Positions 1-64,000 of a stretch of 64,000 nt of DNA are shown here, one piece after another; the stretch's first letter is position 1, and each line of letters opens with the position of its first letter. The notes beneath the pieces were generated by a model. That model was given only the letters and a program-made list of their open reading frames with translations, had not been told where the DNA came from and did no database searches. The stretch comes from Microcystaceae cyanobacterium (GTDB taxonomy: Bacteria; Cyanobacteriota; Cyanobacteriia; Cyanobacteriales; Microcystaceae). The stretch lies in the NCBI GenBank assembly GCA_041746575.1, contig JBGTGT010000133.1, positions 42,848 to 106,847 of the forward strand, read 5' to 3'. Both the position numbers and the translations under genes were made by a program.

Positions 1-1062
<1,062 letters not shown>

Positions 1063-1085
1063 TCTTTGATGGATTTAGGGTAACA

Positions 1086-1129
1086 GAGGGTCAGAAGATT
1101 TCAACCAATCATTCTTGCCCTCTTTTTTT
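1086..1129 (+). terminator. Probable intrinsic terminator after rpoC2
   Basis: Imperfect stem AGAGGG...CCCTCT followed by a T run. Confidence 0.6.
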
Positions 1130-1195
1130 ATTGACGGAGTTGGATACAAAGGTTAATACTCAATTCGATTTACATATTTATTATGAAAAATAATT

Positions 1196-1410
1196 TATAC
1201 CAATTTAAATAGGGGCTACAACAGATAGGGCATCCAAGATGAAGGAATAACCAGTGAGGGAAGCAACTATTTCGGCGTTAACTCACCGATAAGTTCATCT
1301 ACTTTGGTTTGTAGTTGCTCTAAGATCTTGAAAGAAGCCCACTTAAGATCCGTCTTGAGATGTTCCCATAACCGCTCAATCGAATTCAATTCAGGACAGT
1401 AAGGCGGATT
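1196..1410 (-). mobile_element. IS630-family transposase C-terminal remnant with element end
   Basis: PPYCPELNSIERLW motif; frameshifted tail VASLTGYSFILDAL; ends at TATACCAATT (TA plus probable terminal repeat). Confidence 0.8.
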
Positions 1411-1414
1411 TAGT

Positions 1415-1560
1415 ATTACTACTGACCCTGACACCATACCAGATAATTCTACTTCTTTTGTCATGACTAATCTCACGGCAACAACTAGCCAGATAAAAAA
1501 ATATGCTTGTAATCTTTATGGATTAAGAATATGGGTTGAATATGGTTTCCGACAATGTCA
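1415..1560 (+). mobile_element. IS701-family transposase fragment
   Basis: Translates ITTDPDTIPDNSTSFVMTNL...NLYGLRIWVEYGFRQC, resembling cyanobacterial IS701 transposases. Confidence 0.7.
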
Positions 1561-1563
1561 GTA

Positions 1564-1715
1564 AGCCAAAACAATATCAGGCGATAGATGATGCTATTCG
1601 CACCGCTCAATTTATCCGTAATAAATGTTTAAGGCATTGATGGATAACAAAGGTGTGAGTAAATATGATTTATCAAAATACGGACTGATGGTTATTACTG
1701 CCAATCTGTTCTTTT
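1564..1715 (+). mobile_element. tnpB: TnpB (IS200/IS605) N-terminal fragments, degraded and internally deleted
   Basis: KPKQYQAIDDAIRTAQFIRNKCLRH, then MDNKGVSKYDLSKY, then DGYYCQ. Confidence 0.7.
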
Positions 1716-1744
1716 TCGTGAAGTAAAAGGCGAATATAAAAGTC

Positions 1745-1935
1745 AACAAAGAGCGTTAACTAAAGGAGATAACAATGGGAATTTATTAGAAAAGAACCAG
1801 CCGAGGCATGAGAGAATTAAAACCGTGGTTTCTTCTCTCTAATTTACCCAATTTAGCTGAGACAATTAATATCAACAAGCTTCCTTTCTACCAGAGGGGC
1901 AACGAGCTATGACTCTTATACAGCAGGCTATTTAG
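1745..1935 (+). mobile_element. IS4-family transposase fragments
   Basis: KPWFLLSNLPNL and C-terminal NKLPFYQRG...RAMTLIQQAI*. Confidence 0.6.
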
Positions 1936-2065
1936 CTCCATCATTACCCCGTCATTAGCTCAAGTTAAAGCGATTATCCCTCAAATTGGAATGAGGCTTT
2001 GCAGGCTTATTTGAGACAGCAGAAAGAACAAGAAAGAAAACAACGAATCGCTTTCTTCCTTAAGA

Positions 2066-2782
2066 TTAACTCCAAGTTAAAAAGTGTTCTTGTGTTAAGT
2101 ATTTAGGTCTAAGTGCTTTTTGAATATACATTTTTTGATGTTCCTCTTGAGTAAAAGGAGCATAGTTCTTGTACGATAAAAGTTTAGCTCCTTTGTCAAT
2201 AATACATTCTTTTTTACTTTCAAAATCACTAATTTTAAAAACTGTAGTGGTATCCACTTTTGCGCCCCCAAAGAAAGTTTCGGTTTCACCCTTTATCTTA
2301 TCATTGGTCTTAAAATCAAAATAACCTGAAGATGTTTCACCAAATTCATCTTCTAACACGCCCGAAAAATCTATTCTTTCAACTTTCCATGTCTCTGGAT
2401 CAAGCTTAGTTTTGTCTGTAAGAGGTATTTTTTTTGACATCCAAGGCTTTCCTTGACCATTGAAATTATCATATTCTTGATCAGCACTGTCACAATTGCT
2501 ATCTTGCCATGTAAATTTTATAAAACTATCTTTAGCACTAAATGGATCTTTCTTGATGCTAAAAACAGCATTTATAGTTACCATATCAAGTTTAGGGACT
2601 CCTTTTTTCTGGGCCTCATCTATACATCCATCTTTAGTAGCATCGTTCTCTAAGTAAGTTGAGTTTCCCATAAAACTAAATGAGCCATTGAGTGTTGTTG
2701 CTTGTGCAGGCTGAGCAATAATAGCGGATACAAGCAATGCAGAAGTGATATGAACAACGCAATTAATTGGAAAAACTTTCAT
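2066..2782 (-). CDS. Secreted protein of unknown function
   Basis: ATG at 2782 gives a signal peptide ending AQPAQA; preceded by the motif shared with the PEP-CTERM array. Confidence 0.75.
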   Translation of the reverse strand: MKVFPINCVVHITSALLVSAIIAQPAQATTLNGSFSFMGNSTYLENDATKDGCIDEAQKKGVPKLDMVTINAVFSIKKDPFSAKDSFIKFTWQDSNCDSADQEYDNFNGQGKPWMSKKIPLTDKTKLDPETWKVERIDFSGVLEDEFGETSSGYFDFKTNDKIKGETETFFGGAKVDTTTVFKISDFESKKECIIDKGAKLLSYKNYAPFTQEEHQKMYIQKALRPKYLTQEHFLTWS

Positions 2783-2833
2783 GGTAATTATTAAGAAAAA
2801 CAACTTGAGCTTTAACTTGATTGTTGACTACTC

Positions 2834-2894
2834 ACTAATTACTCAGAAGAAAAAACGTACTTTGTGACACTTCGACTAAAATTTGTTACAAAAC
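2834..2894 (-). promoter_or_regulatory. Conserved motif, copy 5
   Basis: Reverse complement reads TGTAACA-N14-TGTCACA-N16-CTGAGTAATTAGT. Confidence 0.75.
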
Positions 2895-3099
2895 GCAATG
2901 TAAACAGCTAAAACTTAGGGTTTCTTCATTTTCCCAATAAATATACTAAATTTTGTATTTTCTTTGTCACGGGGTTGTCACTCCATCAGGAAGGTCAGTT
3001 TAACTCCTTTTTAGGACAAGAAAAAACAAAGGGTGGACATCTTTGCATTCATTCACTTTAAGATAAATTTATGATAAAGACAGAGAGGATACGCCATCA

Positions 3100-3795
3100 A
3101 TGATCGATCTCTACTATTGGGCAACGCCGAATGGGCATAAAATCACCATTTTTCTCAAAGAAACTGACCTCCCTTACCGACTTCATCCCGTTAACATCGC
3201 CAATGGAGAACAATTTGACCCTGATTTCCTGAAGATTTCTCCTAATAATCGCATTCCTGCGATCGTAGATCTTAACCCAACGGAGGGGGATGAACCGATT
3301 AGTGTGTTTGAATCGGGGGCAATTCTGCAATATCTAGCGGAAAAAACAGGACAATTTCTTCCTAATGATGTCAGGGGACGATTTGAGGTCATGCAGTGGC
3401 TATTTTGGCAAATGGGGGGACTTGGCCCCATGCTTGGACAAAATCATCATTTTGTCAGTTATGCGCCCGAAAAGATACCTTATGCTATTAATCGCTATGT
3501 CAAAGAAACTGAAAGACTTTACGGGGTGTTAGATGAATGTTTGAGCAACAGGGCGTTTATCGCAGGTGACTACTCGATCGCAGATATGGCCGTTTATCCT
3601 TGGATTGTTCCCCATCAGCAACAGCAACAAAACCTTGAGGAATTTCCCCATCTCAAACGCTGGTTTGAAACGCTCAAGGTGCGTACTGCCGTTCAAAAGG
3701 CTTATACCGTTGCAGAGTCCCTAAAAACAGAGGCAACGATGACCGAAGATGCTAAAAAGATTCTTTTTGGTCAAGGAAAACGCCAAAAACATTAA
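3100..3795 (+). CDS. Glutathione S-transferase (YfcG-like)
   Basis: TPNGHKI, ISPNNRIPAI, FESGAILQYLA, WQMGGLGPM. Confidence 0.93.
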   Translation: MIDLYYWATPNGHKITIFLKETDLPYRLHPVNIANGEQFDPDFLKISPNNRIPAIVDLNPTEGDEPISVFESGAILQYLAEKTGQFLPNDVRGRFEVMQWLFWQMGGLGPMLGQNHHFVSYAPEKIPYAINRYVKETERLYGVLDECLSNRAFIAGDYSIADMAVYPWIVPHQQQQQNLEEFPHLKRWFETLKVRTAVQKAYTVAESLKTEATMTEDAKKILFGQGKRQKH

Positions 3796-5210
3796 TGTTC
3801 CGTCTCATCCGATCTCGTATCGTCACCCTGCTCGCTGTTTGCGGGGGATGGGGGTAAATTTTGCACAATTCTCGCCCCGTCACCCTGCCCGCCGTTTTCA
3901 GGGGATAGGGGCAAATCTCTGACAATGACTGTATAAATCTCTGTTGGCATTTCAATATTTGCTTTTTCTAAGGCTTCTTTAATCGCTTGAGCAACGTCAG
4001 ATGTAATATTTAAAAATCCTGCGCGACGGGAATCTACCCAAAAGCGTACCTCTAAATTGACCGTACTCGCTCCTAATTCCCGCACTAATACATCTGGGAG
4101 AGGGGTGTTTTCCACCTGTGACAAAGTTTCTAGGGTTTGATGAATGACAGCTTTGGCTTGATTAATTTCTTCTTGGTAATCAATCCCCACCATTAAAGAA
4201 CTTCGACGACGAGGAGAAGCCGTATTGTTAATAATACTGGCTTGAAAGACCTCCTGATTGGGAATATATACCAAACGCCCATCATAGGTTCTTAAAGTCG
4301 TCGCCCGCAACTGAATTTGCGTAATCGTACCTTCATAATCCCCAATAACGACTTGATCGTTAATCCGAAAAGGATGCGCCGCTAGTAAAATGACCCCAGA
4401 AATGTAATTACTCAAAACATCCTTAAGACTAAACCCGATGGCGACGCTGGTTAAACCTAAAGCCCCTAACATTGCGCCAAAATCCAGCCCTAAAACCCCC
4501 AGCGCAATAACGCTACCCATTACCCAAACGGCACCGTAACTGAGCCTTCCTACCAAAATTTCTGCACTCGAATCCCCTTCAGTCTGTTTTGCCCATGTAA
4601 ATGCCACATAGCGCACCCCTTTCGCCACGCCCCAAGTCATGCCAGCGACAATAATTGCCCCTACCAACGCCGGAAGATGATCAATGGTATTGCGAAGAAA
4701 TTGACGAACCGTTTCATAGAGTCGTTGCCCAACATCAATCGCTAAAGGGGGCTTATCAAAGGCACGATTGAGCTTTTCTGACCACTGTTTTGCCAATTCT
4801 TCGGCGGATAAGCCAAAATCAAGGGCATCCTGCTCTGTTACCGTCATTAAAACCCGATTATTGAGTTGTAAAGTAGACAGTTTGCGAGAAGCGTCCGATT
4901 TAACAGTAACTTTGTCAATCGGGTCAGATTGCACCAAAAGACTAGCAATACGGCGATTAATAATGGCCGCTCGCTCCCTTGCACTCACTTTTGCCAAACC
5001 GCCCACTTGAAAAATAGGCCGTCCCCGAACGAGAATATCAGAAAAATACAAACCCTCTTCAGGCGGATTGACTTCTACGATCGGGGGTGGGGGACTTGGG
5101 TCTTCTTCTTGAGTTAGAGCGACGGGAAGATTAATCCAGATAATTCCTGTAATCCAGAGAGAAACAGAGAATAAGGGGAAATAAAATCTTATTAAGCCAC
5201 GTACTTTCAT
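3792..5210 (-). CDS. MscS-family mechanosensitive channel with extended N-terminal domain
   Basis: GALGLTSVAIGFSLKD...PFRINDQV...LRATTLRTYDG. Confidence 0.92.
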   Translation of the reverse strand: MKVRGLIRFYFPLFSVSLWITGIIWINLPVALTQEEDPSPPPPIVEVNPPEEGLYFSDILVRGRPIFQVGGLAKVSARERAAIINRRIASLLVQSDPIDKVTVKSDASRKLSTLQLNNRVLMTVTEQDALDFGLSAEELAKQWSEKLNRAFDKPPLAIDVGQRLYETVRQFLRNTIDHLPALVGAIIVAGMTWGVAKGVRYVAFTWAKQTEGDSSAEILVGRLSYGAVWVMGSVIALGVLGLDFGAMLGALGLTSVAIGFSLKDVLSNYISGVILLAAHPFRINDQVVIGDYEGTITQIQLRATTLRTYDGRLVYIPNQEVFQASIINNTASPRRRSSLMVGIDYQEEINQAKAVIHQTLETLSQVENTPLPDVLVRELGASTVNLEVRFWVDSRRAGFLNITSDVAQAIKEALEKANIEMPTEIYTVIVRDLPLSPENGGQGDGARIVQNLPPSPANSEQGDDTRSDETEH

Positions 5211-5441
5211 CAGCTTATCGTTATCGTTAGTTTTTTAAAGTTTATTTTAGGGCTAAAGCCCCCACAACGAAATTACAGCAGTTTGCGACTTAATGATCTC
5301 AAATTCGGTTAAATACCCGTAGTCAATCAATAGAACTGAATACGAGGTAAAAGGATTGAAAATTTGAAGCAGGAGGTAACACCCTTATTTAAAGTCTTCC
5401 CCCCATCGGTTTAACGGTCACAGGGCGGTGGAATTTATTAC

Positions 5442-6449
5442 CTATTTTGACTGACTGTTACGAGAAGTCTCTTGATTAGAGTAGGTTTTAACATTCAGAA
5501 TCGCTTGAGCGGCATATTGATCGTTAGGACGTTCATTGAGAGCTTGTTGAAACAAATTAATCGCCCTTGGGTAGTTTTCTTGTTCTGTGGCATCGTAACC
5601 TAATCTCATATAGCGATCATAGGATGATTCTTGCTCAGTTCCCGTTTGTTCATCTTTGTTCATACTATCTCTGATATTCCAGAAAGCGATCGTCGCTTGT
5701 CTATCATTAGGACGTTCATAAAGCGCACTTCTAAAATGACTCATTGCCATCGTATAATCTTCCCGTTTTTGTGCCGCATAACCGAGTCTCATGTAGCGAT
5801 CATAAGGACGTTCTCCCACATATAAAATCGGTATTGAAAGGGAATCTTTTGGGCTAATTTCTTCTCCTCGATTGAGATAGGTTTGAACATTGCGAATGGC
5901 TTGGGTGGCATAATAATCTTCAGGACGTTCAACTAGGGCTTGATTAAAGTTTTTTAGTGCCATTTGATAATCCCCTTGGGCAGTGGCATCATAGCCTTTT
6001 TCCATGGAGCGATCATAATCACTTTCTGCGGTAACTGAATCTTGATCTTGACGCTCATTAATGACATTACGGGTATTCCAATAGGCGATCGTTGCATCCC
6101 GATCTTGGGGAACTTCATAAAGCGCATTCCGAAAATAAGAAGCGGCAAGTTCATAATTTTCCTTTTGAGCCGCCGAATATCCTAAGCGCATATAGCGATC
6201 ATAACTGGATTCTTCGGCAGCTTTCTCGACATTATCGCTGATATTAGAGGGTTTTTGATTTGGATTGGATGAATCTTGATTCGGTTGCTCAGTAGGAAGA
6301 TCGGTGGGAAGAACCGCCGGGGACACTTGAGGATATTGGGAATTTTGCCGGTTAGGAAGAGGAGATTCTTGGGCTAAGACAGGGCTTATTGATGACAAGG
6401 AAACAACCATCAATACAGCAGATAAAAATTCAAAGTTTTTGTGCTTCAT
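5442..6449 (-). CDS. Exported TPR-like repeat protein
   Basis: Signal peptide; four YDRxMxxGY...AL.ExP.D repeats. Confidence 0.8.
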   Translation of the reverse strand: MKHKNFEFLSAVLMVVSLSSISPVLAQESPLPNRQNSQYPQVSPAVLPTDLPTEQPNQDSSNPNQKPSNISDNVEKAAEESSYDRYMRLGYSAAQKENYELAASYFRNALYEVPQDRDATIAYWNTRNVINERQDQDSVTAESDYDRSMEKGYDATAQGDYQMALKNFNQALVERPEDYYATQAIRNVQTYLNRGEEISPKDSLSIPILYVGERPYDRYMRLGYAAQKREDYTMAMSHFRSALYERPNDRQATIAFWNIRDSMNKDEQTGTEQESSYDRYMRLGYDATEQENYPRAINLFQQALNERPNDQYAAQAILNVKTYSNQETSRNSQSK

Positions 6450-6723
6450 ATTTCTTAAACTCCTAATTTATAAACTTGTTTCTACTTCTAGACTCGCAAA
6501 AAATACAGACTAAAATCATCCTTCAAATGAAAGAAATTATAAGAGACTTAACCAACCACAGTATGAGTCTGAGCAATTTCCGATTGCTTACCTTCTCTCT
6601 ATTTCTCTCAGAAAATAAAGAGAATCAATCTTTGCTTGAAACAATAATAAAGGACGCAAATTGTCTTGCGCCCTAACAGAGTGATTAATTAAGTTGGAAA
6701 GAAGAATGATTAAAAAATTAGAT

Positions 6724-9700
6724 TTAACCTCCCACAGCCAATATTCCTGCCCCAGCAGACGCAATCGCCGAGATTAACGCTGTTGAAAATAGCCACCATG
6801 CCGCCACAGCTGCCGCTTTTCGAGTGGCTTCGGCTTGTTTTTGAGCTTCTTCTTTTACTCTCTCAAGTTGAAGTCTTGCAGTCTGTTGAATTCGTTCAGC
6901 GCGTTGTAACAGACGATCGCGGGTGTGCTCTACTTGGGCAACCATCCGTTCTGCCTCCGCCGGCGAAATATCGTCACGGGACTGTAAAATAGCGACAACC
7001 GTATCCCGATTAACCTGAGAAAAGCGATCGCGTAAGGCGTCAAATCCCGCTTGAGGATCATCCATTAGCGTTTGTAAGTCGTCCCGAATGCCACCGTAAT
7101 TAAGTTCAGGACGCTCTAAACTGTCGAGATAAATGCGGATTTTATCTAAAATACGGTTAATTGCTCCTTGTACTTGTTGTTGGATCGCTTCTATTTGTTG
7201 AACTGCTTGATTACGCACTTCTAAGATGCGATCAATAATCCGATTGACCTCTTCCTCCGAAATATCATCCCGTTGAGACAATAACGCCACCAGTGTGTCT
7301 CGATCAAAGTAGGACAAGCGTTCTTGGAGACTTTCGAGTCCCATTTTCGGATCATGGAGAAGTAACTGCACGTCTCGTTTAATCCCTGCGGGACTGAGTT
7401 CTTCTCGGTCCGTAGAGCGCAGATAATCAGCTAAAGTGGCTTGAAATTCCTGAACTTGGCGACCGGTTCGTCTTGCCAATCGTTGCGGGGCTTGCGCCCA
7501 ACTGTGTAAAGTACCAGTCACATCATCAATGATACGATTGACATCGGCTTCACTCAAATCTCGGCGTTGACTGAGTAATTGCACCAATGTATCGCGATCC
7601 ATCATTGCTAATCGCTGTTTAATGGCTTCCGCACCCATTTGTGGATCTTCAAGGAGGAGAGTTAAATCTCGTTGAATGCCTTCTGGGTTAAGTTCAGTCT
7701 TGTTGGTTTGTCTCAAATAATCGGCAATTCCTGAGGTAACTTTTTCGTATTGCTGTTCCACTTGTCCAGTCAATTTTGCAGGAATAGAACGAATAGAAGT
7801 CCAATTTTCTTCAACTTTGTCAAGAACTTCATTGATTTGTTCTTCACTCAAGTCTTGGCGTTGATTCAGCAGTTGTACTAAAGTATCTCTATCAAAACGA
7901 GATGAGCGGTTGCGCAAGGCGGCCATGCCTAAAGAGGGATCATCTAAAAATAATTGAAGTTCCCGTTGGATGTCATTCGGATTGAGTTCGTCTTTACCCG
8001 TATCTTTAAGATAAGCTTTGACTTTTAGCCATTGTTGTTCAATTTTCCCTTGGATAGCGGCTTGATTGTCTTGGGACTCTTGGATCACTTGATCTCGTAC
8101 TCTCTCAACGTTAGAAACAACAAAAACCCTTTCTCCAATTTCAATATCGTGGCGTTTTTCTAGCATCCGTTCGAGAGTCGGATAATCGAGTTGTGTCAGA
8201 CGATGCCGGAGTCGGTCTATCTCCGTATCTGCATCTTCTAAGATAGGTTTGAAGATAATTTGCACTTTTTCGGCATCTAATAGGTCTTCTTTGGACGTAT
8301 TTGAAAGATGTTGTTCTACATCAGTCAAGAGAGCGATCGCTTTTTTCCGTTCAATAGCCGCCTGTGCTGTATTTAGAACTTCTAGGCGGATTTCTTCGAG
8401 GGCATTCGCCGTTTTTTGGATTTTTGCTTGGGTTAAGAGTCCTTTTTCTTTCAGGAGTGCCACAAAAGTAGAACGAGAAATCGACTCTAATTCTCCCACC
8501 GTTACTTCAGGAGAGGCATCAGGATCATAAAGCAGGTTGCGGAATTCACGGTTGAGGATGTCCGATCTTAATTGCCACGGATAGGTATTAAGCAGATAAG
8601 CTTTAATATCGGCTTTTATCGCTTCGTCATTGGTCGTTTCGCCTTTTGTGACTTGATTGGCCAGTTTATTCGTCTGTTCTCCTAATCCTTCTTTGATTTG
8701 ATTAATTTGATCGACAATTTTATCAACATCTAATTGCGAAAGATCCGTTCTTCCCATCGCCAAACTGATTAGGGTATTCATCCCCATCGTTAGACTCTGT
8801 GTCAGCCAATTAGATGAGTCAGAAGAGCTAGGTTTTCGGACTTCTTTAACTAATTTAGTTAATTTGTCAGTAAATTCGCTTCCTAATAGTTGCTCACTCG
8901 GCGCTGTTTTAATGTAGTCCCCTAACTCTCCTATATCATTTTTGGAGGTGGGTAAAGATTGGGTGATATTGCGCCAAACCGATTCCAGTTTATCTGCCAC
9001 ACGGTTAATATCTTTTTGGGAGAAATCACTTCGATGAGCGATTAATTCGACAAAAGTTTGACGATCAAGAGAGGGAATTTGTCCAGTTTGGGCAATTTTC
9101 TTTAATTCGTCTTGATCTAAGAGTTTTTCAAAGTCAGCGGCCAATTTATCAAAATCAAGAGACTGAGGACGCACTTTGGTAAAATAATCTTCTAAATTCT
9201 CTCGTACTGTAACCGGATCGAGTGCCGCTCCTAATTCTCGACGGATAGCGGCGACTGACGCTTCTGCTGTGTCTACCACTTCTTTTCTAATCGCTTTTGC
9301 CCCTAAGGCCGCAGTGGCTGTTCCCATCAAGGACTGAAAACCAGCGGTGGCCGCATTCACAACTGAACCGACCAAAGAGCCAATGGTAGCAGAACTCACG
9401 ATCACTAAAAGGGAAAAATACGTCCCCCAAATCACCAAACCGACGATTGCGCCCGATAACGGAGAGATAAATAAACTGAGTTTAACGGCTAATAAAGAAG
9501 CAAAAAATAGGGCAACGGTCACACTTATCAATGTGCCTAATCCTAATACTAAACTAATGTTATGGAGAGTATCGCCAAAACTATCTTCATTTTCATTTTC
9601 TTCTGAGGATGACCCTCCTGCTAAAGAAATGCCAGCCGCCACCCCTAAATTGGTCAAGAGTAATTGAAAGGCAAAAGCTAAAACAACGCCAGCCACTAAG

Positions 9701-9819
9701 GCGGTAAAAAATTGCGGGCCACTAAACACTAAGGCCGCATCTTCCGGCGAATTGACAACTGGTTCATTTAAAACTTGCGCTAACAGAGGAGCGATTGAAT
9801 TGAGCATCATGATCTTCAT
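6724..9819 (-). CDS. Large membrane-anchored helical repeat protein
   Basis: N- and C-terminal hydrophobic helices; about 100-aa repeats containing DP...DRDTLVxLLxQRxDxSE. Confidence 0.85.
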   Translation of the reverse strand: MKIMMLNSIAPLLAQVLNEPVVNSPEDAALVFSGPQFFTALVAGVVLAFAFQLLLTNLGVAAGISLAGGSSSEENENEDSFGDTLHNISLVLGLGTLISVTVALFFASLLAVKLSLFISPLSGAIVGLVIWGTYFSLLVIVSSATIGSLVGSVVNAATAGFQSLMGTATAALGAKAIRKEVVDTAEASVAAIRRELGAALDPVTVRENLEDYFTKVRPQSLDFDKLAADFEKLLDQDELKKIAQTGQIPSLDRQTFVELIAHRSDFSQKDINRVADKLESVWRNITQSLPTSKNDIGELGDYIKTAPSEQLLGSEFTDKLTKLVKEVRKPSSSDSSNWLTQSLTMGMNTLISLAMGRTDLSQLDVDKIVDQINQIKEGLGEQTNKLANQVTKGETTNDEAIKADIKAYLLNTYPWQLRSDILNREFRNLLYDPDASPEVTVGELESISRSTFVALLKEKGLLTQAKIQKTANALEEIRLEVLNTAQAAIERKKAIALLTDVEQHLSNTSKEDLLDAEKVQIIFKPILEDADTEIDRLRHRLTQLDYPTLERMLEKRHDIEIGERVFVVSNVERVRDQVIQESQDNQAAIQGKIEQQWLKVKAYLKDTGKDELNPNDIQRELQLFLDDPSLGMAALRNRSSRFDRDTLVQLLNQRQDLSEEQINEVLDKVEENWTSIRSIPAKLTGQVEQQYEKVTSGIADYLRQTNKTELNPEGIQRDLTLLLEDPQMGAEAIKQRLAMMDRDTLVQLLSQRRDLSEADVNRIIDDVTGTLHSWAQAPQRLARRTGRQVQEFQATLADYLRSTDREELSPAGIKRDVQLLLHDPKMGLESLQERLSYFDRDTLVALLSQRDDISEEEVNRIIDRILEVRNQAVQQIEAIQQQVQGAINRILDKIRIYLDSLERPELNYGGIRDDLQTLMDDPQAGFDALRDRFSQVNRDTVVAILQSRDDISPAEAERMVAQVEHTRDRLLQRAERIQQTARLQLERVKEEAQKQAEATRKAAAVAAWWLFSTALISAIASAGAGILAVGG

Positions 9820-10068
9820 TTTTGCAACTTAATTGAAGGAATTAACGTTATTCCTTAAATATCACAATCCTAGTTCAGCGTTTCTTTTATTTTCTCCCCA
9901 AAAAGAAAGATATTTTCTTTATCAATCTATATCAAAAGGTATGTGTTGTGATGGGATGGGTGCGAGGTGACTCACCTGCTTGCTCTATTCTGCCGAATTA
10001 ACAGCCTATTGCCGATTGCCCCATCTTTATCTTAAGTTAAATTGACAGCGATTCTATGGACTAAAATT

Positions 10069-10650
10069 ATGGTGTTAACGCCTTCGACGATGCTTCCTTT
10101 GGGAACCCTTGCCCCTGATTTTGCGTTACCGGATACTGTAACGGGAAAAACGATTTCACTAACGACATTTGAAGGCAAAGACGCTTTGCTGGTCATGTTT
10201 ATTTGTCAGCATTGCCCTTTTGTGAAACATCTTCAGGTTGCATTGGCTAAACTGGGACAAGACTATCGAGATTACGCGTTAGGAATAGTGGCGATCTCTG
10301 CTAACGACGTTACCCATTACTCCAGCGATTCCCCTGAAAATCTCCAAAAAATGGCACAAAGCTTAGGATTTACCTTTCCGGTATGTTACGATGAAAGTCA
10401 AGCCGTGGCTAAAGCTTATACCGCCGCCTGTACCCCTGATTTTTTCTTATTTGATGCTAATAGAATCCTTGTTTACCGTGGACAGTTCGATAGTAGTCGC
10501 CCCGGTAATGAAATTCCCGTCACGGGTGAAGATTTGCGACAGGCAATTGATAGTCTCTTAGCCGATGAATCAGTGAAAGAAGAACAAATTCCTAGTATTG
10601 GCTGTAATATTAAGTGGAAAAAGGGAAATGAACCTGATTACTTTGGTTAA
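10069..10650 (+). CDS. Thioredoxin-like AhpC/TSA family protein
   Basis: CQHCPFV, AACTPDFFLFD, PSIGCNIKWK. Confidence 0.92.
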   Translation: MVLTPSTMLPLGTLAPDFALPDTVTGKTISLTTFEGKDALLVMFICQHCPFVKHLQVALAKLGQDYRDYALGIVAISANDVTHYSSDSPENLQKMAQSLGFTFPVCYDESQAVAKAYTAACTPDFFLFDANRILVYRGQFDSSRPGNEIPVTGEDLRQAIDSLLADESVKEEQIPSIGCNIKWKKGNEPDYFG

Positions 10651-10773
10651 TACGTTAATTCAGAACTTTATGTTTTTGTTAATCGTAAGCTCTTTCGGGT
10701 TGATGGCATTATTCAGAAACTTATGGTGATCGCCCTACGTCTCTAGCCTGTTATTCTTTTAAAACGATACGCC

Positions 10774-11214
10774 ATGAAAGCTTTAGCATTCTTGATCTTG
10801 TTAACCGTTGCCCTGCCAATGGTTCGTCCGGCGATCGCTCAAGATCCCCCGGCAAAAACCTATCAACCCGGATTTTGGCAACCGGTGACTCGCTTTAATG
10901 CCGAACAGCCCGTTGAAGTGATCATTCAAAATAACACTGATATTCAGATTGAATATGATATCACGGAACTAGAATCTACCAATCCCACATCCCTTCCTGC
11001 TGGCCAAACGGGAAGATTACAAGGGTTCGGCAATTCTGCTGTCATTGTAATTTACTCTTTAGTTGATAGTAGTAGTGACTTTACCCTCCGTTTTGATGTT
11101 ACAGTTGATGAGGCAAAAAATCTCGTCAATGTATCGGTTCTCAAAGAAAAGCCCACTTTTTTTGGTCATCGCGCCGTTAACTTACAAAAAACAGGGGCAG
11201 TTTTTGTCTATTAA
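10774..11214 (+). CDS. Secreted hypothetical protein
   Basis: Signal peptide ending PAIA; 146 aa. Confidence 0.8.
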   Translation: MKALAFLILLTVALPMVRPAIAQDPPAKTYQPGFWQPVTRFNAEQPVEVIIQNNTDIQIEYDITELESTNPTSLPAGQTGRLQGFGNSAVIVIYSLVDSSSDFTLRFDVTVDEAKNLVNVSVLKEKPTFFGHRAVNLQKTGAVFVY

Positions 11215-11295
11215 AGGGTAAGGGATTGAACAAAGTTTCTCAAACCCTATAGAGATGTGCCATAAAACGTCTCTATTTTTTTTATTTTTCAAGAC

Positions 11296-11460
11296 AAAAA
11301 AAGCAGGTTTATCCTGCTTCTGTGTTGGGAGATACAAAGCGAATCTTAAAATGAGGAGAAAAAGATCATTGAGCCGATTAAGATATTATTTAAGATGCCC
11401 ACCATCAATAGGGTTGAGAACATTAGCATCACTGGAAAAAGCTCAAGAGCGATCCCTTGG
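11296..11460 (-). ncRNA. Candidate sRNA or microprotein mRNA (27-aa ORF at 11346-11429)
   Basis: TTGCAA-N17-CATAAT promoter upstream and AAGCAGG/CCTGCTT hairpin plus T run, both on the minus strand. Confidence 0.5.
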
Positions 11461-11546
11461 TTCCTATTATGTAACAAAACATTACAAATTGCAAACTTTT
11501 TTGCAAGTTTATTGACATCCATTTTTTTGTATGATAATCATTAATC

Positions 11547-12467
11547 ATGTTAGAGAGTCATCAAATCAAGGAACAAGCCAGAGAAATAGGCTTTCATCTG
11601 ATAGGAATTGCCTCACTTGAATCTCAGGAACAAGATAACGCTGTTAATCACTTAAAAACTTGGTTAAATAAAGGATATCAAGCTGATATGGCGTGGATGA
11701 GCGATCCTCGTCGTCAAGAGATTTGTCAAGTCATGCCGGATGTGCAATCCGTGATCTCGGTAGGGTTAAATTATTACACCCCTCATCAACAGCCGCAAGA
11801 GGCGGAATACGCTAAAATTTCCCGTTACGGATGGGGCAGAGACTACCATCGAGTAATGACGAAAAAATTGAAAGCTCTCAATCGATGGTTGCAAGCACAA
11901 GATACGCAGATTAAAACGCGTTATTACGTAGATACGGGGTCAATTCAGGATAAAGCATGGGCGCAACGCTCTGGATTGGGCTGGATTGGCAAAAATAGTA
12001 ATGTGATTAGTCGTCATTATGGCAGTTGGTTGTTTTTAGGTGAAATTCTGATTAATATCCCGCTAATCCCCGATAAACCCCATAGCGATCATTGTGGTAC
12101 TTGTACCCGTTGTTTAGATGCTTGTCCAACGAAGGCAATTCCTCAACCTTATTTTGTGGATGCTAATCGCTGTATTGCTTATCATACCATCGAAAATCGC
12201 TCAGAAACTTTGCCAGAAGACCTAATTTCCCACTTTAACGGCTGGGTGGCTGGATGCGATATTTGTCAAGAGGTGTGTCCTTGGAATCAACGCTTTGCTA
12301 AAGAGACGGATATTAAAGATTTTCAGCCCTATCCCTCCAATATTAAGGTCAAACTCAGGGAATTAGCCCAGATTTCCGATGAAGAATGGGATCAACGCTT
12401 TCGGGGGTCGGCACTTCGACGGATTAAACCGTCTATGTTGAGACGTAATGCTTCTGCTAATTTATAG
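11547..12467 (+). CDS. queG: Epoxyqueuosine reductase
   Basis: ISRYGWGRDYH, CGTCTRCLDACPT, GCDICQEVCPWN. Confidence 0.95.
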   Translation: MLESHQIKEQAREIGFHLIGIASLESQEQDNAVNHLKTWLNKGYQADMAWMSDPRRQEICQVMPDVQSVISVGLNYYTPHQQPQEAEYAKISRYGWGRDYHRVMTKKLKALNRWLQAQDTQIKTRYYVDTGSIQDKAWAQRSGLGWIGKNSNVISRHYGSWLFLGEILINIPLIPDKPHSDHCGTCTRCLDACPTKAIPQPYFVDANRCIAYHTIENRSETLPEDLISHFNGWVAGCDICQEVCPWNQRFAKETDIKDFQPYPSNIKVKLRELAQISDEEWDQRFRGSALRRIKPSMLRRNASANL

Positions 12468-12509
12468 TATATTAAAGATAGATAAAATTGGTCACAATTT
12501 AACTTTCCC

Positions 12510-13172
12510 ATGGTTTTAAAAGTCATTGTCTTTGATTTCGATGGCACAATTGCAGATACTTATGATGCGTTTGTTGAAATTGTTAATGAACTATCAGGAG
12601 AGTTTGGCTATCGACCTGTTGGACTTAACGATTTAGAACGATTAAAAAATCTTAGTTCAAGAGAAATTGTCAGAGAATCTAATATTTCTCTAATCAAAAT
12701 TCCCTTCATTCTCAAAAGAGTCAAAACTGAATTAAATAAAAGGGTCAAGAAACTAACCCCCATTGAGGGAATTCAATCCTGTCTTATTTTCTTAAAAGAA
12801 AAGGGCTATCATTTAGGAATTATTACTTCAAATAGCAAAGAAAATGTCACTGCTTTTTTGGAAAAAAATAAATTAGCAGAAACCTTTGATTTTATTTGCT
12901 CTGGAACAACTTTATTTGGTAAACATAAGATTATCAATCAAGTCTTGAAAAAGGGTAAGCTTCAGCCCAGTGAATTAATTTATATTGGCGACGAAACCCG
13001 TGATATTCAATCTGCTCAAAAAAGTAAAATTCAGGTGATAGCCGTAGGTTGGGGCTTTAATTCTCCTGAAGTTTTAGCCAGATATCAACCTGATTTTTTA
13101 GCGAAAACACCTCAAGATTTAATCATAATTGTTCAACAATTAGAGAGCAATATGCAACCCGTTTTATCCTAA
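12510..13172 (+). CDS. HAD-superfamily hydrolase (phosphoglycolate phosphatase-like)
   Basis: FDFDGT, YIGDETRD. Confidence 0.9.
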   Translation: MVLKVIVFDFDGTIADTYDAFVEIVNELSGEFGYRPVGLNDLERLKNLSSREIVRESNISLIKIPFILKRVKTELNKRVKKLTPIEGIQSCLIFLKEKGYHLGIITSNSKENVTAFLEKNKLAETFDFICSGTTLFGKHKIINQVLKKGKLQPSELIYIGDETRDIQSAQKSKIQVIAVGWGFNSPEVLARYQPDFLAKTPQDLIIIVQQLESNMQPVLS

Positions 13173-13239
13173 AATTAATCTAAGTATTAGAATAGAAAAA
13201 TTCAAATGTAACTCAGCTTATTATTATCGTGTAATTTCC

Positions 13240-13759
13240 ATGAATGATTTAACTTACTACACCTTAATGGCGAATTATAATCAATGGATGAATCAAAAGC
13301 TCTATGGGGTGTGTGACCAAATTTCCGATCAAGAGAGAAAGTCCGACAGAGGGGCTTTTTTTCGCTCAATTCACGGAACTTTAAATCATTTACTCTACGG
13401 TGATAAAGCTTGGATGGGGCGTTTTACTGAACAACCTTTCTACGTTCCAAATTGGGGACAAATGATGTACGACGATTTTGAATTGCTAAAACAAGAACGC
13501 CAAAAAGTTGACCAACAAATGATTGAATGGACTAACAACCTTAACTTCTGAATGGTTAGAGCAGTTGTTTTCTTATACTAGCAACGTCGATCAAAAAACT
13601 CGTCTCCTACCGACATGGATTCTCGTTACTCATCTGTTTAACCATCAAACCCATCATCGTGGACAGCTAACAACGCTACTCACCCAACTCGGTTACGATA
13701 TAGGGGTGACTGATATTCCTTGGTTACCGACGCTACAGGGCGAAGAAGCTCAATATTAA
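13240..13759 (+). pseudogene. DinB/YfiT-family protein split by a +1 frameshift
   Basis: YNQWMN and SIHGTLNH in the first frame, HLFNHQTHHRGQ in the second; one extra C at 13539-13540. Confidence 0.85.
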
Positions 13760-14019
13760 TATCTCTGCTCCGTTTCAAGCTGTTGAACGGCCACAAAACA
13801 CTCACCAGGCAGTAAAATAGGATGATTATTAAAAATCAACTGTCCTCGATGAGTATTGCGATGAATGGCAATGCCAAAGGGACGACGGTTTTGCTTAGAG
13901 TGTAGAATACAAAAAGTCCGATAAATACGACGGGCAGACCGTAAAAGGGAAGGATCAAGCAGAAGGGGAATTTCTGCTTCGTGGGTCTGCTTCTCAGTTT
14001 CATCAGAGACGTTAATCAC
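13756..14019 (-). CDS. Small conserved hypothetical protein
   Basis: GTG start with GAGGAG RBS; ARRIYRT...RGQLIF..PILLPGECFV. Confidence 0.75.
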   Translation of the reverse strand: MINVSDETEKQTHEAEIPLLLDPSLLRSARRIYRTFCILHSKQNRRPFGIAIHRNTHRGQLIFNNHPILLPGECFVAVQQLETEQRY

Positions 14020-14230
14020 CGTTCTAGCTCCTCAAGTTACAATAATTATCGCTATATTATTTTGCTATTTTAATAGACAAATCCTAAAGACGAATAAACA
14101 GGATGTTAAGATTCCTCAACTTAAAACCGTTCGTCTATCCTACTCTCGCTCTTTTATAACGGACGAGAACGGTTGACTCCTGTTATAATTGACAAAAAAG
14201 CTGACTGAAATTCGTGTGCCGTTGTGATTT

Positions 14231-15832
14231 ATGAGCAATCAACCTGACCGCATCATCATTTTTGATACGACTCTTCGAGATGGAGAACAATCTCCGGGTG
14301 CCGCTTTAACCGTTGACGAAAAGCTGACCATCGCTCGCGCACTGGCACGATTAGGGGTTGATATCATTGAGGCAGGATTCCCTTACGCCAGTCAAGGGGA
14401 TTTTACGGCGGTTCAGTCCGTTGCCCGTCTGTTTGACACAGAAAATAGCCCTCGCATTTGTGGTTTAGCCCGCGCCGCCAAAAATGACATCAAACGAGCG
14501 GCAGAAGCCTTAGAACCCGCCGCAAAGCCTCGAATCCATACTTTTCTCGCTACATCAGACATTCATCTTGAATATAAACTGAAAAAAAGCCGTGCCGAAG
14601 TTCTGCAAATTGTGCCGGAAATGGTGGCTTATGCGAAGTCTTTTGTGGACGATGTAGAATTTTCCCCCGAAGACGCAGGACGCAGTGACCCAGAATTCCT
14701 TTATCAAATCTTAGAGGCGGCGATTGCGGCAGGAGCAACTACGGTTAATATCCCCGATACCGTTGGTTATACAACCCCTAGCGAATTTGGGGCGTTAATT
14801 GGCGGAATTAAAAAAAATGTGCCTAATATTGACCAAGCGATTATTTCTGTTCATGGTCACGATGATTTAGGGTTAGCGGTAGCGAATTTTCTAGAGGCGG
14901 TTAAAAATGGGGCGCGTCAACTGGAATGTACCATCAATGGCATCGGTGAAAGGGCAGGGAATGCGGCCTTAGAAGAACTGGTGATGGCTCTTCATGTGCG
15001 TCGTCAATATTTCAACCCCTTTTTGGGTAAATCCGTTGATTCTACTGAACCTTTAACCAATATTAAAACCAAAGAAATTTATAAAACCTCCCGTCTCGTG
15101 TCCAGTTTGACAGGGATGGTGGTGCAACCCAATAAGGCAATCGTTGGGGCAAATGCTTTTGCTCACGAATCGGGAATTCACCAAGATGGGGTACTCAAGC
15201 ACAAGCTAACCTATGAAATTATGGATGCAGAGTCCATCGGGTTAACGAATAATCAAATTGTCTTAGGTAAACTGTCGGGGCGCAATGCCTTCCGTACTCG
15301 TTTGCAAGAATTGGGCTTTGAACTCTCAGAGACGGAGTTAAATAAAGCTTTCTTACGCTTTAAGGAAGTAGCAGACAAGAAAAAAGAAATTACTGATTGG
15401 GACTTAGAAGCTATCGTTAACGATGAAATTCAACAAGCCCCCGAATTATTCCGTTTGGAGCTAGTTCAAGTCTCCTGTGGCGATCATGCGTCCCCTACTG
15501 CCACCGTAACCCTTCGCACTCCTGAAGGCAACGAATTAACCGATGCGGCAATTGGGACAGGTCCTGTCGATGCGGTATATAAAGCGATTAATCGGGTGAT
15601 TAATATCCCCAATGAATTGATTGAATATTCCGTTAAATCCGTCACGGCGGGTATTGATGCGATGGGAGAAGTAACCATTCGTCTCCGTCATAATCATCGC
15701 ACCTATTCCGGTTATTCAGCCAACACAGATATTATTGTGGCTTCTGCGCGAGCGTATGTTACTGCCTTAAATCGTCTTTATCAGGCGATAGAAACTGAAA
15801 AACAAGAACAAAAAACCATTGCTTCGGTTTGA
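14231..15832 (+). CDS. leuA: 2-isopropylmalate synthase
   Basis: [28 protein letters not shown], regulatory-domain GPVDA. Confidence 0.97.
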
Positions 15833-16391
15833 GCTTCATCGGGTGGGTTTTTACCCACTCATTGATTGGATTGCTTTTAAGGGCAGGGGATGGGTTGTTT
15901 GGTAGTAAACGAGATTAATTTTAGGAGAGCGTGACTTTTAATCCTTAATGAAAAGGGTAAGTTAACATACATAACTCGTTTGAGAATTTCTGTATATCTT
16001 CTTGAAATTAATGCAATGTATAATAATAATTATTTACTTAAGATTTATTAAACGCTTCTCTCTGAAACCGGATTGAGAAAACAGCGTTCTCAAGAAAAGA
16101 TTGCATTCGTCTAAAATTAATCTAGCGATCGCTTACAGCATAACACCTGAGCTTCGAATTACATTATAATGAGTTAAGTCTCTCAAGATTTTTAGGAAAT
16201 AGTGAAAGTAAAGTGAGAGGCGAGGTTATGGGTTAAGCAAGATTTAGGAAATTTACTTTTTCATTTAGAGAACGAAATTGGCGAGGATATTGATAGTTTC
16301 CTGAAGTTTACTTCTATTTGGACTAATAAAAGTGGGAAAGATTAGCTTTCGGCGCAATCTCAATAAATAAGAAATTTTGGTAGAGTATTTT

Positions 16392-17030
16392 ATGATTCAA
16401 CGTCGACGAAAACGCTCTTTACAAGGCCTAAGAAAGCTGTTATTTTTGGTACTGACAACAACAGCGTTTATGATTTATCCTGTCCTTGCTCAAATTCAGT
16501 ATCCCACCGTTGAGCAAAATGGTTTATCTGCCAAACCAGAACTAGAAGAAGGAAAAGTTATTCTAAACGGGAGTAAGGGACAATATACGGGATATGTAGT
16601 TGTGAAAGCAAGTTTACCTTCAATTTGGCAAACTTTGACGGATTATGATAATTTTGAGAAATATATGCCCAATGTAATTGAAAGCAATCTCTTAGAAAGT
16701 CGAGGGAATTACAGAGTTTTTGAACAAGTACAAGTTTTTCGGTTTCTCCTGTTTTCTCGAAAAGCTAAAGTAAAGATTGTCGTCACTGAAGACTATCCTA
16801 AACTCATTAAGTTTAAAGTGATTGAAGGCGAAGTAAAAAAGCTACAAGGTTCGTGGCAAATTGAACCCATAGATTCTGATACATATTTAATTACTCATCA
16901 AGTCAGTGTAGAGCCTGATATTGAATCGAGTTTTAATCAGGATTTGTTCTTTACTGTTTACGAAGATACAATCGAAAAAACGTTAGCGGTTATTTATCAA
17001 GAATCTGCTAGACGTTCAAACGGGCGTTAA
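16392..17030 (+). CDS. SRPBCC / polyketide cyclase family protein
   Basis: IWQTLTDYDNFEKYMPNV, LQGSWQIEP; start uncertain. Confidence 0.85.
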   Translation: MIQRRRKRSLQGLRKLLFLVLTTTAFMIYPVLAQIQYPTVEQNGLSAKPELEEGKVILNGSKGQYTGYVVVKASLPSIWQTLTDYDNFEKYMPNVIESNLLESRGNYRVFEQVQVFRFLLFSRKAKVKIVVTEDYPKLIKFKVIEGEVKKLQGSWQIEPIDSDTYLITHQVSVEPDIESSFNQDLFFTVYEDTIEKTLAVIYQESARRSNGR

Positions 17031-17514
17031 TTTTTTAACTTTATAAGATTTATATTTATCGTCATTATTTTTCTCTGGATAGAATCATTATAAAGAGCGA
17101 TCGCATTTCAACCTATCCCCTTCTTCTCCTAGCAATCTTCGTTCAATTCTTTTAGATTCATTCTCTAATAGCCATAATTTCGCTTCTTCACCCTTATTCT
17201 ATCTTAGGGTTTAAGCAAAAGAATTAGGTTGGGAAGTACACTCTTTTTTAATTATTACCCTGTTTCCTCATCCTAATCAACGCTTGACGTTAAATAGGAC
17301 AAATATTGCTAGTTTTCACCCTAATAACTTAAATAAAGCTTTTAAAGCTATACTATAAAGTAACTTTAACCATTGTCTCTAAACAAAGATTAATTTAACG
17401 ATACAAACTTTTTATAACTTCTTTTGAACAGTTCTTCGTCGCTAAAACAGACAAAATGAGCTTATAATTTTCTTGGGCTTTATAAATAAAATTGTTATAC
17501 TTACAGGAATTTTA

Positions 17515-18237
17515 ATGATTTACCTCCCTAAATTTGGTCGACATTTCTTAATCATATTGGGTATCGTACTTTTTCTCCGTTTAATCGGGATGAATCCAGC
17601 AATGGCACAAGACGTAGCATTACGGACATTAACGGTAACAGGACAAGGAATTGAAAGAATTCCCACGACATTAACTCAAGTCCAGCTTGGGGTGGAAATT
17701 CAGGGAAAAACAGCAACAGAAGTACAGCAAGAAATCGCTAAACATACCTCAGCCATTATTGATTTTTTACGCACTCGTCAGGTAGAAAGGCTAGAAACAA
17801 CTGGAATTCGTTTACAACCTAACTATCAATACGATAATAATCAACGGCAATTAGTGGGTTATATTGGCGAAAATACGGTTAGTTTTCGTCTTCCAACCGA
17901 GAAAGTAGGAGCTTTGTTAGATGAAGCTGTCAAAGCAGGAGCAACTCGCATTGATGGGGTGAATTTTACGGCGACTGAAGAGGCGATTTCTGAAGCACAA
18001 AAAGAAGCCCTCCGTCAAGCTACGATAGACGCACAGCAACAGGCGGAGGCAGTTTTAAATGCTTTAAATTTTAAGGCGAAGGAAGTTGTCAGTATTCAAG
18101 TCAATGAAGCTAATGTGCCTCAACCAAGAATGATTCAAGCAGAACAACAGTTCAGAAGTGCTGCTAAAGATAGCACACCCGTCATTGGTGGAGAGCAGAG
18201 CGTGAAAGCTTCTATCACTCTGCAAATTAGCTACTAA
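17515..18237 (+). CDS. SIMPL / DUF541 family periplasmic protein
   Basis: TLTVTGQG, LLDEAVKAGATRIDGVNF; start uncertain. Confidence 0.88.
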   Translation: MIYLPKFGRHFLIILGIVLFLRLIGMNPAMAQDVALRTLTVTGQGIERIPTTLTQVQLGVEIQGKTATEVQQEIAKHTSAIIDFLRTRQVERLETTGIRLQPNYQYDNNQRQLVGYIGENTVSFRLPTEKVGALLDEAVKAGATRIDGVNFTATEEAISEAQKEALRQATIDAQQQAEAVLNALNFKAKEVVSIQVNEANVPQPRMIQAEQQFRSAAKDSTPVIGGEQSVKASITLQISY

Positions 18238-18386
18238 AATTTTTGAGCCGTCATACTTAAACAGTAGAAATTCAAGGCACCGTTAAATAGCGATCGCTGA
18301 TTCTAAAAAACTTCCGTAACTTTGCCCCATCAGTTAGCCTATCCGTCACCATAGAAGAAGGAAAGCCATAATTATAATTAAGCCCA

Positions 18387-20114
18387 ATGTTACAACACGA
18401 TGTCATTATTATCGGTGGTGGACTCGCAGGATGTCGCGCCGCCTTAGAAATTAAACGCCTCAATCCTGATACCGATGTTGCCGTTATCGCCAAAACTCAC
18501 CCAATTCGCTCTCATTCTGTGGCCGCACAGGGAGGAATGGCCGCTACGCTTAAGAATGTTGACCCAGAGGACTCATGGCAAGCTCATGCCTTTGATACCG
18601 TTAAAGGATCAGATTACTTAGCAGACCAAGATGCTGTAGCCATTTTAACCCAAGAAGCTCCTGAGGTCATTATTGATCTCGAACACATGGGGGTGTTATT
18701 CTCCCGTTTAGAAGATGGAAAGATTGCACAACGTGCTTTTGGAGGGCATTCTCACAAACGCACCTGCTATGCCGCCGATAAGACAGGACACGCCATCTTA
18801 CACGAATTGGTCAGTAATTTACACCGCAATGGGGTACATATTTATGATGAGTGGTATGTCATGCAGTTAATTCTTGAAGACGGAGAAGCCAAAGGCGTTG
18901 TTATGTACCATATTGGTGAGGGACAACTTGAAGTCGTACAAGCAAAGGTGACGATGTTTGCCACAGGAGGGTATGGCAGGGTATTTAATACCACCTCTAA
19001 CGATTTTGCCTCAACAGGGGACGGTTTAGCCATGTCTGCAATGGCAGGTATTCCTCTCGAAGATATGGAGTTTGTGCAGTTTCATCCGACGGGATTGTAT
19101 CCAGTTGGTGTATTAATTTCTGAAGCTGTACGGGGAGAGGGTGCTTACTTACGAAACAGTGAAGGAGAGCGTTTTATGGAGCGGTATGCCCCAAATCAGA
19201 TGGAATTAGCCCCTCGTGATATTACTTCTCGCGCAATTACCCGTGAAATTCGGGCAGGAAGAGGCATTAACCCCAATGGAAGTGCAGGGGGGAATTTTGT
19301 CTATCTAGATTTAACCCACATGGGAAAAGAGAAGATAATGAGTCGTGTTCCCTTTTGTTGGGAAGAAGCACACCGTTTAGTCGGGGTAGATGCAGTTATC
19401 GAACCGATGCCTGTTCGCCCAACGGCTCACTACTGTATGGGGGGAGTTCCCGTTACGACGGATGGTAGAGTGCGCCGCAGTGGGGATAAACTGACAGAAG
19501 GATTTTTTGCCGCCGGAGAATGCGCCTGTGTATCAGTACATGGTGCGAATCGTTTAGGGAGCAATTCTTTGTTAGAATGTGTGGTGTATGGTCGTCGCAC
19601 GGGTGCTAAAATTGCCGAATATGTGAAATATCGTAAGTTTCCTGAAATTGATGAACAGCAGTATTTAGGCATTGCTAAAATCCATATTCAAAGCCTTTTA
19701 GAGCAAAAAGGAAGCATCCGCATTAATGAATTACGGCAACAATTTCAAGATTGTATGACTAATCATTGTGGCGTTTTTCGGACAGAAGAAGTAATGCAGG
19801 AAGGCATCCATCAAATCCAACAATTAAAGGAAAAATACCTACAAATTTATCTTGATGATAAGTCAACCTGTTGGAATCAAGAGTTAATTGAAGCGATGGA
19901 ATTACAGAGTATTTTAGTGGTGGGAGAATTAATTTTAACATCTGCGATTAATCGTCAAGAAAGTCGCGGCGCACACTCAAGAGAAGATTATCCCAATCGT
20001 GATGATAGCCAGTTTTTACGGCATACTTTAGCTTACTATTCATCTACGGGAATTGATATTCAATATATGCCTGTTGTCGTGAATATGTTCGAACCGAAGG
20101 AGCGAAAGTATTAA
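18387..20114 (+). CDS. sdhA: Succinate dehydrogenase / fumarate reductase flavoprotein subunit
   Basis: RSHSVAAQGG, QFHPTG, HGANRLGSNSL, RQESRGAH. Confidence 0.95.
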   Translation: MLQHDVIIIGGGLAGCRAALEIKRLNPDTDVAVIAKTHPIRSHSVAAQGGMAATLKNVDPEDSWQAHAFDTVKGSDYLADQDAVAILTQEAPEVIIDLEHMGVLFSRLEDGKIAQRAFGGHSHKRTCYAADKTGHAILHELVSNLHRNGVHIYDEWYVMQLILEDGEAKGVVMYHIGEGQLEVVQAKVTMFATGGYGRVFNTTSNDFASTGDGLAMSAMAGIPLEDMEFVQFHPTGLYPVGVLISEAVRGEGAYLRNSEGERFMERYAPNQMELAPRDITSRAITREIRAGRGINPNGSAGGNFVYLDLTHMGKEKIMSRVPFCWEEAHRLVGVDAVIEPMPVRPTAHYCMGGVPVTTDGRVRRSGDKLTEGFFAAGECACVSVHGANRLGSNSLLECVVYGRRTGAKIAEYVKYRKFPEIDEQQYLGIAKIHIQSLLEQKGSIRINELRQQFQDCMTNHCGVFRTEEVMQEGIHQIQQLKEKYLQIYLDDKSTCWNQELIEAMELQSILVVGELILTSAINRQESRGAHSREDYPNRDDSQFLRHTLAYYSSTGIDIQYMPVVVNMFEPKERKY

Positions 20115-20261
20115 AAAATCATAAAATCCTGTTTATGGTTTATTATCTCGTGTGAGATAACTGCGGCTGTCTATTTTGTTGAAATTATGATAGGATTAGC
20201 GTTCTAGACAACACCCAATACAAAATAACAATGTCAGACCCCATTTACTAAAGTTAAAACA

Positions 20262-21614
20262 ATGGCTCAAGCAAAAAATAAGGCAACTGATAATTATATT
20301 CCACCTCAAAATATTGATGCCGAAGAATCTATCTTAGGAGGAATTTTACTGTATGAAGATGCAATTGGGAGAGTGATAGATTTAATTGCCATAGATGCCT
20401 TTTACGTCCCCAACCATCGCAAAATCTACGAAGCCATTTTACAGTTACATTCTCAAGGACAACCCACAGATTTCGTGACGATAACCAGTTGGTTAAAAGA
20501 CCATCATCTCTTAGATGAAATTGGCGGTATGGCAAAATTAACTCAATTGGTTGATCGTACAGTATCTGCTGTTAATATTGATCGGTATGCTTTGTTAGTG
20601 ATGGATAAATATATCCGTCGTCAATTAATTTCATCGGGTCACGAAATTGTCGAACTTGGCTATGATACCACCCAAGAATTAGATACCGTTTTAGATGAAT
20701 CGGAGCAAAAAATCTTTCGTCTGACACAAAAACAACCCCAAGCCGGCTTAATTCCTATCTCGGAAACTTTAGTTCAAACCTTTAATGAATTAGAGAAGTT
20801 ATATCAAAAAACAGCAAGTTCGGGGTTAGTTACAGATTTTTATGACATTGACGCAATGACAGGGGGATTACAACGTGCTGATTTAATTATTATAGCGGGA
20901 AGACCTTCAATGGGAAAAACCGCTTTTGGCTTAAGTTTAGGGTTAAGAATTGCGAAGAAACATGAACTTCCGGTTGCTGTTTTTAGTTTGGAAATGTCCA
21001 AAGAGCAACTTGTATTGAGATTATTAGCCAGTGAAGCAAGAATTGATAGTAACCGTTTGCGAACAGGTCACTTTTCCCAAAATGAATTAGAGCCGTTAAA
21101 TAAAGCTATGTCAGAATTAGCTATCCTCCCTATTTCTATTGATGATGCCTCCAATATTACGGTTATGCAAATTCGATCCCAAGTCCGTCGCTTACAGTCT
21201 GAAAATAAGGGAGAAATCGGTTTAGTTTTGATTGATTATTTACAATTAATGGAAGGTAGTAGTGATAATCGTGTACAGGAATTATCAAAAATTACTCGTT
21301 CATTAAAAGGATTAGCAAGAGAAATCAATGCTCCTGTTATTGCTTTATCACAGTTAAGTCGTGCCGTAGAATCTCGAACTAACAAACGTCCAATGATGTC
21401 AGATTTACGAGAAAGTGGTTCAATTGAACAAGATGCAGATTTAATTATAATGTTATACCGCGACGAATATTACAATCCAGATACACCAGATCGAGGCATC
21501 GCTGAAATTAATATTGTTAAACACCGTAACGGTCCGACAGGCATCCGAAGGCTAATTTTTCAACCCGAATTTACTCAATTTGAAAATCTACAACAGTATG
21601 GCAGTGACTATTAA
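20262..21614 (+). CDS. dnaB: Replicative DNA helicase (no intein)
   Basis: GRPSMGKT, DYLQL, SQLSR, DLRESGSIEQDAD, KHRNGPTG. Confidence 0.97.
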   Translation: MAQAKNKATDNYIPPQNIDAEESILGGILLYEDAIGRVIDLIAIDAFYVPNHRKIYEAILQLHSQGQPTDFVTITSWLKDHHLLDEIGGMAKLTQLVDRTVSAVNIDRYALLVMDKYIRRQLISSGHEIVELGYDTTQELDTVLDESEQKIFRLTQKQPQAGLIPISETLVQTFNELEKLYQKTASSGLVTDFYDIDAMTGGLQRADLIIIAGRPSMGKTAFGLSLGLRIAKKHELPVAVFSLEMSKEQLVLRLLASEARIDSNRLRTGHFSQNELEPLNKAMSELAILPISIDDASNITVMQIRSQVRRLQSENKGEIGLVLIDYLQLMEGSSDNRVQELSKITRSLKGLAREINAPVIALSQLSRAVESRTNKRPMMSDLRESGSIEQDADLIIMLYRDEYYNPDTPDRGIAEINIVKHRNGPTGIRRLIFQPEFTQFENLQQYGSDY

Positions 21615-23178
21615 GCAATTGACGAAAAAAACTTTTTACTCCTTAATTTTTTTAACAGGAATTGCTATCTGTTTGGGGATCATTTTTAGATTGTCAAATC
21701 TCGATTATAAAGTTTTTTGGCACGATGAAATTCATAGTCAATTTCATATCGCAGGCTATTATTTTTTTGAACTTCATCAAGGTGTTTTTAACGGAAAAAT
21801 TTTACATCCTCAAGATTTACAGTATTATTTGCATCTCAATCCTCAACGTGATTTTATTGATACCCTTAAAAGTCTAGCGGTAGATGATCCTCATCATCCC
21901 CCTTTGTACTATATTTTTGCTCGATTTTGGTTACAGATATTTGGTGATAATATTGCTATTTTAAGGAGCTTTTCTGTCTTTATTAGTCTGTTGATGTTGC
22001 CTGTTGCCTATTTTTTAAGCCAAGAAGCTTTCAACAATCAAAAAATTAGTCTAATTTTTGTTTCCTTGATTTCCCTTTCTCCTCTATTTGTGTTGTATGC
22101 ACAAGAGGCAAGAGAGTATTCTTTATGGGGGTTATTGATTCTTCTTTCCTATCTCTGTTTATTGAAAGCTCTAAAGGTTCAATCCTTGACATCAAGTTTA
22201 AGCAATTGGGGATTGTATACCTTAACAATAATCGCGGGACTTTATACGTCTGCTTTAATGATTTTAGTCATTTTTGCTCAATTTATTTATGTTATTTTAA
22301 CCACACAATGGACAAAACAACGCGTCTTTTTTTACCCTTTATCTTTATCTCTGACAGGATTTGCCTTTTTACCTTGGTTTCTCATTTTTATCAATAACTA
22401 CGCTGTTTATAAAGCGGCTAACGCTTGGATGTCTGAGACGATGATATCATGGCAAGAAATACTACAAAAAATTAGTATTAACCTTAGTCGTTTATTTCTT
22501 TTGATTAATCCGGATAGTCGTTTAGATATAATGATGATGCTAATCATTCCTCTTGTATCATTAATACTTTATGCCATTTATTATTTAATAACTCACCACG
22601 CAACTTATCCCTCTAAAATATTTTTATTAACCTTTGCATTTATGCCATTTTTAGGATTATTATTACCTGATTTACTTTTTGGAGGGATCCGTTCTATCAT
22701 TCCTCGTTATTTAATTCCTACTTGGCTAGGATTATTATTTATTTTATCTTATACCTTAGGTTTATTCTCTGAGAAAAAAACAGGTCAACAAATTTTAGGA
22801 TTACTCTTATTTTTCAGTATTATCTCTAATATTATCAATCTTCAATCAGATACTGCATGGACGAAAGATATTAATTACCAATTGCCTCAAGTCGCCCAAT
22901 TAATTAATGATAGTTCATCTCCTCTCGTAGTTGGCGATGATAAAAGTTACCATCCCGGCACATGGTTTGCCTTAAGTTATTTGCTTGATTCTGATGTAAA
23001 ATTACAATTACTCTCGAATACAGAAAACTATCAACTGCCCTCCTCTTTCAAAACAATTTATTTGCTGAATCTCCCCGATGAATTTAAGCTCAACTTGCAA
23101 CCTTATCAAACTTCGACTTTTGAAAAAGTCTTTCAAAATGATGCACTCTGGTTATGGAAAATTGTAAGAAAACAGTAA
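21598..23178 (+). CDS. GT39/ArnT-like membrane glycosyltransferase
   Basis: WHDE, HPPLYY, YAQEAREYSL; many TM helices. Confidence 0.88.
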   Translation: MAVTIKQLTKKTFYSLIFLTGIAICLGIIFRLSNLDYKVFWHDEIHSQFHIAGYYFFELHQGVFNGKILHPQDLQYYLHLNPQRDFIDTLKSLAVDDPHHPPLYYIFARFWLQIFGDNIAILRSFSVFISLLMLPVAYFLSQEAFNNQKISLIFVSLISLSPLFVLYAQEAREYSLWGLLILLSYLCLLKALKVQSLTSSLSNWGLYTLTIIAGLYTSALMILVIFAQFIYVILTTQWTKQRVFFYPLSLSLTGFAFLPWFLIFINNYAVYKAANAWMSETMISWQEILQKISINLSRLFLLINPDSRLDIMMMLIIPLVSLILYAIYYLITHHATYPSKIFLLTFAFMPFLGLLLPDLLFGGIRSIIPRYLIPTWLGLLFILSYTLGLFSEKKTGQQILGLLLFFSIISNIINLQSDTAWTKDINYQLPQVAQLINDSSSPLVVGDDKSYHPGTWFALSYLLDSDVKLQLLSNTENYQLPSSFKTIYLLNLPDEFKLNLQPYQTSTFEKVFQNDALWLWKIVRKQ

Positions 23179-23205
23179 ATTAGAGCATAAAAAGATATCT
23201 TAATA

Positions 23206-24720
23206 ATGATGAACGGAAAGGTCTATCTTGTCGGTGCTGGCATTAAAACAATTGATGCTTTAACCCTAAAAGCAAAACAGTTGCTTTCGACAGCAGAAGT
23301 CTTAATTTATGATGATCTAATTGATACCCAAATTCTCAACTTAATCCCCCCTCATTGCTTACAAATCTACGTCGGAAAACGCGGTGGTCAACCCAGCACT
23401 CCCCAGACAACCATTAATAAATTATTAATTTATTATTGTCAACAGGCAAAACAAGTCATTCGCCTAAAAAGTGGTGATCCGTTTGTTTTTGGACGCTCTG
23501 AGTCCGAAATTACTGCTTTGACTCAAGCGAACTGTCCTTACGAAGTTATTTATGGGATTTCTTCTGCCTTAGCTGCTCCTCTGCTTGCCGGAATTCCCCT
23601 AACCCATCCTTCCCTTAGTCGTAATTTTACCGTCCTCAGTGGACATCAACCCGATGCGTTAAACTGGAGAGCATTAGCGCAGTTGGATACCCTAATTATC
23701 TTAATGGGGGGACGCACCTTACCCCAAATTATCGCTTATTTGAGCCAGAATGGGCGATCGCCAGCGACCCCTATTGCTATCATTCGTAACGCAGGCAGTC
23801 CACAGCAACAAGTCTGGATGGGAACACTAACAGATATAGTAGATCAAGTCAGGGATATTGCCCTTTCCCCGGCGGTTATTATTATCGGTGAAGTCGTCAC
23901 CCTACGAAAAATGTCTTCTCTTCTCCCCTTAACGGGTAAAACAGTCTTAGTTACGCGTACTGCTGAGCAGTCAAGTCAATTTACCCATTTATTGCGGCAA
24001 CAAGGCGCAACTGTCCTTGAAATGCCTGCTTTGGAAATTGTCCCTCCGTCAACTTGGCAACCGTTAGATGAGGCGATTGCTAAATTATCCACCTTCCAAT
24101 GGTTAATTTTAACATCCGCAAATGGGGTCAATTTTTTCTTTCAACGCTTAACAACCCTCGGCAAAGATAGTCGTTATTTAGGGCAAATTAAAATCGCGGT
24201 GGTAGGCAAAAAAACTGCATCGATTTTAGAAAAGTATGGCATTAAACCTGATTTTACTCCTCCCAATTTTGTAGCGGATTCTTTAGTCGAAAGCTTTCCT
24301 GCAACCATCGGAAATTTAAAAATTTTATTTCCTCGTGTGGAATCAGGTGGTAGAGAAATATTGGCACAGAAATTCAGTGAAAAAGGTGCAAATTTCGTTG
24401 AAGTTCCTGTTTATCAGTCAGTTTGTCCCCTAAATATTAACCCTCAAGCATGGCAAGGATTACACAATAAACAAGTTGATATGATTACCTTTGCCAGTTC
24501 TAAAACCGTACAAAATTTCGTGAATTTATTACAGCAAAAGTTATCATCTTTGCCCCCTTTAACTTTAACAGAATTACTCAATAATGTATTGATTGCTTCT
24601 ATCGGCTCCCAAACCTCAAAAACCTGTCAAGCTTTATTGGGAAGAGTCGATATTGAAGCAACAGAATACACCTTAGAAGGGTTAACCACCGCAATTGTTG
24701 ATAGTCAATCTCCTTCTTAA
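23206..24720 (+). CDS. cobA/hemD: Uroporphyrinogen-III C-methyltransferase / uroporphyrinogen-III synthase fusion
   Basis: RLKSGDPFVFGR, then HemD-type LILTSANGV and TFASSKTV. Confidence 0.93.
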   Translation: MMNGKVYLVGAGIKTIDALTLKAKQLLSTAEVLIYDDLIDTQILNLIPPHCLQIYVGKRGGQPSTPQTTINKLLIYYCQQAKQVIRLKSGDPFVFGRSESEITALTQANCPYEVIYGISSALAAPLLAGIPLTHPSLSRNFTVLSGHQPDALNWRALAQLDTLIILMGGRTLPQIIAYLSQNGRSPATPIAIIRNAGSPQQQVWMGTLTDIVDQVRDIALSPAVIIIGEVVTLRKMSSLLPLTGKTVLVTRTAEQSSQFTHLLRQQGATVLEMPALEIVPPSTWQPLDEAIAKLSTFQWLILTSANGVNFFFQRLTTLGKDSRYLGQIKIAVVGKKTASILEKYGIKPDFTPPNFVADSLVESFPATIGNLKILFPRVESGGREILAQKFSEKGANFVEVPVYQSVCPLNINPQAWQGLHNKQVDMITFASSKTVQNFVNLLQQKLSSLPPLTLTELLNNVLIASIGSQTSKTCQALLGRVDIEATEYTLEGLTTAIVDSQSPS

Positions 24721-24744
24721 CCTGTCCTTTTTACGACGTGTCAG

Positions 24745-25551
24745 CTACGATTCAAGACGCTTAAGATATTGCAGAAATTCCACCAATTCTTCATCGGACA
24801 ATAATTGACGCGATCGCTTACCATAGGTTTGAATGAGGTAATTCCGTCCTTGCTCCTGTGTCCAACCTAACCGTTTTAATTCCACATTCGTTTCGGCAAT
24901 AACGTCAGAAAAGTCCATCGGTTGCGAGAAATCAAGAGGAGGGGTTACCGCCTCAGCCGTTTCGCTTGTTTCTACCTCAATTTCAGGTTCTGCTGTTTCT
25001 TCAAAGCTCAAAGGTTTTTCTAAAGTGATTTCAAGATTTTTAGCCGCTAATCCATTTTTTTCTGATGCTGTCTTCGTCTCTGTCTCTGAAGGTTTAACTT
25101 CTTCCTGTGCAGTTTCGGCTTCAACCTCTGGGGAGGGAGGAGAATCAACTGCAGTTTCTTCAGATAATTGAACAATTTCTAAAGTTTCTTCAGATAATTG
25201 AACAATTTCTAAATCTTCTTTTTGAGAAGAATGACTGGATTTAGTGGATTTTTTCTTTTTTTCTGGCCCAGACGTCGGTAAAAGTTCAGGGAGAGAGGGG
25301 GCATCTGGTTCAACCGTCGTCGGAAGAGAAGTGGGTTGAGAAAGCGGAAAAGTGAGATCTAACGTTTCTAATGCTCTTTTTCGGGCTTTGTCCTCTGCTT
25401 CTTCGAGCATTCTAGCGGCTGCTAGCCCAGTCCCTAATGTAAGGCCTTGATTTTGCACTGAAACTCGAACCACATATTGACCAGCATCAATGGTCAGCAG
25501 TTCACTGATTAAACTTCCTTGAGGATAACATTGACGAAATTGAGTAAGCAT
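24745..25551 (-). CDS. Conserved hypothetical protein with low-complexity linker
   Basis: MLTQFRQCYPQGSLISEL; C-terminal RLGWTQEQGRNYLIQTYGKRSRQLL. Confidence 0.85.
   Translation of the reverse strand: MLTQFRQCYPQGSLISELLTIDAGQYVVRVSVQNQGLTLGTGLAAARMLEEAEDKARKRALETLDLTFPLSQPTSLPTTVEPDAPSLPELLPTSGPEKKKKSTKSSHSSQKEDLEIVQLSEETLEIVQLSEETAVDSPPSPEVEAETAQEEVKPSETETKTASEKNGLAAKNLEITLEKPLSFEETAEPEIEVETSETAEAVTPPLDFSQPMDFSDVIAETNVELKRLGWTQEQGRNYLIQTYGKRSRQLLSDEELVEFLQYLKRLES
25153..25213. repeat. Perfect 30-bp tandem duplication (LEIVQLSEET x2)
   Basis: AGTTTCTTCAGATAATTGAACAATTTCTAA occurs twice in tandem. Confidence 0.95.
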
Positions 25552-26055
25552 AGGAATAACAAATAGTCTTTCTGTACTAAATTGTAGGGCAAAAAGGAGA
25601 CATTTGGACAAAAAACTTGAGTCCGAGATCACAAAAAATTACAGTAAAAGGGAGATTTCTTGATAGAATAAACAGTTAGAGATCGTCAAGGGATTTGCGG
25701 GAGCGAGAAAACTGTTCTCATCTTAGCAATTTAAGGTCAACAATCCGGAATGATACCTATACGGCAAGTTGTTTGCGGAATCGGTTCCGTCCTTCCAAGT
25801 CAACACCTTACTATTATTTAGGATTGCGCCTACTGATTATCCCGTTGACCTTTGCCTTTTGCTTGTTTAACTATCAGGGAATCGGGAAATTTTAGCCAGT
25901 CAATCTACATTGAGTCAAGTTTTCCTGTTGATTTTATCTTCAACTATGCTTTTAATTACACGTAAATTTTGGCTTAAAAGCAGGTTATCTCGCTTAATTT
26001 CCAAATTCTTATTTATTTTATCAACCTCAGTGATTGAGACAAAGGATTACGATAC

Positions 26056-28299
26056 ATGGAATTTTCAATCGCCACACTCTTATCCTACTTCAGCGATGAC
26101 AAATTGGTCGCAGGAAAGATCCTCGAAAAAAAACTCGGTTGCGAGGATGAACAAAGTATCGAAGCCTTACAAATTGTGCTAGATGCTTTAGAAAGAATTG
26201 GGATTCTCACGAAAGAACGGGGCAAATACCGTCGAATTTATCCAGAAGGGATTGTAGAAGCAAAGTTACGCTGTTCGAGTAAAGGATTTTGCTTTGCCAT
26301 TCAGGATATCGAAGATGCCGAAGACATCTACGTCAGAGAAAGTTATCTCAGTCACGCTTGGAATGGCGATCGCGTTTTGGTCAAAGTCATCAAAGAAGGC
26401 AGTCGTCGTCGTTCCCCCGAAGGAGAAGTTGTATTAATTCTAGAGCGGGCAAATCCTTCTTTATTAGCGCAAGTAAAACAAGAAAACACTGATTTTCATG
26501 CCGTGCCTCTTGATGACCGTCTTTTGTTTGAATTAGCTCTAAAACAAAACGGCGTCAATCTCGATAAAGTGGTCGACCATCTAGTTCATGTTTCCGTCGT
26601 TCGTTATCCCCTGGCGGACTTACCTCCTGTGGGGAAAGTCACCCGCATTTTGGGCAGTGATGCCGAAGAAGCGGCCGATACAGACATTGTCTGCTGTAAA
26701 CACGATTTACCTCACGAATTTGCCCCAGAAGTCCTGAAAATTGCCGAAAATCTTCCCACTGAGTTTAGCCCCTCGGATCTCGAAAATCGCCAAGATTTCA
26801 GACCGTTTTTTACCTTTACTCTAGAACCTGAATTGACCGAAGGTTTACCCTTTATTGAAAATGCCTTCAGTATTGAACACCTCGCAGAACAAGATCAGTG
26901 GCAAGTCGCACTACACATTACAGACGTTGCCCATTTTGTGCAACCCCAGACATTACTTGACAAAATTGCTAAAAAAAGAGGCACTTCAATTCAATTAGGC
27001 GATAAACTCCTACCTTTATTCCCTGATGACGTTATCCGTCGTTGTTCTCTAATTGCCAATCAAGATCGCTTGGCAGTGACCATTCAGTTAACCCTCAATC
27101 GCAAAGGGGAAACCGAAGAATTTAGCTTTCATCCCAGTATTATTCGGGTTGATCAGGGGTTAACCTATCAAGAAGCCCAAAATATCTTAGCTGATTCGGA
27201 TAAAGCCCCCTCAGACCTTTATCAATGGCTTAATCCCCTTTTAATCAACCTTTGTCCTCTGATCAAAGCCCAACGGCTACAACGGGGCAGTTTTGACTTG
27301 GTTTCAGAAACGACTTTTCCTTATAAAGATGAAGGCCGCTTAGGAACTGTCTTAAACGACTCTCAATGGCCAATTCGCTCCTTAATTACAGAAATTGCCA
27401 TTTTAGCAGGCAAGGGAGTGGCCGAACACCTGCAAGCGTTGGAAGTACCCGCCATTTATTGCGCTCATCCCGAACCCGATTGGGAAGAATTAGAAGATGT
27501 CATTAAATTAGGGGCAAATTTAGGGCTAGAGATCAATTTATCCCCAGAAGAAGAAATTAAATCCCTCGATTATGCCCGCTTAACCCAAGCCTTCGCTGAC
27601 ATCCCAGCTCAACGAATTTTGAGCTTCATGCTACAAAATACCCTCAGAACGATTAAATATAATAGCCATCCTGCCGCTCACTTTGGATTAGCCTATCAAG
27701 ATGCCTACACCCACTGTGTTTCCCCCGGCCAACGTTATGCTGATTTACGGATTCAACGGGTGTTAAAATTAATTGCCTCAGAAGGACGCGATCGCCGCAC
27801 ACAGAAGACGAAAATTGGGGTAGATTTACATAGTAGTCGCTGTCACGGCCAAATTAACTGGAATGTGCTTCCGCCGGCGATTCAAGAGGAATTACTAGAA
27901 GATTTACATCTCCTCATTGCCCATCTGAACGAACGAGAAAAAGTGGCAGAAGATGCCGAAAAAGACTTAATGGGCTTGAAAAAAGCGGAAAAAATGAAAG
28001 AACGTACCGGAAAAGTCTTCCGTGGCCTGATCACAGGCGTTCAATCCTATGGATTCTTTGTCGAAATTGAAGATTTACTGGTGGAAGGATTAGTTCACGT
28101 CAGTTCCCTCAAAGATGACTGGTACGAATTTCGTCCTCGCTACAGTTGTTTGGTGGGGCGCAAAAATCGCATCGCTTACCGTCTAGGAGATGAAGTCGAT
28201 GTAGAAGTTAAAAGTGTTGATTACTACCGTCAGCAAATTGATCTCGTCACCGTTGGCGGGGGCAGTTTGCTCAAAACAGATGACTGGGAGGACGAGTAA
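26056..28299 (+). CDS. RNase R / RNB family protein (cyanobacterial Zam-like)
   Basis: Cold-shock domains, HFGLA..YTH..SP..RYAD, C-terminal S1 domain. Confidence 0.9.
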   Translation: MEFSIATLLSYFSDDKLVAGKILEKKLGCEDEQSIEALQIVLDALERIGILTKERGKYRRIYPEGIVEAKLRCSSKGFCFAIQDIEDAEDIYVRESYLSHAWNGDRVLVKVIKEGSRRRSPEGEVVLILERANPSLLAQVKQENTDFHAVPLDDRLLFELALKQNGVNLDKVVDHLVHVSVVRYPLADLPPVGKVTRILGSDAEEAADTDIVCCKHDLPHEFAPEVLKIAENLPTEFSPSDLENRQDFRPFFTFTLEPELTEGLPFIENAFSIEHLAEQDQWQVALHITDVAHFVQPQTLLDKIAKKRGTSIQLGDKLLPLFPDDVIRRCSLIANQDRLAVTIQLTLNRKGETEEFSFHPSIIRVDQGLTYQEAQNILADSDKAPSDLYQWLNPLLINLCPLIKAQRLQRGSFDLVSETTFPYKDEGRLGTVLNDSQWPIRSLITEIAILAGKGVAEHLQALEVPAIYCAHPEPDWEELEDVIKLGANLGLEINLSPEEEIKSLDYARLTQAFADIPAQRILSFMLQNTLRTIKYNSHPAAHFGLAYQDAYTHCVSPGQRYADLRIQRVLKLIASEGRDRRTQKTKIGVDLHSSRCHGQINWNVLPPAIQEELLEDLHLLIAHLNEREKVAEDAEKDLMGLKKAEKMKERTGKVFRGLITGVQSYGFFVEIEDLLVEGLVHVSSLKDDWYEFRPRYSCLVGRKNRIAYRLGDEVDVEVKSVDYYRQQIDLVTVGGGSLLKTDDWEDE

Positions 28300-28341
28300 G
28301 ATCAGCGAGCCGTAAACAGTGTGCAAAAAGCGAATTACCCT

Positions 28342-29100
28342 ATGAAAAGAACATTTTTGTCGACATTTCTGCCTTTTTTTCTGATTATTCTTTTGGGATT
28401 AACAGGATGCGTTCGCTATGATGTGGAAATTCAATTCCTAGAACAACATCGAGGCGAAATTATTCAAAACATCCAGTTAGGACAACAATTGACCAGCTTA
28501 AGTGGATTGGAAGCTCGAAAATGGTTAGAAAGTATTGAAAGCAGAGCTAAACAGTTAAAGGGTTCCGTTAAACACCTGTCAGATTCAGAGATGCAGGTAA
28601 CGATACCTTTTAGTAATGGTCAAGAAATGGTTGAGAAATTTAATCACTTTTTTAACCCGACTGCCGATCAAACACAAGGAAAGGCAAAAGATAACATCAA
28701 TCTGTTACCATTGAAAGCAGAAATGGACTTAGATCAAAGTAATTGGTTGTTATTTGAGCGAAATCGTCTTGATTTGACCGTTGACTTGCAAGGATTGGGG
28801 GTTTTATCCCAGCAAGGTAATGTCATTTTAAGTCCGGGCGATTTAATTGACCTTAAATTTGGTTTAAATAGCCCTTTAGGCGCAAAAGCCCTAAGCAACG
28901 AGACAGCAGAAACCCTGATCGGCATTAATCAAGGACGGCAAGTCACTTGGAAATTGCAACCTGGTCAAATTAATCATCTTGAAACGGTGTTTTGGGTGCC
29001 GAGTTATCTAGCATGGGGAACAATTGCCCTTATTTTCTTCTGTATCATGGGCTATTTACTGAAACATCGGCAATTTCCGGGGGTTTCTTCTGCAGTTTAA
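28342..29100 (+). CDS. DUF3153-like lipoprotein
   Basis: Lipobox LTGC; INHLETVFWVPS followed by a TM helix. Confidence 0.8.
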   Translation: MKRTFLSTFLPFFLIILLGLTGCVRYDVEIQFLEQHRGEIIQNIQLGQQLTSLSGLEARKWLESIESRAKQLKGSVKHLSDSEMQVTIPFSNGQEMVEKFNHFFNPTADQTQGKAKDNINLLPLKAEMDLDQSNWLLFERNRLDLTVDLQGLGVLSQQGNVILSPGDLIDLKFGLNSPLGAKALSNETAETLIGINQGRQVTWKLQPGQINHLETVFWVPSYLAWGTIALIFFCIMGYLLKHRQFPGVSSAV

Positions 29101-29164
29101 CAGACGATCTGATCCCCTAGCAAAGGCTAGTTATCATAAGTTTATTAAGGATTGATGAGCGATC

Positions 29165-29974
29165 GTGCCGAAACAACGCCTAGATATTTTATTGGTTGAA
29201 CGAAATCTTTGTCCTTCTCGTCAACAGGCGCAAAGAATGATTCGTGCCGGAAAAGTCCGTGTTAATCAACAAATGATTGATAAACCGGCTACCGCAGTCG
29301 ATAGTGAGGCTATTTTAGGTGTACAAGCCAAACCGCCTTATGTCTCGCGAGGAGGAGAAAAGCTCAAAAAAGCCCTAGATGTCTTTAAAATACCAATAGA
29401 AGGGCGTATATGCCTCGATGGGGGCATTTCTACAGGGGGGTTTACCGATTGTCTCTTGCAGGCAGGGGCAAAACGAGTTTATGGGGTAGATGTGGGGTAT
29501 GGCCAAGTCGCATGGTCATTACGGCAAGATGAACGAGTCATTTTAAAAGAACGAACGAATTTTCGGTATTTGACCCCAAAAGACCTTTATGGAGCTGAAC
29601 TTAGCGCAAATTTGGGGGTTATGGATCTATCTTTTATTTCCTTAACGAAAGTTTTAGAATCGCTTTGGCATCTTCTTATTGCGCCCAAAGAAGTTATTTT
29701 ATTGATAAAACCGCAGTTTGAAGTGGGAAAAGAACAGGTCGGTAAAAAAGGCGTTGTCCGAAACCCGAAAGATCACGCTCAAGCCATTTTCCGAGTCTTA
29801 GAATCGTCTTATGGGTGGGGATGGCACTATCAAGGGTTAGTTTATTCTCCCATTAAGGGGCCGGCGGGCAATGTTGAGTATTTACTGTGGCTGAAGGATA
29901 CTTTTACAAAAAATAGCCCCAATTTAACAGGAATCGAAGGCGTTACCCAAGAAGCCGTGGGGACAGATTTTTAA
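29165..29974 (+). CDS. tlyA: TlyA-family rRNA methyltransferase
   Basis: KQRLD, YVSRGGEKL, STGGFTDCLLQ, IKPQFE. Confidence 0.95.
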   Translation: MPKQRLDILLVERNLCPSRQQAQRMIRAGKVRVNQQMIDKPATAVDSEAILGVQAKPPYVSRGGEKLKKALDVFKIPIEGRICLDGGISTGGFTDCLLQAGAKRVYGVDVGYGQVAWSLRQDERVILKERTNFRYLTPKDLYGAELSANLGVMDLSFISLTKVLESLWHLLIAPKEVILLIKPQFEVGKEQVGKKGVVRNPKDHAQAIFRVLESSYGWGWHYQGLVYSPIKGPAGNVEYLLWLKDTFTKNSPNLTGIEGVTQEAVGTDF

Positions 29975-29979
29975 CCGTA

Positions 29980-30052
29980 TCCAGGGTGCAGGAGTTGAAC
30001 CTGCCTTGCACGAATTATGAGTTCGTTGCCTCAACCGCTCGGCCAACCCTGG
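29980..30052 (-). tRNA. tRNA with CAU anticodon (probably tRNA-Ile2, otherwise Met)
   Basis: Acceptor stem CCAGGGT/ACCCTGG, anticodon arm ACGAA-CTCATAA-TTCGT, T arm GCAGG-TTCAACT-CCTGC; no encoded CCA. Confidence 0.93.
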
Positions 30053-30125
30053 GTAAGGGGTATGTCATAATGAAATTCTATTATAACTGAATAGGTGAAA
30101 ATATCGAGGATTCTGGTTTAATGAT

Positions 30126-30527
30126 ATGGATGAATGGATTCTTTATAAAGAATTTCGCTTTGAGGCGGCGCATCGTCTTCCCCATCATGAGGGTAAATGT
30201 CGTCGCTTGCATGGTCATAGTTGGATAGGACGAGTTTATGTTAAAGGCAATACTTTGCAAAAAGAGGGTAGTCAACAGGGTATGATTTTGGATTATGGAG
30301 AAATTAAACAATATTTGCAACCGCTTTTAGACCATTTTTTAGATCATCATTATTTGAACAAAACAACAGGTTTAGAAAACCCGACCAGTGAAGCGATCGC
30401 TCAATGGATATATGATAAATTAGAATCTCTTAATTTACCGGGTCTTTATGCCGTCGAAATTCTAGAAACCTGTACCTCGGGTTGTACCTATCGTCAGGTT
30501 AAAGATTCTGCTCAAGAAATAAATTAA
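30126..30527 (+). CDS. queD: 6-carboxytetrahydropterin synthase
   Basis: FEAAH, CRRLHGHS, LDHHYLN, ENPTSE. Confidence 0.93.
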   Translation: MDEWILYKEFRFEAAHRLPHHEGKCRRLHGHSWIGRVYVKGNTLQKEGSQQGMILDYGEIKQYLQPLLDHFLDHHYLNKTTGLENPTSEAIAQWIYDKLESLNLPGLYAVEILETCTSGCTYRQVKDSAQEIN

Positions 30528-30529
30528 TT

Positions 30530-31477
30530 TCAGGTTTTGATGCCACTTACCTTAAAAATATCTATTACATTAGAACAATAATTTTTGAGTCCAAAGGTAG
30601 CGGGATTAACATATTTTTGGTAAGTAAAGTGACGATAATTAATACAAAAACGATCCCATGCGGCCATTTTTAGGTTAAAGACTTTGATAAAAAAGTTTGC
30701 TAATCCTAGTGTTAGAGGAATCTGAAAGTAGATAGTTTTATGGAGATATCGGCAAATCGCTTCTACGGTTTCGTTGGCTGTGAGGGGATTCATTCCTAAG
30801 ACTAAATCTTTGGATTTTTCCTCAGAAGGAGGATGATTGACTAAATAAGTAATCACCGAGGCGATATCTTTAGCATGAATGAAATGAAAACTACCGTCTG
30901 CTTTTAGCCAGCGAATTAAGTCTATCCACTTTACCACATCTTTGATTCCTCCAGATAAATGAGAGTAGGGTTTATTGGTTTCTCCGCCAAAGACTAATGT
31001 GGGAAAAACGGTTGTAATTTTTGGGAAAATTTCTAATTGATTGAGTTGGGTATAACACTGAAATTTGGTGCGAATATAAGTTGTGCCGATTGCGCCCGCT
31101 TCCCTAAGCGGTTGATTATTTTGATCTAAAATACTAGCGGTTGAAAAATAAATCACTTGTTCGCATAAATGGGGATCAAGATAATTGATTAATTCTTGCG
31201 TTTTAACGACATTAATACGATAGGATTCTTCTTCTCCTCCCCAACTGGTGGCCGCTAAAATAGCCACCTGAATCGTTTTCAAAAGGTTTTGGTATGGTTC
31301 AATATTTTCTAAACCGCCCCGTATAATATGAATTCGAGGATTGGCTTGATAATCAAATTGTAATTTATCTAGATTTCTAATCAATAAATAGAGTTCGTGA
31401 TCGGTTTTTTGAAGCAAATCTTCAACCATATAGTGACCGATACATCCACTCGAACCTGTAATAAAAACCTTTTTCAT
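30530..31477 (-). CDS. NAD-dependent epimerase/dehydratase
   Basis: ITGSSGCIG, YIRTK. Confidence 0.9.
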   Translation of the reverse strand: MKKVFITGSSGCIGHYMVEDLLQKTDHELYLLIRNLDKLQFDYQANPRIHIIRGGLENIEPYQNLLKTIQVAILAATSWGGEEESYRINVVKTQELINYLDPHLCEQVIYFSTASILDQNNQPLREAGAIGTTYIRTKFQCYTQLNQLEIFPKITTVFPTLVFGGETNKPYSHLSGGIKDVVKWIDLIRWLKADGSFHFIHAKDIASVITYLVNHPPSEEKSKDLVLGMNPLTANETVEAICRYLHKTIYFQIPLTLGLANFFIKVFNLKMAAWDRFCINYRHFTYQKYVNPATFGLKNYCSNVIDIFKVSGIKT

Positions 31478-31562
31478 ATTGATAAATTAAAGCAAATTAA
31501 TACAAAAATTAAGAGAAAACAAGCTTCTAACTGGTACTAGGCAAAATATCCGTGCTATTTGT

Positions 31563-33482
31563 TCACCCCTCATTTAGGCTCTTTATAATAACAAACGATG
31601 AAGTACGAAACCAGCGATTTCCATTTAAACGACGTAACCAGATTCCGCCTAAAACGGCAGTAATTAAACTTAACCATCCAAGGGTTGATTGTAACAATAA
31701 AAAGCCACCAATGGCAAACATTGAACCAAATAAAATTAGGGAGGCGGCTATAATTCTTAAGATATCTTGTGACAAATCTTGAGCCGGTTGTAACGTAATA
31801 TCAGGTTTAAAGTTCCAGAAACCACTGGGTTTTACTCGTTCATAAAAATGGCTTAAGGTTGCCTCGGATTCGGGAGGCGTTAATACCATAGCCGTTACCC
31901 AAAATAAAGTTGTAATGGCAGAAATTGCGCCTAATCTCAGTCCAAAATCGGCGAGCATTTCGCTCAATTGAGGAACAAGGGTAATGACTAAGCCGACACA
32001 AAATCCGCCTACCATTGAAGCCAACTCTGCGGCGGCATTAATTCGCCACCAAAACCATCTTAAAATTAACACTAATCCCGGACCAGTGCCAATAGCAATG
32101 ACGAGGCGGTACATAGTTGTAATATCTTTAGCATAAAAAGCCGCTACTGCACCCAATGCCGTCACGATAATTGAGGCAATTTGTGCCATTAAAACCACTT
32201 TTTGATCAATGGGTTCTAATTGTTGAATTAGTTGTCTTTTCTCAATTTCAATTTCTTCGGAAGGGAATTCAAGGGTTTTTAAATGCTCTAGCCGTTCTTT
32301 TAAAGCCATTGCTTGAGGATAGGCGAGGGGTAAATATAAATCATTAGCAATATAGGACGCTCCCCAGTTAATTGAAGTAGAAACCGTACTCATAAAAGCG
32401 GCAATTAAAGAAGCGACGACTAACCCTAAAAGAGCAGGGGGTAAAAAGTCTAACATCAGCTTAGGATAACCTAATTCTCTATCGGTTAAATCAGGATAAA
32501 TGACAACGGCGACAAGTGCCACTAATATCCATGGCCAAGTGCGGACAATATAGTGCATAAAATTAAAAAACCAAGCCGCTTTTTCTGCTTCTGCTTCATC
32601 TTTACATCCTAATAACCGTTGAACAAATTCTCCGCCGCCATCGCTACGACGAAATGACCACCATTGGACGAATAAATAGGCGGAAAAAGTGGTTGCCGTA
32701 ATTCCTGCAATATCACTCCACTTGAAGCTTAATCCGTCCCCTTTCACCAGAGGAATAAAAGATAAAATATCTATATCGGTCATCTCTTGAACTTGAGGAA
32801 TCAATTGATGAATTCCACCCACATGATTGACGGTGATAATGGCAACAATAATTGAACCTAGCATCCCCAAAAAGAACTGAAAAAAGTCGGTTACAACAAC
32901 TCCCATTAATCCTGAAACACCACAATAAACTAAGACGAAAACGCTAATACCAACAACACTCCAAATTTTGATATTTTCTCCCGGATTAACTCCTAAACTT
33001 TGCCATAGTTGTAAAGCATCTACGACTTTTACCATCGCTAGCATGGCATAACCAATGCCAATACAATTAATAGGAACGGCAAATAAAAAGGCTTTAATTA
33101 AACGCAGTGTATCCGCCATTTTACCGCCATATCTGAGTTTCGTAAATTCGGCATCGGTTGTCACCTGAGAACGTCGCCAAGAACGAGAAAAAAAGTAAAT
33201 TAAAATAACATGAGAAACGCCAAAGCTCCACCATTCCCAATTTCCAGCAATCCCTCTAGTGGCAACGACACCACAAATATAAAGGGGCGTATCAATGGAA
33301 AAGGTTGTAGCAGCCATACTGGTTCCCGCTAACCACCATGTTAGTTTTCTTCCTCCTAGGAGAAAATGATCGGATTGACTTTCAGATGGATCTTTTTTGC
33401 GGTTATTTTTGGCTAAATATAATCCTAATGTCATGGTGATAATTAAATAAATCACCACAATTGCCCAGTCAATCAATTGCAT
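31563..33482 (-). CDS. Sodium:solute symporter
   Basis: GTSMAATTF, AAFMST; many TM helices. Confidence 0.92.
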   Translation of the reverse strand: MQLIDWAIVVIYLIITMTLGLYLAKNNRKKDPSESQSDHFLLGGRKLTWWLAGTSMAATTFSIDTPLYICGVVATRGIAGNWEWWSFGVSHVILIYFFSRSWRRSQVTTDAEFTKLRYGGKMADTLRLIKAFLFAVPINCIGIGYAMLAMVKVVDALQLWQSLGVNPGENIKIWSVVGISVFVLVYCGVSGLMGVVVTDFFQFFLGMLGSIIVAIITVNHVGGIHQLIPQVQEMTDIDILSFIPLVKGDGLSFKWSDIAGITATTFSAYLFVQWWSFRRSDGGGEFVQRLLGCKDEAEAEKAAWFFNFMHYIVRTWPWILVALVAVVIYPDLTDRELGYPKLMLDFLPPALLGLVVASLIAAFMSTVSTSINWGASYIANDLYLPLAYPQAMALKERLEHLKTLEFPSEEIEIEKRQLIQQLEPIDQKVVLMAQIASIIVTALGAVAAFYAKDITTMYRLVIAIGTGPGLVLILRWFWWRINAAAELASMVGGFCVGLVITLVPQLSEMLADFGLRLGAISAITTLFWVTAMVLTPPESEATLSHFYERVKPSGFWNFKPDITLQPAQDLSQDILRIIAASLILFGSMFAIGGFLLLQSTLGWLSLITAVLGGIWLRRLNGNRWFRTSSFVIIKSLNEG

Positions 33483-33653
33483 AATATCGTCAGTCTCTAT
33501 CAGTTGTAAATGACATCTGTTTCTTCTTTCTTTGCGCTAATCAGTCTGTCGAAAATTTAACCTGACTCACTAACCCAAGATTAAGAATAAGCGATTGCTT
33601 ACCCAGAATAATAGCTTTAAGACGTTTTGACAAGGGAAAAGATTCAATAAAGC

Positions 33654-34265
33654 TTAAGGATTAACCGCTTGACTCTGCCATATCAAATCTTGATTTTGCC
33701 AATATTTCCAGCGATTTTGGGGATTTCCTCTTAAAGTTAAATGATCAACTTCACTCGGAGTCAGCAATAAAAGACAAAAATAGGATGAAGGGGGGATATC
33801 GGCGGATAAATTAGTATCAAATCTTTCTGACTCACTTTCTCTTGATTTTGCAGGATGTGGCCATGTAAATTGACTTCTTGCTTTATCAGATAGATTTTGC
33901 CAAAGGGTGTGTCTGACGGTTTGTAACTCAGAATTGTCTTCTTCGGCAGATATTAAACTCAGTTTTCCTAAAATGCGGAATTGCTCCCGGGTTTTGGCAA
34001 AATACCAACAAATTTCACCCCAAGAATGCTCAGCGATTTGCTCGACTTTTGCGCTTCTTTGATCGGTAATAAACTGTAATTGGTCCCTATGCTCTAAAAA
34101 TCCTCGAAAAACGAGAGTACGGTTAGCCGGTTGGCCGTTTTTTCTAACGGTTGCCAATTGAACATAACGACTTTGGGGCTGACTACGATTATGATGTAAT
34201 GCCGCCGATAAGGAAATTCGCCAAGCAGGGAAACGTTCAAGCATTTTAATGATAATTTCCCTCAA
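33654..34265 (-). CDS. FMN-dependent pyridoxamine 5'-phosphate oxidase-like protein
   Basis: QLATV...PANRTLVFRGF, TDQRSAK, REQFR. Confidence 0.88.
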   Translation of the reverse strand: MREIIIKMLERFPAWRISLSAALHHNRSQPQSRYVQLATVRKNGQPANRTLVFRGFLEHRDQLQFITDQRSAKVEQIAEHSWGEICWYFAKTREQFRILGKLSLISAEEDNSELQTVRHTLWQNLSDKARSQFTWPHPAKSRESESERFDTNLSADIPPSSYFCLLLLTPSEVDHLTLRGNPQNRWKYWQNQDLIWQSQAVNP

Positions 34266-34267
34266 GT

Positions 34268-34798
34268 TTAAGCTAATCGTTTACGTAAGGATTCAGAACG
34301 TTCTTTGGCAATTTTGTTATTCGGTTCAACGGTTAAACTTTCCTCGTAGGTTTCTATGGCTTTTGTGGTTAATTGTTTTTTCTCATAAACATTCGCTAAG
34401 TTATTCAGAGCAACAACATATTCAGGATAAAGTTTAATGGCCTCTTTATAGTTACGAATCGCCAGATCATATTGTTCCTGTGCAAAATAAGCAAAACCCA
34501 GTGCATTGTAAATGAGAGCTTGATTTTCAGGTTCAATTTTCTTGGCACTTTTTAAAGCTTTATTGAATAAATTGACCGCTTGAACATATAATTTTTTGTC
34601 AACGTAAAGACTGGCCAATTCATAGTATTCGTGCGCTGTTCCTTGCTCATCTTTTAATTTCTTTTGTAAACGAGAAAATCGGCCTTCTGTTTGACGCGTT
34701 TTCCAGATTTGACGCAGAATAAAAAGGGCTGAACTTCCTAAAATAATGATTAAGATGGAAAAATAAACAAGAGGTAAAGTTTCACTATCCATATTCAA
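34268..34798 (-). CDS. ycf37: Ycf37-like TPR protein
   Basis: N-terminal TM helix plus TPRs (IYNALGFAYF, ALNNLANVY). Confidence 0.8.
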   Translation of the reverse strand: MNMDSETLPLVYFSILIIILGSSALFILRQIWKTRQTEGRFSRLQKKLKDEQGTAHEYYELASLYVDKKLYVQAVNLFNKALKSAKKIEPENQALIYNALGFAYFAQEQYDLAIRNYKEAIKLYPEYVVALNNLANVYEKKQLTTKAIETYEESLTVEPNNKIAKERSESLRKRLA

Positions 34799-34847
34799 AT
34801 GATGTCAAAATAAGATAAAAATTGAGCAAGATAAGGTTCACGGTTAA

Positions 34848-35606
34848 TTATACCATTAAGGGCTTAATTCCGCCAAAGAGAGCGATTTCAAAAATTTTCA
34901 TAAAGCAGTCAACATCCTGAAAACCAATCTCTCTGAGCCACTGACATTGATGTTCGACGAGAGTCAAGATATTAGCCATTTTGTCGGCTCGATTGTAATA
35001 CTGATGATCAATTTCTGCTCTACTTTGCTGAGATCCGTGTTGCTGATGAAACTGATACAGAGAATCGACAAATAATTGGTCAAAGGCTCTTTCCCCTAAA
35101 GCACTACAGGATGAAACGTGTTCTAAGTTAAGAAAAATGCCACCGGGTTTGAGTAAACCGTAAATCGTTTGATAGATAGATTTTTTTTGAGCATTGGGTT
35201 GATGATGAATAGCAAAACCAGACACAATGACGTCAAATTTTTCAGGATTACCAAGACTGTTAAACCATCCTGACTGACTAAAATCTGAGACGATTAATTG
35301 GGATTGTTGCCGATAGTCTTTTAAGTTTTCTCGAGCAGACGCAATCATGGTTTCTGAAATATCTAGAAAATATCCTTTAGCACTGGGATAAGCCTGATAG
35401 ATTGCCTGTCCTAAAACGCCGTTGCCACATCCTAAGTCTAAAAATTCATTGACTTGTTTTTGTGTTAACTTAATTAACCGTAAAATCACATCAATTTGTT
35501 CAGCCGCTAGAGGAATTGCCCCTCGAACTCCCCTTAAAAAAGTCTGAGCAAGTTCTGCGCTTTGCCAAACTTTGTACGCTTTCTCTTGGCTCGATTGCTG
35601 TTGCAT
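34848..35606 (-). CDS. Class I SAM-dependent methyltransferase
   Basis: LDLGCGNG, SGFAIHH, LKPGG. Confidence 0.9.
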   Translation of the reverse strand: MQQQSSQEKAYKVWQSAELAQTFLRGVRGAIPLAAEQIDVILRLIKLTQKQVNEFLDLGCGNGVLGQAIYQAYPSAKGYFLDISETMIASARENLKDYRQQSQLIVSDFSQSGWFNSLGNPEKFDVIVSGFAIHHQPNAQKKSIYQTIYGLLKPGGIFLNLEHVSSCSALGERAFDQLFVDSLYQFHQQHGSQQSRAEIDHQYYNRADKMANILTLVEHQCQWLREIGFQDVDCFMKIFEIALFGGIKPLMV

Positions 35607-35731
35607 AGAATTTGAAAAATTAACTAAGAATTTGTTTTTTTCCTAAAAATAGGCTACGATTAAAGAATTGAATAGTAAACTGGCCATGCCATGACCGTTA
35701 TTAGTCACTATTCCTTCTACTCTACACAACA

Positions 35732-37492
35732 ATGCTGGCGAACTTCCCTAATCTTAACAGCTATTGGGCTTATCTGATCATCGAAGAATTTATCCGACTT
35801 GACCGAGATTATTTTATTCTTTCCCCCGGTTCTCGTTGTACACCCTTAACGGTAGCTGTTGCTAATCATCCAAAAGCCAGAAAAATTATTGTTTATGATG
35901 AACGTTCGGCCGCTTTTCACGCTTTAGGTTATGCTCACGCCACAGGGAAGTCCGCTATTTTAATTTGTACCTCAGGGACTGCCGCCGCCAATTATTACCC
36001 TGCTGTCATTGAAGCCACATCGAATCATCTTCCCCTAATTATTTTATCAGCCGATCGCCCTCCCGAATTACAACAAACAGGTGCCAATCAAACCATCAAA
36101 CAAGACCATCTTTATGGACAGTATATCAAGCATTTTTTCAACTTGCCCTGCCCCACTCAAAACATTGTCCCCTCTATGGTCTTAACGACGATTGACCAAG
36201 CCGTTTATCAAAATACCAAAGGAGTAGTGCATCTTAATTGTCACTTTCGAGAACCCCTAGCCCCGACGCCGCAGAAAATAGACCTAGATTATTTCAACCT
36301 TCTTCAACATTGGCAGAATTCGGGTCAACCTTATACTCAATATTCATCTTCGATTGTTTTACCTCAAGATATCCATTTAAGCAAAATTGCCAATATTCTT
36401 AATCAAACTCAATCTGGAATTTTAGCAATTGGCCATTTACGAAATTTTCAAACGCAAGAAGCAATTCTTGAACTTGCTCAACACTTAAACTGGCCAATTT
36501 TTGCTGATATTCAATCAGGTTTAAGGCTTAATTCAGGTATTCCTCAACTAATTTTCTATTTCGATCAAATTTTATGCCAAGATAACTTTACAGAAATTTA
36601 TTCAATTGAAACCGTCCTCCAAATCGGCGATCGCATTATATCCCAACGCTTCAATCAATGGTTAAAAAAAGCGAATCTTAAACACTATATAGTGGTCACA
36701 AACAATGCTGAACGCCATGATGCTGAACACATTGTATCCTATAAAATTGAAAGTCATATTTCCTCATTTTGTCAGATTTTGACTCAGAAATTACTTCCTA
36801 AAAAAGACAATAGAATTTGCCAAAAACTCCAGCAACAATCTCAAGAAATTACCCCAGTAATCAATGACTTTATATTACAAAATAAGACGATTAATGAACC
36901 TGCAATTGCTCACTTAATTTCCCGTTATATCCCTCAACATCATGGTTTATTTTTAGCCAATAGTATGGCGGTTCGAGAAATGGATATGTACGGTATTGGC
37001 AAGCGATATCCGATTAAAATTGCGGCCAATCGAGGAACAAGTGGTATTGAAGGCACAATTGCTTCTGCTACTGGCTTTTTAACCGGATTGAAACAACCTG
37101 TCACCTTGCTCATTGGGGATCTTGCCTTGCTGCATGACCTTAATTCTCTATCCTTGTTGACCTCCCTAGCCCATCCGTTAACGATTGTTTTAATTAATAA
37201 TGACGGAGGAGGTATTTTTTCTTTTCTACCGATTGCCGAATTTTCAGAGATTTTTGAGCCATATTTTGGTACCCCTCACGGTCACCAATTTCGTTCTGCT
37301 GCTGAATTATTTAATCTTAATTATTATCAACCTCAAACGATACAGGAATTTATTGATATTTATACCTTAGGGGTTCAACACGATCAACCCAGTTTAATCG
37401 AAGTCATAACCCACCGAGATACAAATTATCAACTTCATCAACAACTGCAAAGAAAAATTCAAGAAACTTTAACTCAAAAAGATTTAATTTGA
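35732..37492 (+). CDS. menD: SEPHCHC synthase
   Basis: SPGSR, DERSAAF, TSGTA, ADRPPEL, NRGTSGI, GDLALLHD, NNDGGGIF. Confidence 0.95.
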   Translation: MLANFPNLNSYWAYLIIEEFIRLDRDYFILSPGSRCTPLTVAVANHPKARKIIVYDERSAAFHALGYAHATGKSAILICTSGTAAANYYPAVIEATSNHLPLIILSADRPPELQQTGANQTIKQDHLYGQYIKHFFNLPCPTQNIVPSMVLTTIDQAVYQNTKGVVHLNCHFREPLAPTPQKIDLDYFNLLQHWQNSGQPYTQYSSSIVLPQDIHLSKIANILNQTQSGILAIGHLRNFQTQEAILELAQHLNWPIFADIQSGLRLNSGIPQLIFYFDQILCQDNFTEIYSIETVLQIGDRIISQRFNQWLKKANLKHYIVVTNNAERHDAEHIVSYKIESHISSFCQILTQKLLPKKDNRICQKLQQQSQEITPVINDFILQNKTINEPAIAHLISRYIPQHHGLFLANSMAVREMDMYGIGKRYPIKIAANRGTSGIEGTIASATGFLTGLKQPVTLLIGDLALLHDLNSLSLLTSLAHPLTIVLINNDGGGIFSFLPIAEFSEIFEPYFGTPHGHQFRSAAELFNLNYYQPQTIQEFIDIYTLGVQHDQPSLIEVITHRDTNYQLHQQLQRKIQETLTQKDLI

Positions 37493-37587
37493 ATTTGGCA
37501 AAAAAATCGGGCAAGAGTTAGGGAACAAGAAAAATGATTAACGATAAATTAGGAAACGCCTGACTCCTTTTCTTATTCGATAATTGT

Positions 37588-37794
37588 TTAGCTTTGATGA
37601 CAAAGACGACGGAAATAATCACCATAAAGACGTTCTTCAAAGGGACGGTCTTCTAGAAAACAACATAACCATAACGCTTCCCCCCGACTGGTCGGATAAG
37701 TCATCTGAGCCGAAATGGCAGAAGGTTGTAATCTGACTTGAAGATTCGCTTGATTTTCCCTAATTAAATTCCAGTAAGTCACTTCTACACTCAT
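37588..37794 (-). CDS. Small hypothetical protein (68 aa)
   Basis: AGGAG RBS before ATG at 37794. Confidence 0.55.
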   Translation of the reverse strand: MSVEVTYWNLIRENQANLQVRLQPSAISAQMTYPTSRGEALWLCCFLEDRPFEERLYGDYFRRLCHQS

Positions 37795-38112
37795 ACAATA
37801 ATCTCCTCTTAACCCGTACATATAATTTGATTAGCAGGACTAAACGCTGATATACTTTTTCGATGTTAAACAATAAGACTCATTCTCCTTTAGCTGTAAT
37901 CTAGCTCTATTAATATCTAACATTAATAGACAAATTTATCTATCATTGGGTTCAGATTTGTAACGAAGATTGAAGAATAATCAACAAAATTAATTTTTCT
38001 CTCTATAGACAGAGGCTAAGAAAGGGTTTGATTATCACTCATAAAATGTGAGGAAATGCTAACTTTCAGAAAAATGCTAGGCAATAGTTTTAAAGTCATT
38101 AAAACTTGACAT

Positions 38113-38793
38113 TTAGCGTCTATCAGAATTCACCCAAAACGCTTTAATTCCGCTACGGGTTGCGCCTTCATAATCATCCGTTTGGCTATCACCAATATGC
38201 CATGCTTGAGAGGGAAGACAATGATGTTTAGCTAAAGCCAGTTGAAAGATTTGTGGGTTAGGTTTAGCCACCCCTGCATAAGAAGAAAGCGTAATACTTT
38301 CAAAAAAATGAGCAATTTTTAAACCTTGTAAAACAGTCATCAAGCGACTATCAAAATTAGAGATAACACCTAAACGAATACCTTGACGTTGCCAAAAGGT
38401 CAAAGCAGGAATAACATCAGAATAAATAAACCAAGGTTGAACCGTGGCGAAATGATCATAAAGGGTATTAAAAAAGTCTGAAAAATTGGCAAACTGTTGT
38501 AAAACGTCTGTCTTCATAAACGTTTGTTGAGCAATCTTTAACCACCATTGCTTTTCAAGGGAGGGAATTTCCGACGCAGGAGACATCGGAAAAGCTAAAG
38601 ATGTTGTTTCTTTAAAGCTCCGCAAAAAAGCTTGGTTTAAACCTTGATAATCGGTTTTTACGCCATACTGCTCGGCTAATTTGCCATAAACTTCTCCGAC
38701 AGAACTTTTTAGACCGAAAAGTGTCCCCATCGCGTCTAAAAAAATCACCTTAGGTAAGGTTTTTTCCGTTTCAATAATCTGTTGTAAATTCAT
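38113..38793 (-). CDS. HAD-IA hydrolase
   Basis: FLDAMGTL, ISNFDSR, KP, HIGDS. Confidence 0.9.
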   Translation of the reverse strand: MNLQQIIETEKTLPKVIFLDAMGTLFGLKSSVGEVYGKLAEQYGVKTDYQGLNQAFLRSFKETTSLAFPMSPASEIPSLEKQWWLKIAQQTFMKTDVLQQFANFSDFFNTLYDHFATVQPWFIYSDVIPALTFWQRQGIRLGVISNFDSRLMTVLQGLKIAHFFESITLSSYAGVAKPNPQIFQLALAKHHCLPSQAWHIGDSQTDDYEGATRSGIKAFWVNSDRR

Positions 38794-38857
38794 CGTTTAC
38801 AGTGCGCTATCAAAAAACACCCTCATTAATTTCTGTCTCAGTAATCATGATCAAATC

Positions 38858-39793
38858 CTAACGAATAAACCCCATTAAGTCTTCCGTTCGCCATTCTAAC
38901 GTATCTCCTAGCATCTTTCCATTGTGATAAGCCGCCAACAGGATTTCTGCTGTTTTTCCCCACGAAATGACCCCATTTTTATCTAAGGCAATCACCCCAA
39001 AATCTCGTTTATTCATTTTCCCTTCCTGCATCGACTTTTCCATCGCTTCCGGCAAACTGAATCCATCCGTCACCCGAATCACAATTTTCGACGCTAAACA
39101 TTCATCAATAATATCCTCCCCAATCCCCGTACAACTCGCTCCTGCACTTGAATTCGCATAATTTCCAGCAGGTATTGCTGAATCACTGACTCTACCGATT
39201 CTTTCTAGTCCTTTTCCTCCCGTAGATGTTCCTGCGGCAATATTACCTTGACTATCTAAGGCAATCACCCCGATGGTTCCCCGTCGGTCTTCCTCCTCGT
39301 CGATATTAGCGTAAAGGGTAGCCATTTTCCGTTGAAAATTGTCTTTTCGCTCCTCCATCCATTCTTGAATGCGAAAATCAATCAAAGGATCATAACAGGG
39401 AATTTGTAACTCTCGCGCTAATTCCAAAGACCCCACATCCGATAAAATGCGGTCAGTTTCTGATTGTAGGTGCTTAGCCATAAAAATCGGATTTTTGACC
39501 CTTGCTGTATTAATAACGCCACTAAAACGTTGCTTTGTGCCATCCATTAAGGAAGCACTCATTCGCACTTGACCATCCGATTGTACCACCGATCCCGTTC
39601 CTGCATTAAAACGGGGTTCATCCTCTAATAATTGACATCCTAAAACCACCGTCTCTACAGCTGTCCCCCCTCGTTCTAAGAATTGGTAAGTTTGTTTAAC
39701 GATGACGTGTAACGATTCTCGTACCGACTGTAATCCCCCCTTATCGTCAAGGGAACTCGCACCACCATGAATAATCAGTTTAGGGGTCATCAT
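38858..39793 (-). CDS. Isoaspartyl peptidase / L-asparaginase (Ntn hydrolase)
   Basis: IIHGGA, FNAGTG, GTIG, TSTGG, GRVSDS. Confidence 0.92.
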   Translation of the reverse strand: MMTPKLIIHGGASSLDDKGGLQSVRESLHVIVKQTYQFLERGGTAVETVVLGCQLLEDEPRFNAGTGSVVQSDGQVRMSASLMDGTKQRFSGVINTARVKNPIFMAKHLQSETDRILSDVGSLELARELQIPCYDPLIDFRIQEWMEERKDNFQRKMATLYANIDEEEDRRGTIGVIALDSQGNIAAGTSTGGKGLERIGRVSDSAIPAGNYANSSAGASCTGIGEDIIDECLASKIVIRVTDGFSLPEAMEKSMQEGKMNKRDFGVIALDKNGVISWGKTAEILLAAYHNGKMLGDTLEWRTEDLMGFIR

Positions 39794-39943
39794 TGCTCAA
39801 AAATAGACTGTTTAGAATAAACCATATTCATATATAACATCAAAGGGCAGAGAGGGGGATAGCAGAAACAGGTCACTTTAACCCCTTTGAATCCGAACTC
39901 AGGTTAGAATTGTTTTAAGAAATATTAATAATAGGAGATTTTT

Positions 39944-40993
39944 GTGGCTCTTTATGCAGACTTACATCGACACCTCGGTGGCTCAGTTGTTCCCCGCATT
40001 CTATGGCGTTATTTTCAACGTCATGACGATTTAATGTGCCAAAAATTTCCCCAATATGCCAAATTTGAAGACTTTTATACCCGTGAGCGTCATTCTCTTG
40101 ACGAATACTTAGAATTACATACCTTAGTGGAGAGTGTGCAAACCGCGCAAACCTTACCCTATTTTATCTATCGTTTAATTCGCGGTGCTTATATTTTTGA
40201 AAATCTAGCATACCTAGAATTGCGTTATACTCCCTATTATCGAACTGATGACACCTTAGCACAGGCAGAACGCATCAGTCAGATGACAGATATTGTCAGA
40301 ATTGTCGGTAAAGCTAGCCAAGTTCCCGAATATCCTATTATTGTCAGCCAAATTCTCTGTATGCACTCCCGCCTTCCCTATGAAGTCAACAAGGCAATTG
40401 TGGATTTAGCGGCGACGATGGGAGATTATGTGTCAGGGATTGATATTGCTGGAGGAGATTCCCATTATCAAGACCGATTAGCGGAATTTAGCCAATTATA
40501 TCGTTATGCGCGATCGCTAGGTCTAAAAACGACAGGACACCTTTATGAAACTGAAAACGGCTGTTATCCCGAGTTAATCCCCTATTTAATGCGGATTGGC
40601 CATGGAATTCAAATTCCCTTAAAGTATCCTGAACTATTACCTGAAATTGCTCGTAATGGTCAATGTTTAGAAGTGTGTCCGACCACTTATTTAAAAACAG
40701 GAACGTTACAGGATTTAAAAGTCTTAAAAGTTGTTTTTGATCGCTGTTTTGAAGCAGGAGTTGATATTGCCATTTGTACCGATAATGCTGGCTTACATAA
40801 CGTTCGTCTTCCCTTTGAATATGAAAACCTCTTGACTCATGATATTATTGATTTTACTCAATTAGAAGCGTGTCAAGATGCCGCTTTTCGCCATGCCTTT
40901 GCTTGGCCCTATGGACAACGACCTGCCTATTTATTAACGAACCTACTTCAGCAACCTGCTCAAAAATTAGAGATCGAAGATTGTAAATTGTAG
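39944..40993 (+). CDS. Adenosine deaminase family protein
   Basis: DLHRHLGGS, RIGHG, EVCPT, CTDN. Confidence 0.9.
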   Translation: MALYADLHRHLGGSVVPRILWRYFQRHDDLMCQKFPQYAKFEDFYTRERHSLDEYLELHTLVESVQTAQTLPYFIYRLIRGAYIFENLAYLELRYTPYYRTDDTLAQAERISQMTDIVRIVGKASQVPEYPIIVSQILCMHSRLPYEVNKAIVDLAATMGDYVSGIDIAGGDSHYQDRLAEFSQLYRYARSLGLKTTGHLYETENGCYPELIPYLMRIGHGIQIPLKYPELLPEIARNGQCLEVCPTTYLKTGTLQDLKVLKVVFDRCFEAGVDIAICTDNAGLHNVRLPFEYENLLTHDIIDFTQLEACQDAAFRHAFAWPYGQRPAYLLTNLLQQPAQKLEIEDCKL

Positions 40994-41045
40994 ATTTATA
41001 GTTGCCTTCATTTTAAACTAACTTACCCCTACTAATTAAAACAAA

Positions 41046-42401
41046 ATGCCAGAATGGAAACAGGGAGAATTAATCGAACTTGAAATCACCGATGTCAGTC
41101 ACTCAGGGGATGGCGTTGGACGTTTTCAAGAACGAGTCGTTTTTGTGCCAAATACAGTCACTGGCGACCATATAAGCGCGCGTTTAGTGCATCTCAAAAA
41201 AGACTTAGGTTATGGTCAAACTCAAGAGATTCTTTCCCCCTCTCCCCATCGCATTCGTCCTCGTTGTCTGGTGTCCGATAAATGTGGAGGGTGTCAATGG
41301 CAACATATTAGTGACGATTATCAAAAAGAGCTTAAAGTTGCTCATATTTATAACACGTTACAAAAAATTGGCGGATTTTCCCAGATTCCTATCTCCCCGA
41401 TTCTGTCCCTTGATTCCTTAGCCTATCGTAACAAGGTCACCTATCCTTTAGAGCGTTCTTCCACTGGACAAGTCAAAGCCGGTTACTATCGTCGACAAAC
41501 CCATCAAATTGTCAATCTTAATCAATGTCCCGTACAGGATTCTCGCTTAAATCCCCTCTTAACGGAAATAAAACAGGACATTCAAAATAGAGGCTGGTCG
41601 ATTTACCAAGAAAAACGCCACCAAGGCAAATTACGTCATCTTTCCTTTAGAATCGGTCGTCATACCGGAGAAATATTACTCACTCTTGTCAGTACCGATG
41701 CTAACCTACCAAATCTTAAGGAACAGGCTGAAACTTGGCTAAAACGTTATCCAAACTTAGTGGGAGTGGCAATTAACGTCAACTCTCGTCAAAATAATCT
41801 TATTTTTGGACAAGAAACCTCGATTGTGGTAGGAAAAGGTGATATCAAAGAAAAATTTGCCGATTTAGACTTATATCTCGCCTCTAATACCTTTTTTCAA
41901 GTCAATACCGAAACTGCCGAAGCCTTACTACAAACGATTCTACCGTGGTTGAATTTACAAGGAACAGAAACCCTGATTGATGCTTATTGCGGCATTGGCA
42001 CCTTTACCCTTCCTCTTGCCAAACGGCTAAAATACGCCTATGGTATCGAATTCCATGATGAATCTATCAAAAAAGCCGAATTTAACGCCAAAATTAATCA
42101 CATTAACAATATTGAATTTATGAAAGGCAATGTAGAAGCGATTCTTCCCCAATTAGCCATTCACCCCGACCTTATTTTACTCGACCCCCCCCGTAAAGGA
42201 TGCCATCCGGCCGTCATTACCGCCCTACGAAACATTTTGCCCCCCAAACTTATCTACATTAGTTGTCAGCCGGCAACTTTAGCTAGAGATTTAAAGCTTT
42301 TGTGTCAAAACGAGTGCTACCAACTTTCAAAAGTGCAACCTGCTGATTTTTTCCCCCAAACTCCTCACGTTGAGTGCGCTGTCCTTCTCGAAAAAAGATA
42401 G
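41046..42401 (+). CDS. rlmD: 23S rRNA m5U1939 methyltransferase
   Basis: TRAM domain, CGGCQWQH, FFQVN, DAYCGIG, DPPRKG, FPQTPHVE. Confidence 0.93.
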   Translation: MPEWKQGELIELEITDVSHSGDGVGRFQERVVFVPNTVTGDHISARLVHLKKDLGYGQTQEILSPSPHRIRPRCLVSDKCGGCQWQHISDDYQKELKVAHIYNTLQKIGGFSQIPISPILSLDSLAYRNKVTYPLERSSTGQVKAGYYRRQTHQIVNLNQCPVQDSRLNPLLTEIKQDIQNRGWSIYQEKRHQGKLRHLSFRIGRHTGEILLTLVSTDANLPNLKEQAETWLKRYPNLVGVAINVNSRQNNLIFGQETSIVVGKGDIKEKFADLDLYLASNTFFQVNTETAEALLQTILPWLNLQGTETLIDAYCGIGTFTLPLAKRLKYAYGIEFHDESIKKAEFNAKINHINNIEFMKGNVEAILPQLAIHPDLILLDPPRKGCHPAVITALRNILPPKLIYISCQPATLARDLKLLCQNECYQLSKVQPADFFPQTPHVECAVLLEKR

Positions 42402-42777
42402 AAAATCTGCTATATTGGAAGTAGATTGTTATATTAAGATTCCTGTTTGCTCACTAACCTAATCCCTTGATACAGCGCAAAACGTTATTCCAGTCAATCA
42501 TTCGTAGGTTAGATCTATTCTTTTTTAATTTGTTTTTTCAGCACATCCTTAACGCCTATATTCCAAGGGTAAGCCCTTTTAAAAGGGACATTTTCTTTAT
42601 TTAAACCCTTAAAATTCCGATTGATTGTTTCTTAATTTTTCCTAGAACTTGATCAAGCCAATGACAAAAAACAGCTAACCCTCAAATTGCCCCGATGCTT
42701 CCCACTGAATTTGAATTCTTAATTTGACTTTTTTCCTTTCCATCTAAGTCTCGATAAACTCCGATAGAGGTACGTTC

Positions 42778-43200
42778 ATGATAGCTATTTCCCTTCCGAC
42801 AGTGAAAAGATGTTGGCGCACCATGAGCTTCACTTCAACATTGTATCTCTGCCCAATTCTCGAATTACTAATTGCAGACATTCCCGATGAAATAAAACCT
42901 GAAATTAATTTAGGACTGCAAGAAGCACTGGTGAACGCCGCTAAACATGGAAATAGCCTAAATCCCGATAAAACTATTATCATTCACTACTCTGCTACTG
43001 CGAACGAATATTCTTGGGTTATCTCTGACCAAGGTGCCGGTTTTTCTCCCTGTTGTAACTATTCAGACACCCCCGATCAGCAATTAGCGGTCGAAAATGC
43101 AGAAAATGGGAGAGGCTTATGGATTCTTCATCAAATTTTTGACCAAGTTCACTGGAATGCCCAGGGCAATCAGCTAAAACTGTGCAAAACCGTCAAATAA
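42778..43200 (+). CDS. pmgA: RsbW-like ATP-binding regulator PmgA
   Basis: STLYLCPIL, LQEALVNAAKHGN, GRGL; follows rlmD. Confidence 0.85.
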   Translation: MIAISLPTVKRCWRTMSFTSTLYLCPILELLIADIPDEIKPEINLGLQEALVNAAKHGNSLNPDKTIIIHYSATANEYSWVISDQGAGFSPCCNYSDTPDQQLAVENAENGRGLWILHQIFDQVHWNAQGNQLKLCKTVK

Positions 43201-43230
43201 AAATTCTAGGTGAGGGAATGATAGATTAAG

Positions 43231-43545
43231 CTAGCGGTTTCCATGACCGTGGGAAGGGCAAGGTAAAGGAGAAATAGAGCGATCTAGCCACCCCGTTGCT
43301 TGCTTAAGGTGAATCAACGCCTCTTCAGGTTGATCTTTCAATAAAAACACCAATGCCGCCCCCATATGCTGTCCTGCTTGAGCCTGACGGTTAGCCTTGA
43401 GGCGATGCCAATCTTGAGGTGAAATACTGAGGCGATGGGCGAGAATTTGAGCGATTTCAAGATCAGACAGGGATTCTAAGGCAGAAGAGGAGGAAGATAA
43501 AATAGGTTGATTCATTGAAATGTCGTTTAGCCAATTTTCTATCAT
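43231..43545 (-). CDS. Conserved cyanobacterial hypothetical protein
   Basis: DWHRLKANR...GWLDRSISPLPCPSHG. Confidence 0.8.
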   Translation of the reverse strand: MIENWLNDISMNQPILSSSSSALESLSDLEIAQILAHRLSISPQDWHRLKANRQAQAGQHMGAALVFLLKDQPEEALIHLKQATGWLDRSISPLPCPSHGHGNR

Positions 43546-43614
43546 GTTAACTTAGTTAACCTCAGTTCGAGGAGAAATTTTTGGACCCTTCTTTCCTTCT
43601 CGTCAGAGACAAAC

Positions 43615-43637
43615 AAAAAAAGGTGGGCAACCCACCT
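43615..43637 (-). terminator. Terminator downstream of petG
   Basis: AGGTGGG/CCCACCT stem followed by a T run on the minus strand. Confidence 0.75.
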
Positions 43638-43689
43638 CGCGTAATTTGGCAAAAAGAAGCATTTTTATGCAAAAGGTCAATTAGAACAC

Positions 43690-43806
43690 TTAATCTAATC
43701 CAAGTTGCTTACCTCGTTTGTACTGCATATAGGCAGCAAAAAACAATCCTGCTATGGTAATAAAAATTAAACCGAGGACAATTCCGAGTAATAACGGTTC
43801 AATCAC
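43690..43806 (-). CDS. petG: Cytochrome b6f subunit V (missing from ORF track)
   Basis: GTG start with [46 protein letters not shown]. Confidence 0.95.
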
Positions 43807-43982
43807 AGTGACGCTCCTTCGTGTTGGCTTTAATATGGCTCAAGATTATCCTACTTTACCAAGTCCTGCCCCTAAAGGAAATTGCTAAATGCGTCCCGCT
43901 CGTTAAAGAAAGTTTAAATCGTTAGGATTTTCTGACCAAAATATTGCAAAATGTAAAGTGAAATCCAAAATTCTCAAAGACG

Positions 43983-44357
43983 GTGAATAACCCAGTCGCA
44001 CAACCCAAAGATATCTTTCCGTCAGTTCTGCTGGCTCTTGTGATGATGGCGGCGACATTGCTGATGCTGTTGTTTAGTTTTTATGTCTATAAGGGGAATG
44101 ATCCCTATATTCAATCCGTTTTATCCATTCAAGGCGATCGCCAACGCGGCCATGAAATTTTTGAGATTAATTGTGCGGCCTGTCATGGACAGGAAGCCAA
44201 TGGCAATGTGGGACCCGGTCTCCATGATATTTCAAGAAGAAGGTCTAAAAATGGCTTAATTCACCAAGTAACCAGTGGCAAAACCCCACCGATGCCCAAA
44301 TTTCAACCAAACACTCAAGAGATGGCAGATTTACTTAGTTATTTAGAAAATCTTTGA
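43983..44357 (+). CDS. cytM: Cytochrome cM
   Basis: TM helix, NCAACHG, GKTPPMPKFQP. Confidence 0.9.
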   Translation: MNNPVAQPKDIFPSVLLALVMMAATLLMLLFSFYVYKGNDPYIQSVLSIQGDRQRGHEIFEINCAACHGQEANGNVGPGLHDISRRRSKNGLIHQVTSGKTPPMPKFQPNTQEMADLLSYLENL

Positions 44358-44395
44358 GAGCGACCTATCAGCCGTTACTTGCCTATCTCCTCCCG

Positions 44396-45655
44396 TTAAG
44401 AATGACACTGTGCAGAGGGAAAGGGCGATAGTTTTTTTAAGGCGGCTAGTGCGTGTAATTGAACAGAACGCTGAGAATCTTGTGCTAATTCCGATAGACA
44501 GTCGAAGGCAGTAAATTGACCCAATTCTCCCAAGGCAAAAGCGATCGCTTGTTTCAAGGAAGGAGAAGTGCTGTTTTTTTGACTGGAAAGCAGAAAATCG
44601 ATTAAAATGTGGCTAGATTTAGCTTTCAATGCTGGAACTGTTAACCGACCTAAGACCCGAACAATTTCTTGGCAGATTACCTCATCGCTCCACCGTAGCC
44701 CTTCTTCAAGATAGTCGAGCGTTTGAGCCGTATTAATCCAATGGAATGCCCTTACAACGTCCAATTTAAGCATAATTGGGGTTGCTGGAGACTTTAAGAG
44801 GGGAAAAAGGAGTTCGGCGGCGTCATTCGTGCCAATTCTTGCCAACGCTAAAATGGTTTGCTGACTGACGGCTAAACTCACATCATAAAGAAGCGGTTTG
44901 AGGAGATTAAGCAAGTCTAACGTTGACTCTTGGGGACAAGATTCCGTAGCCAATGTCAGAGCAATCACCACTTCTTTGCGGACAATAGCAGCCGGGTCGA
45001 TTAATTTGTGACGTAAAATTTCTAAAATTTCAGGATCTCGAAAACTGCCTAACGCTTCAATGGCTGTCACCCGAATTTCAGGGGAAGGGTCATCAACCAC
45101 ATTAACCAGATAGGGAATAATCTGACGGTGGCGAATGTGAGCAAGGGCTTTAACCGCCCAAAAACGGTATTCTGCCTGATCTAGGAGATTTCCCAAGGAT
45201 TCAATTGCAGAAAGTCCAATATGAGCTAAAGCTTCCAAGGTGAGGCTGATTAATTCTTCTTCTTTGGTTTGATGAAGGAATTTAACAAGAATCAAAATAC
45301 TCTCTGCTCTATCAAATTGACCGAGAAGACGAATAATAAACCAACGACTTTCAAAATCCGTCGTTTCTGCGATTAAGTATTCACTTAAGACGGCAATTCC
45401 TTGGTCACCTAATTTTGGATAAAATTTGATTATTTCCCACTTTGTGGCAAAATCTCCCTTGAGCAAAGTTTCAAGGGCTATTATTTGGGTTTTATGCCAT
45501 TCTTTGTTAGTTAAATCCCAAAGATCCCGATTTTCTTTTTGAGTTGGTAAGGTTTGTAAAATCCGAAATACACAAGTCCAGTCTGATTGTTGGGTTGCCG
45601 CGATCGCTTGATCAAGATTAGAAGTCATGGTGATTTGTGTAGAGCGTATCGTCAA
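44396..45655 (-). CDS. HEAT-repeat protein
   Basis: Repeated AL.xxG and D..VR motifs. Confidence 0.88.
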   Translation of the reverse strand: MTIRSTQITMTSNLDQAIAATQQSDWTCVFRILQTLPTQKENRDLWDLTNKEWHKTQIIALETLLKGDFATKWEIIKFYPKLGDQGIAVLSEYLIAETTDFESRWFIIRLLGQFDRAESILILVKFLHQTKEEELISLTLEALAHIGLSAIESLGNLLDQAEYRFWAVKALAHIRHRQIIPYLVNVVDDPSPEIRVTAIEALGSFRDPEILEILRHKLIDPAAIVRKEVVIALTLATESCPQESTLDLLNLLKPLLYDVSLAVSQQTILALARIGTNDAAELLFPLLKSPATPIMLKLDVVRAFHWINTAQTLDYLEEGLRWSDEVICQEIVRVLGRLTVPALKAKSSHILIDFLLSSQKNSTSPSLKQAIAFALGELGQFTAFDCLSELAQDSQRSVQLHALAALKKLSPFPSAQCHS

Positions 45656-45823
45656 AGCATTCTATCATAAGCCAATCTACATTTTATCTGCAAGATTGGG
45701 CAGTTCTCTCATCCTTGAGGGATACTGTAAATAGAAGGGAAAGATACAATCGAAAATGCTCAAACCCTGAGCAAAATCTTAGCTCAACTTAACCTTTCGT
45801 TACGTCATTATCTGTCCAAAAAT

Positions 45824-46552
45824 ATGATCATGAAAAAAATTCTTTTAGGGATGGTCTTACTGATCTTATCGGGAGTCACCGTCGCTTGCAATCAAGTTGA
45901 TGAAGAAGCACCCAATCCCGAAACCCCTACCAGTCAAACGCTGCCGCCCCCCCCCAATCCCAACCCTGTGGCGACTGCTAGTACGCCCTTTTCGTCGGAC
46001 TCGACTCCAACAACGGGGAAAGTCAATCTGATTCCCCCAACCACATCTAAGCAAAGACGAGCAGAAATTCTTAAAGGAAGACCTGACCCTTATGCCACGT
46101 TTCCGGCCAAAGCTGAGGTCGTCAAGCCCGAAAATCCTGCCTCTCAAAGCAGTGGTAATGCTGAAAAATTCCCGTCCGATGGCAATGCCCCCCGTTCTTT
46201 CCGCCCCCCTATCCCGGGTGAAGGCTCAACGTCTCCTGTTGCCCGTTCAAATGGGCGTGGACAGTTATCTCCTCCGTCTGCCCCCGTTATCCCACCGCCC
46301 CCACCGAGTCCTGATGAAGCAGAGGCTGTCAATGTGTCTGGGGTAATTCAGTTAGGGGGAACGTCCGTAGCAATTTTAACCGCACCCGGCGAAAAGGGAG
46401 TACGCCATGTCAAACCGGGGGATCGCATTGCTGAAGGGCAAGTTTTAGTCAAATCGATTAATATAAGTGCCAGACAACCGTTTGTGGTTTTAGAACAGTA
46501 TGGACAGGAAGTTATTAAAGTAGTGGGCGACAATACCACTGCCGCCCTTTAG
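45824..46552 (+). CDS. Pro-rich lipoprotein
   Basis: Lipobox TVAC; GRPDPY; C-terminal beta domain. Confidence 0.8.
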   Translation: MIMKKILLGMVLLILSGVTVACNQVDEEAPNPETPTSQTLPPPPNPNPVATASTPFSSDSTPTTGKVNLIPPTTSKQRRAEILKGRPDPYATFPAKAEVVKPENPASQSSGNAEKFPSDGNAPRSFRPPIPGEGSTSPVARSNGRGQLSPPSAPVIPPPPPSPDEAEAVNVSGVIQLGGTSVAILTAPGEKGVRHVKPGDRIAEGQVLVKSINISARQPFVVLEQYGQEVIKVVGDNTTAAL

Positions 46553-46589
46553 TTTTGACTTCATCGAGTCGATTTAAGCGTTAATTAAG

Positions 46590-46859
46590 ATGCCACCTCA
46601 TACACATCCACAATGGCTGACTTATCCTTCTCTTCCTTTGGCCGTTTATCGAGAAATTGCGGCACACCTACAGCAAGTGGAGGGGGTTCAGGTCGAAGTA
46701 TTACCTCAAGATGCCCCCTCTTTTGACTATGGGCAAAGTCAGGTTAAAGGGTTAAGTTTGGGTTATTCTGAGTCCCTAACAGATGCCCAACGCCAGCAAG
46801 TCCAATCAATTTTGGATTATTACGCTAAAATTCATGGAAATTATGAAATTAAGTTTTAA
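46590..46859 (+). CDS. Conserved hypothetical protein
   Basis: LPLAVYREIAAHLQQV...FDYGQSQV. Confidence 0.8.
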   Translation: MPPHTHPQWLTYPSLPLAVYREIAAHLQQVEGVQVEVLPQDAPSFDYGQSQVKGLSLGYSESLTDAQRQQVQSILDYYAKIHGNYEIKF

Positions 46860-46981
46860 TTGCCGGAATTAAGCGTATTGTGCCTCTTTTATAAAATTTG
46901 CTCCCAACTTTCCGTCCTATGTTAAACTCCTAAGGACATTGTTCTGTGTGATTGAGTGACATTTGACAGGCATAAAACAAT

Positions 46982-47713
46982 ATGAGTATGGATGATATTC
47001 CTCAAGCGTTGAGGAAACCAGAAAAACCTAAGTCGATTGATGATTCTTGGCTTTCCTTGCCGATTTTTGCGACGATTATAGGAATAATTGCTCTGCTGGG
47101 CGGATTAGGTTTTTTTTGGGCTACCCAAGAACGTCCCCCTGCCGTCATTTCTCAAGTCTCTCCTTCAGCGTTGGTAGAGCCTAGTCCGACGACTGAAAAT
47201 GTCTTAGGTCATTTATCCTACTCAGAAGCCCCAGAGGAAGTTTTAGTTCCCTTGACTGCCGATGGAGGGTTACGCTTACGAAAATCGGCCGCCCAAGAAT
47301 TTCGGAGAATGCAGCAAGATGCTAGGGCAGACGGGATTATTCTCCTACCTTTATCAGGTTTTAGAACGGTTGCTGAGCAAAATTACCTCTTTTTTAAAGT
47401 CAAAGAACAGCGAAATCAAGACGCGCAAAAACGAGCCGAAGTAAGCGCACCTCCCGGTTATAGTGAGCATCATACGGGGTACGCCCTTGACATTGGCGAT
47501 GGACGAACGCCTGCGACAAATCTTAGTCAAAGCTTTGAAAATACCGCTGCGTTTCACTGGTTACAACAAAATGCCGCCCGTTATAGTTTTGAGATGTCTT
47601 TTCCCCTCAATAATCCCCAAGGCATTAATTATGAACCGTGGCACTGGCGTTATGTGGGAGATAGCACGAGCTTAGAAACTTTTTATAAGGCACAACAGTT
47701 AAAAAAGAATTAA
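46982..47713 (+). CDS. M15 / VanY D-Ala-D-Ala carboxypeptidase
   Basis: SGFR, APPGYSEHHTGYALD, YEPWHWRY. Confidence 0.93.
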   Translation: MSMDDIPQALRKPEKPKSIDDSWLSLPIFATIIGIIALLGGLGFFWATQERPPAVISQVSPSALVEPSPTTENVLGHLSYSEAPEEVLVPLTADGGLRLRKSAAQEFRRMQQDARADGIILLPLSGFRTVAEQNYLFFKVKEQRNQDAQKRAEVSAPPGYSEHHTGYALDIGDGRTPATNLSQSFENTAAFHWLQQNAARYSFEMSFPLNNPQGINYEPWHWRYVGDSTSLETFYKAQQLKKN

Positions 47714-47922
47714 GAGATTCTTGGCATAGGGTTTCTTAAAGGCTTGCGTAAAGTATTGCAAAAAAAGTTCAATAAATGTTGCAGATGCTGCTTTTCGACT
47801 GCCATCTTTGTCATAATTAAAATTAGAAAACAAAAGAGCGAAGGAATTGATCCCTCATTAATTTTTCTTTAATCTTATTCCGTTTTCACCTTCGCATCTA
47901 TTACAATTGAGAGGTCACAGTT

Positions 47923-48066
47923 ATGATGAAAGCGTTACAGAATTTAGTACAATACGTTACCGAAGGATTTGCTCGTATTTTTAGTCCTAGTGATGATGAA
48001 TATCCTGAAATTGGGGTTCAACCCTTTGATAGCGACCCCTATGTTCCTTCTAAACCTGAAATCTAA
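47923..48066 (+). CDS. Small 47-aa protein (missing from ORF track)
   Basis: GAGAGG RBS; MMKALQNLVQYVTEGFARIFSPSDDEYPEIGVQPFDSDPYVPSKPEI; downstream hairpin at 48123-48146. Confidence 0.8.
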   Translation: MMKALQNLVQYVTEGFARIFSPSDDEYPEIGVQPFDSDPYVPSKPEI

Positions 48067-48317
48067 ATTCACCGTTTGAAGGGGTTCAAATGAAGAAAAT
48101 AAGATGAAGTGTAGACACGTCAGTGGAGTTACCCTAACAACTCCACCTTTTGCCATTCCTAATCATTATTTGTTGTAGCATTCTACCTTTGACGAGGTTA
48201 ATCTAAGGTTGATTTAACGTAAAGTGCGATTTTGGATAAGCAACCTGTCGAACCCCTATTGATCCATAAATCGGTAAAATGAATAAGAACGGGGCAACCC
48301 TATTATTCAAAATTGAC

Positions 48318-50216
48318 ATGACCCTCAGACTCCCTCAAGACTTTCAAGGCACCTTTGACGTTATCGTGGTCGGTGCTGGCCATTCCGGTTGTGAATCTGC
48401 CTTAGCTTGCGCTCGCTTAGGCTGTCGTACCCTGATGTTAACCTTAAATTTGGACAAAATTGCTTGGCAACCCTGTAATCCTGCCGTAGGAGGTCCGGCG
48501 AAATCCCAATTAACCCATGAGGTGGACGCATTAGGGGGAGAAATTGGCAAAATGGCTGATCGTACCTATTTACAAAAGCGGGTTCTCAATTTGTCGCGGG
48601 GACCAGCAGTGTGGGCTTTAAGAGCGCAGACGGATAAGCGGGAATACGCCGCCGTTATGAAGAATATTATCGAAAATCAAGAAAATTTAGTCATTCGAGA
48701 AGGAATGGCTACGGATTTGGTATTAGGTAATAATGAGGAAATTGTTGGCGTACAAACTTACTTTGGAACGTGCTTTCAAGCAAAGGCTGTTATCCTCACC
48801 ACAGGGACGTTTTTAGGCGGAAAAATCTGGATTGGCGGAAAATCTATGTCCGCTGGACGTGCAGGAGAATTTGCGGCGGTTGGACTAACGGAAACCCTCA
48901 ATCAGCTAGGATTTGAAACGGGACGGTTAAAAACAGGGACTCCAGCGCGGGTAGATAAGCGTTCGGTTGACTATAGCAGACTTGAACCCCAACCCCCCGA
49001 TGAGGAAATACGCTGGTTTAGTTTTGACCCTGAGGTGTGGATAGAACGAGAACAGATGAATTGTTACTTAACTCGGACAACAGCAAAAACCCATCAGTTA
49101 ATTCGGGATAATTTGCATTTATCGCCGATTTATGGCGGTTTTATCGATTCTAAAGGGCCACGCTATTGCCCATCGATTGAAGATAAGATTGTCCGCTTTG
49201 CCGATAAGGAAAGTCATCAAATTTTTATTGAACCCGAAGGGCGAGATATTCCTGAGTTATATATACAAGGGTTTTCAACGGGATTACCTGAAAACATTCA
49301 ATTAGCCATGTTACACACTTTACCCGGTTTAGAAAACTGTATCATGTTGCGGCCAGCTTATGCGGTAGAGTACGATTATTTACCGGCTACTCAATGTTAT
49401 CCGACTTTGATGACGAAGAAGATTGAAGGGCTATTTTGTGCGGGACAAATTAATGGGACGACAGGGTATGAAGAAGCGGCGGCGCAGGGTATTGTTGCTG
49501 GCATTAATGCGGCTAAATTTGTTAGAAATGAGGACATGATTATCTTTTCGAGGGAAGAAAGTTATCTCGGTACACTCATTGATGATTTATGTACCAAAGA
49601 TTTAAGAGAACCCTATCGAATGTTAACCTCTCGTTCAGAATATCGTCTGATTTTACGGTCGGATAATGCTGACCAAAGATTAACTCCTCTAGGATATAAA
49701 ATTGGCTTAATTAATCGCCGTCGTTGGCAATTGTTTCAAGATAAACAAGCTCAGATTATTGCGGAAAAAGAGCGGTTACACGAAACTCGTATTAAGGAAA
49801 ATAATGAGGCGGGAATCGCTATTGCGGCTGATACCCAACAGAAGATTAAAGGCTCTGTTTCCCTTGCGGATTTATTACGTCGCCCCCAAGTCCATTATGA
49901 GGATTTAGAACGGTACGGATTAGGGAATATGAGTTTAAATCAAGCCGAAAAAGAAGGGGCGGAAATTGATATTAAATATGCAGGTTATTTGAAACGCCAA
50001 CAAAACCAAATTGATCAAATGAGTCGTCATCATCGGCGAAATTTACCCCAAGATTTAGATTATATGGCTATTGATACTCTATCCATGGAAGCAAGGGAAA
50101 AACTGAACAAAGTGAAGCCTTTAACCCTTGGTCAAGCGTCCCGCATTGGGGGGGTTAATCCGGCAGATATTAACGCTTTACTGGTGTATTTGGAGTTAAA
50201 AATGGTGACGAAATAA
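48318..50216 (+). CDS. mnmG: tRNA U34 modification enzyme MnmG/GidA
   Basis: [43 protein letters not shown]. Confidence 0.97.
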
Positions 50217-50274
50217 GCCTCAATGTTGGTTAATTTGAGGTGCAAAATTTGACTTCTCAATTATGCTTTGCGTT

Positions 50275-53097
50275 TTAGTCAAAACACGCTCGACTTAATA
50301 ACAATTTTCCCTCAGGCGAACGATAAATTCCTTGCGGTTCAATGATTGGATCTCCTTTTTTCCAAGTGGGTTTATGATCAACGTTAGGGATTTCTTGAAC
50401 TGTCCCCGTGGGATAGGGAGCAATACCGGAGTCTCCCGGACGTGACGGCAATCCCCCTGCGCCTGTAATCGTAAGTTGTCCCCTTTGGGAGCTTTCTGGG
50501 ACAATACAACGATTAGAAATGAGTTTTTCGGGGTCAATCAAAGAATCTGGCAATTGAACAAGACTATTTTGAATAAACGTTAAATCGGGGATAAAAATTA
50601 CCCCTGCCACTGCGCCACTGGCATTAATGTCCACTCGCCCGTTATGATTGAGAATATTAGGGTCTGACACCGAAGAAGTGGGTTGATAACCATTGCCAAA
50701 GAAAACGGGGGTATTAAGTCGAATATCGCCCCCTCTGCCATCTCGTGCAAAAGCTAAAATATCACTGTCATTGAAATTGATGATAGAATTAGCAGTTAAA
50801 GTAATATTTCCCCCTCCTCCTTCACCAGTCTCTACATTTGTCCGAATATCACTATTTCCTGATAAACGAATATCTTGTGCGACGATGTTAATTTCTCCGC
50901 CAGATGCTTGATTGGCGTTGGCACTAATTAAGCCATCTTGAGCTGTGAATAAACCTGTAATATTAAGATTAATATTGCCAGCATTTCCTTCCCCTTGAGA
51001 AAGGGTTGTTATTTGACTATTATTATCTAAAGTCAGAGAATCAGCGTTAATTTGAATAAAGCCCCCTTTTCCATTTCTGCGAGTAGCTGCTGAAATTAAT
51101 GCACCATTAATTACGCTTAAATGGGAAGTTGTTAAATCAATATTACCAGCACTACCTTCACCTTGAGTTGTTGAAAAGATACCTGTTGTAAAATCTTGTA
51201 AGGTTAAGGTTATAGCATCAGAAGCATTAATCGTTAAATTTCCACCTTGTCCTTGGTTAAGAGTTGAAGTTGAGATAAATGCACCCGCATTAAGTTCAAG
51301 ACGTTTTGTAAGAATATTTAAGTTACCTGCATTACCGATACTAAGAGAACCAGTGGAAATTGAACTGGGAAAACCTTGTAAACTGACTAAATCAGATGCT
51401 TCAATGAAGATGGCACCTCCTTCACCTCCTTCTCCACGTACAGCTTCGGTTTCTGCTGTTATAACTCCTCTATTTCCTAAGAAAAGATTTTTTGTGTATA
51501 TATTAATGTTTCCTGCATCGCCTCTACCACTTGTATCAGTTGAAATAATACTAAAAGCAGGGTTATTAAAGTCAAAGGTATTAAGATTAATTGAGTCTGA
51601 TACTTGAATTATTATGTCTCCCCCTTCAGTAAACTCTGTCTCAGTAGAAACCAATCCACCATTAATAACATTAAAATTTCGAGCTTGAAGAAAAATATCT
51701 CCTCCTTTAGTTGCCGAAACATTGACTGCTCTTATAAATGCACTATCAATAGTAATATTATGATTAGCTTGAATTCTTATATCTCCTGACAGTCCTTGAC
51801 TATTAAACGACACATTACCAATGAAAGAAAATAACTGAGAGGTAAGATTATTTGTTTCAATGACTAAATTTCCACTATTGCCTATAATAGTTGTCTTACC
51901 AGATGTATCTTGGTTAATTGTTCCTGTAGAAAGAATCGAACCATTAACGAGATTAATTTCTTCTGCTTTAATTTGAATATCTTTGGCATCTCCATTGCTT
52001 AAGGTAAAAGAAATAATGGCAGATTCGTTAGTCAGATTGAGCGTTTTTCCTTGAATATTAATTTCTCCGTTACCACTTCCCAAAATGTCTGGATTAATTA
52101 AAGCAAGCTGGTTTAAATTAATATTTCCCTGACTCGCTTTCTCTATTCCTTCAAATCCTAATTGCCATCCATTGCTGACTGGCGTTAGACTGACATTTCC
52201 TCCGTTCATCACACTTCCTACTTCTATCCTGCCACCTAGTGCTGTAATAAAACCGCCCTCTAGATTAATATCTCCTCCTATCAAGGCTAAAGTGTTATTA
52301 GGTAATACATATAAGCTATCTATACTTTCTATTTCTCCTTCAGGACTTAAAGTCACAGGACGAGATAACAACTCAGTTAATATATTTTTGGTTAGATTAT
52401 TTACCTCTTCTGGCGTTGTATCTGGCGTAATACTTTGCAAAAATCTATTTAAAGGTTTATCTTTTCCTTGTACGGTAATGGGTTGAGAATTGGTTTGAGT
52501 AAATTGTAAACCGATGGGAGTGCTAACGGTTAAAAGCGGAGAAGATTGCGCTAAATTGGCACTGAAAATTGTGCCATCTGCAAAGTTAATTTGATTTGCT
52601 GTCGTTGCAATAAATGAGCCGCCTACATTTAAGCTTGCATTTTCACCAAATAAAATCCCATTCGGATTGAGAAAAAAGATATTCGCTGTTCCTAAATCTT
52701 GTAGCGATATCAAATTCGACAAGTTAATCTCTGAAAGATTGGGTAGATTCATCAACAGATTATTAATCGTGCTTTCTTTGATTAAGCCTAAAGTCCCCAA
52801 TAAATTAGAAGGATTATCTCCTGTTACCCGAATTAAGAGATTATTAACCCCATCAGGATTACTTAGAATAATCGTTTGTCCTTCAGAAATACTAAAATCT
52901 TGAAAACTCTGAAATAAATTTTCACCTCGGATTGCTCCCCCTTGAATTAATTGTAATAATTCCGAAAAAGGAATAACAATTGCACTTTCTGACCCTAAAC
53001 TTTGATCAGGAGTCACCTGTGCTAAGGTTAATGGATAATGAATTAACGAACTTCCTAAGAAACTGAGTAAACCTAATCCGATTTTAAAAGGAAACAT
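50275..53097 (-). CDS. Filamentous haemagglutinin-like (TPS domain) beta-helix exoprotein
   Basis: NLFQSFQDF, NPNGILFG, G.AGNI.I repeats, C-terminal TGAGGLP...IIEPQG. Confidence 0.9.
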   Translation of the reverse strand: MFPFKIGLGLLSFLGSSLIHYPLTLAQVTPDQSLGSESAIVIPFSELLQLIQGGAIRGENLFQSFQDFSISEGQTIILSNPDGVNNLLIRVTGDNPSNLLGTLGLIKESTINNLLMNLPNLSEINLSNLISLQDLGTANIFFLNPNGILFGENASLNVGGSFIATTANQINFADGTIFSANLAQSSPLLTVSTPIGLQFTQTNSQPITVQGKDKPLNRFLQSITPDTTPEEVNNLTKNILTELLSRPVTLSPEGEIESIDSLYVLPNNTLALIGGDINLEGGFITALGGRIEVGSVMNGGNVSLTPVSNGWQLGFEGIEKASQGNINLNQLALINPDILGSGNGEINIQGKTLNLTNESAIISFTLSNGDAKDIQIKAEEINLVNGSILSTGTINQDTSGKTTIIGNSGNLVIETNNLTSQLFSFIGNVSFNSQGLSGDIRIQANHNITIDSAFIRAVNVSATKGGDIFLQARNFNVINGGLVSTETEFTEGGDIIIQVSDSINLNTFDFNNPAFSIISTDTSGRGDAGNINIYTKNLFLGNRGVITAETEAVRGEGGEGGAIFIEASDLVSLQGFPSSISTGSLSIGNAGNLNILTKRLELNAGAFISTSTLNQGQGGNLTINASDAITLTLQDFTTGIFSTTQGEGSAGNIDLTTSHLSVINGALISAATRRNGKGGFIQINADSLTLDNNSQITTLSQGEGNAGNINLNITGLFTAQDGLISANANQASGGEINIVAQDIRLSGNSDIRTNVETGEGGGGNITLTANSIINFNDSDILAFARDGRGGDIRLNTPVFFGNGYQPTSSVSDPNILNHNGRVDINASGAVAGVIFIPDLTFIQNSLVQLPDSLIDPEKLISNRCIVPESSQRGQLTITGAGGLPSRPGDSGIAPYPTGTVQEIPNVDHKPTWKKGDPIIEPQGIYRSPEGKLLLSRACFD

Positions 53098-53333
53098 AGT
53101 AATTTAAACTCCTGATGACAGGTTAATTACAAAAAAATAGAAAGCTCTCTCTTAATAAAGAGAGATTAAACGTCATTCAGCAAATTGTATTTTTTACAAG
53201 AACAATCTTAGATGATTGTGTTAATAATTAAAACATAGAAAAAAGCTAAATCACTTTGCTTCTATTTCTCGTTCCCTTTTAAGCTCGTTTTAACTGACAA
53301 TCTTCCTAAAACTGCTATCGTTACTCAGTCTTT

Positions 53334-54236
53334 TTATGAAGATAATGTAACTTTATTTTTTTGGGTAAGAATTACATTAACTCCTAAGACTCCCATACTA
53401 ATTAATCCTAACAAATAAGAAGGCTCAGGAACAGAACACATTTCTACGGGTTGAGGAAGGGTAGGATAGGCTGGAAAGTTGGGTATAGGTTCAGTAAATT
53501 CCGGAGGCGGACTATTCGGGGGTTGATTAGGTGGCGGATTAGGAATTGTTGTGGTTAAAGCAGAAATTGAGGCAAACCAATAAGGAATAATAGGTGGATT
53601 TCCATTCGCACTATAATAAGAAAAACCAGCCAAAGTTCCTGATATAATTTGCCCACCTCCAAAAAATACTAGCGGATCGCTTCCCGTAAATTCCAATGTT
53701 TTATAATCGCCTGTGGGAGGAGCAATGCTTCCCATCCCTGTAAAAGATAATGCTTGTGCAGGTAATAAAGGTTGACTGGCAAATCCATCTGACACAAAAC
53801 TTGTGTTAGTGCTTGCAGGAGGAACAGATGGCATAACAATATTGAAAGCAGGTAACAAAGCAGATTCAATTAAGTTCAAACTCGCAGGGGATTCCCCCAT
53901 TGAACTTAGAAGGGGGGTGTCAACTAACAGATTAATATTCAGGGTGGCATACCCCGAATCAAAATTATATAAAATTACGTTCGTTTGGCTGGTATCTAGA
54001 GTAAACGATATGGGACCTGATGGCACAATTCCCATCCCTAAATCAATATCAATACTGGGTGCGCTTCCCATATAACTGCTTATCTCCATCACAGAAACCC
54101 CTGAAACCACGAATTTACCGTTAGCTGTTACTGTTCCTTCTGGACAGGCGGCTTTGGCAACAGGGGTAAATACCCACAAGTTCAAACAAAGAATATTTAA
54201 ACAAGCCGGTATGATTTTATGAGAACGTTGATACAT
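53334..54236 (-). CDS. PEP-CTERM-like surface protein
   Basis: Signal peptide (AKA), Pro-rich linker, VPEPS + TM helix + basic tail. Confidence 0.85.
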   Translation of the reverse strand: MYQRSHKIIPACLNILCLNLWVFTPVAKAACPEGTVTANGKFVVSGVSVMEISSYMGSAPSIDIDLGMGIVPSGPISFTLDTSQTNVILYNFDSGYATLNINLLVDTPLLSSMGESPASLNLIESALLPAFNIVMPSVPPASTNTSFVSDGFASQPLLPAQALSFTGMGSIAPPTGDYKTLEFTGSDPLVFFGGGQIISGTLAGFSYYSANGNPPIIPYWFASISALTTTIPNPPPNQPPNSPPPEFTEPIPNFPAYPTLPQPVEMCSVPEPSYLLGLISMGVLGVNVILTQKNKVTLSS

Positions 54237-54387
54237 ACATTGATACCTAAAATTTAGGGTAAATAATCTCTAGAAACTTAACAGATAAATTGAGTGAAGT
54301 CTATATTTTTTTACAATTTCTTTACGCTTGATGATCGATTAATAATTACGATAGCATTAATTTAGATGATTTTTTATTAATAAACCC

Positions 54388-57030
54388 GTGTTTAATCAAG
54401 CTTGGCGTCGTTCTTTTTTGGTTCTTATCTTTGTAAGTAGTCTAGTTTTGTCTTTAGGATGGGGACAGATTACTTTATCGGACAAAATAAACTTTAATCA
54501 TCCTGTCATCGCTCAGACAACGGACGTGAATCAAGGGGTGAACGAGGGTATTGAACAGTATAAACGAGAAAACTATACAGAAGCCATAAAAATATGGCAA
54601 GAAATTCTATATGCTTCTTTAAATTCTCAAGAAAAGCAAATTGTTCTCGAAAATATAGCTAGAGCCTATCAAAAATTAGGTCAAACGAAAAAAGCTTTGG
54701 AATCTTGGTCAAAAGTAGCAGAATATGCCAAAAATGACGAAAGTAAAGTTAAACTAGGTCAAATTTTAACCGAACAAGCCCAACTTTATCTTAATTTAGG
54801 TCAACCGCAAACAGCGATCGCCCTTTTATGTCAGTCCACAAATGAAAAAACGTGTCAGCTAAATACAGCATTAGCGATTGCCCGTAATAACCAAGATTTG
54901 CCGGGAGAAGTCGCCGCCTTAGGAACTTTAGCTGAAGCTTTCCGTCTCAGTGGCAAATATGACCAAAGTATTCGCACCCTAGAAACCGCTTTATCGCTGT
55001 CACCCTCCCTTTATCAGGCTTCTCTAAAACAGAGTTTGGGCAATGCTCTCACAGCCAGAGGACAATTGTGGAAAATCAGAGCAGAATCCGACCAAGAACA
55101 GGGTATTTTCCAGTCCGACGCTTTTAAAACCAATGCGATCGCTGATTATCAACAAGCGGAAATTAATTTTCGTTCAAGTTTACAGTTAACGGAAGATCCA
55201 TTAAATAAACTAGAAAATTTATTAAACTTAATTCGATTATCGTATTATTCACAGAAATTTCAGTTAATTTCAACTGAAAAAAGTGAAATTGACCTACAAA
55301 AAGCCTTAAACCTGCTAGAGAGTGTACCCCCAACGGCGACAACTGTTTATGCCAGTATTGATTTAGCTACGCTACCCGACTTTTCATTGCCGCTGGAAAA
55401 TCCGTTAGCACAATGTCCATCAAAATGGCAACTTTCTGTAACAAAAAGACAAGATATCTTAAAAAATGCCCTAAATATTTCTAAAACCCTAAACAATCCC
55501 CGCAGCGAGTCCTTTGCGTTGGGTGCATTGGGTCATTTTTATGAATGCCAAGAAGACCTAAAAACAGCTTTAACGATTACTCAGCAAGCGATTTTAGTTG
55601 CAAACCAAAGCCTATCGGCTCAAGACAGCTTATATCTTTGGGAATGGCAAAAAGGTCGAATTTTAAACACTCAGGGACTCGTAAAAGGGGCAATTAACGC
55701 TTACCAAGACGCTTACAATACCCTTGAAACCATTCGCAGTGAATTATTAACGGCCGAAAGAGATGTACAATTTGACTTCAGAGATAGTATTGAGCCAATT
55801 TATCGTCAATTAACAGAATTACAACTTGAATTGACAGATTCTACCGATTTATCACCACAAGAACGAAAACAATACCTAGCACAAGCATTAACGGTTACCG
55901 ACAGTTTAAGATTGGCAGAATTGCAAAATTATCTCGGAAATGATTGTTTTTTGCGAATTGATTCCCCTATTTCAAAATCCTTATCTTCCCTGACAGATAC
56001 TGCAACCATTAATTTATTGATTTTTGCAGATAAAACAGCAATTATCTTAACCTTGCCCGATGAAAACAGCAGAATTCATTGGATTCAGCAGAATCGTGCT
56101 AATATACTTGCTATCTTACGTCAGTTTCGTCAGCAATTGCAAGAAGGACAATTGGCATTGGGTGACTACGATATAACCTTATCTAAACAGCTTTACGAGT
56201 GGATTATTCAACCTTTTGCGTCTGATCTAACAGAAAATAACATTAAAACGCTCATTTTCATTAAAGATAGTCTTTTTCGTACTATTCCGATGGCCGCCTT
56301 ACACGATGGCAAACAGTTTTTGATTGAAAAATATGCGATTGCCACCACACCCAGTTTAGCCTTAACTGCTATCGAAGAAAGCACATTTTCTAAGAATAAA
56401 GCCTTAATTTTAGGTGTTACCGAAGAAAGTAAGATCGATGGTCAAATTTTCCCTGCTTTAAGCAATATTTCCCTAGAAATTGCCACTGTTTCTCAGCAAT
56501 TTCCGAACCATCAACCCCTAATCAACGCACAGTTTAACGCCAACACCTTGGCGGAAGCCCTAGATAACGCCGATTATCCTATTATTCATATTGCCACTCA
56601 TGCACAATTTGGGGCAATTGCGGACGATACTTTTCTGGTTGCCGGAAATAATGCCAAAATTACGATTAATAATTTAGAACTTATTTTAAATCGTCTCAGA
56701 GAAGGTTCTGACACCGTTGAACTTTTAACCTTAACCGCCTGTGAAACAGCTGAAGGAAATGAACGATCTGCGCTAGGATTAGCAGGAGTAGCAATACAAG
56801 CCGGTGTTAAAAGTGCGATCGCCTCTCTATGGTCAGTATCGGATGAATCCACTCTACAACTCGTCTCAGCTTTCTATGAAAATTTAGTGAATTCAGGGGT
56901 TAGTAAAGCAGAAGCCTTGAGACAAGCTCAAATCAAACTCATTCAAGCCAAACAATATCCTGAAATTAATAATCAATATAACAATCCTTTTTATTGGGCT
57001 GCTTTTACCCTCATTGGCAATTGGTTATGA
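54388..57030 (+). CDS. TPR-CHAT (caspase/HetF-like) protease
   Basis: N-terminal hydrophobic segment, TPRs, IHIATHAQF (His738), LTLTACETA (Cys785), ASLWSVSD, PFYWAAF. Confidence 0.93.
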   Translation: MFNQAWRRSFLVLIFVSSLVLSLGWGQITLSDKINFNHPVIAQTTDVNQGVNEGIEQYKRENYTEAIKIWQEILYASLNSQEKQIVLENIARAYQKLGQTKKALESWSKVAEYAKNDESKVKLGQILTEQAQLYLNLGQPQTAIALLCQSTNEKTCQLNTALAIARNNQDLPGEVAALGTLAEAFRLSGKYDQSIRTLETALSLSPSLYQASLKQSLGNALTARGQLWKIRAESDQEQGIFQSDAFKTNAIADYQQAEINFRSSLQLTEDPLNKLENLLNLIRLSYYSQKFQLISTEKSEIDLQKALNLLESVPPTATTVYASIDLATLPDFSLPLENPLAQCPSKWQLSVTKRQDILKNALNISKTLNNPRSESFALGALGHFYECQEDLKTALTITQQAILVANQSLSAQDSLYLWEWQKGRILNTQGLVKGAINAYQDAYNTLETIRSELLTAERDVQFDFRDSIEPIYRQLTELQLELTDSTDLSPQERKQYLAQALTVTDSLRLAELQNYLGNDCFLRIDSPISKSLSSLTDTATINLLIFADKTAIILTLPDENSRIHWIQQNRANILAILRQFRQQLQEGQLALGDYDITLSKQLYEWIIQPFASDLTENNIKTLIFIKDSLFRTIPMAALHDGKQFLIEKYAIATTPSLALTAIEESTFSKNKALILGVTEESKIDGQIFPALSNISLEIATVSQQFPNHQPLINAQFNANTLAEALDNADYPIIHIATHAQFGAIADDTFLVAGNNAKITINNLELILNRLREGSDTVELLTLTACETAEGNERSALGLAGVAIQAGVKSAIASLWSVSDESTLQLVSAFYENLVNSGVSKAEALRQAQIKLIQAKQYPEINNQYNNPFYWAAFTLIGNWL

Positions 57031-57070
57031 TCGCTTAAAAACCATGCTTTAAACAATAATAGATTTCCGG

Positions 57071-57439
57071 CTAAGCCTGACACGATTGGCAAAACTGTCG
57101 TAAACGATGTAAAAACAAAGGTTGATGATTGACCAGTTGAAAACAATATTCTTCTACCATAGCCCAAATGGATGCATCTCTTAATTGCTTATTGGCAATA
57201 GTATCACTTAGGGACTTAATTTTTTCTTGAAGTTGTGCATCAGATTGTAACATATCCGCCAACACTCTTTGACTGAAATGAACAATAAAACGGCGATGTC
57301 TCAAATTTTGCTGAAATCGGCGAGCAATGGGAGGATAAGCTAATAATAAGATGGCTAAGCGACAAATCAATTTCTGATAGCTTTGGGTATCGCTTCGATA
57401 GAGATATTTTTTTTGAAGGATACGATCATGATAATTCAT
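57071..57439 (-). CDS. Hypothetical protein
   Basis: 122-aa ORF divergent from the sigma gene; no recognised motif. Confidence 0.55.
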   Translation of the reverse strand: MNYHDRILQKKYLYRSDTQSYQKLICRLAILLLAYPPIARRFQQNLRHRRFIVHFSQRVLADMLQSDAQLQEKIKSLSDTIANKQLRDASIWAMVEEYCFQLVNHQPLFLHRLRQFCQSCQA

Positions 57440-57825
57440 GGTTTTTATCCTGTTTGTAGAATTGTAAATGAATTTTAAGTGATTTTACATTTAGTTTAAA
57501 ACCTGAATGCAAGACAAACAAGAGTATTTTCTGCATTCTTTGTTTCTGCTTTCTGAAGTCTTGATTTCCCTTTTCTGAAGTAATTTTAAAAAAGATCTCT
57601 AATCATTTTTTTATTTTTGAGGATTAAAGCAATCTGGATTTCTGAAAACTGAAATTATTAACGCATGAAACGGTAGTGAAAAATGAGAGATTTCATATCA
57701 AGATCAAAAAAACACGTCAACGAAGCCACGTCTCTCTTGAAAACAGTCCTTTAATTTTGATGATTACAAAAACTTCAGTTCTCAACTAAGACGTCCTAAA
57801 AATTGACGGGAGTATTGATGGAGGT

Positions 57826-58455
57826 GTGGCTTTTTTAGCCACAAGACAAACAATGAATCCTAATATGAGCTTACAACAATTGGTTTTAGACGCACAGCAA
57901 TCTCTTCCTAAAACAAGCGTTCGACAGCAAGCTTTAGAGAAACTTATGCAAAAACTCATGCCAGAAATCTCCTCCCACTATCGCTATCAAACGGCTCAGC
58001 TCAATTCAGAAATGACTGAGGAAGCTATGCAAAATCTTTGGCTTTATGTCTGTGAAAAAATCGAAACGTATGACACCAATAAAGGGACAGTGATGGCATG
58101 GATTAATAACCTCTTGAAATGGCGTATTCTCGATCAAAAGCGGCTTTTTCAGCAAACAATAGGCAAAACAACTTGTATAGAACCTGATAGCTTAGTTCAG
58201 TCTCAAGATAAACCTTCATTAACGGATAGTCTGCGACAGATTATCGAAGAAGATCAGGATCAATTGTTTCAGTATCATTATTTTAATAATAATCCTCAGC
58301 TTAATTTTCAACAGTTAGCACAGTTAAGGTTATCTGGAATTTCTTGGCAGGAAATTGCTGAAAAGTATAAGGTATCTGAGGTCAGTCTCAGACAATTTTG
58401 GTGTCGTGCCGTCAAACGTTTTGCTCCTATTCTTAAGCAAAGTTTACAAGAATAA
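57826..58455 (+). CDS. ECF-like sigma-70 family factor
   Basis: Region-2-like EEAMQNLWLYVCEKIETYD..KG.VMAWIN..LKWR; region-4 HTH SWQEIAEKYKVS; true start may be ATG 57853. Confidence 0.8.
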   Translation: MAFLATRQTMNPNMSLQQLVLDAQQSLPKTSVRQQALEKLMQKLMPEISSHYRYQTAQLNSEMTEEAMQNLWLYVCEKIETYDTNKGTVMAWINNLLKWRILDQKRLFQQTIGKTTCIEPDSLVQSQDKPSLTDSLRQIIEEDQDQLFQYHYFNNNPQLNFQQLAQLRLSGISWQEIAEKYKVSEVSLRQFWCRAVKRFAPILKQSLQE

Positions 58456-58476
58456 GTAAAATATTGTGAAAGAAGC

Positions 58477-58938
58477 TTAATGCTTTCCCTTGTCTAAATA
58501 ACTCATAAATTCCTTCATCGGATGCAATTGTTCGAGTGGAATTTTTTTGCTATCAACTCTTTTCAGGAATCCTCGTAAGGTGGCTTGTCTCAAGAACTCA
58601 TTAATCTCTACGATAATATAAGCGATTCTTTCTTCCCATACTTCAGGAGGAATATACACAAAATTGTGCTGAGGGAAAATAGGACGGCATTCAATTTTTC
58701 CCCAATTTTTAAGGTTTAAGTCGGCTACATCTAAAAGCGTTTGCATGACGCAATCCCAAGCATCGCTTGTCGGTAAATCGGTTTCTATTTTCCATGATTG
58801 AAAATAAAGAAAGACAGCATATACAGCCAATGTGTTGAAATAGACAATATTTGATTGTTTTGATGAAGATTGCTGTTGCTGAAATTGTATCGCTTGTTGA
58901 TAAGCTTCATTGGGTAAGTTGATTTTGACAGAAGTCAT
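58477..58938 (-). CDS. Short DUF1822-family protein
   Basis: VYFNTLAVYAV, DVADL, GKIECRP, IPPEVWEERIAY. Confidence 0.85.
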   Translation of the reverse strand: MTSVKINLPNEAYQQAIQFQQQQSSSKQSNIVYFNTLAVYAVFLYFQSWKIETDLPTSDAWDCVMQTLLDVADLNLKNWGKIECRPIFPQHNFVYIPPEVWEERIAYIIVEINEFLRQATLRGFLKRVDSKKIPLEQLHPMKEFMSYLDKGKH

Positions 58939-59035
58939 ATTACGGCACGAAGTTAGATATTCAAAGTCACCAATAAGACAATTGTAGCGTTTCGGCACAA
59001 GTTTTTCAGTGCAAAGGACGACTGTGTTTGTTGTT

Positions 59036-59100
59036 GAGTTTTGTAACAAGTTTTAGGAGAGGTGTCACAAAGTGGGTTCATGCTTCCGAGTAATAAGTAG
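59036..59100 (+). promoter_or_regulatory. Conserved motif, copy 1
   Basis: TGTAACA(59042)-N14-TGTCACA(59063)-N16-CCGAGTAAT(59086). Confidence 0.8.
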
Positions 59101-59164
59101 AGGAAAAAAGTAACTGCAGAAATTACTCTTCTTCTAGATAAAAATCTAACTTATGGAGTAAAAA

Positions 59165-59907
59165 ATGAAAAAATATTCTAATCAGCTTTTATCTTTTTAC
59201 ATAATAGTTTTTGGGCCTCTTTTGTCTTTAATAGCCATTATTCAGCTTGCTCAAGCAGCTGATTTTAAATTTGAATTTGATGCAGCCAAAAATCCACCAC
59301 CAGAAATTCCTCAAGGAGCTACAGTTGGAGCAATTGTTGATGTTTTTTTTGAGCAAAAAGTCGCTTTTGGATCAACAGGTTTTCCTAACGGAGCTAATTT
59401 TGAAAATCAGTCCTCAAAGACAATTCAAGGTTTCTGGATTAGTTTGAAAGAAGAAAATATAAAAGCAGGTGATGCCATTAGTCAAATGTCTAATCTAATA
59501 ATGGTACGGGGACATTATTTGAAAGACCTTACTTTTTTATAGATCCTAATACCAAGAAAGCAACTAAAATTGCCTTTGTTGTTCAACAAGGCATGGGAAT
59601 CGCACCCAATCAATTTCACTTTGAACAGATTACAATGACCCCTAATGATGCGCAGATATTTATGGGACAAGCTTTCGATGATCGAGACAAGCTACTAGAA
59701 CATCTTAACGACATGGGAGCGAAGCAACTGTCAGGATGTACTCCGCCGCAAACAGAAGAATCAGGGCAAAAGTCTTTATCTTTAAATGCGACAGATAACT
59801 CTAACATTTGCCGTATACCTGAATCTTCGCCTATCACAGGACTTTTAACCTTTGGTTTGGTGGGATTAACATCTATTGTGTTTAATAGAAAACGTTTATC
59901 AAGTTGA
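59165..59907 (+). pseudogene. PEP-CTERM-like protein frameshifted by a 5-bp duplication
   Basis: Signal peptide (AQA) in ORF 59165-59542, IPES + TM + RKR in ORF 59593-59907; removing one TCTAA at 59489-59498 joins them into 245 aa. Confidence 0.85.
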
Positions 59908-59950
59908 AGACGAGCAATTTCTTAATTTTCCAAAAGACAAACCTCATAAA

Positions 59951-59986
59951 ACCACGTTTAAATCATAACGACGTGGTCATTTTTTT
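59951..59986 (+). terminator. Repeated hairpin plus T run, copy A
   Basis: ACCACGT...ACGTGGT followed by a T run. Confidence 0.65.
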
Positions 59987-60006
59987 ATTTATCAATGATT
60001 TGTATT

Positions 60007-60071
60007 GAGTTTTATAACAGTTTTAGGTTTAGGCGTCACAAAGTCGGTGGATGCTTCCGAGTAATAGCTAG
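60007..60071 (+). promoter_or_regulatory. Conserved motif, copy 2
   Basis: TATAACA-N14-CGTCACA-N16-CCGAGTAAT. Confidence 0.78.
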
Positions 60072-60137
60072 AAGAGACAAGATTGATTGTTGATCTTTTC
60101 TATTGTTTTTGCCAATTAGGTAAGAGAGTTAATTAAC

Positions 60138-60995
60138 ATGAAAACCCTTCAATATATTCCTGTAAAAAATCGAGAAAACTTTTTCAAAAACCTATTCTAT
60201 ATATTAGGAGCGAGTTATGTCACTCTATTAGGATTAACCCAACCAGCATATAGTCTTGATCCAGAGGGGGAATTTGGTAATTTCACTAGCAAAGAAGCGT
60301 ATAAAATCTGTAGAGAGAAAAAAATTGGTAATATTGCTGAATGTATTGCTGCTGCACTGTATGTCGATCCTCCCTCTGCTGAATATACAGACATTAATCT
60401 AATCTTAAATTATGATTCCTCGAAGTGGACTTTTCGTCCAGATTTAAGTGGTCCATTATGTAGTTTCGCTGTCGGGGGAGATTGTCCTCCTCCGAATGCT
60501 GCTATTGGAACTTTCCCCTTACTGGATCATACAGTGACTTTGGGAACGCCTCTACCGGCTTCAACACTAAATTTTAATGATGATCCTATTAATGGATTGG
60601 TTAAGGTTAATTATTCACTGGCTACTCCAGTATTAATTACTGAAAATCAAAACTTTCTCAGTCTTTATTTTGATGCTAAAAAACCTTTTTCACCAGATAG
60701 CGCTACAGTTACCTATTATAGTGAATCCGGTGACTATGATTTTTCTGAACAAAGTTCTGTTTGCACAACGACGGAGTTTGTTTCCAGTTGTGCTAGTACG
60801 ACACCTGTAGCAGGACTAGATATTGATGTGACTTCTATTCCTGAATCTTTCTCTCCCTTGCCGCTAATTGCGCTTGGTATCCTCGGCTCAGGTGCAATTG
60901 TCAAACGTCATTTAAACTCTACTAAAACAGCTAAACAACAAAGGGAAAGAAATTCTTCTGATACTCACCAACAAGAAGTCAGCAAAGTGAGTTAA
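60138..60995 (+). CDS. PEP-CTERM-like surface protein (Cys-containing passenger)
   Basis: Signal peptide (PAYS); IPES + TM helix + KRHLNS. Confidence 0.85.
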   Translation: MKTLQYIPVKNRENFFKNLFYILGASYVTLLGLTQPAYSLDPEGEFGNFTSKEAYKICREKKIGNIAECIAAALYVDPPSAEYTDINLILNYDSSKWTFRPDLSGPLCSFAVGGDCPPPNAAIGTFPLLDHTVTLGTPLPASTLNFNDDPINGLVKVNYSLATPVLITENQNFLSLYFDAKKPFSPDSATVTYYSESGDYDFSEQSSVCTTTEFVSSCASTTPVAGLDIDVTSIPESFSPLPLIALGILGSGAIVKRHLNSTKTAKQQRERNSSDTHQQEVSKVS

Positions 60996-61074
60996 ATCGC
61001 TTCTGAATTAAGTTCAGTGAAAAAGGATTGTTAAGGCTTAATTTTCCGAAAAACAAGATAACCTTCATAAACCA
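60973..61074 (+). repeat. 102-bp direct repeat, copy 1
   Basis: Identical by eye to 62361-62462. Confidence 0.92.
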
Positions 61075-61105
61075 CGTTTATCTCTTAACAGCGTGGTTAT
61101 TTTTT
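61070..61105 (+). terminator. Repeated hairpin plus T run, copy B
   Basis: AACCACG...CGTGGTT followed by a T run. Confidence 0.7.
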
Positions 61106-61125
61106 ACTTATCAATCTTTTAATTA

Positions 61126-61190
61126 AGTTTTGTAACAAGTTTTAGGAGCGGTGTCACAAAGTAAGTTCATGCTTCCGAGTAATAAGTAGA
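61126..61190 (+). promoter_or_regulatory. Conserved motif, copy 3
   Basis: TGTAACA(61131)-N14-TGTCACA(61152)-N16-CCGAGTAAT(61175). Confidence 0.8.
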
Positions 61191-61260
61191 AGGAATTAAA
61201 TGAATTTAATCATAACGTTTCTTCTATTTACCATTAGAAAAATCAATAAGAGGAGCAATC

Positions 61261-62361
61261 ATGCGTCACTTTACTTATGCTAAAAACCAGCAAAAACTTT
61301 TACCAAAATGGGTTAAGCTTACTTTTTGGTTAAATAGTTTAACGATTGCATTATATTGTTCAGCTACTCCACCCGCAACAGCCGGAACAATCACACAGAT
61401 AAGTCAAGAAAATACATTCTCCATTAAAAATGGCCAAGTCCAGACGACAACTACTTTTGAATTTGACGCTCATCCTGATGATAAAGAAACAGTTAATCGA
61501 GCATTATCATTACTACCTAAGCGCGGTAATACTTCCACGACAGTTAAAAGTAGAGAATTCATCGATGACCATAGAACAAAAGGTAGAGGAGTAGCTGTAT
61601 ACGGGATTACTAAACAAAATAAAAAATTTACTTTGAGTGAACAAGTATCCGCATCGATTACGCCTAATTGTCCAAGAAAAGCACTAGATTGTGGTCCTGT
61701 CTCGATGAAAACAACAACAAAAAATAAAACAACAATTACGGCATTAAGCAATGAAGTTAAAGCAAATAATCTTCCTCTTTTAAGTAATGATGTTGTACCG
61801 CAAGTATTAGCAGAAATGTCTATAGATGTCTTATTAAGTAAAGGAACAAAAGTCAGTTTATTTGGTCAAGAATCAAGTCAAAAAAGTTTAGGAGTAAACG
61901 ACGATAGTAATCTATTGTACGAATTCGATTTAAGTGTTGTTGAAGACGAAATTGTACTTAATCATCAACGGTTAGCTCCACAAGTAACAATTGGTACAAG
62001 CAATGATTATTTTTCCCTGACTTTTGATAGTGATGCCCAAACCATTCAGAATCGGATAGCTGACGCTTTTTCTTATAACTCAGCTAAAAATACATGGGTT
62101 GTTAGTGAGGATACTAATCTGTTTTCGGTTTCATTAACTCCGCTACAAGATATAGAATCCTTCGATTTGTTAGGAGAATCATCTCAAGAGAAAGATGCGA
62201 TTGAACCTCCATCTAGTGATGTTCAGTCTATTCCTGAATCATCTTCTGTATTTGGCTTCTTAATGATAGGCGCACTTGGCACAGTTTCAATTATGAAGCG
62301 TCATCTGAATTCATCCCAGTCCTCTAACCCAGAAACAACTGAAATTAATCGAAATAGATAA
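61261..62361 (+). CDS. PEP-CTERM-like surface protein
   Basis: GAGGAG RBS; signal peptide (ATA); IPES + TM helix + KRHLNS. Confidence 0.87.
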   Translation: MRHFTYAKNQQKLLPKWVKLTFWLNSLTIALYCSATPPATAGTITQISQENTFSIKNGQVQTTTTFEFDAHPDDKETVNRALSLLPKRGNTSTTVKSREFIDDHRTKGRGVAVYGITKQNKKFTLSEQVSASITPNCPRKALDCGPVSMKTTTKNKTTITALSNEVKANNLPLLSNDVVPQVLAEMSIDVLLSKGTKVSLFGQESSQKSLGVNDDSNLLYEFDLSVVEDEIVLNHQRLAPQVTIGTSNDYFSLTFDSDAQTIQNRIADAFSYNSAKNTWVVSEDTNLFSVSLTPLQDIESFDLLGESSQEKDAIEPPSSDVQSIPESSSVFGFLMIGALGTVSIMKRHLNSSQSSNPETTEINRNR

Positions 62362-62462
62362 AGAAGTCAGCAAAGTGAGTTAAATCGCTTCTGAATTAAG
62401 TTCAGTGAAAAAGGATTGTTAAGGCTTAATTTTCCGAAAAACAAGATAACCTTCATAAACCA
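62361..62462 (+). repeat. 102-bp direct repeat, copy 2
   Basis: Identical by eye to 60973-61074. Confidence 0.92.
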
Positions 62463-62494
62463 TGTTTATCAGTAAAAAGCATGGTTCTTTTTTT
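62458..62494 (+). terminator. Repeated hairpin plus T run, copy C
   Basis: AACCATG...CATGGTT followed by a T run; compensatory change relative to copy B. Confidence 0.72.
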
Positions 62495-62513
62495 ATTTAT
62501 CAATCATTTAATT

Positions 62514-62578
62514 GAGTTTTGTAACAACTTTAAGCTCAGTGTCACAAAGGAAGTTGATTCTTCCGATTAATTAGTAGA
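62514..62578 (+). promoter_or_regulatory. Conserved motif, copy 4
   Basis: TGTAACA-N13-TGTCACA(62540)-N16-CCGATTAAT. Confidence 0.75.
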
Positions 62579-62603
62579 GAGACATCATTAGGAGTTATTA
62601 ATT

Positions 62604-62957
62604 ATGCTTAAACTTACCTTTACAAGTTTCATAATTCTTTTAGCCAGTGCAACAAATGCGACCTCCTTTACCTTAGACTCAATTGATCCAAAAGAGCAAC
62701 CCATCCAAACACCAGAAATGACCTTTACTTCCGCTATTCTCTTTGAATCCTTAGAAGCAGAGAACGTTACTAATTCATTGCTTTTAACTCAAGAAAACTC
62801 TCTTACTCCATTTGAGAAAAATGCACCTAAACCAGCAATGGAAATCCATGAAGCTTCCTATATTTGGGGTTTATTACTCATTGGAGTTTTAGTCGGTATT
62901 CAACTTCTTTTTAGTTACCAAATTATTACGACGAAGCCAGAAGATTTAATACGATAA
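62604..62957 (+). CDS. Short exported protein with degenerate PEP-CTERM-like anchor
   Basis: AGGAG RBS; signal peptide; IHEAS + TM helix. Confidence 0.7.
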   Translation: MLKLTFTSFIILLASATNATSFTLDSIDPKEQPIQTPEMTFTSAILFESLEAENVTNSLLLTQENSLTPFEKNAPKPAMEIHEASYIWGLLLIGVLVGIQLLFSYQIITTKPEDLIR

Positions 62958-63013
62958 ATTATCCAATTCTTTCTAATAAAAAACAATAAACATTCTTCAT
63001 TTCTTTACCTATC

Positions 63014-63661
63014 ATGACCTCTTCTTCTCTACTATCTTTAATTAACAATCTCTCTCATCCTTCCGTTATTTCCCCTTGGAAGCGATTGATAGATATTGTG
63101 GGAAGCCTGATCGGATTATTTATTTTAGCCCTTATTTTCTTACCTGTTGCCATTGCTATTAAGCTAGATAGTCAAGGAACTATTTTCTTTTCTCAACAGC
63201 GATATGGACTTTATGGAAAGCCTTTCATCATCTATAAATTTCGCACGATGAGTCATAATGCAGAGGCGATAAAATTTCAGATTCCCAATCAAGCAAACGG
63301 TTTAATTTTCAAAAATAAACAAGATACGCGTATTACTAGAGTCGGTCGTTTTCTTAGACAAACCAGCTTAGATGAATTTCCCCAATTCTGGAATGTTTTA
63401 CGAGGTGAAATGAGTTTAGTGGGAACTCGTCCTCCCATCAGAGAAGAGGTGATTCACTATACATCTTATCATTGGCAACGCCTAAATGTAAAACCCGGAA
63501 TAACAGGAGAATGGCAAGTGAATGGACGTTCAACCCTTACAAACTTTGAGGAAATTGTCCGTTTAGATTTACGGTATCAAGCGCGGTGGAGTATTGTTTA
63601 TGACTTAATTATTATCGTTAAAACAATTCGTATTTTATTAAGTCGTCAAGGAGCTTACTAA
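63014..63661 (+). CDS. Bacterial sugar transferase (priming phosphoglycosyltransferase)
   Basis: KRLIDI, YKFRTM, RQTSLDEFPQFWNVLRGEMSLVGTRP, KPGITG. Confidence 0.93.
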   Translation: MTSSSLLSLINNLSHPSVISPWKRLIDIVGSLIGLFILALIFLPVAIAIKLDSQGTIFFSQQRYGLYGKPFIIYKFRTMSHNAEAIKFQIPNQANGLIFKNKQDTRITRVGRFLRQTSLDEFPQFWNVLRGEMSLVGTRPPIREEVIHYTSYHWQRLNVKPGITGEWQVNGRSTLTNFEEIVRLDLRYQARWSIVYDLIIIVKTIRILLSRQGAY

Positions 63662-63670
63662 GCTTAAAAA

Positions 63671-64000
63671 TTGACATACTCCCGCCGCTAATTGCAGATA
63701 CGCAATCTAACGGGGGATTCTTAAGCTCACACTTAAGAGTTTCTGCTTCACAGACTCTTGACTAGACATTACTGCCCCCGTCAGACCATCTCCACAGACA
63801 TTTTCTAATACGCTATGCCCTAGCGCGTCTTGATGCATCGCATATTCATATTCTTCTACACCACGATTTCTGATGACTTGTGCTGCTGCCACATCTCTGT
63901 GGGTTTTATAGCTGCATTCAGGACAACTATGTTCTCTGACATCAAGGGTTTTCTTGCCAGTATGAAAACCACAATTAGGACATATCTGAGACGTAAAATT
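63671..64000 (-). mobile_element. tnpB: IS200/IS605 element right end with TnpB C-terminus (CDS stops at 63707; continues beyond window)
   Basis: TSQICPNCG...CPECSYKTHRDVAAA (Zn finger plus RuvC-III Asp); subterminal hairpin ending ...TATGTCAA at 63671. Confidence 0.88.

Follow-up and report, generated by a model that had tools for sequence, protein, structure and literature searches.

Which factor transcribes the tandem PEP-CTERM genes of this Microcystaceae genome, and what is the motif repeated in front of them? The window (the whole stretch of contig JBGTGT010000133.1 analyzed here, 64,000 nt) carries four motif copies ahead of successive genes, a fifth copy far from this array, and, beside the array, a gene for an ECF-like sigma factor.

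Motif copies and their geometry

The first-pass annotation described five copies of a motif with two boxes at a fixed distance; all five were confirmed, with GTCACA at 59064, 60035, 61153 and 62541 on the + strand and at 2868 on the - strand. The claimed constant spacer also holds, with GTCACA and CCGA 16 nt apart in every copy (copy 5 reads CTGA instead), as does the N13/14 gap farther upstream, TTTTGTAACA ending 14/13 nt ahead of [TC]GTCACA. Counted from TTTTGTAACA to G[TC]GTCACA, the gap is 13, 13, 13 and 12 nt in array copies 1-4.

59039..59102, + strand: promoter copy 1, inferred +1 at 59099; upstream box TTTTGTAACA at 59039-59048, -35 box GTCACA at 59064-59069, -10 GAG at 59088
60010..60073, + strand: promoter copy 2, upstream box TTTTATAACA, -35 at 60035, predicted +1 at 60070
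61128..61191, + strand: promoter copy 3, -35 at 61153, predicted +1 at 61188
62517..62579, + strand: promoter copy 4, -35 at 62541, -10 GAT, predicted +1 at 62576
2830..2893, - strand: promoter copy 5, -35 at 2868-2863, predicted +1 at 2833
60973..61074, + strand: 102-nt block of duplicated upstream DNA common to copies 3 and 4, second copy at about 62361-62462

The geometry that we infer for this genome comprises a -35 of GTCACAAA, 16 nt, a -10 of GAG(T/A) and a start at the A of TAGA, which would center an HLR1-type box near -60. No SigA-type promoter was found at the four array sites on the + strand, and the local alignment contains no invariant columns corresponding to a -24 GG / -12 GC sigma54 site; cyanobacteria are not known to carry sigma54. 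There is no Rfam match. In aligned DNA contigs the boxes do not vary between strains; the handful of differences called there stem from cross-alignment of the other copies. By eye, a hairpin followed by a T-run lies ahead of copies 2-4, with loops exceeding the range of the terminator scan.

Conservation of boxes and spacers across the genome

A matrix built from the five copies retrieved nine sites in the 4.2-Mb genome (30.6-43.1 bits), with the next best match at 18.0 bits and a top score of 21.0 bits on the reversed genome. Mean pairwise identity among the nine sites is 1.0 for the -35 box and 0.91 for the -10 box, vs. 0.50 for the inner spacer and 0.30 for the flanks; TGTCACA is present in 6/9. 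Each copy is intergenic and oriented into a gene, and five of the nine are on other contigs or 56 kb off, ahead of unrelated genes. At 0.50, the local spacers are more alike than background, so the nine copies probably derive from one promoter.

The exact local motif is absent from 40 relatives, occurs at chance level only in 400 genomes of the order, and gave four single, unrelated matches in the genome collection. The dialect is private to this genome; the architecture is not.

A probable promoter family with genome-specific -35 letters

The family promoter consists of an upstream box, a -35 (...AAA), N16, GAG and TAGA. It occurs in sense orientation within 300 nt upstream of 46/95 homologues of the sigma factor (0/95 for reversed or shuffled controls), as scored with a matrix trained on these same upstream regions; L139, L142, L146 and loci with <300 nt upstream were left out of the 95. 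No copy of the motif lies upstream of this genome's own sigma gene, a point missed in the first pass. A family matrix that used no site from this genome and omitted the -35 letters recovered seven of the nine local copies, and these were all of the 7 matches above 22 bits (control, 1). A strict pattern matched 107/401 genomes. By sigma status it matched 78/196 sigma-positive vs. 28/204 sigma-negative genomes (kin are not independent), compared to 21 vs. 16 for a control pattern; 118/196 sigma-positive genomes are without the strict pattern.

The -35 letters are alike within a genome, unlike between genomes, and track the recognition helix of the sigma factor. Across 91 sites in 29 genomes, with the -35 letters unused in scoring, sites within a genome differ on average at 0.43 of 5 letters vs. 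1.76 when shuffled (minimum 1.12 in 500), while spacers differ at 3.44 vs. 3.50. Furthermore, 27/35 unlinked sites have the same 5 letters as the cassette promoter (null mean 9, maximum 16 in 1000). Non-sigma loci and chance-hit loci were left out of both comparisons. Most family -35 boxes read GCATAAAA or CCGTAAAA; GCAGAAAA also occurs. In a table of 54 rows, with relatedness among the rows, helices with Asp (LSDF, LGDF, ISDF) go with CCGTA/ACGTA in 8/8 cases, VSRF goes with GCAGA in 5/5, and both LRQF sigmas go with GT[AC]AC and a -10 of GAGT; the odd local helix (LRQF) is paired with an odd -35, GTCACAAA. This helix-to-box link rests on few events, since in a quick tree the two LRQF sigmas, each on a long branch, do not group together.

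Together, the family motif and the -35 letters support the initial proposal that the adjacent ECF-like sigma would read this fixed-spacer promoter. A search of the genomes G261, G232, G169 and G274, which carry the GTAACAAA type, yielded no LRQF-type sigma (in G274, no sigma of any type), and none was found in G254, which has two motif copies; G225, G194 and G108, also motif genomes, have weak sigma homologues only. A motif search of the Trichodesmium start-site supplements found none, a Fischerella table of candidate start sites held no matching geometry, and the promoter table of Nostoc punctiforme gave no match, its unexplained 'second motif' being a different sequence.

The sigma factor

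57826..58455, + strand: divergent ECF-like sigma factor, 209 aa, with sigma2 and sigma4, recognition helix EVSLRQFWCR

The sigma gene is present in a single copy. The model of the 209-aa protein aligns to sigma2 of SigK/SigC and to sigma4 domains, with no sigma3; in structure it comes closest to sigma factors (SigK 4nqw, Z 10.1, rmsd 2.2, 85 aligned), and a Foldseek search with the model gave nothing at E<=0.001. The protein does not pass the curated sigma70-ECF cut-off (26.7 vs. 42.9 bits), and 48/86 family members match TIGR02937 (E<=0.001). Homologues occur in 197/401 sampled genomes of the order, i.e., about half (E<=1e-30). In the 400 other genomes, no protein related to the local sigma exceeds about 41% identity; two proteins 60% identical to it were found, and a metagenome scan returned two loci, both irrelevant.

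DUF1822 and the sigma cassette

58477..58938, - strand: predicted anti-sigma of 153 aa, reduced to the N-terminal domain of DUF1822 (positions 4-151 of the 306 in the model)
54388..57030, + strand: TPR-CHAT protein, a usual neighbor of the cassette
50275..53097, - strand: TPS (filamentous haemagglutinin-like) exoprotein, a usual neighbor of the cassette

In relatives, DUF1822 follows the sigma gene on the same strand in 90/97 loci; here it is adjacent to the sigma but convergent (inverted) and shortened, which the first pass overlooked. Structure prediction supports binding between the two proteins. For the intact pair of G190, which was folded rather than this genome's own pair, the complex score is 0.84 and the best of 3 controls scores 0.00; the mark applied to such scores is reached by 116/157 solved pairs vs. 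2/215 mismatched pairs. Contacts agree by at least 82%, and partner pLDDT is at least 82. The predicted interface places DUF1822 residues 8-155 against sigma2 and the sigma4 helix, and the part predicted to bind is the part kept in the shortened DUF1822 of this genome. The DUF1822 model combines an alpha/beta part with a beta-sandwich; no solved relative was found by sequence or Foldseek (E<=0.001), which is no proof of a new fold.

The cassettes of relatives also contain a CHAT-CHASE2 gene. A profile of 13 N-terminal halves gave no strong match to this receptor here (best domain E 0.0015); CHASE2 parts alone do match in this genome. The local cassette thus appears reduced, with its own promoter absent, CHAT-CHASE2 not found and the anti-sigma cut to its putative binding domain.

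The upstream box

The first pass took the upstream TGTAACA for another binding site of the sigma. The corresponding sequence of relatives instead forms one half of TGTAAA-GT-TTTGTAAC, which is HLR1 read on the opposite strand; Riediger (2019; PMC6525291, available text) gives HLR1 as two 8-nt direct repeats, (G/T)TTACA(T/A)(T/A), 2 nt apart. HLR1 is matched with at most 1 mismatch in 26/57 family sites, and the HLR1-type center lies at -58 to -60 from the predicted start in 56/57. Overall it falls at -58 to -62, inside the -66 to -45 window in which RpaB is described as activating (PMC6525291, same text). In this genome the near half is perfect in 7/9 copies, and every copy carries 1-4 mismatches in the far half; 11 perfect HLR1 sequences occur elsewhere in the genome. 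The box resembles HLR1/RpaB sites in its predicted position and, in part of the family, in its direct repeat, but differs in that it is always on the reverse strand, is coupled to an ECF-like promoter and has, here, a degenerate far half. An RpaB-type activator could possibly assist at the box.

Candidate target genes

59165..59907, + strand: PEP-CTERM gene, frameshifted (parts 59165-59542 and 59593-59907)
60138..60995, + strand: PEP-CTERM protein, 285 aa
61261..62361, + strand: PEP-CTERM protein, 366 aa
62604..62957, + strand: exported protein, 117 aa, with a degenerate PEP-CTERM-like tail (sequence read directly)
2066..2782, - strand: protein of 239 aa that starts like a signal peptide but has neither a PEP-CTERM tail nor a Pfam match

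The three-part motif stands ahead of single genes or gene groups, nine in all, whose products are exported proteins or peptides; besides PEP-CTERM genes, the local targets include two RTX proteins and one lanthipeptide-type operon. The motif had been said to precede every PEP-CTERM-like gene and to be the counterpart of the PEP-CTERM box. Neither description fits: a PEP-CTERM gene in the window (53334-54236) has no copy, the gene of the fifth copy (2066-2782) lacks the tail, and just 6/43 PEP-CTERM genes of this genome lie downstream of a site (43 being 50 matches to a pattern, not an HMM, minus 7 discarded by eye). In other genomes the targets are the sigma cassette itself, giant proteins with DUF4114/DUF4347, TPS and RTX proteins, peptide precursors and subtilases. 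Npun_ER021 (plasmid pNPUN05), the 1 gene checked of 5 indirectly SigJ-dependent PEP-CTERM genes in N. punctiforme, has no motif.

Proposed mechanism and alternatives

We consider it probable that the motif is the promoter of the neighboring sigma and serves genes for exported proteins and peptides, with the sigma predicted to be inhibited by DUF1822 and possibly helped by an RpaB-type activator. The N-terminal domain of DUF1822 would clamp the sigma at two places, sigma2 and the recognition helix in sigma4. Where the cassette is intact, proteolysis by CHASE2-CHAT, a caspase-like membrane protein, would free the sigma, a step suggested by analogy (PMC10028731; proposal in PMC8195603; available portions of both), and the freed sigma would amplify itself and transcribe exoprotein genes. 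Here, sigma and promoters may have drifted together into the private dialect, which would drive the tandem PEP-CTERM array, the two RTX proteins and the lanthipeptide-type operon.

An unlikely alternative is that a commoner sigma (SigG, HetZ-related or group 2/3) reads the motif with RpaB, the DUF1822-linked sigma gene being merely one target. The motif does occur in genomes without a detected DUF1822-linked sigma, and the local sigma is not autoregulated. This genome also encodes a canonical ECF (C56), seven larger sigma-70 matches and a full-length HetZ-related protein (C28), HetZ being described as acting as a sigma (PMC13712970, available text). However, motif and DUF1822-linked sigma co-occur, the local -35 is at chance in the 400 other genomes, where the local sigma has no close relative either, and a conserved sigma is a poor fit because the -35 letters vary by genome along with the cassette promoter and the helix.

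It is also rather improbable that the motif is a relic or an operator, i.e., that the sigma-like protein is inactive as a sigma here, or is a plain activator or repressor, and that transcription starts elsewhere. The reduced cassette, the long branch of the sigma, and one frameshifted and one degenerate target are compatible with such decay, but the boxes have kept identities of 1.0 and 0.91 while spacers and flanks drifted to 0.50 and 0.30, the frames of both the sigma and the anti-sigma domain are open, and two boxes, 16 nt and a pyrimidine-purine start suit a promoter. That the copies are gene-duplication residue or a mobile-cassette boundary, with no regulatory selection, is highly improbable despite the 102-nt block shared by copies 3 and 4 and the above-background spacer identity: five copies are distant or on other contigs before unrelated genes, all local copies are intergenic and point into genes, and the contrast between boxes and spacers across genomes, with the same architecture and unrelated spacers in 107/401 genomes, largely refutes it.

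If a promoter of the neighboring sigma is the right reading, a sigma family present in about half of the order's sampled genomes would gain a promoter, an anti-sigma (and DUF1822 thereby a function), and a regulon of surface adhesins, RTX and TPS proteins, proteases, PEP-CTERM proteins and peptide precursors. A response-regulator box fixed on an ECF-type promoter would link surface remodeling to light/redox state, and the natural -35 dialects would be ready orthogonal sigma-promoter pairs for cyanobacterial engineering. More tentatively, and with considerable doubt, we suggest a widespread cyanobacterial sigma class whose ECF-type promoters are coupled to an activator and serve an exoprotein regulon. 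RpaB (light/redox) would be one input of an AND gate and the caspase-released anti-sigma the other, and the -35 code could be read from the recognition helix. In this genome that code would have been rewritten: receptor and autoregulation would be lost, only the binding domain of the anti-sigma would be left, and the helix, the -35, the -10 and the upstream box would have shifted in concert to a private dialect that drives the PEP-CTERM array.

Comparison with known systems

The cassette is already in print: Kaur, Iyer, Burroughs and Aravind (2021; PMC8195603) described EACC2-caspase neighborhoods with an ECF sigma and DUF1822, in which CHAT-CHASE2 shares a cassette with these two genes, and proposed a transcriptional output. 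The available text of that paper mentions neither a promoter nor a regulon, assigns no anti-sigma role, and terms DUF1822 a TPR protein, whereas our model is alpha/beta plus beta-sandwich; this genome also differs in that no CHAT-CHASE2 gene was found. A literature search on promoter and system, with subscription papers mostly outside its coverage, returned only PMC8195603, and an earlier description of the promoter may exist.

The logic proposed here is that of type III-E CASP (Csx29 (TPR-CHAT) / Csx30 / CASP-sigma), which links a CHAT protease with a sigma and its inhibitor (PMC10028731, available text). There the trigger is target RNA on Cas7-11, whereas the candidate here is a CHASE2 membrane sensor; cleavage of DUF1822 would be an analogous step.

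The proteobacterial PEP-CTERM box, with sigma54 and PrsR (Haft 2006, PMC1569441), likewise places an activator box and an alternative-sigma promoter ahead of single-gene PEP-CTERM units. According to the available text, it serves 99/167 genes, with an enhancer about 63 nt away and a -24/-12 promoter; here, 6/43 genes follow a sigma70-type -35/-10 whose box keeps a fixed position near -60, and there are many targets of other kinds. The same text reports no such motif in Anabaena and expects further motifs; the promoter described here, if correctly read, would be one of the missing non-proteobacterial ones, for a subset of PEP-CTERM genes only.

The local -35 and the 16-nt spacer recall ECF41, whose promoter is TGTCACA-n16-CGTC and whose sigmas carry a C-terminal extension of about 100 aa (Wecke 2012, PMC3426412, available text). 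The resemblance noted in the first pass does not extend further: the local -10 is CCGAG (CGTC in 0/9 copies), the local sigma ends with the sigma4 helix, and a separate anti-sigma candidate and a multi-gene regulon are present here. The TGTCACA shared by six of the nine copies is best explained as convergence, because the family -35 is usually different.

Motif copies and predicted promoter geometry

The motif comprises an upstream box, a predicted -35 element (GTCACA), 16 nt, a predicted -10 element (CCGAG) and TAGA. All five copies described in the first-pass annotation, four in the array and one apart, were found in place; they are listed here with the starts predicted from promoter geometry and the neighboring regulatory genes.

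59064 (+): -35 of array copy 1, predicted start 59099
60035 (+): -35 of array copy 2, predicted start 60070
61153 (+): -35 of array copy 3, predicted start 61188
62541 (+): -35 of array copy 4, predicted start 62576
2868 (-): -35 of the fifth copy, predicted start 2833 (-)
57826-58455 (+): ECF-like sigma factor gene
58477-58938 (-): DUF1822 gene

A matrix built from the five copies recovered nine sites in the whole genome (30.6-43.1 bits), the four extra sites being on contigs C98 (two), C81 and C88; the next-best site scored 18.0 bits, and the reversed-genome control reached at most 21.0 bits. All nine are intergenic and oriented into a gene, with mean identities of 1.0 and 0.91 for the boxes, 0.50 for the inner spacer and 0.30 for the flanks. 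A 102-nt block is duplicated upstream of both copy 3 and copy 4, and part of the array therefore arose via duplication; unlike this part, the dispersed copies stand before unrelated genes. The 102-nt direct repeat lies on both sides of the 61261 gene (60973-62462), and one contig of run X4 connects 62360 back to 60973, which may reflect copy-number variation of the repeat unit or an assembly artefact.

If the G of GAG is at -11, GTCACA would occupy -35 to -30 and transcription would start at the A of TAGA, giving leaders of 28-73 nt. This predicted start is a pyrimidine-purine step with G next; preferences at the start site and for G at +2 are known. A SigA-type promoter scan of the + strand called none at the array sites.

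Genes behind the local copies

Three of the array copies stand before PEP-CTERM genes, one of which is frameshifted, and the other before a gene whose tail is degenerate. The fifth copy leads into a gene for a protein of 239 aa that starts like a signal peptide and lacks a PEP-CTERM tail. Targets of the other sites are:

C81: PEP-CTERM gene
C88: 167-aa RTX-repeat protein
C98:123907-132576: 2889-aa protein with RTX repeats and a weak Zn-phospholipase C match, PEP-CTERM gene next
C98:97000-106500: motif-led run encoding a transglutaminase-like protein (presumably lasso B2-type), a PEP-CTERM protein, a 230-aa NHase-alpha-like precursor, a DUF4135/LANC lanthionine synthetase and an ABC transporter

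The last of these is an odd, mixed RiPP cluster. A pattern-based census of PEP-CTERM genes gave 50 matches, of which 7 were discarded by eye; only 6 of the 43 retained are downstream of a motif site, and for one of the 6 the giant-protein gene intervenes, which puts the site at a distance of 8.8 kb. The motif is therefore not a general PEP-CTERM box. No copy was found at the PEP-CTERM gene 53334-54236 (-), beside a TPR-CHAT gene in the window.

Sigma factor, cassette and probable family-wide promoter

The sigma gene is single-copy and matches ECF models only below cut-off; the best matches to its predicted structure are sigma2 and sigma4 domains. Homologues (~30-41% identity) occur in 144/401 genomes of the order by single-query search and in 197/401 by profile search, but in only 5/89 of the source genome's own family. 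The order in relatives is sigma, DUF1822, CHAT-CHASE2 receptor and DUF928, with TPR-CHAT and TPS genes near; at 90 of 97 loci DUF1822 comes after sigma and shares its strand. This cassette matches EACC2-caspase neighborhoods described in PMC8195603. The source genome carries a reduced cassette: DUF1822 is inverted and retains just positions 4-151 of its 306-position model, and a search of the assembly (99.8% complete by markers, 134 contigs) did not recover the receptor's CHAT half. TPS, DUF928 and CHASE2 clusters occur at C15:448-7371 and C123:82718-96123 without sigma, DUF1822 or a CHAT-fused receptor. A small conserved ORF (76-83 aa, no Pfam match) is divergent from sigma in relatives (L071:10709-10960, L073:8235-8462) and is motif-led in several genomes.

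Searches of relatives and other genomes indicate that the exact local motif is private to the source genome. DNA upstream of sigma homologues has the same architecture with different -35 letters: ATGTAAAGTTTTGTAACA, ~12-14 nt, (GCAT/CCGT/GCGT/GCAG)AAAA, 16 nt, GA(G/T)A, 6-7 nt, TAGA. With -35 letters free, the strict pattern occurs in 107/401 genomes (reversed pattern, 38). It is enriched where sigma is found, with 78/196 sigma-positive vs. 28/204 sigma-negative genomes (control pattern, 21 vs. 16); these counts come from hand-entered lists, treat related genomes as independent and take sigma status from just 7 scored candidates in each genome. A matrix for which the sigma upstream regions served as training set, and thus partly circular here, has a sense match within 300 nt in 46/95 loci and none in reversed and shuffled controls; in the source genome its only matches above 22 bits are seven of the nine local copies (control, 1 match).

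Beyond the cassette, family sites stand before genes for TPS, RTX, DUF4114 and DUF4347 giants, for subtilases and for CAP, M10 and trypsin proteases, as well as for PEP-CTERM proteins and peptide precursors; exceptions are a glycosyltransferase, CheB/CheR, two Cas10 genes and an adenylate kinase. The promoter stands before type III CRISPR cas10 genes at L254 (genome G327) and L257 (G315), hinting at a defense output.

Which sigma factor reads the motif

The adjacent sigma had been proposed as the reader. With the five -35 letters left out of site scoring, sites within a genome differ there by 0.43 of 5 letters vs. 1.76 when shuffled (91 sites, 29 genomes; 0.44 vs. 1.53 without the source genome), and spacer letters show no such agreement (3.44 vs. 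3.50). Sites unlinked to the cassette, 35 across 18 genomes, repeat the -35 letters of a cassette-linked site of their own genome in 27 cases (null mean 9, maximum 16). Asp-bearing sigma4 recognition helices pair with CCGTA/ACGTA in 8/8 rows and the VSRF helix with GCAGA in 5/5, and the two LRQF sigmas (source genome and G248) with -35 GTCAC/GTAAC and -10 GAGT; among these related rows, the -35 letters appear to follow the helix. Both LRQF sigmas are on separate long branches in a quick tree.

The main rival is that SigG, a HetZ-like or a housekeeping sigma reads the motif. Consistent with this, no motif site was found before the source-genome sigma itself, no LRQF sigma was found in four genomes of the G248 genus with the GTAACAAA type, and none of any type in G254 despite its two sites. 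A -35 specific to each genome is a poorer fit to such sigmas and would better suit a fast-evolving private one. A 122-aa fragment of HetZ-related protein 2 is encoded at 57071-57439 (-); C54 and C66 carry similar isolated short pieces, divergent from large regulators, and the full-length gene is on C28.

In Fischerella NIES-4106 and Tolypothrix PCC 7712, named plasmids carry sigma-DUF1822 pairs with the motif (-35 GGATAAAA; L284:18331, L284:8914, L285:8917), providing culturable test systems.

DUF1822 as a predicted anti-sigma factor

Complex prediction for the intact sigma-DUF1822 pair of G190 (86-row alignments) scored 0.84 vs. 0.00 for the best control (the score mark is reached by 116/157 solved and 2/215 mismatched pairs), with runs sharing at least 82% of contacts and partner pLDDT of at least 82. 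DUF1822 residues 8-155, the very part retained in the source genome, are placed against sigma2 and the sigma4 recognition helix. Memory of a similar complex is not evident, since a search for solved DUF1822 relatives found none. The model supports DUF1822 as a candidate anti-sigma, from which the CHAT protease might release sigma by analogy with Csx29/Csx30/CASP-sigma (PMC10028731).

The upstream box and possible RpaB input

The reverse complement of the family upstream box, GTTACAAA-AC-TTTACAT, corresponds to the RpaB-bound HLR1 repeat of PMC6525291. At most one HLR1 mismatch is present in 26/57 family sites, and in 56/57 the box centre is at -58 to -60 from the predicted start, inside the activating window of HLR1/RpaB sites in that paper; the near half belonged to the search seed and the far half emerged unseeded. 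Locally, 7/9 copies keep a perfect near half, but mismatches in the far half number 1-4, mostly through a common TCAA, despite 11 perfect HLR1 elsewhere in the genome (control, 0). For the family as a whole RpaB input is thus plausible; in the source genome it is doubtful or may be altered.

Novelty and the window edge

An ECF sigma with an anti-sigma and a dedicated promoter is a known kind of system, and the cassette is already catalogued. In the literature searched, including the available portion of the cyanobacterial sigma survey PMC11119718, neither the promoter and its regulon nor the HLR1 coupling nor a function for DUF1822 was found described. The window adds the private dialect, the agreement of -35 letters within genomes, an HLR1 reading of the upstream box, a predicted interface for the anti-sigma and the reduced cassette. 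At the window edge (63707-64000), the end of a transposase-like frame, which we take to be of the zinc-ribbon type, runs off the contig end.
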